Shown piece after piece: positions 1-34,317 of a DNA stretch of 34,317 bases. This DNA is from Nanobdellota archaeon (GTDB lineage: Archaea > Nanobdellota > Nanobdellia > Woesearchaeales > GW2011-AR9), in the NCBI GenBank assembly GCA_018812355.1, contig JAHJDQ010000122.1:1-34317 (forward strand), read 5' to 3'. The notes below the pieces were generated by a model. That model was given only the letters and a program-made list of their open reading frames with translations. It ran no database searches and was not told where the DNA came from. Within the stretch, counting starts at the first letter, position 1, and every line of letters begins with the position of its first letter. A program made the translations under genes and the position numbers.

Positions 1-25
1 CTAAATAAAAAATAAATTAAAGTAT

Positions 26-940
26 TCATTCTTTCTCAGCTAAATATTTCTCAGCTTCAATCGCCGCCATACAACCAGAACCAGCAGCAGTAATTGCTTG
101 CCTAAATTTAAAATCCTGTACATCACCCGCTGCAAATACTCCCTCAACACTAGTATGCATAAAACGATTAGCTTCAAGATAACCTTTATTTAATTTCAAC
201 ATCCCTTCAGCAAATTTTGTATTAGGAACATGACCAATCGCTAAAAATACCCCTTCACATTTAAAATCAGTTATCTTTCCCGTCTTCGTATCTTTCAATT
301 TAACTCCAGTAATAAATTTATCATCTCCTAAATATTCAACCACTTCGTTATTCCAAACAATCTTAATCATTTTATTTTTACGCACTTTATCTTGCATAAT
401 TTTAGAAGCTCTAAATACATCTCTTCGAACAACTAGAGTAACTTTACTGGCAAATTTAGTCATGAACAAGGCTTCTTCTATTGCCACATCACCTCCTCCA
501 ACAATAATCACTTCTTTACCTTTGTAAAAAGCACCGTCACAAGTGGCACAAGTACTCACTCCTCGCCCTTTATACTTTGCCTCAGAAGGAATCCCTAACC
601 ATCTTGCCGAAGCACCAGTAGCGATAATCAAAGTTTTAGTTTGAATTCTTTTCTTCCCTAAGTCTAATTCAAAACCATCCTTAATCTCTTTAAAACCGTT
701 CATAATACCATACTCAAATCTGGCTCCGAATCTTTCGGCTTGTTTTTTACACTTCTCCACTAAGTCAGGACCAGTAATCCCCTCAGGAAAACCTGGAAAA
801 TTATCCACTTCTGTGGTATACATCAACTGACCGCCTTCTTCCGGACCTGAAAGAACTAAAGGTTTTAATTCTGCCCGAGAAGCATAAATTGCCGCTGTAC
901 AACCAGCAATACCTGAACCTAAAATCACTATTTTTTCCAT
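26..940 (-). CDS. trxB: Thioredoxin-disulfide reductase
   Basis: N-terminal GSGIAG FAD motif, redox CATCDG motif, GGGDVAIEEA NADPH motif, C-terminal GVFAAGDV..FRQAITAAGSG. Confidence 0.97.
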   Translation of the reverse strand: MEKIVILGSGIAGCTAAIYASRAELKPLVLSGPEEGGQLMYTTEVDNFPGFPEGITGPDLVEKCKKQAERFGARFEYGIMNGFKEIKDGFELDLGKKRIQTKTLIIATGASARWLGIPSEAKYKGRGVSTCATCDGAFYKGKEVIIVGGGDVAIEEALFMTKFASKVTLVVRRDVFRASKIMQDKVRKNKMIKIVWNNEVVEYLGDDKFITGVKLKDTKTGKITDFKCEGVFLAIGHVPNTKFAEGMLKLNKGYLEANRFMHTSVEGVFAAGDVQDFKFRQAITAAGSGCMAAIEAEKYLAEKE

Positions 941-958
941 TTCATCATTCCTCTTAAA

Positions 959-2347
959 TTAGCTTTCAAAAAATGTTTTATAAGCTAAATAAGCACTGTA
1001 AACATCAACTTTACTAGTTAGTTCATTCGGAGAATGCATTCCCAAGACGCAAGGACCAACATCAATACAATCAAGACCATACTTAGCCACAAATTGAGCA
1101 ATCGTTCCTCCTCCGCCAATATCAATCTTGCCTAATTCTCCTGTTTGCCAGACCACTTTTTTCTGATCTAATAAGCTAATTAACCAACTCATATACTCGC
1201 TACTTGCATCTGTCGTTCCGTACTTACCGCCGCCGCCACCATATTTTTCTACACTTACCCCATGGCCAAGTAAAGAAACATTGGTAGCATCATGAGCTTC
1301 TGGAAAATTTGGATCATGAGCTGCCGTGACATCAGCACTAATTGATTTAGAATTTTCAAAAAGCTTGTGCACAGCACCTTTATGATTACATGATTTTACC
1401 AAGTCAAGTAGAAAGTTTTCTAAAATTCGGCTATCCGCTCCAGTATTGCCCATACTACCAATCTCTTCTTTATCAACAAACATTCCAATTACCGTTCTTT
1501 TTGCATTAGAATCAAGCAGAGCTCTCAGAGTAGTAAAAGTGCAAACCCGATCATCTTGACCATAAGCAGAAATCATTGACTTATCAAAACCAATCTCGCT
1601 GGGTTTATTAGCAGGGACAAATTCCACATCAGCACTAATAAAATCTTTTTCGATAACCCCATACTTTTTGTTTAAAATCTCCAGAATATTCAGTTTCACT
1701 TTTTCTTTGATTTCTTCGCTTCTTACCGGAATATTCCCGACGACAATCCCTAACTGTTCTCCCTCAACAATCTTCGTTCCTTTCTTCTCTAACTGTTCTT
1801 TAGCTAAATGAGGTAATAAATCAGGAATAATAAACCTAGGTTCATTATCATTTTCTCCTAAAGAAAATTCAACTTTGCCTTTTTTTGTATGCGCAACTAC
1901 ATACATTGCTAAAGGCATATTCACCCAATGATATTTCTTAATTCCACCATAATAATGACTTTTCAACAGACACAACCCTTCTTTTTCTACAAAAGGTTGA
2001 GGTTTAAGATCCAGTCTTGGAGAATCAATATGCGCCCCTACTAATCTAAAATTTTCTAAAGAACTTCCAATTTTGGCACAAAACACACTTTTCTCTTTAA
2101 AAATTTTGTAGACTTTATCCCCCTTTTTACAATTGTTTACTTTAGCCAAATCTTTAAATCCTTTCTTTGTTAACTCTTTGACTATTAATTTAACCGCTTC
2201 TCTCTCTGTTTTAACTCTCGTTAAAAAATCAATATAACCAGTGCAGAAACGAAAAACAAGGTCTTTATTTAGCCCGTCCCAGGCTGACTTCTTTTCATAA
2301 GCCAAATCTAATTGTAATTTTTTTAATTTGGAATCATTGGTTTTCAT
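959..2347 (-). CDS. M18 family aminopeptidase (aminopeptidase I / aspartyl aminopeptidase type)
   Basis: Metal-ligand motifs AHIDSP, YYGG..KYHW, GQDDR, DKEEIGS, ISADV, MHSP; GAGGTG RBS upstream. Confidence 0.93.
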   Translation of the reverse strand: MKTNDSKLKKLQLDLAYEKKSAWDGLNKDLVFRFCTGYIDFLTRVKTEREAVKLIVKELTKKGFKDLAKVNNCKKGDKVYKIFKEKSVFCAKIGSSLENFRLVGAHIDSPRLDLKPQPFVEKEGLCLLKSHYYGGIKKYHWVNMPLAMYVVAHTKKGKVEFSLGENDNEPRFIIPDLLPHLAKEQLEKKGTKIVEGEQLGIVVGNIPVRSEEIKEKVKLNILEILNKKYGVIEKDFISADVEFVPANKPSEIGFDKSMISAYGQDDRVCTFTTLRALLDSNAKRTVIGMFVDKEEIGSMGNTGADSRILENFLLDLVKSCNHKGAVHKLFENSKSISADVTAAHDPNFPEAHDATNVSLLGHGVSVEKYGGGGGKYGTTDASSEYMSWLISLLDQKKVVWQTGELGKIDIGGGGTIAQFVAKYGLDCIDVGPCVLGMHSPNELTSKVDVYSAYLAYKTFFES

Positions 2348-2402
2348 ATTAACACCTCACTTCCTATAATTAATAATAAACTTATAAACTTTTAGTTAAT
2401 TA

Positions 2403-3089
2403 TCATGAATAACGTTCAAACTTTACTTTTTCTGGCGCCACTCCCTCTTCTAACAATAAATCTTTAACACTAACCACTAACTCTTTAATTCCACAAATGT
2501 AAAAAGTTTTCTCCTTAAGGTTCTTTGGCAAGTGTTTCTGCACTCTTCCTGTCTTTCCATCCCATTCTTCTCTGGTTAAAGTAGGCAAGTAAATAAAATT
2601 TGAATACTTTTTCTCCAACTCTTGTAATTCTTTATGTAAAATTAAATCTTCTTTTTTCTTCACGCTAAATAAAAGCACAAACTTTTTTTCTGAAAACTTT
2701 TCAACATTATTCGCAACTATATTATAAAGTGGAGCTAACCCACAACCACACCCAATAAACCAATGTTCTGGACTTAAGTCAGGAGCAAATGTAAAATGGC
2801 CCAAAGGCCCTTTAACATTAAATTCTTGGCCAATTTTCATTTTTTCAAAAACACTTCCCGCAAATCCTCCCAAAATAATCTTAATCAGAAAAACCACCCC
2901 TTTATTTTCTTTATCATAATCAAAAATCGAATAAGAACGGGGCTTTCTTTCTCCCTCTTTTTCAATCATGAACGTTAGAAATTGTCCCGGCTGAAATTCT
3001 ACTTCTGTTGAGGAGGAGAAAGTATACTTAAAAACATCATGAGTTAACTTCTCTTGCTTAATCAACTTAATTTGGAACGATTGCACCAT
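2403..3089 (-). CDS. Ferredoxin-NAD(P)+ reductase-like FAD/NAD(P)-binding oxidoreductase
   Basis: FQPGQF, RSYS flavin motif, GPLGHF, GCGLAP, YICG and C-terminal FERY typical of the FNR superfamily. Confidence 0.9.
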   Translation of the reverse strand: MVQSFQIKLIKQEKLTHDVFKYTFSSSTEVEFQPGQFLTFMIEKEGERKPRSYSIFDYDKENKGVVFLIKIILGGFAGSVFEKMKIGQEFNVKGPLGHFTFAPDLSPEHWFIGCGCGLAPLYNIVANNVEKFSEKKFVLLFSVKKKEDLILHKELQELEKKYSNFIYLPTLTREEWDGKTGRVQKHLPKNLKEKTFYICGIKELVVSVKDLLLEEGVAPEKVKFERYS

Positions 3090-3146
3090 TATTTTTTTAT
3101 TTTTTATATTATATATAAAGCTTATGAGAATTAAACCTTTAACAAA

Positions 3147-3464
3147 CTACTTCTTCCATGATTTCAGAAATTCTTTTACTCTTTTTTCTCCTCGCGGAGC
3201 AGCTTTCTCTCCTAAAGTGTAATAAATCTTCTCAACAACACTCCCCCAAGAGAAGTTTCCTTGTTCTTGTTCAATCTTGTGCATTTTAATCTCTTTTGTC
3301 TCTTTTCCCTTACGTAGATGATAATAAACACTCCTTTGCGTTACCGTCGGAAAGATTTCATTATAAATTTTAGCAATCTGATATCCATATCCCTGACCGA
3401 GATAATAAAGAATTTCAACAACATTCTGTCTAATCACACTTTTAGTTGGCCGCCCTTTTTTCAT
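3147..3464 (-). CDS. Hypothetical basic protein with probable winged helix-turn-helix (PadR-like)
   Basis: GYGYQIAKIY...SVYYHL...KIYYTL pattern resembles PadR/wHTH; fills the gap between neighbouring genes. Confidence 0.65.
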   Translation of the reverse strand: MKKGRPTKSVIRQNVVEILYYLGQGYGYQIAKIYNEIFPTVTQRSVYYHLRKGKETKEIKMHKIEQEQGNFSWGSVVEKIYYTLGEKAAPRGEKRVKEFLKSWKK

Positions 3465-3559
3465 GATTATTTGAAATCTCCTGCATTTATATTTATTTCT
3501 CTTCTAGTTGAGCAAACTTTATATATTTCAAAAACACTGAACGATTTGGTGGTGCAAAA

Positions 3560-3790
3560 ATGAAAGCTTTTGTTCAAATTTCTTTAAAAGAGGGCAATGA
3601 ACGACGTTTAGTCAGAGAACTACAGAGTTACAGCCAAATTAGAAATACTTATCTCCTTTTTGGAGAATGGGACATTATGGCCGAGATTGAAATGTCCTCA
3701 GCTGAAGAGCTTGCTACTTTTGTTCTGGAAAAAATAAGATCAAGGCCGGATGTAAGATTAACCAGCAGTTTAATCGTTGCTGGCCAATAG
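3560..3790 (+). CDS. Stand-alone Lrp/AsnC ligand-binding (RAM) domain protein
   Basis: AFVQI...LFGEWDIMAEI...IRS...V..TSSLI is the RAM domain signature; no HTH; GGTGGTG RBS upstream. Confidence 0.88.
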   Translation: MKAFVQISLKEGNERRLVRELQSYSQIRNTYLLFGEWDIMAEIEMSSAEELATFVLEKIRSRPDVRLTSSLIVAGQ

Positions 3791-3821
3791 ATTTATTAAC
3801 TTCTTTTTCTTTTTTCTGATT

Positions 3822-4142
3822 ATGTCTAAACCTTTACTTTCCAAACAAAAACAGAAACAAATTGCTCAAGAAAGAATCAAGATTCTCTTTGATCAAGCAG
3901 AACAAGCTTTCCAAAAAAATAAAGCTCTCGCTAACCGTTACGTTACTTTAGCTAGAAAGTTGGCGATGAAAGTTAAATTAAGTATGCCGCGAGAATTTAA
4001 AAGAAAATATTGTAAACATTGTTATAAATACCTTAAACCTGGAATAAATGCCAGAATAAGAACCAGAGACAGCAAAGTAATCATCTCTTGCTTTGAATGC
4101 AAAAAATTTACTAGAATTCCGGTAACCAAAAAGAAAAATTAA
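3822..4142 (+). CDS. rnp4: Ribonuclease P protein component 4 (Rpp21)
   Basis: IAQERIKILF, A.RYV.LARK, and CKHC...CFEC zinc ribbon. Start moved to ATG 3822 (MSKPLL); the upstream extension is T-tract-derived and overlaps the previous gene. Confidence 0.93.
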   Translation: MSKPLLSKQKQKQIAQERIKILFDQAEQAFQKNKALANRYVTLARKLAMKVKLSMPREFKRKYCKHCYKYLKPGINARIRTRDSKVIISCFECKKFTRIPVTKKKN

Positions 4143-6442
4143 CTCCCTTTCTCCGTCAACTCTTCCCTTTCCGCATCTAACATTAATTTCTTCTCAACTC
4201 TAGCTACAACATGCCGAATTTCCTGAATTGCATCGATATTAGCCGAAATACTATCAACCCCTTGATGTACTAAAAATTTGGCCATTTCTGGATCTGAACC
4301 AGCCTGTCCGCAAATACTACTCTTTACTCCATACTTCTGACAAACTTTAATTACTTTAGCGATCTCACCCAAAACAGCCGGATGCAGTTCATCAAAATGT
4401 TTAGCAATCATACTATTGTTTCGATCTAATCCTAAAGTTAACTGTGTTAGATCATTCGTTCCAAAACTAACAAAATCTATCCCCTCTTGACATAACTCTT
4501 CCATAATCCAGCAAGCCGCCGGAGTCTCGACCATAATTCCGAAATCAACATCTTGCGATGGTTCCAAACCAACAGAACGCATTATTTCTTTCGCTTTCTT
4601 AACTTCGTTTACATTAATAATAAAAGGCAACATCACCCCAACATTATCTAGACCTTCATCATGTAATTCTTTGATTGCCTGAAACTCCGCTTTCAATATC
4701 CTAGGTTCATCAAGTAAACGACGAATCGCATGCCAACCAATCATCGGATCGGTTTCTTTTGGCTATTTATCACCCCCTTGTAACCCACGATACTCATCAG
4801 TCCTTAAATCAGAACATCTGACCCATACTGGTTTGTGCTGAAACGCTTTAGCAATCTTACCAATTCCCTCTTTTAACAGATTAACATAATCCTGATCTTT
4901 ATCCTGGCGAATATATTCTGCCGGATGCACTCCTCCCTTAGCAATAATGATTTCTAACCTCACCAACCCAATGCCATCAGCATGCGTTGTTGCTGCCCTC
5001 TCAGCAGCTTCTGGTAAATCTAAAATTAGTTTTATTTCTGTAGCTGTAATTATTTCCTCTCCAGAAACCACAGTCTTAACCAGTTCTTCTTTAATTTTTA
5101 TTTTTCCTTCGTAAACAATACCCTTAGTTGCATGCACTGTAATTATTTGTCCATCCTGCAAAACCTCAGTGGCATGTTCCGTCCCCACAACACAAGGAAT
5201 CCCCATCTCTCGCGAAACAATCGCCGCATGACAAGTCATTCCACCTTCATTAGTAACAATTGCCCCCGCTTTCTGCATTGCCGGCACCCAATCAGGAGTA
5301 GTCATCTTCGCAACTAAAATATCACCTTTTCCAACTTTACTTAACTCAGCCGGACTGTTAACCACTTTTACCGGTCCAGCATAAACTCCTCGCGAAGCTG
5401 TTTCACCTTTTAACAAAATTTTCCCTGCTCCCTCTACATCAAGAGAACGCTCCTCTTTTTTTTCTTTAAATGTGGTTACCGCACGAGATTGTACAATATA
5501 AATTTCATTTTTTTCAATTGCCCATTCAATATCCTGTGGTAAGTTATAATGCTCTTCAATTTTTTTGCCTAACCGGGCCAATTCTTTAATCTGAGAATCT
5601 GGCACAATCTGTCTTGTTTGTAACTCTTCAGGAATTTTTCGGTTCTCATTCTCTCCTTCTTCATTCCGATACATCCCAATCTCCTGTTTCTTCACTTCAA
5701 TTTTTTTAATCGTTTTAGTTTCCTTATCCACTAAATAAAAATCGGGACTCACTGTTCCTGAAACAATCATCTCCCCTAATCCATAAACTGCTTCAATGAC
5801 AATTTCATTTTCAACATTAGTCGATGGATTAACTGTAAACATCACTCCAGAAGTTTCTGAATTAACCATTTTCTGCACAATCGCCGAGATCAACACTTTA
5901 TCCTGGGCAAACTTGTTTTTTTCCCGATAATAAATAGCTCTTGCCGTAAATAAACTTGCCCAACACGCTCTTACTGCCGCAACCACATTATCTTTTCCTT
6001 TAATGTTTAAATAAGTAGCTTGCTGTCCAGCAAAAGAAGCATCTGGTAAATCTTCCGCCGTTGCCGAACTTCTTACTGCTACAAAAACATCCTCAACTTC
6101 TAATAAATCATGCGCATCTTTTCCTGCTCCTAACAATTCATAATTATCTTTGATCTCTTCAATAATCTCTTCCGGGATTTCTGTAGCAATAATCAACTCT
6201 TGAATTTTCCTGGCGACTGCTTGTAAATTTTCCGTTTCTTCAATCTTTAATCCTATTAACAATTCCTGAATCTTATTTTTTATTCCTGTTTTTTCAATAA
6301 AATATCCATAACCTTGCGCCGTAACTGCAAATCCTGGTGGAACCGGCAGGCCAAGATTAAACATAATCCCTAAATTCTTGCCCTTACCTCCTACTGAACC
6401 AATATCTTTCTCAGAAATATCTTTAAACCATTTAACATACAT
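4139..6442 (-). pseudogene. ppsA: Phosphoenolpyruvate synthase, full length but interrupted by one in-frame TAG at 4763-4765 (nonsense allele, read-through or sequence error)
   Basis: VGGKG..LG, AVRSSATAEDLP.ASFAGQ, phospho-His GGMTCHAAIVSRE, then SFGTNDLTQ and SICGQA in the downstream ORF. The two ORFs are in frame: ...GGDK*PKETDPMIGW... Confidence 0.9.
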
Positions 6443-6496
6443 TTGTACACCTCTTATAATACCACTTAGAAAATTAGGGATTATTTAAAGATTGTC

Positions 6497-6796
6497 TTAA
6501 ATGAATGATAAATCAATCAATTTTTTCAATTTTTCTTCTAAAATATCCAATAAACCATTGACTTCTTCATTCCGTTTATCTTTCGCACTTCTAATATTTC
6601 TCTCAACAAGTTTTTTTTCAGCAGTTATATCAATAATACAATTCTTACTTTTTCTTCTTTTAATAGCTGCTATTGTTGCTTCTAAACCAGGTAAAAAAGC
6701 ATTAATCCTCAACCCAAACATATTGTCTTCATTCTTTTCTTTAATGCTTTCAACCAATAATTGTATCTCAGCTTTAAGATCTTTAAGTTCAGTCAT
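6497..6796 (-). CDS. Hypothetical helical protein
   Basis: 99-aa ORF co-oriented with and overlapping the TRAM gene stop; Lys/Glu-rich composition like the real genes here. Confidence 0.55.
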   Translation of the reverse strand: MTELKDLKAEIQLLVESIKEKNEDNMFGLRINAFLPGLEATIAAIKRRKSKNCIIDITAEKKLVERNIRSAKDKRNEEVNGLLDILEEKLKKLIDLSFI

Positions 6797-7121
6797 CTTC
6801 TTCTAACTCTTCCCCAAAATCATCTGTATCGTCATAAGATTCATCAATCTCGGGTTCTTTTTCTGCTTCCATTTCTTCAGCAGAAACAGTAGCAAATTTT
6901 TTTTCCCTTACCGGCTTTTCCAGTTTTTCAACCACTTCAGCAAAACCAACTTTCTCGAGAACTTTAGTGATTCTGATCTTCACATAATCTCCTTTTTTAA
7001 CATGAGGTACAAACAAAACAAAACCTCTAACTCGCGCAATACCGTCGCCTTTTTCACCAACAGCATCAATATTTACTTCATGTGTCTCTCCTGCTTTAAC
7101 AGGAGCACTATTTTCATTCAT
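6789..7121 (-). CDS. TRAM-domain RNA-binding protein with acidic tail
   Basis: APVKAGE...V.I.AVGEKGDGIARV.GFVLFVP...GD.VKIRITKV...GFAEVV single TRAM signature; GGAGGT RBS. Confidence 0.93.
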   Translation of the reverse strand: MNENSAPVKAGETHEVNIDAVGEKGDGIARVRGFVLFVPHVKKGDYVKIRITKVLEKVGFAEVVEKLEKPVREKKFATVSAEEMEAEKEPEIDESYDDTDDFGEELEEDD

Positions 7122-7251
7122 TTAAACGTACCTCCAAATATGTTCATTACTAGATTAGAATTAGACATTTGTAATTTTTTTCTGATTATTCATAACTTTA
7201 ATTTAAAGAATAGGCTTATTTTATTTAAAGGTTATGTAAAATCATCAAAAA

Positions 7252-8028
7252 TCAACCTCTAACTAAATAATTCTCTTCAAATGTTTTTCTTCTTTCTTTA
7301 AAGAAAATTCCAAAAGGGATTTTACCTGCCTGAGCATAATCCCATTTTCTAGCTTCCTCTACCGCTTTGACAAAAAGCATTGGTTTAATTTGATAAGAAT
7401 TTTCCCTAACAAAAGTAGAACAATCATGATAAACTTTACAGGGCTGAATAATCTCAACAAATGAAAAACCGGAATGTTTGATTGCTTCACCGATAACAAA
7501 AATTAATTGTTTTGGATCTAACGCTGATACTCTAGATACAAAACTAGCTCCTGCTTCTAGCGCTAAGACCACGGGATTAAGTGCTTTTTCTTGCACACCA
7601 AAAGGATGGGTTCTTTCCACAAAACCTTTCTCTGTGGTTGCCGTCGCTTGTCCTGTTGTTAATGAAAAAACTTGATTATTATGCACTAATAAAGTCATGT
7701 TAATGTTAGACCTACAAGCATGGATAAAATGACTTAAGCCTTCACTAAACGCGCCGCCATCCCCACTAAAACAGAGAACTTGAAGTTTAGGATTTCCAAC
7801 TTTAACCCCAAAAGCAGTTGGGATTGCTCTCCCATGCAAACCATAAAATCCGGAAATATCTAAATAATCATAAATCTTACTATTACAACCAATGTCTGTT
7901 ACCATCGCAAAATCTTCTTTTTTATAATTAGACTTAGTTAAGTTTTCTAATACTTTCTTCACTGCTGCCTCAATCATAAAATTGGGACAACCTGGACACC
8001 AAGTATTTTCATTCTTTGTTTCAAACAT
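7252..8028 (-). CDS. 2-oxoacid:ferredoxin oxidoreductase beta subunit
   Basis: NTWCPGC, DIGC, LHGRA.P.A.G.K, TPP-binding GDG...NN motif, TTGQ, IIQPC. Confidence 0.95.
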   Translation of the reverse strand: MFETKNENTWCPGCPNFMIEAAVKKVLENLTKSNYKKEDFAMVTDIGCNSKIYDYLDISGFYGLHGRAIPTAFGVKVGNPKLQVLCFSGDGGAFSEGLSHFIHACRSNINMTLLVHNNQVFSLTTGQATATTEKGFVERTHPFGVQEKALNPVVLALEAGASFVSRVSALDPKQLIFVIGEAIKHSGFSFVEIIQPCKVYHDCSTFVRENSYQIKPMLFVKAVEEARKWDYAQAGKIPFGIFFKERRKTFEENYLVRG

Positions 8029-9592
8029 TCTTAAGCCTCTTCACAATTTCTGCTGGAGTAAATGGCCGACCATCATACTTTAAAATTAAATTTTTATTTT
8101 TTATCTGATAAACTAAATTAGTCGTAATTAATCTTGCTAATTGTCCAGAACTATTATTCTCTAAACAATACACTGTATCTGCTTTCTTAAAATAATTGCT
8201 AACTTCTATTGGAAACGGCTCAAGACATTTTAAATGTAAATAACTAAACCCTTTTAAATCCTTTAAAGCGTCTAAGATCGCCCCTTTAGTAGAGCCAAAG
8301 CTGACGATTAATTTTTTCCCTTTCCCATAAACTTGGTAAGTAGTAAGTTTCTTTACTTCTCTTACCAATTCATCTCTTTTTTTATTTCTTTTATCTACAT
8401 TTTGCTTTATCTGAACAGCATCTTCAGTCGTATTCCAGAACTGATCATGCTCATAACCACTCCTCTTAAAGATTCCTCTCCCGGCAAATTCTTTTCTTAG
8501 TGGAATTTTTAAATTTACTTTATCCAACTGAGTAGTATAAGCTGATTCAGCCAGATGTTTATCAGTTAATATAATTACCACTATTCCAAATTTTTCCGCT
8601 AAGTAAAACGCTTCCCTTGTTTGTTGATACACTTCAGCAGAATCTCCTGGAGAAAAAACTACCCGCGAAAAATCACCATGTCCAGCATAAAGAGCAATAT
8701 TAAGATCAGACTGGGCAGTATAAGTTGGAACTCCCGTTCCCGGACCAGTTCTTTGCGCTAAATGAATCACTAAAGGCAATTCCGTTATTCCTTGTAAACT
8801 AATTCCCTCCGACATTAAATCAAATCCCCCACTAGAGGTTCCCGTCATTACTCGTCTGCCAGAAAAACTAGCCCCTAACGCTGCATTGATCACGGCAATT
8901 TCATTTTCTAATGAAATCACTATCAATTTATTGTTCTTCATCTTTTGTTCTTGAGCTAATAACGTTAACACAGTAGTAGAAGGCGTCATTGGATAACCAA
9001 AATACATTTCAAGTCCTGCATCGATCGCTCCCCTCATAATTGCCTCTGAACCAGATAACAACATTTTCTTACCAGAAATCTGAGGAAGTTTAACCTGTAA
9101 ATTATAATCAAGAGAATAAAAATAATCAAAGGCTTCTTGATCTAAAGCATACAAACTTTTCTGACCAAACCTCTCTTTAAGTTCTAACTGAATCTCTTTT
9201 TTATCTAACCCAAGAACCTTACTTAAAAAGCCGACAAAGGCAATATTTTCTACTCTCTTAAACTTAGTAGTATCTAGAAACACACTTTTTTTTAAGCCTT
9301 TAAGTTTATCGGTAGCTGTAATTATTAACCCTTTTTTCTTTAATTGACTTTTATGCTGCTGATAAGTAGTTTCGTCTAAAGCAATCAAGAAATCTATCTC
9401 TTCATCATAGCTAGCTATTTCTTGATCAGAAAAACAGATCACATCAAAATTATGTCCTCCCCTAATTAAACTTTGATAATCCCGGTAATGAAAAACAAAA
9501 AAACCTTTCTTAACTAAAACTGCTGCCAAAATTTGACTAATCTGATTAATTCCTTGTCCCGCTTTCCCACCAATTAAAATGTTTAACCGCAT
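8021..9592 (-). CDS. 2-oxoacid:ferredoxin oxidoreductase alpha subunit (fused gamma-alpha)
   Basis: IGGKAGQG, YQSLIRGGHN, GYPMTP, ENEIA, TSSGGF.LM.E, QR.GPGTG.PT, KYDGRPF. Confidence 0.95.
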   Translation of the reverse strand: MRLNILIGGKAGQGINQISQILAAVLVKKGFFVFHYRDYQSLIRGGHNFDVICFSDQEIASYDEEIDFLIALDETTYQQHKSQLKKKGLIITATDKLKGLKKSVFLDTTKFKRVENIAFVGFLSKVLGLDKKEIQLELKERFGQKSLYALDQEAFDYFYSLDYNLQVKLPQISGKKMLLSGSEAIMRGAIDAGLEMYFGYPMTPSTTVLTLLAQEQKMKNNKLIVISLENEIAVINAALGASFSGRRVMTGTSSGGFDLMSEGISLQGITELPLVIHLAQRTGPGTGVPTYTAQSDLNIALYAGHGDFSRVVFSPGDSAEVYQQTREAFYLAEKFGIVVIILTDKHLAESAYTTQLDKVNLKIPLRKEFAGRGIFKRSGYEHDQFWNTTEDAVQIKQNVDKRNKKRDELVREVKKLTTYQVYGKGKKLIVSFGSTKGAILDALKDLKGFSYLHLKCLEPFPIEVSNYFKKADTVYCLENNSSGQLARLITTNLVYQIKNKNLILKYDGRPFTPAEIVKRLKNV

Positions 9593-9593
9593 C

Positions 9594-10334
9594 TTAACGT
9601 GCTAACCATCCCCCATCAACCACTAAAGTATGGCCAGTAACAAAATCAGAATCTGAAGAGGCAAGATAAACAACAGCCCGAGCAATATCTTTCGGCTCAC
9701 CTACTCTACCAATAGGAGTTTGCGCCAGTAAAGTCTTTCTCTGTTTGGGATCTTTTAACATTCCCGCCGTCATTGGTGTCCTAATTATTCCGGGAGCAAT
9801 CGCATTAACATTAATTCCTAACGGAGATAATTCTAAAGCTAATTCTTTTGTCATCGCAATTATGCCTCCTTTAGAAGCACAATAATCAGCAATGTTATCA
9901 AAACCAACAAATCCAGCAATTGAAGCAAGACTAATAATCTTACCTTTCTTTCTTTTAATCATATGTTCAGCAACTGCTTTGATACAAAGAAATACTCCTT
10001 TAAGATTAATGTCCAGAGTAAAATCCCAATCTGCTTCAGTTTTCTTTAAGATCGGACCAAAACGAACCACTCCCGCATTGTTAACAAGAATATCAATTTT
10101 TTTAAATTTTTTCAAAGTTTCTTTAACTAAATTATCAACTTCATCTTTTTTAGAAACGTCACATTGTATTGCTAAAGTTTTTGTTTTAAGTTTATGACAA
10201 GCTTTCTGACATTCTTTTAAATTTGGACTACAAATAACTACATTTGCTCCTTCCTTCGCCAACTCTTGAGCGATTCCAAACCCGATTCCTCTCTCTCCAC
10301 CAGTAACAATGGCCACTTTATTTTTAAGTTTCAT
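9594..10334 (-). CDS. Short-chain dehydrogenase/reductase (FabG-like)
   Basis: TGGERGIG, NNAG, YCASK catalytic motif, VNAIAPG, VDGG. Start set at ATG 10334 because the GAGGTG RBS overlaps the longer start. Confidence 0.93.
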   Translation of the reverse strand: MKLKNKVAIVTGGERGIGFGIAQELAKEGANVVICSPNLKECQKACHKLKTKTLAIQCDVSKKDEVDNLVKETLKKFKKIDILVNNAGVVRFGPILKKTEADWDFTLDINLKGVFLCIKAVAEHMIKRKKGKIISLASIAGFVGFDNIADYCASKGGIIAMTKELALELSPLGINVNAIAPGIIRTPMTAGMLKDPKQRKTLLAQTPIGRVGEPKDIARAVVYLASSDSDFVTGHTLVVDGGWLAR

Positions 10335-10383
10335 TATAATCACCTCTTTTTATAATTAATAATCTTATGATAATCATCAATTA

Positions 10384-12081
10384 TTATTCTTTTTCTAAAG
10401 TGGAAGTATCCCCCATAGTTAAACCTAACTCTTGCGCTTTTAAAAACCTACGCACAATTTTTCCGCTTCGTGTTTTCGGCAAATCTTTTCTTATTTCAAT
10501 CTCTTTAGGATACGCATGCCCCGCTAATCTTTTCTTGACAAATTTTTTAATTTCTTCCGTAAAATTTTTACTAGGTTTATAATCTTTAGCTAACACCACA
10601 AACGCTTTAATAATCTCACCAAGCAAAGCATCTGGTTTACCGATAACTGCCGCTTCCGCAATTCCTGGATGTTCAATTAAAGCCGACTCCACTTCAAACG
10701 GACCAACTCTCTCTCCCCTCGTTTTAATAATATCATCTGCTCTGCCAATAAACCAAAAATAACCCTCTTGATCTTGTAACGCTTTATCCCCTGAATAGTA
10801 CCAACCTTTTTTAAAATAACTTTTATACTTTTTTTCATTTCTCCAAATCTCTTTCATCATTGAAGGCCAGCCCGGTTTTAAAACCAAATCTCCGGCATGA
10901 TTAAGCACTTCCTTGCCCTTATCATTAAGAACCGCCGCTTTAACACCTAAGAAAGGTTTTCCCATTGAACCTACTTTCATTTTCAAAGTAGGTTGATTGG
11001 CAATACAAATCGCTCCCGTCTCTGTCTGCCACCAAGTATCATGAAAACTTAAACCAAACGCCTTTCTTCCCCATCTAATTGCTTCTGGATTCAGCGGTTC
11101 TCCGACAGAACACAAATAACGTAACGATTTTAAATTATATTTTTTTGGCAATTTAACTCCCGAACGCATTAACATTCTAATTGCTGTCGGAGCAGTATAC
11201 CAAACTTTAACTTTATACTTTTTAATCAACGAATACCATTTATCTGGAGAAAATTTCCCTTCGTAAACTAAAGAAGAAACCCCATTAGACCAATTACCTA
11301 AAATTCCGTAAGCAATTCCCGTAACCCATCCCGGATCAGCGGTACACCAATAAATATCATTTTCTTTTAAATCCAATACCTTTTTTGCAGTTAAGTGTTG
11401 TTGCAAAATTGCTCCATGTTTATGAATTACTCCTTTCGGTTTTCCAGTTGTGCCAGAAGTATACAGCATAAACGCCGGATCTTCTGGTTTCATTGGTTTA
11501 ACTTTAAATTCATCTGATGCTTTAGCCATTTCTTTTGAATAACTGATTTCATTTTTCTTAACTTTAATTTTATCAATTAGAATAATTTTTTTGAGTTTAG
11601 GTAAGTTCTTTTTGACTTTGTCTACTCTCCCTACTAATTCAGAACTAGTAATTAAATATTTTGCGCCACTATTTTTTAATCTATCTTCTAAAGCAGCATA
11701 ACCAAAAGCTTGAAATAATGTCCCGGCAATTGCCCCTGTTTTTAATATTCCTAAGAAAGAGATGTATGTCTCAGGAACTTTTGGTAGAAAAATAAACACA
11801 CGTTCTCCTTTTTTAATTTGTAATTTTTTAAGAACATTAGCAAATTTGTTTGACAACTTTTCTAATTCAGAAAACGTTAAAGTTTTTGCTTTTCCTCGAT
11901 CATTCTCCCAATATAAAGCTGGTTTGTTAGCGTGATCAGATAAAGCATGTCTTGTTACAGCATTATAGGCAGCATTAATCTTCTCTCCTTTAAACCAGGC
12001 CAACTCATCATGATGAGTTTTCCAATTGAATTTTTTAGAAACTTTCGCACGAGTTCTATCTTTTCTTTTCAACTTTTTCAT
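10384..12081 (-). CDS. acsA: Acetate--CoA ligase (AMP-forming acetyl-CoA synthetase)
   Basis: YTSGTTGKPKG, WCTADPGWVTG, SVGEPLNPE, DTWWQTETG, GRADD, LPKTRSGKI.RR. Confidence 0.93.
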   Translation of the reverse strand: MKKLKRKDRTRAKVSKKFNWKTHHDELAWFKGEKINAAYNAVTRHALSDHANKPALYWENDRGKAKTLTFSELEKLSNKFANVLKKLQIKKGERVFIFLPKVPETYISFLGILKTGAIAGTLFQAFGYAALEDRLKNSGAKYLITSSELVGRVDKVKKNLPKLKKIILIDKIKVKKNEISYSKEMAKASDEFKVKPMKPEDPAFMLYTSGTTGKPKGVIHKHGAILQQHLTAKKVLDLKENDIYWCTADPGWVTGIAYGILGNWSNGVSSLVYEGKFSPDKWYSLIKKYKVKVWYTAPTAIRMLMRSGVKLPKKYNLKSLRYLCSVGEPLNPEAIRWGRKAFGLSFHDTWWQTETGAICIANQPTLKMKVGSMGKPFLGVKAAVLNDKGKEVLNHAGDLVLKPGWPSMMKEIWRNEKKYKSYFKKGWYYSGDKALQDQEGYFWFIGRADDIIKTRGERVGPFEVESALIEHPGIAEAAVIGKPDALLGEIIKAFVVLAKDYKPSKNFTEEIKKFVKKRLAGHAYPKEIEIRKDLPKTRSGKIVRRFLKAQELGLTMGDTSTLEKE

Positions 12082-12222
12082 TCAATAACCTCTTTTTTAC
12101 ATTAGGCACAACTATAATCATTCTAATATTACATCTAAAATAAATTTAACATATTTAAACATTACTAAAAAGAGAAATGGTGTAAAGAAATTGAACGTCA
12201 AAAAAAAAAGAAAAATTAAAAA

Positions 12223-13185
12223 TTAATTAACATCCTTTAATCCAGTCTCCTCCACATGGAAACATACTTCTCCATCAGCGAGATTAGGCGCATCAATTAA
12301 CTTTGCTACTCTCGAACCTTTCTTCCCTTTACGAAGATAAATCCTAAATGTAGAAGCATGCGCAACAATATGGCCGCCGACAGATTTAGTGGGATCGCCA
12401 AAAAACTGTGCCGGATCAGCTTGCACTTGATTAGTAACGTAAACACAAATGTTATGTGTACAAGCTACTTTTGCCAAAGTGTGCATGTGCCGGTTTAATT
12501 TTTGCTGTCTCTCCGCTAAAGTTCCCCGACCAATATACTCGGCCCGAAAATGAGACGTTAAGGAATCAACTACTAACAATTTAACTTTCTTGCCTTCACT
12601 AATTAACGATTCGACTTTCTCTGCCAATAACATCTGGTGGTCAGAATTAAAAGCACGCGCCACCATAATCCTATTCAAAGCATCCTCTGGACAGATTCCC
12701 ACTCCTTCAGCCAATTGTTTAATCCTTTCTGGCCGAAAAGTATTCTCCGTATCGAGGTAAACCGCAACCGCATCTGGATCTGTTGATAACAAATTAACAC
12801 AAAGAATATGACCTACTTGCGTTTTTCCACTACCAAATTCACCGAAACACTCTGTAATAGCACTAGTTTCAAAACCGCCGCCCATCATCAGATTAAAAGC
12901 GTCACTACCAGTGCTAATTTTACAGACTAATTCTCTTTTCTTCAACACATCTGTACCAGTTTCAAAACCCATTTTCATACTTTCGCGAGCTGCATTAATC
13001 ATCTTACGAGCAACTGCATCCGAAACACCTGTAGTCTCTACTAACTCACCGATAGTTGCAACTGCAACTGCCATTAAATCTCGATAACCAGCAGATTCTA
13101 ATTTCTCCGCAGTTGCTGCACCTACTCCCGGTAAATCTTTAACGCCCGACTGTCTTATTTTTACTTCCATTATTTGTTCTTCCAT
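12223..13185 (-). CDS. radA: DNA repair and recombination protein RadA
   Basis: N-terminal HhH DLPGVG...AEKL, Walker A GEFGSGKTQ, DTENTFRPER, VVDSLTSHFRAEY.GRG.LAERQQKL. Confidence 0.98.
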   Translation of the reverse strand: MEEQIMEVKIRQSGVKDLPGVGAATAEKLESAGYRDLMAVAVATIGELVETTGVSDAVARKMINAARESMKMGFETGTDVLKKRELVCKISTGSDAFNLMMGGGFETSAITECFGEFGSGKTQVGHILCVNLLSTDPDAVAVYLDTENTFRPERIKQLAEGVGICPEDALNRIMVARAFNSDHQMLLAEKVESLISEGKKVKLLVVDSLTSHFRAEYIGRGTLAERQQKLNRHMHTLAKVACTHNICVYVTNQVQADPAQFFGDPTKSVGGHIVAHASTFRIYLRKGKKGSRVAKLIDAPNLADGEVCFHVEETGLKDVN

Positions 13186-13204
13186 TTTAATTACCTCTTA
13201 AATT

Positions 13205-13501
13205 TTATGCACTAGCAAATAATTCCTGTTCTTTAAAGACAAGAAATTCGTACGCTTTTTGTAAGACAACATTAGCTTTCGGCAAATCATTGATTCTTAA
13301 AGAATTAGTTGACTGCCATTGCCCTTCTTTGTTGGTATAACTTCTTTCAATGGCGATTGTTCGATACTCTGTTTCTTCTCCATTCGCAGTGTGACCTTTG
13401 TTAAGCCAAACCGTAGCAGAAATTGCTCCTGCTCTAAACTTTTTTTCAGGCAAATTACCTGAACCATTTTGTGTAGCTCTCGCTACTTTATTTTTTTCCA
13501 T
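13205..13501 (-). CDS. Small hypothetical protein upstream of radA, possible PC4/PUR-like ssDNA-binding fold
   Basis: PEKKFRAGAISATVW...IERSY..KEG.W.STNSLR.NDLPKA..VL..AYE beta-beta-beta-alpha pattern; ATG 13501 has a GAGGT RBS. The fold is inference. Confidence 0.7.
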   Translation of the reverse strand: MEKNKVARATQNGSGNLPEKKFRAGAISATVWLNKGHTANGEETEYRTIAIERSYTNKEGQWQSTNSLRINDLPKANVVLQKAYEFLVFKEQELFASA

Positions 13502-13604
13502 TTTTCTATACCTCTTGCTTTCGCGTTTTATTTCACCCACCAACAATTTTGCTGGCAGTGAGGTTACCCAATTTTCTGGGACAATAACTTCAGAACAAAA
13601 CTGG

Positions 13605-13612
13605 TTTATAAA
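13605..13612 (-). promoter_or_regulatory. Candidate TATA box for the small-protein/radA operon
   Basis: TTTATAAA in the 190-bp intergenic region; the same octamer recurs upstream of many genes in the window. Confidence 0.5.
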
Positions 13613-13693
13613 CTCTATCCGAGGTTGTCCAGTGGGTGAGTGGCTTTTTTTTTACGTTCAAATAAACTTAGAATAAGTGTGGGGAGTGGCTCT

Positions 13694-13987
13694 CTAAAGC
13701 TTCTGTTTCCCAGTAACTGTAAGCACATCTTTCTCTTTCTTCAACCTAACTTCAGTTAAATCATTAATCACAATATCATTCCCCATCAAATAAAAGGAAA
13801 TATTACGCAATTCCCAAAATCTAACCTTCTCCACTTCTTTAATATCCAACACTTCAAATGGTGCTCGACCTTTAAGATGAGGATTATTTTCTTGAAATAA
13901 ACCAATAAACGCAGTCCACAATCCTTCTTTATCCTTTCCAGGCTTACGACTAATTATAATACTCTTAGCTTGAAAAGTTTTATCCAT
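13694..13987 (-). CDS. Hypothetical protein
   Basis: 97-aa ORF tightly packed 3 bp after the upstream membrane gene. Confidence 0.7.
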   Translation of the reverse strand: MDKTFQAKSIIISRKPGKDKEGLWTAFIGLFQENNPHLKGRAPFEVLDIKEVEKVRFWELRNISFYLMGNDIVINDLTEVRLKKEKDVLTVTGKQKL

Positions 13988-13990
13988 AAA

Positions 13991-14335
13991 TTACTTGACG
14001 AAGCTCTTACTTTTAAATCTTACTAAAATTTTTTTCAGATGTAAATAGTAAGAAATTCCAAAACCGATTCCAAAGAAAATAAACGCTAATACTCTTGAAG
14101 TCCAAATACTCCCAATCAGATAACCTAAAAGAAACCCAATAATAATCAAAATGAATGGAAAAATAGGTTCTTTCTGATACTTAAAATAATAAATCCTTCC
14201 AGCAACTGCTCCACCGAATAAAACACAAAGGTAACTTAAAACAGCATTATTTAACAACACGGAAAGAATAAAACCAACTACTAAAAACACTAAAAAAAGT
14301 TCTTCCATCCACCTTTCTTCAACTTTTAAATTCAT
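13991..14335 (-). CDS. Hypothetical membrane protein (about 4 TM helices)
   Basis: Four hydrophobic segments; abuts the stop of the upstream gene. Confidence 0.75.
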   Translation of the reverse strand: MNLKVEERWMEELFLVFLVVGFILSVLLNNAVLSYLCVLFGGAVAGRIYYFKYQKEPIFPFILIIIGFLLGYLIGSIWTSRVLAFIFFGIGFGISYYLHLKKILVRFKSKSFVK

Positions 14336-15073
14336 TTATTTCTCCGAACCAATTAACAGTTTAGTCACTCCTGCTCCTCCACTTAAAATAATCGCTAAAA
14401 TTAACCCTATTTTTGTTCCCGTTAACAATAATACTGCTCCTAACAACACTGTAAATATAGCAATCACATACGTTACACGCGAACCAAAAAAAATGTTTAA
14501 TCCATCTAATTGTGGTAAAGGTATTAAAGCACAAACCGCCATAATAATATTAAAAATCAACCCTTTTGAGAAAAAATAACTTTGCGGAAAGATATAAGCA
14601 CCTACCGCAAAAACAATCGCTAAAATCATACTTCCTAAAATTCCCCATAAAGCGATCAACCCATTTTGACCATAAGAAAATCCATAACGAAACTCTCCCA
14701 ATCTTTGCCTAACCATAAACGAAGCAACAATTCCACCAATAAAAATTAATGGCACCCTTCCTAAAGTAACAAAGCCGACAATTAACATAATCACTAATCC
14801 TGCCCACCAAATTTTAAACTCAGCTTTATAACCTTCTGTTAAAGCATAAATTTTCTGACAAGCAATTCTAAAATAAAATGAAACTGCCGCAATAATGAAG
14901 ACTAAAAATAAATTTTTTACCCCAACTACTAAATCAAAAGTCTCACCGCCCCAATCACGGAAGGAAAAAATAAACCCAGCAATCAAAATTCCCACAATTA
15001 ATCCAGAATGTTCCTGCCAGCTAAACCTAAAGTGTTCTTTCATCCGCGCTTGCAGCTCTTTTAGATTAACCAT
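14336..15073 (-). CDS. Site-2 protease (M50) family homologue lacking HExxH
   Basis: Archaeal M50 hallmarks RFS..E, GYKAEF..W..GL, GLIAL.G, FN......LIPLPQLDG; RIACQ occupies the HExxH position. Confidence 0.75.
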   Translation of the reverse strand: MVNLKELQARMKEHFRFSWQEHSGLIVGILIAGFIFSFRDWGGETFDLVVGVKNLFLVFIIAAVSFYFRIACQKIYALTEGYKAEFKIWWAGLVIMLIVGFVTLGRVPLIFIGGIVASFMVRQRLGEFRYGFSYGQNGLIALWGILGSMILAIVFAVGAYIFPQSYFFSKGLIFNIIMAVCALIPLPQLDGLNIFFGSRVTYVIAIFTVLLGAVLLLTGTKIGLILAIILSGGAGVTKLLIGSEK

Positions 15074-15134
15074 CTTTACCTAAATTAAATAATAGAACTA
15101 TATAAAAATTACCTATTTCTACAAAATTAAATGT

Positions 15135-15208
15135 AAGAGCACTACCGCCAGAGGAGGCACATGAGTGAACGAAAGTGAGCTCATAATCGTGCCGTGCGTA
15201 GTGCTCTT
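15135..15208 (+). ncRNA. Candidate structured RNA or palindromic element (long hairpin with tandem GA pairs and GAAA tetraloop)
   Basis: AAGAGCACTAC/GTAGTGCTCTT (11 bp), GGCAC/GTGCC, ATGAGT/GCTCAT, GA.GA, AC-GAAA-GT; GC-rich island in an AT-rich intergenic region. Confidence 0.6.
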
Positions 15209-15233
15209 GTTAAAACAAAAAAAATGAACTAAA

Positions 15234-16199
15234 CTATTTCTTCTCTAACAACCACATCTTATGAATACTTTCTCCCCATAACAACTCTTCTTCCTTAAGC
15301 AACTTAAACTTTTGCGGAATTGTCACTGCCCAATTTTTGCGCCCAATCAAGAATAAAGTTCCCTTTGTTTTGAGAATGTAATTAGCCTGATAATAAATTT
15401 CATTTAAATGTACCTCATCTTTTGTTGTTACCTGAAAAATTACCCGATCGAAAGTTTCCTTGCCATATTTTAAATCTAAATCTTCAAAAGAATATTTGTT
15501 AATCTTTAAATCAACTTTAGCCAGCTTCGCATTTTTCTTTGCTGCATTAACATTAGCAATACCACTGTCAAAAGCTTCTATTTCTGATTCCGGAGAAAAT
15601 AAAGCTGCTTCAATTGCAATCGCCCCATCTTTACAAAAACCAGATAATAATTTCTCATTTTTTTGAAAACCTGCTTTCCTGACAAAATAATAAGCAAGAT
15701 CTCCCTTGAAAGAAGCAGAATGCGCAAACACCCGATAATCACGTAAATTTAATTCCCTCCCAGTATAATCTAAACCGAAAACTAATTTTTCTTTCGTATC
15801 ATAAACAATAACTAAGTGGTCTGGTTTTTTGTAATCAATTTTTGTTTTAATTTTATTCTCTTCTAGAAGTGGAAATAATTGTTCTGTAATTTTCTTGGCA
15901 ATTTCAATTCGATTATCCTGCCCTTTAACATTCTCCACTTCAATTTTTAATTTAATTTCTTCTTTAAAATAATCATTAAAACTAAATTTGTCAAAACTAA
16001 CTTTCTCACCAATAACTTCTCCGAAAGGCAAGATAACTCTCTTCACTGCTTGTAATTTCGTTAATTTTTCCAATTCTTTTTGCTCAAATTCAAAACTTAA
16101 CAAAGAACTATTAACAACAGCCTTAACCTTAAACTTTTCCTTCAATTCTTGTTGCGCTAACTTTTCTAATCCAGGATTAACAATTACGGCAACTTTCAT
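15234..16199 (-). CDS. THUMP-domain RNA methyltransferase homologue (Trm14/RlmL-like), degenerate motifs
   Basis: N-terminal PGLE.LA..EL; GLDYTGRELNLRDYRVF.H.A; motif I-like LLSGFCKDGAIAIEAA; A..NAKLA.V; no NPPY. Confidence 0.8.
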   Translation of the reverse strand: MKVAVIVNPGLEKLAQQELKEKFKVKAVVNSSLLSFEFEQKELEKLTKLQAVKRVILPFGEVIGEKVSFDKFSFNDYFKEEIKLKIEVENVKGQDNRIEIAKKITEQLFPLLEENKIKTKIDYKKPDHLVIVYDTKEKLVFGLDYTGRELNLRDYRVFAHSASFKGDLAYYFVRKAGFQKNEKLLSGFCKDGAIAIEAALFSPESEIEAFDSGIANVNAAKKNAKLAKVDLKINKYSFEDLDLKYGKETFDRVIFQVTTKDEVHLNEIYYQANYILKTKGTLFLIGRKNWAVTIPQKFKLLKEEELLWGESIHKMWLLEKK

Positions 16200-19100
16200 T
16201 CTTGATTCTCAACATCCTCACTAGAATCATCTTCCTCATTATTTAGTTCATCAGTATCTTCTTCAACCGGATCTTCTTCAGTAGCTTCTTCAACCTCTTC
16301 CCTAATCTCTTCAGAAACTTCATCAATTACTTCAGCTTCTCCAACAACAACTTCTTCCTCATTGCTCTCGACGATTTCATCACTATCTTCGACGACAATC
16401 TTCGCCGAAGCTGCTAAAGTATCACCTTCATTCATCCGCATTACCCGAACTCCCTGCGTCGCTCGACCAATTACAGAAATACTAGAAACGGGTATCCTAA
16501 TTCCAATTCCTTCCCGAGAAATTAACATTAACTCTTCTTCCTCACCATCAACTAATTTCACTGATTGCACCCAGCCATTCTTAGAAGTAATTTTTATATT
16601 TGTAACACCTTTACCACCACGATTACATAAACGGTACTCTGTAACTGGCGTTCTTTTACCATAACCTTTCTCAGTTAAGGTCAGAATGTTCTTACCTTCT
16701 TCTGCCACTAACATCCCGACAACTTCATCCCCAGAACGTAACCTAATTCCTCTAACTCCTCTTGCCGTCCGACCCATATGCCGAACATCCTGTTCCCTAA
16801 AACGGTTCGCCCAACCAAGTTTAGTTGCTAAAATAATCTCTTGCAATCCTGTCGTCCCTTTAACCCCAATTAAACTATCTCCCTCATCTAAATTAACTGC
16901 TCTGATTCCACCTTTCCTAGGACGAGAAAATTCAATTAATGGTGTTTTCTTCACAGTACCTTTTTTTGTCGCCATGAACAAATAACCTTCCGCAAAATCT
17001 TTCACTGGAACAACCGCTGTAATATTTTCCCCAGGAGACATTTGTAAAAGATTAGCAACATGTTTCCCTTTTGCCTGTCGACTAGTTTCCGGAATGTTAT
17101 AAACTTTCAACCAATAAACCTGACTTTGGTCTGTAAAAAACAACAAATAATCATGCGTCGAAACCACATAAAGATTTTCTAAAAAGTCTTCATCTTTCGT
17201 TCCTGCTGCTTTAACCCCTTTTCCGCCCCGTCTTTGCGTTTTATAAGTGTCTAAAGGTAACCTTTTTACATAACCAGAATGGGTCATCGTCACAACAACA
17301 GAACTTTCTTCAATCAAATCCTCTAAATCAATATACTCATCCTCACCAGCAACAATTCTTGATCTTCTTTTATCCCCATAATCAGTTTTAATATCTTCTA
17401 ATTCTTCTTTAATCAAACCTAATACTTTCTCCTCAGAACCTAAAATATCTTGATAATAGTTAATTTTCTCTAGTAATTCTTGGTGCTCATCGCGAATTTT
17501 TTCTTGTTCTAAAGAAGCTAATTTCTGCAAGCGCATTTCTAAAATGGCCTTTGCCTGAATTTCAGAAAGTTTATACTTGCCCATCAAAAAGTTCTTGGCT
17601 TCCTCAACTGTACGTGACTGTTTAATCTCAGGAATAATTTGATCAATATTATCTAAAGCAATTAATAATCCCTCTAACACATGAACCCTTTTCTCGGCCT
17701 GTTCTAAATCGTATTGTGTTCTCCTAATAATCACATCTTTCCTGTGCTTAATGTGTTCAGAAATAATTTCTTTCAATCCCAATAATTTTGGTTGATTGCC
17801 CACTAAAGCCAATAAATTAATTCCAAAAGTAACTTTTAAACGACTATATTTATACAACTGATTCAAGACCACATTCGGATCAACATCTTTCTTCAAATCA
17901 ATTACAACTCTAATTCCTTCCCGATCTGATTCATCATTAATGTTTCTGATTCCGGGAACTTTTTTATTTTTCACCAACTCAGCAATATGAATAATCAAAT
18001 CGGCTTTGTTAACTTGATAAGGAACTTCTTTAATCACAATTTTATTTCCTTCAATCTCACTAATCGCTTTAATGGTTACTTTTCCTTTCCCTTTAGCATA
18101 AGCATACTTTAAGGCATCTCCACAAGCTACCTCCCCCCCAGTCGGAAAATCAGGACCAGGAATAATTTGCATTAACTCATCAACAGAAATATCAGGATTA
18201 TTAATTGTTTGAATCACTGCTTCACAAACTTCCGAAACATTATGTGGAGGAATATTCGTCGCCATTCCTACAGCAATTCCAGAAGAACCATTAATCAATA
18301 AATTAGGTAACTTGTTTGGTAAGACCGTCGGCTCTTCTAATGAACTGTCAAAATTAGGTTTAAAATCAACCGTATTTTTCTCAATATCTTTTAATAATTC
18401 CCCGGCAATTTTTTGTAATTTTGCTTCCGTATTGTGATTAACAAAACCATTAGCGATAAAGGAATGACAATGACTATCAACCCTAATAGAATAAACTTCT
18501 TCTTTTGGACACTTTGTAATTGTTTTAACTTTGTTAAAAAGGAAATTATTTTTAAGTAACCAGTTAATTAACGATTGATCATGTGGATTTAAAATAGTTT
18601 TTAGTTTTGTAAGGTTTTTTTGTAAGTTGTTATAACGATCAAAATTATTTTTTTTAATAAAATAATTTTTATAGTTCTTACGCAAATACTGATTGAGATA
18701 AGGGATGTAATCAAGCTTACTCATTCGACTTAAATTGGCCGATTCAACTTCTTTTAAGATTTCTTTTTTTCTCAGAGAAAAAAAGCCAATTTCTTTCTTA
18801 AAAATAAGAACATTAGATGCTTTAGGAATAATTAAACGAAAACAATTATTCCTCTTATCAGACCGGGGAGCACTTGTAATAATTCCAAAATTTAATAGAA
18901 CAACTTTCAATTGATCAATCAACTTTTTACTTTTGGAATCATAAAATAAGTGCATTGATTTTCCGCCATGTCGACGGTCAGTAACACACTTAACAGAACC
19001 ATCACCTTCATATAAAGCTTGGAGAAAGCTTTTGATAACTTCTTTTTTTGATTTAAGAATAATGTGAGGTATCTCTTTAAAATCTGACTTTACTTTCTTT

Positions 19101-20149
19101 AATCCTAAATTGATCAAAAACCGGACAACTTTTTGATGGTATAAATCTAGTTCCAAACATCCCTTTAGATTTCTTTCGTATAAAGTAACTCCTGGGAAAT
19201 TCTCAACAATACACTTTTTAACTTTATTATAGTATGATTTATCTTTGTTGATAAAGAGAATTTTATTCTGATGAAAACTGCCCTCAGCCACTAAGGCACC
19301 CAATAAAAAAGCCAATGATTTGTTAATCTGTTTTGGTAGAGTAACATTTTTTTCCTTTCTCTTAAACGTAGGAACATAACTTTTCAAAGAAGGATTTGAT
19401 TTGCTAAATAAAAAAGAATTACGGTTAATCAGAACATAATCATTTTCAGTAATATCCATTAACAATTTCCATTGAAAAGTAGGCATACCAAAGGGGTTCT
19501 GTTCCCAACAAAGAACTGGATGATTATAACTTCCCTTAATAGAATAGCCTTCATTTGTAATAACTTTGATGATTTCGTGTTTTCCAGAATTAAAGAATTT
19601 GCTAGCTTTTTTAGTTTCACCTTGATAATTTAATATTTTAAGATTAATTTTATCTTCTTTCTTACTAGAAATTTCTTTAATCGGCACCATCCCTTGATTG
19701 GTTAGCACTAAAGTATCTCCTGTAACACAATAACGGTAAGCTGCCGCTTTATCTCCATCCATACTCCCAAAATTTCCTTGGCCTTTAATCAAAGGATAAC
19801 GTAAAGAAAAATCTTGAGCCATTCTTACTAAAGCATCATAAACTGAAGCATCGCCATGAGGATGGAACTTACCAAGAACATCTCCAACAATCCGCGCACA
19901 TTTCTTGGAAGGTTTGTTATAAAACATACTCATCTGATGCATCGCATAAAGAATCCGTCTATGAACAGGCTTCAAACCATCCCGTACATCTGGCAGAGCC
20001 CTACCAACTATTACAGACATTGCATAATTAACATAAGCTTCTTTCATCTCCTCTTCAATCACACGAGGAATAATTTTATCATTCTTCGGATTACTTTCAG
20101 CAGAATCAGTTACAATTTCATCATTATTTTTAGAGCTATTTTCGTCCAT
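16196..20149 (-). CDS. gyrA: DNA gyrase subunit A precursor containing an intein
   Basis: [33 protein letters not shown]|TEA catalytic site, [18 protein letters not shown], GyrA box QRRGGKG, beta-pinwheel repeats, acidic tail. Confidence 0.98.
18431..19729 (-). mobile_element. Intein with LAGLIDADG homing endonuclease (433 aa, residues 141-573 of the GyrA precursor)
   Basis: Starts CVTGDTLV after AAAYRY; block B GSYNHPV; LAGLIDADG motifs [10 protein letters not shown] and [11 protein letters not shown]; ends [18 protein letters not shown] followed by T(EAKL). Confidence 0.96.
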
Positions 20150-20213
20150 TTTTAATAATTAAAACTTCCTCTTTATCGTCGCTAAACTAATAAGAATTAG
20201 AGAGAATTAGGCT

Positions 20214-20852
20214 TTATAAAGGTTGTGGTTTTTTAGCATTTTCCATCGCTTTTTTAATCTCATCTTGAGCAGATTTTTCTCGTTCTTCCCGTTCCTGTAA
20301 CATTTCCACTTCTTCTGCTTCTTTCTCTACTCCCTCGGCTTCTTCTAATACCTCTTTGGGAACTAATTTCAAGAAAGCCATTTTCGCTTCTGCACTGGGT
20401 AAATCAAAATATTCAAAGAATTTTTTAGTTAACTTGACTTTATAGGTTCTTCCAAAACGTTCTTTTTCAATAAAACCTTGTTCAACTAACTCCCGCATAT
20501 GTTCATACGCTCCACTACCCCTTAGTTTAACAACATCAGACTGCACAATTGGATACTTCCAAGCTACTACTGCCAAAGTCTCCATTAACGGCCCTTCTAA
20601 CTCAGTCGAAGAAACCAGATTACTAACCAAAGGAATAAACTCATCCTTGACGGTTAATTTCCAACCCTCTGCTCTTTTTTCAATCCTTAACGCATTGTCA
20701 TTATTTTCATAATCTTTAACCAAATCCTGCACGGTTTGATTTGTTTCTTTTAAATTAAGAACACATAACACTGCTAATCTCTCCGTAGAAATCTCTTTAC
20801 CTACCGCAAAAAGTACCGCTTCAACTCTTTTTTTTTGCTCTACTTTACTCAT
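20214..20852 (-). CDS. scpB: SMC-Scp complex subunit ScpB
   Basis: VEAVLFA, GWKL, ETLAVVAWK.P..QSDVVKLRG, H...LVE.GFI, Y..T.KF.EYF.L. Confidence 0.93.
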   Translation of the reverse strand: MSKVEQKKRVEAVLFAVGKEISTERLAVLCVLNLKETNQTVQDLVKDYENNDNALRIEKRAEGWKLTVKDEFIPLVSNLVSSTELEGPLMETLAVVAWKYPIVQSDVVKLRGSGAYEHMRELVEQGFIEKERFGRTYKVKLTKKFFEYFDLPSAEAKMAFLKLVPKEVLEEAEGVEKEAEEVEMLQEREEREKSAQDEIKKAMENAKKPQPL

Positions 20853-21421
20853 TTTCCTTTTAAAGAATATTTCCCTTCTTTTAAATCTATTTCTCCTTTA
20901 TCGATCATCTGATCCAAGAAATCTTCCAATTTATCTTTCGTTAATCCGGTTAAACCGCTTAATTGTGGTGAAGTCAACTCTCCCTTACTCAGTAAAACCG
21001 TAACGTAATTTTTCAATAAGCCACCCATATTTTTCTTCATGAATTCATTCTCCGCCCGCAATTGTTTCGCTACTAAATCAATCTGATGTAATCTCGCTTG
21101 TAAATCATTTAAGAAATTAGAAAAATCGCCGCTAGTAAAAGGCATCTTTGCTGGCTCAAGTACTTCCACAATCGAAGGCATATAATTAAAACAAAATCCG
21201 ACGATGTTTTGTATTTTATCTGTTTTTATTTCCAACTCCGCAAAAGTAGCCCATAACCCTTCTTCATCGTGTTTCTTAATTTCAGCAAACTCTTCACTAA
21301 TTATTTGATAATCTTTATCTTTTTTGATATTAGAAATGTACTCTTTAATTGACTTCTCGACATGCTCTTGTGGCTTACCAACAACCTCCAGTACCACTCT
21401 AAAAACAATCTCTCCTTCCAT
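20849..21421 (-). CDS. Hypothetical protein: alpha/beta N-domain, coiled coil, C-terminal winged helix
   Basis: 190-aa ORF with ATGA overlap to scpB; C-terminal LTSPQLSGLTGL....LEDFLDQM...GEI....GKYSL resembles wHTH. Confidence 0.75.
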   Translation of the reverse strand: MEGEIVFRVVLEVVGKPQEHVEKSIKEYISNIKKDKDYQIISEEFAEIKKHDEEGLWATFAELEIKTDKIQNIVGFCFNYMPSIVEVLEPAKMPFTSGDFSNFLNDLQARLHQIDLVAKQLRAENEFMKKNMGGLLKNYVTVLLSKGELTSPQLSGLTGLTKDKLEDFLDQMIDKGEIDLKEGKYSLKGK

Positions 21422-21481
21422 ACATCTCAGAATTGTAAGGGGTTTTTAAGTGTTTTGGAAAACTAAATTATCATAACCCTC

Positions 21482-23686
21482 TCACTTCTTCCATAACACC
21501 ACAATCATCAATAAAATAAAAGTAACTACAAGAATATAAGGAATCAACTCCCGCGCTTTCTCTGAACTTGATTCATAAACAACCACGCCACCAGTTAAAC
21601 TGCTCCCCATTCTGCTTTTAGAAGACAAAGGTGAACTAAGCTCCAATCCCCCCTCTTCACTAGCTAAAGAAACAACTTGCTCTTCTTTCTTAACCTCTTC
21701 CTCAACTTCAACAAAAATACTCTCCGTCATTTCCTTATCCGTTTTCTGACCATCTTTATTCAATTTCACTTTTAATTTATACTCACCTTCTTCCATCTCA
21801 AGATCAGCTTTCATTAACAACTCAACAATCTTAATTTCATTTTCCCTTAACTTAATCTGTTGTAGATTACTTTCCCGCTCACCATCTTGACAAGAATAAC
21901 ATTTACTTCCACGATAGAGATAACTCCAGATATTATAATCATGCTCTTTAGCATCACCAACTAACTGTACTTTAACCTTAAACAACTCTTCTGGAAAAAC
22001 TGAACTAGGTAGCTCAACAATCTCATATGCATTCGCTTTCACTTCCTTCTCTACAGCTTTCTCAATCTCTTTTAAGTAATCCAAATAATCTTTGCAAACT
22101 TCTTCATCAACATCAACCACTTCTAATTCTTTCTCCGCTCTTAAGTCAAACGCTTCCAAAACTAAAGTTGCCTGACCATCCTCAACTTTTTGATTACAGT
22201 TAGGAATCAATTGAATTGGTAAAGTCAAAGTATAATCTTTGTATTCATCATAAAGACTAAATTTAGTTGTTGTACTAATTTTCTCACCACCTTTTTCAAG
22301 ATAAAGCTGCACCGAATACTTACTTTCTGAACCTTTGTAAATTTTTATCTCCGCTCTAAACTGATCTCCCCATTCTACTTCTTCATCATTTCCCAAATAT
22401 AAAGATTCAATTGACAAAGAAGAATCTAGTTCTTTATACTGAGGATTAATTGCAATTAATTTAGTTACTTGATTATCATTTAATTCCTGATCACTACAAC
22501 TCAATCCCTCTAACAAAAAACTAATCTGATAAATCCCCTCTTCTAAATTAGGAGTATATCCTTTCGTACGTTCTGTAGTCACAACAGTATCCGTCCAAGG
22601 GGAATATTCTTTCACTAAACCTCCAAAAACATCTTCAATTTTTCCTTTAACAGAAATCTCTTCTGCCTCTCCATACTCACGCTGAACTGTAACATTAAAC
22701 TCTAAATCTTCTCCCTGAAAAATTGAATTGCTCATCTCTAACTCCAATTTCCAATCGCAACCAGCCGTATAAACATTCTCCTCTCCCGGAGTAGGAGCAA
22801 CTTTAAACCAACCACCCGAAAATTTACCCCAACTCGTCCCTTCCACTGCATCAGAAAAACTGACCTCATCAATTAACACACTCTCCACAACAGGATAACC
22901 ATTATACAACCTAACTTCATCTTCCAAATTATTATTCAATTCAAAGTCTCCATCCGAATCACGATAAACAACCGTATAACAACCAACACATAACTCCAGA
23001 TTTTCAACATTTACTGAAGTAACCCTCAGCTCATGATCATCATAATTATCGTACAATACCAACCCTCCTAAATAAACAACATTCTCACCAGAATTATACA
23101 ACTCCACCCACTCGCCCAAAGGCTTAGCGAGATCATCATTGTCTAAAGGGTCAGGCATAAATTCCGTGATTTCTAACGCCGAATAATCATAACTAAAATC
23201 ATAAACACTATTCTCTCGCCCTGGAGTTCCCCCCTCAAGCAAACTTTCCTTCCACTCACCATCTTTATTTTTTTCTAAAGTCTTGCCATTACCATCAGCT
23301 CCCCATTCAGCAAGATAATTAACTGAATCAATCACAGAATTATTCGTATCAAACAAAGTTATTTCGTCGCCATCATTACCTAGCCCATTGCCAATTGTTG
23401 CTCCAGCAGAATAAATTGAAGCATTAAAGTTAGTATTGTTAAATCCTTCTTCAACAATTAAAGCATAATTAGAATTAATATAGTTAATTTCGATTAGAAT
23501 GTCATTAGAACTTTCATCGGCGATAATAAAACCGCTTAAATTAAGATAATTTTCAAAATAGATTTCAATAAATTCATTATTATTATCACTTCCTTCCGAA
23601 TCATACATCAATTCATTAATCTCTATTGCTAGAGAACTAAAACTAAATAAAATTACTATTAACAACACCGATTTAACCCCTAACAT
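21482..23686 (-). CDS. Secreted, membrane-anchored acidic protein with two lamin-tail domains
   Basis: Signal peptide; two repeats I(N/T)E.M.D...D...E(F/W)(I/V)E(I/L)Y...TPG.EN; C-terminal TM helix ending WKK. Confidence 0.85.
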   Translation of the reverse strand: MLGVKSVLLIVILFSFSSLAIEINELMYDSEGSDNNNEFIEIYFENYLNLSGFIIADESSNDILIEINYINSNYALIVEEGFNNTNFNASIYSAGATIGNGLGNDGDEITLFDTNNSVIDSVNYLAEWGADGNGKTLEKNKDGEWKESLLEGGTPGRENSVYDFSYDYSALEITEFMPDPLDNDDLAKPLGEWVELYNSGENVVYLGGLVLYDNYDDHELRVTSVNVENLELCVGCYTVVYRDSDGDFELNNNLEDEVRLYNGYPVVESVLIDEVSFSDAVEGTSWGKFSGGWFKVAPTPGEENVYTAGCDWKLELEMSNSIFQGEDLEFNVTVQREYGEAEEISVKGKIEDVFGGLVKEYSPWTDTVVTTERTKGYTPNLEEGIYQISFLLEGLSCSDQELNDNQVTKLIAINPQYKELDSSLSIESLYLGNDEEVEWGDQFRAEIKIYKGSESKYSVQLYLEKGGEKISTTTKFSLYDEYKDYTLTLPIQLIPNCNQKVEDGQATLVLEAFDLRAEKELEVVDVDEEVCKDYLDYLKEIEKAVEKEVKANAYEIVELPSSVFPEELFKVKVQLVGDAKEHDYNIWSYLYRGSKCYSCQDGERESNLQQIKLRENEIKIVELLMKADLEMEEGEYKLKVKLNKDGQKTDKEMTESIFVEVEEEVKKEEQVVSLASEEGGLELSSPLSSKSRMGSSLTGGVVVYESSSEKARELIPYILVVTFILLMIVVLWKK

Positions 23687-23780
23687 AATTCTAGAATATC
23701 TTTAAACCTTAAATAGTTTTAGATTCACTATTATACAATACTAAAGAAAGTTTTTAAACACATTTGCTTTATAATGAGGG

Positions 23781-24230
23781 ATGGGTTGGTTATTTGGTAA
23801 AAAAAAAGTTCCTAAGGTACCCCTACCGCCAGGGAGATTAGTAGATAAAGATTCTTTAAATTTTCCTAATAAAGTTCCTTCTGAAAAAGTGATTGGACCA
23901 GAACATTTCAAAAGTGCAGTTGGTGTGGATAAACCTCTGCCACATTTGAAATCAGAAGCACAAAAGAAAGTTTCTAAACCAATTAAAAAACCAAAATTGC
24001 CAGTAATGAGACATGTGGGAGGTCCTTTGTTTGTGAAAGTTGATGTTTATCAACAGATATTAGGAGAATTAGATGGCCTTAAACACGATTTAACTGAATT
24101 AGGTCATGCTAATAAAAATTTAGAAAAATCAGAATTTAATGAAGAAGAAAAATTTAAACACCTCCAGAACACTATCAAAGTTGTTCATGATCGTTTGATG
24201 GAAAGTGATAAAATAATCTTTAAAGGGTGA
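23781..24230 (+). CDS. Hypothetical coiled-coil protein with PLFVKVD motif
   Basis: MGWLFGKKK N-terminus, Pro/Lys-rich linker, C-terminal helical hairpin; TATA-like TTTTTAAA about 25 bp upstream. Confidence 0.8.
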   Translation: MGWLFGKKKVPKVPLPPGRLVDKDSLNFPNKVPSEKVIGPEHFKSAVGVDKPLPHLKSEAQKKVSKPIKKPKLPVMRHVGGPLFVKVDVYQQILGELDGLKHDLTELGHANKNLEKSEFNEEEKFKHLQNTIKVVHDRLMESDKIIFKG

Positions 24231-24236
24231 GACAAG

Positions 24237-24464
24237 ATGGAAAATATGCCTGTTTTTGTAAAAGTTGATGAATATGAGGATGTGCTTAGTTTAGTACAAA
24301 CTATTCGAAAGAAAATTGATGACGCTAAAGATACACTTCTTAAGATTAATGATCTTAAGAATGAGGAAGATCATCAATTAGAGATGTGGCAAAACACATT
24401 AGCTGAAGTAGAGAAAAAAGTTGATTTTATTGATCATTCGTTGAGTGAGCCAGAACATTTTTGA
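24237..24464 (+). CDS. Hypothetical coiled-coil protein with PVFVKVD motif (paralogue of the upstream gene's C-domain)
   Basis: PVFVKVDEYEDVL aligns with PLFVKVDVYQQIL; GGGTGA RBS overlapping the upstream stop. Confidence 0.82.
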   Translation: MENMPVFVKVDEYEDVLSLVQTIRKKIDDAKDTLLKINDLKNEEDHQLEMWQNTLAEVEKKVDFIDHSLSEPEHF

Positions 24465-24466
24465 AA

Positions 24467-24934
24467 ATGACCAAGCATAAGACTGCGCATCGAAAGAGAA
24501 CCCATAAATATACCCCTAGGCATCATACCTCTAAACCTAAAGAAAAAGAGCCAAATTATATGGTACAGATTAATGAACCTAATGTTTTAAGAAAAGATAT
24601 CTTAGAAGGATTAAAAGAAACTATCATTTTTATGCAAGGTTATGCTGAATTTAAAACCATTCAAATAGAAAAAGTTGATCTTTACGGTTTTTTAAAAGAT
24701 CAAATTAAAGAATTGCAAGGACTAGTTAATAATCTTAAAAAATATTTACCACAAGGTAAATTAGAACTCGTCGTGCCAGGAGAAAAGAAACGATTAATAA
24801 ATCCAGTGGCTAAAACAGTGAACCACGTCCCACCCTCAACAAGGACGGATCACCCAACATCTGTAGCAAGTGAATTAGATGAACTGGAAATATCGTTAAA
24901 AGATATTGAAAGTCAGCTGCAAACACTGAATTAA
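24467..24934 (+). CDS. Hypothetical coiled-coil protein
   Basis: Basic His-rich N-terminus, YMVQINEP..LRKDILE, C-terminal ELDELE.SL.DIE..L helix. An alternative TTG start lies at 24461. Confidence 0.75.
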   Translation: MTKHKTAHRKRTHKYTPRHHTSKPKEKEPNYMVQINEPNVLRKDILEGLKETIIFMQGYAEFKTIQIEKVDLYGFLKDQIKELQGLVNNLKKYLPQGKLELVVPGEKKRLINPVAKTVNHVPPSTRTDHPTSVASELDELEISLKDIESQLQTLN

Positions 24935-24953
24935 TTTTCTTTTTTACAATAAT

Positions 24954-24961
24954 TTTATAAA
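24954..24961 (+). promoter_or_regulatory. TATA box of tRNA-Leu
   Basis: TTTATAAA ending 26 bp before tRNA position 1. Confidence 0.7.
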
Positions 24962-24986
24962 ACAATTCGAGTATTTTCTATGATAT

Positions 24987-25088
24987 GTGCGCGTGCCGGA
25001 GTGGTCAAACTCTTGATGAGGACTAAACGGACTGGACTCAAAATCCAGTGACTTAGTGTCTACGCAGGTTCGAGCCCTGCCGCGCACA
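24987..25088 (+). tRNA. tRNA-Leu(CAA) with an 18-nt D-loop intron; CCA not encoded
   Basis: Acceptor GTGCGCG/CGCGCAC+A, anticodon arm CTGGA-CT CAA AA-TCCAG (CAA at 25039-25041), long variable arm, T arm GCAGG-TTCGAGC-CCTGC; 84 nt after splicing. Confidence 0.95.
25009..25026 (+). other. Non-canonical tRNA intron (position about 21/22) with BHB-type motif
   Basis: Helix GGTC/GACT flanked by two AAA bulges, inner stem CTC/GAG; removal restores GAGTGGTCAAACGG. Confidence 0.85.
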
Positions 25089-25120
25089 TTTCTTTTTTGC
25101 ATTCACGTAGTTGAGGGTTG

Positions 25121-25141
25121 ATAAGGGCAGACTGCCCTTAT
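25121..25141. repeat. Perfect inverted repeat (10-bp arms, 1-nt spacer)
   Basis: ATAAGGGCAG-A-CTGCCCTTAT. Confidence 0.9.
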
Positions 25142-25146
25142 GCGCG

Positions 25147-25215
25147 GTGCTTACGCAGGTTCGAGTGACATTAAATCACGTTAGGGATTTATGGCCGAAT
25201 ACCCTGCTACCCACA
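25147..25215 (+). tRNA. Orphan tRNA-Leu-like 3' half with a 36-nt T-loop intron (25166-25201); split-tRNA half or relic; 5' boundary approximate
   Basis: GTGCTTAC-GCAGG-TTCGAG[intron]C-CCTGC-TACCCAC-A followed by T9; canonical BHB; no D arm, anticodon arm or GTGGGTR 5' strand adjacent. Confidence 0.75.
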
Positions 25216-25267
25216 TTTTTTTTTAATTTGTAGGTATCTTTTTAAACCAAAACGAAATAACTAACCC

Positions 25268-26608
25268 ATGCCCATAGAAATATGTACAATTAGCGGTTAT
25301 TCTGTTACTGGAGGAAATTCTACTGCAATTAAAATCGATGACGAAGTTGTTATTCTCGATATGGGCCTACATATGGAAAATTATATCCGTTATACTGAAA
25401 ACGAAGATATTCGTAAACTTACTTATCCAGAATTGCTAAAAGTTAAAGCTGTTCCTGATTACAAATTAATCAAAGATTGGCGTAAGAATGTTATTGGGAT
25501 CATACCCAGCCACGGCCATCTTGATCATATCGGCGCAATCCCTTTCTCCGCCGATTTATTTCCTAATGCTCCAGTTATCTGTACGCCTTATACTGCCGAA
25601 GTATTAAGAAGTATTTTCCAAGATGAACGAATTAAAATACCTAATCAACTGATTCCACTTAACCTTAACTCAATCTACAAACTCTCGGAAAAGATACAAG
25701 TAGAGTTAGTTAACGTTACCCATTCCATTCCGCACGCTTCTTTAATTGTTTTACATACTCCCTATGGAAAAATTGTTTACGCTAATGATTATAAGTTTGA
25801 TCGACAACCCACCTTAGGCAAGAAACCTAATTTTGAAAGATTAAAACAAATTGGCGAAGAAGGTGTTTTATTATTAATTGTGGAATCACTCTATGCTCAT
25901 GAAGACCGGAAAATGCCTTCCGAATCCGTGGCTAAACAAATGTTAAAAGATGTTATGTTAGGAGTACATGCTGACGGAAAAGCAATGTTTGTGACAACTT
26001 TTTCTTCCCACCTTGCTAGACTCAAAAGTATCGTTGAACTTGGTAAAAAACTAAACCGTGAGATTATTTTTATTGGAAGATCACTTTCTAAGTACGTTAC
26101 CGCTGGACAAAGAATTGATTTAATTAATTTTGAAAACGATGTTAAGATCTTCAAACACCGTGATAAAGTTGAAAAAATTCTTAACAAAATAATGCGCGAA
26201 GGAAAAGAAAAATACTTGATTGTTTGTACCGGCCATCAAGGCGAACCTAAAGCGGTTCTATCCCGTTTATCAAGAAAAGAACTTCCTTTTAAATTTAATA
26301 ATGGTGATGTCGTTATCTTCAGCTGCTCCGTCATTCCGGTTGAACTAAACAAAGACAACCGTGACAAATTAGAAAAACAATTAAGAAGCCACGGAGTAAG
26401 AATTTTTCGCGATATTCATGTTTCTGGTCACGCCGCCCGCGAAGACCATCGTGACTTGATCGAATTGATCAAACCGAAACATATCCTCCCCTCTCACGGA
26501 GGAAAAGAAAAAGCCGCTGCCATGGTCAACTTAGCTCAAGAAATGGGCTTCCACCAAGGTAAAACTGTCCATGTGATGAGTAATGGAAAAAGACTAACCT
26601 TAAAGTAG
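25268..26608 (+). CDS. rnj: Ribonuclease J (archaeal beta-CASP)
   Basis: LDMG, SHGHLDHIGA, VTHSIP, DYKFD, TTFSSHLAR, TGHQGEP, HVSGHA, PSHG. Confidence 0.95.
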   Translation: MPIEICTISGYSVTGGNSTAIKIDDEVVILDMGLHMENYIRYTENEDIRKLTYPELLKVKAVPDYKLIKDWRKNVIGIIPSHGHLDHIGAIPFSADLFPNAPVICTPYTAEVLRSIFQDERIKIPNQLIPLNLNSIYKLSEKIQVELVNVTHSIPHASLIVLHTPYGKIVYANDYKFDRQPTLGKKPNFERLKQIGEEGVLLLIVESLYAHEDRKMPSESVAKQMLKDVMLGVHADGKAMFVTTFSSHLARLKSIVELGKKLNREIIFIGRSLSKYVTAGQRIDLINFENDVKIFKHRDKVEKILNKIMREGKEKYLIVCTGHQGEPKAVLSRLSRKELPFKFNNGDVVIFSCSVIPVELNKDNRDKLEKQLRSHGVRIFRDIHVSGHAAREDHRDLIELIKPKHILPSHGGKEKAAAMVNLAQEMGFHQGKTVHVMSNGKRLTLK

Positions 26609-26669
26609 ACTAGACAACAACAAATTTTATAAAGAAATCTTTCTCTGAACAATTCGAGGGTGTTAAATA

Positions 26670-27416
26670 ATGAAATTAGTTTTAGCTGAGCCAAAATACT
26701 TTAAAGATAGTATTGGAATTATTTCTGAACTAGTCAGTGAAGTTAAATTTAAAGCTAGCCCAGATGGTCTGGAATTGGTAGCGATGGATCCAGCTAATGT
26801 CGCAATGGTCATTTTTAAGCTTCTCAGTAGTTGTTTTACCCAATATGAAATTAAAGAAGCAGAAGAAATCGCTATTAATTTAAGTAATCTCAAACAAATT
26901 TTAAGACGAGCTAAAAGTGAAGATACCCTTTCTTTAGAAACCACTGATGATGGAAAATTAAAGATTCAATTAAAAAGTAATACTACCCGCTCATTTTCTA
27001 TTCCCACTTTGGAATTAGATGACAAGGAACAAAGAGTACCAGAATTAACTTTTCCTTTAGCTATTCACACTAAATCTAGTATTTTGGCGGAAGCAATTGA
27101 AGATGTTTCTGTTGTCGCTGAATCTGTAACTTTTTTAGGCGAGAAAGAACAACTTTCTGTTAAGGCTGAGGGAGATTTATCTAAAGCTTTCATTGAAATT
27201 AAGCCCGATGATCAAACCGCCATCAATACCGAAAGTACTGATAAACATAAAGCCAAATATTCATTAGAATACTTAAAAAAGATGATTGCCGGTGGAAAAT
27301 TGAGTGATCAAGTTTCTCTCTATTTCAATACAGATTATCCACTGAAATTAGAGTATAAAGTCACTGATCGACTTCTCTTAAGCTTTATTCTTGCTCCGAG
27401 AGTAGATAATGATTGA
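26670..27416 (+). CDS. pcn: DNA polymerase sliding clamp PCNA
   Basis: LVAMDPANVAMV, KYSLEYLKKM, DYPLKLEY, FILAPRV. Confidence 0.97.
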   Translation: MKLVLAEPKYFKDSIGIISELVSEVKFKASPDGLELVAMDPANVAMVIFKLLSSCFTQYEIKEAEEIAINLSNLKQILRRAKSEDTLSLETTDDGKLKIQLKSNTTRSFSIPTLELDDKEQRVPELTFPLAIHTKSSILAEAIEDVSVVAESVTFLGEKEQLSVKAEGDLSKAFIEIKPDDQTAINTESTDKHKAKYSLEYLKKMIAGGKLSDQVSLYFNTDYPLKLEYKVTDRLLLSFILAPRVDND

Positions 27417-27453
27417 TTGGAATGATCGAAATAATAATAAAATTACTAACAGT

Positions 27454-27729
27454 TTAAACACCTAATTTTTTTCTTTTATAGTATATCAAAAAGACAATAA
27501 GATACACTTCCGCAGTAATTATTCCGATAAAATATTTGAATATTAATGGAGGTTGATCTATTAGATAGGCATAAGTTAACGCAACAACATTAGCAATAAG
27601 ATAAGTTACAAACAATAGTAAACTTACTCCTTTGATATCTTTTAATTTTATGGTCTTAGTAATTTGCGGAATTAGCATTACTGAAAACAAAATAGTCGCT
27701 ACCCATCCTAAGATTGATGTTAAATCCAT
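27454..27729 (-). CDS. PQ-loop / SemiSWEET family membrane protein
   Basis: LGWVA......LIPQI.KTIK.K..KGVS, three TM helices. Confidence 0.85.
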   Translation of the reverse strand: MDLTSILGWVATILFSVMLIPQITKTIKLKDIKGVSLLLFVTYLIANVVALTYAYLIDQPPLIFKYFIGIITAEVYLIVFLIYYKRKKLGV

Positions 27730-27834
27730 AATTAGCAGTAATCTGGTATTCTTTTTTTAAGAAAGTAGAAACTACGTTCCACAAATAAACAATTTTGAAA
27801 CAATCTTTATAAAAGAAGCTTCTAAATTACCCCT

Positions 27835-29214
27835 ATGAACTGCATCCTCTTAAGATACGGAGAAATTGGACTAAAAAGTAAAAACACAAGGATTCGTTTT
27901 GAGAAATTGTACACCAAAGCAATTAAAGAAGCACTAAACAGAAACGGAATTAAGAACACAACTATCAAAAATTTGGGCGGACGTTTTGTCATTAACACTA
28001 AAGAAAATATTATTAACATTCTCAATAAAGTTCCCGGCATTCAAAGTATCTCTCCAGCAACTCATTTTTCTTTTAAAGACAAAACAAACCTCTTAAAAAA
28101 AATTAAAAAACTCGCCTCAGAAAAAGTTAAAGGAAAAACCTTTGCTGTAAGAATTAAAAGGATTGGTCAGCACAACTTTACTTCTTATCAATTGGAAAAA
28201 GAAGCTGGCTCTGAACTATATGCTGCCAGTAACGGAGTTAACTTAACCAATCCCGAAATAACGATCAACTTAGAGATCCGAGATAAAGAAGCCTATTTAT
28301 TCACAGAAACAATCGACTGTTTAGGTGGTCTTCCTCCCACTAGTTCAGGAAAAATCCTAACTTTATTCTCAGGCGGGATTGATAGTCCTGTTGCTGCCTA
28401 TCAGATGCTTAAACGTGGTTGTGCAGTTGATTTTTTATTCATCAACCTCATTGAAGAAAAATCATTTAATGATGTTGCTAAGATTTACAATTATTTAATT
28501 TCTCAATATGCTTATAATTACCAACCTAAATTTTATTTAATTGATGGCCAGGAAATTGTTAAGGAAATAAAAGATAAAGTTTCTAGTAATTTAAGACAAA
28601 TTGCTTTGAAAATTGTTTTTTATCAAATCGGTGAAAAATTTAGCGATATTTTAGCAACAGGAGAAGCTATCTCCCAAAAATCTAGCCAAACTCTCCCCAG
28701 TTTAAAAGTAATCTCTTCCCAAACTAACGCTTTAGTGATCAGACCTTTAATTGGCATGGATAAATTAGATATTACAAAAATTTCCCGAGAGATTGGAACT
28801 CTCGCTAGTTCCGAAAAAATCAAAGAACTTTGTAATCTGGCTGATGGTTCTGTTAAAACCGCTCCTAAAGAAAGTGATTTAGCAAAAATTCCTTCTTTTA
28901 CACAATTAATTGATCAAGCAGTCAAAGAAGTACATATTTACGAAGGTATTATTGAAACTGAAGATGAAGTTTTACCAAAATTAAACAATCCCTTGGTGGT
29001 CGATATTAGGCCGAATAAAGAAAAAATCAAGAATACAAAAATAAAAATTCCCTATCCAGAAATCATGGCTCATCTTGATCAATTCAAAAAAAGTAAACAA
29101 TACCTAATTATCTGTGATTTTGGTGTGCAGAGCGATAATCTTGCTTTTGCCTTAAGAAGAAAAGGCATTAAAGCTATTGGAATCAGCTTAAAACATTATT
29201 TAAAGCTTCAATAA
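27835..29214 (+). CDS. thiI: tRNA 4-thiouridine synthase ThiI with C-terminal rhodanese-like domain
   Basis: LRYGEIGLK, THUMP domain, GGLP, PP-loop SGGIDSPVA, TGEA..Q.SSQT, RPLIGMDK, C-terminal VDIR...LIICDFGVQS. Confidence 0.93.
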   Translation: MNCILLRYGEIGLKSKNTRIRFEKLYTKAIKEALNRNGIKNTTIKNLGGRFVINTKENIINILNKVPGIQSISPATHFSFKDKTNLLKKIKKLASEKVKGKTFAVRIKRIGQHNFTSYQLEKEAGSELYAASNGVNLTNPEITINLEIRDKEAYLFTETIDCLGGLPPTSSGKILTLFSGGIDSPVAAYQMLKRGCAVDFLFINLIEEKSFNDVAKIYNYLISQYAYNYQPKFYLIDGQEIVKEIKDKVSSNLRQIALKIVFYQIGEKFSDILATGEAISQKSSQTLPSLKVISSQTNALVIRPLIGMDKLDITKISREIGTLASSEKIKELCNLADGSVKTAPKESDLAKIPSFTQLIDQAVKEVHIYEGIIETEDEVLPKLNNPLVVDIRPNKEKIKNTKIKIPYPEIMAHLDQFKKSKQYLIICDFGVQSDNLAFALRRKGIKAIGISLKHYLKLQ

Positions 29215-29253
29215 ACCATAACAGTTATAAATAAGTAGATTAAAATTCTGAGA

Positions 29254-29718
29254 ATGTCTAAAAACTATCAACCTACTCCACTTGATGCCACTGTTGTCAT
29301 GCTTTCTGCTCTAGAACCAAAGACTAGAGTAACCAATTTGGGTCCACAAATGCAATTTATTATTCTTAAAGAAATTGTCGGTGCTAATATTTCTACACCA
29401 GTTTCCGAGTTTTTTAAGATCAGAAAACCTTGTTTAGAATGTCCCGAAGGAACTTCTTATGATCTTGCTGACGAAAATAATGATCACAACTTAGTTAAGT
29501 CAGTTTATCAGTCTCAAGGCAATCAAAATTTGGGTGGTGTTCTCCATCAAGCCTTAACTGAATTAAGATCAAAAGGAGTATTACAAGTTAGAGGGGCGGA
29601 ATTAGATGTTGATGTTATCAAACCAGGGATCAGAAAAAGAGCGGGAGAATTGGAAAAAATAGTTCCTTCCGAAACTTGCCAATACCTAACTAAATTGGGC
29701 CGCGAGATAAAATATTAA
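29254..29718 (+). CDS. Hypothetical protein (single CxxC)
   Basis: 154-aa ORF filling the gap, TTATAAAT about 22 bp upstream; no family recognised. Confidence 0.6.
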   Translation: MSKNYQPTPLDATVVMLSALEPKTRVTNLGPQMQFIILKEIVGANISTPVSEFFKIRKPCLECPEGTSYDLADENNDHNLVKSVYQSQGNQNLGGVLHQALTELRSKGVLQVRGAELDVDVIKPGIRKRAGELEKIVPSETCQYLTKLGREIKY

Positions 29719-30161
29719 CTACCATTCTTAATCACAGATGATTTATATTTCTCATGCTGATAAGACTGCATTCTTTTAATCTCTGGCTGCAAACCTCTTT
29801 TAGTTAACCCTGTTCTTAACTCATCTTCTTTAATTGAATGATCATAACCTAGACAAACCACCGCTGGTTGTTTCTCAATGATAACTTTAAAGAAATCTTC
29901 TTCATTTCCTAAGACTGCTTCATCAACAATCTTAATATTTTTTACTAATTCCAATCGTTCATCTTCTGAAAATAAAACTTTTTTCTTTAAATTACAATCC
30001 CTCGCAACCACCACAATTAAATAATCCCCAAATTCTTTCGCTTGCTGAAAATAATTTAAATGACCTAAATGTAAAACATCAAACGTCCCAAAACAAATTA
30101 CTTTTCTTTGAAAAATCTTTGATTTTTCTAACCCTTTCTCATTATCGATCGAAAGCTTCAT
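29715..30161 (-). CDS. ribL: Archaeal FAD synthase (cytidylyltransferase family)
   Basis: FGTFDVLHLGH (HxGH), LIVVVARD, ERLELV....VDEAVLG, LGYD, KYKSS. Confidence 0.85.
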   Translation of the reverse strand: MKLSIDNEKGLEKSKIFQRKVICFGTFDVLHLGHLNYFQQAKEFGDYLIVVVARDCNLKKKVLFSEDERLELVKNIKIVDEAVLGNEEDFFKVIIEKQPAVVCLGYDHSIKEDELRTGLTKRGLQPEIKRMQSYQHEKYKSSVIKNGS

Positions 30162-30838
30162 TCTAACCTAGCCTTCTTAACAATCAATCTCGCCGTACAC
30201 TCATTCTCTTCTTTAATTTCAAACTCTTCAATCACTAACTTCTTCTTAAACAGAGGACAATCCATAACTAACGACTCAAACTCGCCACCTTCTCCCGCAA
30301 TATTCAATCCCATTTTCTTATTTAATTCTTTTAATTTTTCTAAATCATTTCCAGTAATAACTTTATTCAACCAACTTTTATCCAAACCATCAGCAGCAAT
30401 ACTGACCAAAATAAATTCAAAATTATAATCTAACAATTCTTGCATTTCTTCTTCCTGTTTTTTGTGCCATAACGGAGAAAGACACTCTAAACTTAAATCA
30501 GCACAAATCTGTTTTATTCTTGAACTTTGATATTCAGAGAATAAAGCCCCTGTAATCATTCCTGCAAATTCAAACTTTGCCTTAGCAGCCATAATAATTT
30601 CTTTTAAATCTATTAATTCTTTTTCTTTCTCTCCTTCCGTACTGCCAATAATATGCGGCAGCTCCATTGCTTCTGCTTGTAATTCTGTTAATTCAATTGC
30701 TGGAGTATGAAACATGTAAGAATCAGGATTATCTGATTGCATTGTAATTAAACAAGTAATTTCATGCCCTTGCTGTAACGCTAAATAAATAGCATAAGTA
30801 CTGTCTTTTCCTCCTGTAAATAAAGCAGCTAATTTCAT
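30158..30838 (-). CDS. Diphthine--ammonia ligase (Dph6)-family PP-loop ATPase
   Basis: LFTGGKDS, NPDSYMFH, GALFSEYQ..R, SPLW, GEGGEFES.V.D.P.F. Confidence 0.9.
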   Translation of the reverse strand: MKLAALFTGGKDSTYAIYLALQQGHEITCLITMQSDNPDSYMFHTPAIELTELQAEAMELPHIIGSTEGEKEKELIDLKEIIMAAKAKFEFAGMITGALFSEYQSSRIKQICADLSLECLSPLWHKKQEEEMQELLDYNFEFILVSIAADGLDKSWLNKVITGNDLEKLKELNKKMGLNIAGEGGEFESLVMDCPLFKKKLVIEEFEIKEENECTARLIVKKARLE

Positions 30839-30860
30839 TCAGATATTTTTGAGGGAACTT

Positions 30861-30868
30861 TTTATAAA
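30861..30868. promoter_or_regulatory. Palindromic TATA box probably shared by the divergent dph6-like and asparagine-synthase-like genes
   Basis: TTTATAAA centred in a 51-bp gap, about 22 bp from each ATG. Confidence 0.6.
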
Positions 30869-30889
30869 TTTATCCGAAATAATCACTTC

Positions 30890-31780
30890 ATGCAAGAGAT
30901 CTGGCTCAAAAACGATGAACTAATCAGTAAAGAAGAATGGGGTAAACTAATCGACAGTTTAAAACATAAAAAGCTCATCCATAAAAAAGAACAAGCTCAA
31001 CAAATTCTTAAAGATAAACTAATCAAAGCAGTTAAACAACGAATTCCACAAGAAAAATTCGGTCTGTTCTTTTCTGGAGGGGTGGATAGTTCTTTCATCG
31101 CCGCCATTTTCAAATTAATGAATAAAGAGTTTGTTTGTTATACTGTCGGCTTTCAAGATGAAACCAAAGAACCAGAAGATGTTACCGAAGCAAAAAAAGT
31201 TGCCAAAAAATTAGGGTTAAAAATACAAACAAAAATCTACAACTTAAAAGAAGTAGAAGAAATTATCAAGAAAACAATTAATATTCTCAAACCAAAACAG
31301 AAAATTGATGTCGTTTCGATTGGCGTGGGAGCAGTTGTTCTCGCCTGTGCTGAAATGGGGATTACACAAAACATCACTACTTTTTTCTCCGGCCTCGGTA
31401 GTGAAGAAATCTTTGCTGGCTATGAACGGCATGATCAGGCTAAGGATATTAACCAAGAATGCTGGCAAGGTTTAAAGTACATGCATGAACGCGATTTAAT
31501 TCGTGATTATACGATTGCTAAGGAACTTAACATCACTATTAAAACACCTTTCTTAGATAAAGAATTGATTGAATATGCAATGACACTTCCTGGAAATTGG
31601 AAAATTGTCAACGACAAAAAAAAAGTCATCTTCAGAGAGATTGCTGAAGAATTCTTGAAAGAATTTGCTTGGCGCAAAAAGAAAGCCGCCCAGTATGGAA
31701 GTTGCTTCGATAAAGCCATCTCTAAACTTGCCAGAAAGAATGGTTTCAAATTCAAGAAGGATTATTTGGAAAGTTTGTGA
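30890..31780 (+). CDS. Asparagine synthase C-terminal (PP-loop) domain protein lacking the glutaminase domain
   Basis: L..AVKQR, FSGGVDSS, SGLGSEEIFAGY, RDL.RD, PFLD, KKAAQYGS; no N-terminal Ntn Cys domain. Confidence 0.88.
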   Translation: MQEIWLKNDELISKEEWGKLIDSLKHKKLIHKKEQAQQILKDKLIKAVKQRIPQEKFGLFFSGGVDSSFIAAIFKLMNKEFVCYTVGFQDETKEPEDVTEAKKVAKKLGLKIQTKIYNLKEVEEIIKKTINILKPKQKIDVVSIGVGAVVLACAEMGITQNITTFFSGLGSEEIFAGYERHDQAKDINQECWQGLKYMHERDLIRDYTIAKELNITIKTPFLDKELIEYAMTLPGNWKIVNDKKKVIFREIAEEFLKEFAWRKKKAAQYGSCFDKAISKLARKNGFKFKKDYLESL

Positions 31781-32878
31781 TCACCTTAAATGAACTTCTA
31801 AAATATCTTGATCGAGTAACTTATGCTTTAACATTAACCTTTGTCCAGGAAACTTCGCACTCTTTCCCCAAACCCGTGCAAATTTAAACCGGGAAGCAAA
31901 ACTCTTATGCGTTTTATCACAAACATCTTTAATTGTTGAACCGCGATAAATAATCATCGGCTCTTTTAAATCCGCTTCTTTGCTTGGTTCTTTCATATAA
32001 ACCCTAATAAAATCAAGTTTTTGAAAAATAATTTCTTTCAATTTTTCTAAATTAATTCCTTCTTCTGCAGAAACTGTTAAGTCAGCATTAACTTGTTTCA
32101 TCACTTCCTTCAGTTTCTTATCGCTTACTAAATCAGATTTACTGACACAAGTAATTGCTGGAAGATACTTCCGATTTAATTCAATACAATCAATAAAATC
32201 ATCTAAATCAATTTTACTTCTAATCAAGACATCGGCATTATTTATTTTAAATTCTCGCAACACTTTCTGTAACGTTTCATCTTCAATATCAATTTTAACT
32301 GTCTTGCCAATTTGAATGCCACCTTTAGACTTTTTCTTAATCCATACTTGTGGTTTTGTTTTATTCAATCTGATCCGTGATTCCCATACTTCCCGAAGAA
32401 TAGCCGGAGAATGTTCTGGATGCTGGACATCCACTAAAATTAATGCTAAATCAGCATTTTGTAAAACCGCTAAAACTTCTTTTCCTCTTCCTCTTCCTGA
32501 AGCCGCTCCCGAAACAATTCCCGGAACGTCTAAAATCTGAATCTTCGCCTGTTTATATTCCATCATTCCCGGAATAACCGAAAGAGTCGTAAAAGCATAA
32601 GCCCCAATTTCTGAATCTTGATTGGTTAATTTATTTAATAAAGTAGATTTCCCTGAAGACGGAAAACCTAACAATAATACTGTTCCATCACCAGATCTTC
32701 TGACAGTATACCCATACTCTGATCTTCCAGTTTTCTTTTGTGAACGTAATTCTTGTTTCCCTTTAAGCTGGGCAATTTTAGCTTTAACAATCCCAATATG
32801 GGCTTGTGTTGCCTTGTTATATTTAGTTTTCTTAATCTCGTCCTGCAACTCTTTGATTTTCTGCTTATAATCAACCAT
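31781..32878 (-). CDS. DRG-family (Obg-like) GTPase with TGS domain
   Basis: KTKYNKAT..HIG..KAKIA.L, GFPSSGKST, YAFTTL, DVPG, ARVWGKSAKFPGQR. Start placed at ATG 32878. Confidence 0.95.
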   Translation of the reverse strand: MVDYKQKIKELQDEIKKTKYNKATQAHIGIVKAKIAQLKGKQELRSQKKTGRSEYGYTVRRSGDGTVLLLGFPSSGKSTLLNKLTNQDSEIGAYAFTTLSVIPGMMEYKQAKIQILDVPGIVSGAASGRGRGKEVLAVLQNADLALILVDVQHPEHSPAILREVWESRIRLNKTKPQVWIKKKSKGGIQIGKTVKIDIEDETLQKVLREFKINNADVLIRSKIDLDDFIDCIELNRKYLPAITCVSKSDLVSDKKLKEVMKQVNADLTVSAEEGINLEKLKEIIFQKLDFIRVYMKEPSKEADLKEPMIIYRGSTIKDVCDKTHKSFASRFKFARVWGKSAKFPGQRLMLKHKLLDQDILEVHLR

Positions 32879-32957
32879 AAGCTTCAATCATCTCTATCCC
32901 TATTTAATCTTTACCTATTTTCGCAATATTTATAAAAGCCGAAATTGCTTTCCCATT

Positions 32958-33512
32958 ATGGCCGATTTAACTAACGTTACTGGTGTTGTGGAAACAGCTC
33001 AATCGTACTTTTACACTATTGCCTACGGTATCATCATTCTCTTAATTGGTTTTGCTTTAGGTATCCTCGCTAAGAAATTACTCAAGAGAGGACTTAAAGA
33101 AATTGAATTAAACAAAATCATGAATAAAGTAGGAGTTTCTTATAATCTTGAGGGAGTAATTAGCTCGATTGTAATGTATTTAATTTATCTCGCCACAATT
33201 ATCATTTTCTTAGATTATTTTAATATTGGCTCAATCGTATTATACATTATCCTTGGCGCTTTGTTAATGCTACTCATTCTTACTTTTTTAGTTGGATTAA
33301 AGGATGTTATTCCGAACTTTGTCGCTTGGCTCTTATTACAAAGAAAAGGCCAAATTAAAGTTGGAAGAAAAGTAGATATCAAAGAAATTTCTGGCGAGGT
33401 TGAAAAAATCGGCTTTTTAGAAACAGAAATCAAAACTGAAAGTGGCGATATTTTGTACGTCCCTAATAATTTATTCTTAAAATCAAAATTTAAACTTAAA
33501 AAAAACAATTAA
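32958..33512 (+). CDS. Small-conductance mechanosensitive channel (MscS) family protein
   Basis: TM helices then KD.I.NF.A, G..V.I....GEVEKIG...TEI....G....VPN. Confidence 0.85.
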   Translation: MADLTNVTGVVETAQSYFYTIAYGIIILLIGFALGILAKKLLKRGLKEIELNKIMNKVGVSYNLEGVISSIVMYLIYLATIIIFLDYFNIGSIVLYIILGALLMLLILTFLVGLKDVIPNFVAWLLLQRKGQIKVGRKVDIKEISGEVEKIGFLETEIKTESGDILYVPNNLFLKSKFKLKKNN

Positions 33513-33523
33513 TCTTTTTTATC

Positions 33524-33581
33524 CACAAAATGAAACAAAGATTTCATTTGTGCACAAAAGTGATATCCTTCACTTTTTGTG
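33524..33581. terminator. Tandem imperfect hairpins between the convergent mscS-like and prefoldin genes
   Basis: CACAAAATGAAA..TTTCATTTGTG and CACAAAAGTGA..TCACTTTTTGTG, two adjacent 29-bp units. Confidence 0.4.
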
Positions 33582-33881
33582 TTTCATTTCTGCCATTACG
33601 GTTTTCTGTAATTCTTCCATATTTTTATTAAGACTTTCTTCTTGTTTTTCAAAATTCTTTAAACGTACTTCTGCCGTCTCTTTTTTTTCTTGAAGATCTT
33701 TCGTAATTTTCTCGGCAGATTGCGCAATCATAATCTTACCAGTAATTTTGTAAGCTTTATCTGTACTTTTTAAATTTTCTAAAGCAGAATTATATTCGAT
33801 TAACTGATTTTGAACTTGTTGTTTCTGTAAAAGAATATTCTGTAAATTTTGCTGCACTAATTGTAGTTGTTGAACACTCAT
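33570..33881 (-). CDS. pfdB: Prefoldin beta subunit
   Basis: QQLQ....LQKQQ, ALE.L....KAYK..G.IMI, L.EKKE..E.R....EKQE; conserved rpl37ae-rpoP-pfdB context. Confidence 0.92.
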   Translation of the reverse strand: MSVQQLQLVQQNLQNILLQKQQVQNQLIEYNSALENLKSTDKAYKITGKIMIAQSAEKITKDLQEKKETAEVRLKNFEKQEESLNKNMEELQKTVMAEMKHKK

Positions 33882-34012
33882 CTTGCTTTAATTTTATTTA
33901 CTGTTCTTCGATCTTTGTAAAGAATTTTTCCGCCACAATAAGGACATCTAATCTTAGTCGTAGTATATTCATCATCAACTTTCTTTCCGCAATCAAAACA
34001 GACGTAATACAT
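33878..34012 (-). CDS. rpoP: DNA-directed RNA polymerase subunit P (Rpo12)
   Basis: 44-aa MYYVCFDCG...IRCPYCGGKILYK.R......AR; true ATG at 34012, just after the rpl37ae stop. Confidence 0.93.
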   Translation of the reverse strand: MYYVCFDCGKKVDDEYTTTKIRCPYCGGKILYKDRRTVNKIKAR

Positions 34013-34013
34013 C

Positions 34014-34205
34014 TTAGATAGTGTAAGCTTTACCAGCAAACTTAACCTCACATTTGTTACAATGCCAAATTCCCGCAGCAATCCTTTTCACAGCATCTTT
34101 ATTACAATAAGGACATTTATGTTTACCTCGTTGTAGTATTTCTACCTGAGCTAACTTCTTCTTCGTCCTTCTTCCGTATCTTGCTCCAAATCGTTTTGTA
34201 GGCAT
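34014..34205 (-). CDS. rpl37ae: 50S ribosomal protein L37Ae (eL43)
   Basis: RFGARYG, CPYC...VKR.AAGIW.C.KC...FAG.AY. Confidence 0.96.
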   Translation of the reverse strand: MPTKRFGARYGRRTKKKLAQVEILQRGKHKCPYCNKDAVKRIAAGIWHCNKCEVKFAGKAYTI

Positions 34206-34229
34206 GTTTAATCTCTCTTAATTATAAAA

Positions 34230-34301
34230 TGGGGCCGCGAGGATTTGAACCCCGGTCCAAAGGTCCCAAACCTTCGATGCTGACCACTACACTACGGCCC
34301 C
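34230..34301 (-). tRNA. tRNA-Pro(TGG), intronless, CCA not encoded
   Basis: GGGGCCG/CGGCCCC+A, D loop AGTGGTCA, anticodon arm GAAGG-TT TGG GA-CCTTT, T arm CGGGG-TTCAAAT-CCTCG. Confidence 0.96.
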
Positions 34302-34317
34302 ATAGCGTATTTATAAA

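Follow-up and report, generated by a model that had tools for sequence, protein, structure and literature searches.

What is the 3' end of a tRNA-Leu gene doing on its own, complete with a well-formed intron, between a working tRNA-Leu(CAA) gene and the RNase J gene of a Nanobdellota archaeon? Split tRNA genes occur in Nanoarchaeum equitans and Caldivirga, and a first-pass annotation had taken the piece for the 3' half of another such gene, joined in trans to a 5' half encoded elsewhere, with a deletion relic or att-site remnant as its fallback. The window analysed here is a whole stretch of 34,317 nt, contig C41 of the source genome (G000; assembly GCA_018812355.1), which comprises 1.6 Mb in 213 contigs, has 33.5% G+C and is 92% complete. 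Our reading comes close to that fallback: the piece (25147-25215, hereafter the orphan) is probably the non-functional leftover last third of a tRNA-Leu gene, displaced beside a short hairpin-forming sequence, element E. A tRNA gene fragment is of a known kind; the wider pattern of element E is the part worth following.

Layout of the locus and origin of the orphan exons

All features of the locus lie on the plus strand. The working tRNA-Leu(CAA) gene (24987-25088) has a GTGCGCG/CGCGCAC acceptor, a long variable arm, no T-loop intron and a cloverleaf-like MFE structure. A putative TATA-like box, TTTTATAAAA (24953-24962), was identified by reading about 25 nt 5' of the gene, and like boxes precede the same gene in relatives. 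The D-loop carries an 18-nt insert (25009-25026) with a BHB-like fold, whose boundaries are ambiguous in a run of A; GGTCAAACGG stands at this place in relatives without the insert. The gene is missed by ARAGORN and by Rfam at the gathering score because of this insert, reaching 23.2 bits with the Rfam tRNA model (under the cut-off) and 27.9 bits with the tRNA-Sec model over 24987-25087. Its T-rich trailer, TTTCTTTTTT (25089-25098), is a likely terminator as read from the sequence; termination at oligo-T is well established in archaea. Element E (25105-25146) follows and consists of a degenerate block (25105-25116), GAGG and GTTG (25113-25120), a hairpin of 9 bp with a 3-nt loop (25121-25141) and the linker GCGCG (25142-25146). 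The MFE structure of 25099-25215 also contains a GUAG...AGGGU / ACCCU...CUAC pairing, taken as chance, which by eye is absent in sister loci such as L009.

The orphan begins 58 nt behind the working gene (25089-25146), with neither an ORF nor an integrase in between. Exon a (25147-25165) holds the 3' strand of the variable arm, GTGCTTAC, the 5' strand of the T stem and T-loop positions 54-59. Behind a 36-nt BHB intron at 59/60 (25166-25201), exon b (25202-25215) supplies T-loop position 60, the T-stem 3' strand, the acceptor 3' strand TACCCAC and the discriminator A; a T9 run (25216-25224) comes next, then the promoter region and gene of RNase J (25268-26608). The 14-nt repeat TACGCAGGTTCGAG, found inside the working gene (25061-25074), recurs exactly at 25152-25165, and the insert is followed by C and CCTGC (25202-25207), TACCCAC (25208-25214), the A (25215) and the T9 run, just as first described. 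Also as annotated, no tRNA 5' part is adjacent: a permissive Rfam scan gave no tRNA-like match covering 25089-25260 and no 5' part near the orphan. Neither element E nor the orphan matches any Rfam family at gathering or permissive thresholds. A minus-strand reading of the orphan was ruled out, the T-loop consensus and the T-run both being on the plus strand, as was a permuted tRNA, there being no downstream 5' part ahead of RNase J at 25268. The same arrangement occurs in contigs of two samples of one study, which makes misassembly unlikely: run X1, which may be the source run, has a contig of 5,014 nt with no differences across 24700-25399, and a 272-nt contig of run X3, from the other sample, has none across 24929-25200. 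A contig of run X2 that apparently skips 24960-25216 was set aside, as one of its sides comprises only 21 A/T-rich letters.

Removing 25166-25201 in silico reproduces the T arm that had been claimed, identical to the neighbour's, and places the intron at 59/60. The MFE structure of 25152-25215 pairs GCAGG with CCUGC and UUCG with CGAA. On its 3' side, UAC forms a 3-nt bulge, whereas a 1-nt bulge and two additional pairs take the place of the 3-nt AGU bulge on the 5' side. The description of the insert as a textbook BHB is upheld for both helices and the UAC bulge, but not for the 5' bulge in the MFE; a canonical form with two 3-nt bulges, a 4-bp helix and a restored 7-nt T loop can be drawn equally well. 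Among 100,000 composition-preserving shuffles of the insert, 1,172 (1.2%) keep the core pairing, defined as the 4-bp central helix (G-U allowed) plus 2/3 inner pairs. An intact multi-intron tRNA gene of the source genome (C200) carries a related intron at the same T-loop site, with the same ends and a 19-nt exact match at the 5' end; relative to it, one pair of the orphan's inner stem is weakened, while T arm, BHB core and terminator are otherwise intact. Genes of this locus in relatives likewise contain introns at this T-loop site (L074, L075, L047, L063). By fold, shuffles and related introns, the insert can be assigned to the archaeal BHB introns at 59/60, and splicing is predicted for it.

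The placement of a tRNA-Leu(CAA) gene 5' of RNase J is conserved within the family. The RNase J protein has relatives in MAGs titled Woesearchaeota, Nanoarchaeota or Nanoarchaeia, some mislabelled 'Methanosarcinales', and the closest include L074 and L075, with 78% identity. The joined exons of the orphan are only one base in 33 off the tRNA-Leu(CAA) that precedes RNase J in L074, L075 and L051, which bears out their annotation as the 3' part of a Leu tRNA gene; two of these three genes (L074 and L075) have a T-loop intron at the orphan's site. All three start GTGGGTG (GTGGGTG/CACCCAC acceptors) and would pair with TACCCAC if one G-U is included, matching the GTGGGT(A/G) partner that had been called for. 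By eye, the T9 flank of the orphan is also similar to the trailer behind the L074 gene at this locus. The neighbouring working gene, by comparison, differs from the orphan exons at 5/33 bases (28 match); all differences fall in the acceptor and the variable stem, whose partner strands belong to the 5' part, and none in the T arm. This distribution indicates that the orphan derives from a different allele, most simply the former resident of the locus. The GTGCGCG/CGCGCAC type of the working gene is also found in G016 and G022. Two findings had been named in advance as refuting a split tRNA, and both are nearly realized: an intact gene elsewhere with the same 3' end has a close counterpart in the tRNA-Leu(UAG) gene on C141, which has 31 of the 33 exon bases in common with the orphan (two differences), and a complete tRNA at this place in relatives is represented by the full genes with this 3' end. 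Unlike acceptors also meet at other loci. Upstream of RNase J in G017, tRNA-Leu(CAA) is followed by a degenerate element E, GCGCG+GTGACTAC, an ORF and then a 3'-exon piece of a different acceptor type, and in L003 two copies with unlike acceptors enclose a 568-nt stretch with an ORF.

Element E and the duplicated tRNA ends

When 25095-25225 was compared by BLAST with 61 related genomes, chiefly the leader was matched, often several times per genome. The core pattern of element E (GTTGATAAGGG, 3-9 free bases, CCCTTAT), whose match in the window spans 25117-25141, has 71 matches, spread over 35 of the 114 genomes analysed from the same Woesearchaeales family; the source genome has one of them, and a reversed-pattern control has none. 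Many genera have exactly the same core. When 41 copies were aligned, 97.3% of the cells of the hairpin are paired, and none of 500 shuffles reached its covariation score; this covariation is read on the only two stem pairs that the pattern leaves free, one being CG in 24 and GC in 15 copies, the other AU in 27, GC in 6, CG in 4 and UA in 2. Viral contigs contain the pattern in five stretches. Judged by reading, three of these (two of them identical) look coding, and in the other two the pattern comes after a G-rich run; the printed flanks of the five show no tRNA end beside it.

The flanks of 59 distinct copies (39, plus 20 from four E-rich genomes) were read by eye. In 36, element E stands behind a tRNA gene and is followed by a second copy of the end of that gene. 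Another 16 occupy T-loop introns of tRNA genes that look intact, with the hairpin directly at the 5' splice site, and 2 lie in anticodon-loop introns, which brings those in tRNA introns to 18 overall; 4 lie behind a tRNA without a duplicate, and 1 is unclear. In these intact genes, the hairpin serves as the first inner stem of a canonical T-loop BHB intron, and four such introns, excised by script, gave the textbook BHB fold (5-bp T stem, 4-bp helix, two 3-nt bulges). At duplicate-type loci, the order is tRNA, T-rich trailer, element E in the tRNA's orientation, 0-9 nt and the copy of the tRNA end. A mirror-image case, at a tRNA 5' end, is seen in L010, tandem arrays with element E occur in L006, L025 and L173, and both orientations relative to tRNAs are represented. 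The window (24987-25224) fits this layout, with tRNA, T-rich trailer, GRGG-GTTG-hairpin, short linker, 3' copy and T-run, and has sister loci in L002, L009, L011, L017, L022, L023, L028, L165 and others.

The duplication of tRNA ends is also evident from a repeat score. A score of at least 15 was reached by 16/38 copies of element E compared with 3/114 mismatched-pair controls, and a score of at least 20 by 12/38 compared with 1/114; three of the 41 copies had flanks too short to be counted, and the control is inflated because many of the loci are Leu genes with a common T arm. The duplicates are 13-58 nt long, and many consist of the T-stem 3' strand and the acceptor strand only; lacking the T-stem 5' strand, these cannot be tRNA halves. 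The copies usually start at the intron places of these tRNAs, namely T-loop 59/60, the variable arm of Leu genes and the D-loop. Where the upstream gene has a T-loop intron (L015, L019, L026, L040, L166, L173, L175), the copy begins exactly at the 3' exon, and copies of Leu genes begin in the variable arm, where L087 carries an insert. Most extend beyond the discriminator into the first T-run, and at most loci 0-130 nt lie between the end of the working gene and the copy. In 11 of 11 copies whose hairpin abuts the T-stem strand, AG is found by eye at positions 6-7 past the hairpin, where the working copy has CG or GG.

Competing explanations

Four observations carry the reading of the orphan as a leftover: element E recurs, the duplicates beside it are exon-shaped, its hairpin is conserved, and the orphan matches the same-locus genes of relatives. 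The ancestral locus would have held a tRNA-Leu gene of the GTGGGTG type, interrupted by a T-loop intron. A segment comprising an entire GTGCGCG-type gene, the trailer of that gene and element E may then have been placed before the old 3' end by recombination at the intron site, leaving of the old gene the variable-arm 3' strand, the T arm with its 59/60 intron, the acceptor 3' strand and the terminator. Homing-endonuclease-induced break repair, a recombinase and the copying of a spliced transcript are candidate agents of such duplications. Break repair at the intron site could have copied a cassette-bearing donor allele and co-converted the 5' part, which fits the unlike acceptor types. Integration could instead have been mediated by a recombinase, or recombination could have involved a DNA copy of a spliced, unprocessed transcript, which fits copies that run from the splice site to the terminator. 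Among the five E-rich genomes, LAGLIDADG_3 is matched in four and a Y1 transposase in two; in one of 95% completeness with seven copies of element E (G003), neither has a match, and break repair is without support there, no enzyme candidate being present. We infer that the orphan is silent. Against its being a leftover, it looks too well preserved for an old relic, and three stem pairs of a working tRNA should take longer to change than a relic under no selection takes to decay. The orphan is therefore either the product of a recent event that brought in the working gene from elsewhere, or maintained in some way. The view of the orphan as former resident and the working gene as newcomer is tentative, being based on same-locus relatives with no more than 78% RNase J identity.

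The initial proposal, in which the orphan is expressed as a 3' half and joins a 5' half encoded elsewhere, is now highly improbable, even though T arm, BHB intron, discriminator and T9 run are intact. The leader of the orphan is related to intron sequence, as is reportedly the case for the split tRNAs of Caldivirga. The leader, however, folds on itself and recurs before fragments too short to be halves: 25113-25146, supposed to be complementary to the trailer of a 5' half, is a self-paired hairpin that in other genomes precedes plain duplicates, and at most sister loci the piece behind it is a second copy of the end of the gene upstream. A 2026 preprint on this phylum raises the suspicion of split tRNAs but leaves them open for the missing Trp and Val only (10.64898/2026.05.13.725050). 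In the source genome, ARAGORN with introns finds 18 tRNAs, and the Rfam tRNA model gives 21 matches at E <=1, of which 13 are over the cut-off; these numbers are low because many genes carry several inserts, such as that on C200 or the tRNA-Leu(UAA) gene on C208, in which a variable-arm scan found three. Intact Leu genes are present for CAA (the window), UAA (C208), GAG (C88) and UAG (C141, called Val by ARAGORN), and tRNA-Leu(CAG) alone was not found by ARAGORN or Rfam in this assembly, whose incompleteness (92%, 213 contigs) leaves some room for a split gene. No 5' half came to light either: a D-arm-like motif follows none of the 111 GTGGGT(A/G) sites of this 92%-complete genome, and a Leu 5' probe gave matches of at least 14 nt in local BLAST only in the three intact Leu genes of that D-arm type. 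Joining in trans is not supported by these results. By reading rather than with an archaeal promoter model, no TATA-like A/T box is seen between 25089 and 25146, and the suggested co-transcription from the tRNA-Leu promoter would, again by reading, have to pass the T-run at 25089-25098.

Passing the same T-run would be required if the orphan were a backup 3' exon in cis, spliced to the working gene from a read-through transcript that loses its own 3' end, trailer and element E. At sister loci without a T-loop intron, GTGRGAAT precedes the copy and, by eye, could give a 4-bp helix with TTCA and a 3-nt bulge; in the window, no BHB 3' half lies ahead of 25147, and the orphan acceptor has two mismatches in seven, with one G-U, against the working 5' strand. 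The idea is extremely improbable here. It is very unlikely, too, that element E and the tail form some other small functional RNA (a decoy, primer or processing signal), or that element E is a selected DNA signal to which the tail is incidental. The covarying hairpin, the core identical over many genera and the AG at positions 6-7 past the hairpin in all 11 abutting copies would suit selection of this kind, but the tails, at 13-58 nt, have no common fold, and element E occurs in both orientations relative to tRNAs.

A classical att remnant deserves more weight, although it is still unlikely. An element with a tyrosine integrase and a tRNA-Leu 3' part would have integrated and later undergone near-total deletion, leaving the working gene as attL, about 60 nt including element E, and the orphan as attR. 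Partial tRNA genes beside integrated elements are common in archaea (PMC9897764); the source genome has five Phage_integrase-family matches (and one reverse-transcriptase match); repeats often reach into the trailer; and cargo stands between the copies in L003 (568 nt with an ORF), at C88 (a PemK-like pair) and in G017 (an ORF). Yet with 0-130 nt at most loci of element E, near-total deletions would have had to occur independently at dozens of loci. One attP could not supply element E to many tRNA species, each with its own duplicate, nor would it account for element E within introns predicted to be spliceable. No integrase lies near the locus within the window, and E-like matches are rare in viral contigs, where none of the five stretches has a tRNA end in its printed flanks.

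Going beyond the leftover gene end, element E may, more doubtfully, be the core of a small gene-less, intron-derived mobile module that appears at tRNA intron sites either as a spliceable BHB intron or with an exon duplication. If this were true, the window would be a natural intermediate that connects the gain and loss of introns with the replacement of tRNA genes and a first move towards split tRNAs, and the mechanism would have left its footprints in the AG at a fixed distance and in copy limits that run from splice site to terminator. Even by itself, the family-wide occurrence of element E in T-loop introns and beside exon-shaped duplications offers a countable system for tRNA intron movement and gene fragmentation, a question resting so far on few cases (Caldiarchaeum, Caldivirga, Desulfurococcales). 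When DPANN genomes are annotated, an orphan tRNA end should be taken neither for a split tRNA nor for an additional gene, however perfect its intron looks, and tRNAs that seem to be missing here are mostly multi-intron genes missed by standard finders.

Relation to known systems and other duplicated ends

Works by Reiter (1989) and Williams (2002) are said to deal with partial tRNA genes at integrated elements. Such genes, left by integrated mobile elements, are well known in archaea and bacteria (PMC9897764). The attR-type fragments described there resemble the window in that complete and partial copies of a tRNA 3' part bracket foreign DNA in direct orientation, and the fragment can be misread by tRNA finders (PMC9897764); the window does contain inserted DNA that is flanked on either side by the tRNA 3' part, in direct repeat. 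They differ in that the window brackets about 60 nt without an integrase, its hairpin recurs at many tRNA species, and the copies start at intron sites. In Caldiarchaeum subterraneum, a tRNA-Thr fragment with a 1.8-kb recombinase element became the basis of a disruption model (PMC3293823). There, too, a tRNA fragment lies beside an intact gene, which bears an intron, and the authors tie intron gain and the scattering of fragments to the mobile element; that fragment, however, is a 5' one, and its 1.8-kb element encodes a recombinase (PMC3293823), whereas the window has a 3' fragment with a gene-less hairpin element of ~35-45 nt. For Crenarchaeota, PMC3218864 describes split, closely spaced and permuted tRNAs, along with tRNA fragments ascribed to integration, and includes the closely spaced split tRNA-Asp of Aeropyrum pernix.

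Split tRNAs and the window have in common a free-standing 3' piece with its own terminator and a leader related to intron sequence; the matching 5' half, the promoters on both halves and the BHB duplex of leader and trailer that mark split tRNAs were not found in the window. The position 59/60 is a known split or permutation site, as in the permuted tRNAs of Thermofilum. Thermoproteales have non-canonical BHB introns at 59/60, with related introns in several tRNAs ('intron transposition'). The orphan insert and the E-bearing introns resemble these in their helix-bulge-helix-bulge-helix at 59/60 and in the relatedness of introns in different tRNAs, but the hairpin of element E occurs both inside introns and, outside genes, beside exon duplicates. 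REP- or MITE-like repeats are likewise short, multi-copy, hairpin-forming and gene-less; element E, in contrast, is strictly tied to tRNA genes (introns and trailers) and exon duplication, and no transposase correlate was found. A literature search of main texts found nothing on a hairpin module common to T-loop introns and exon duplications, nor on the motif of element E.

The source genome contains other duplicated tRNA ends. Downstream copies of the last 14 nt exist for tRNA-Ser (C69), Leu-GAG (C88), Leu-UAG (C141) and Arg (C157), and the DNA bracketed by these duplicates is a PemK-like toxin pair (C88), a 52-nt spacer or an antisense LAGLIDADG gene, the last in a cassette at tRNA-Arg (C157). 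A 24-nt repeat at C111 lies beside a tRNA-Tyr with a homing-endonuclease cassette. As in the window, a duplicated tRNA 3' exon brackets inserted DNA at the LAGLIDADG cassettes of C111 and C157, but the unit of the window is without an endonuclease gene, and the block adjoining the cassettes has no sequence relationship to element E. LAGLIDADG_3 is matched 17 times in the source genome, several of the matches being short free-standing ORFs that adjoin tRNA genes, and the 52-nt spacer found between duplicates also occurs in L086.

tRNA-Leu genes and gene finders

The intact, working tRNA-Leu(CAA) gene of the window (24987-25088, + strand) carries an 18-nt, BHB-like insert in its D loop (window 25009-25026), within which lies a C-box-like UGAUGA; because of this insert, both ARAGORN and Rfam miss the gene. 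Neither finder reported tRNA-Leu(UAA) on another contig of the same genome, G000 (C208, about 5000-5250, - strand), a gene with three inserts, in the D loop, at 37/38 and in the T loop. The tRNA-Leu(UAG) gene of G000 (C141:5663-5804, - strand) is named tRNA-Val by ARAGORN.

Duplicated tRNA ends and what lies between them

Behind this tRNA-Leu(UAG) gene come a 52-nt spacer and then 19 nt that repeat the gene's 3' end and trailer, and the same type of spacer occurs behind tRNA-Leu(CAA) at a further locus (L086). Duplicated ends may also bracket genes. At G000:C88:12450-13320 (- strand), tRNA-Leu(GAG) and a second copy of the stretch from its T loop to its 3' end enclose an ORF for a PemK/MazF-like toxin and a DUF7557 ORF, and a 246-aa LAGLIDADG ORF, antisense, separates tRNA-Arg from 20 nt that duplicate that gene's 3' end and trailer (G000:C157:14374-15400). 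In a relative (G106:C22, about 347-1080), it is the 5' end of a tRNA-Leu gene that is duplicated: the 16-nt duplicate ends in the D loop and brackets a LAGLIDADG ORF, and units of E, the conserved hairpin element found at window 25105-25146, lie behind the 3' end of the same gene. In the window itself, a LAGLIDADG_3 match (18785-19039, - strand) falls within an open frame of 1,320 aa and is probably an intein.

Where the E hairpin abuts the 3' strand of a T stem, AG occupies positions 6-7 past the hairpin in every copy (11/11: L015, L019, L026, L039, L040, L166, three at L173, L174 and L175), whereas the working tRNA copies have CG or GG there.

Repeated blocks and possible structured RNAs

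Strict copies of a 33-nt block number 13 in G000; one lies at window 13613-13645 (+ strand), immediately preceded by a TATA-like TTTATAAA and immediately followed by T9. Two of the 13 (C111:11633 and C157:15328) stand directly ahead of a duplicated tRNA 3' exon, and free-standing LAGLIDADG genes adjoin several. The block may be a promoter module or the end of a cassette.

The large T-loop introns of relatives (L013, L017, L026 and L034) share a block of about 55 nt, with a hairpin and pseudoknot-like complementarity, that is a putative structured RNA or element. Similar stretches of about 110 nt in G000 (C69:4311, C76:9624 and C163:1871), each starting with GTGGGTG and ending with its complement, may represent a family of small structured RNAs.
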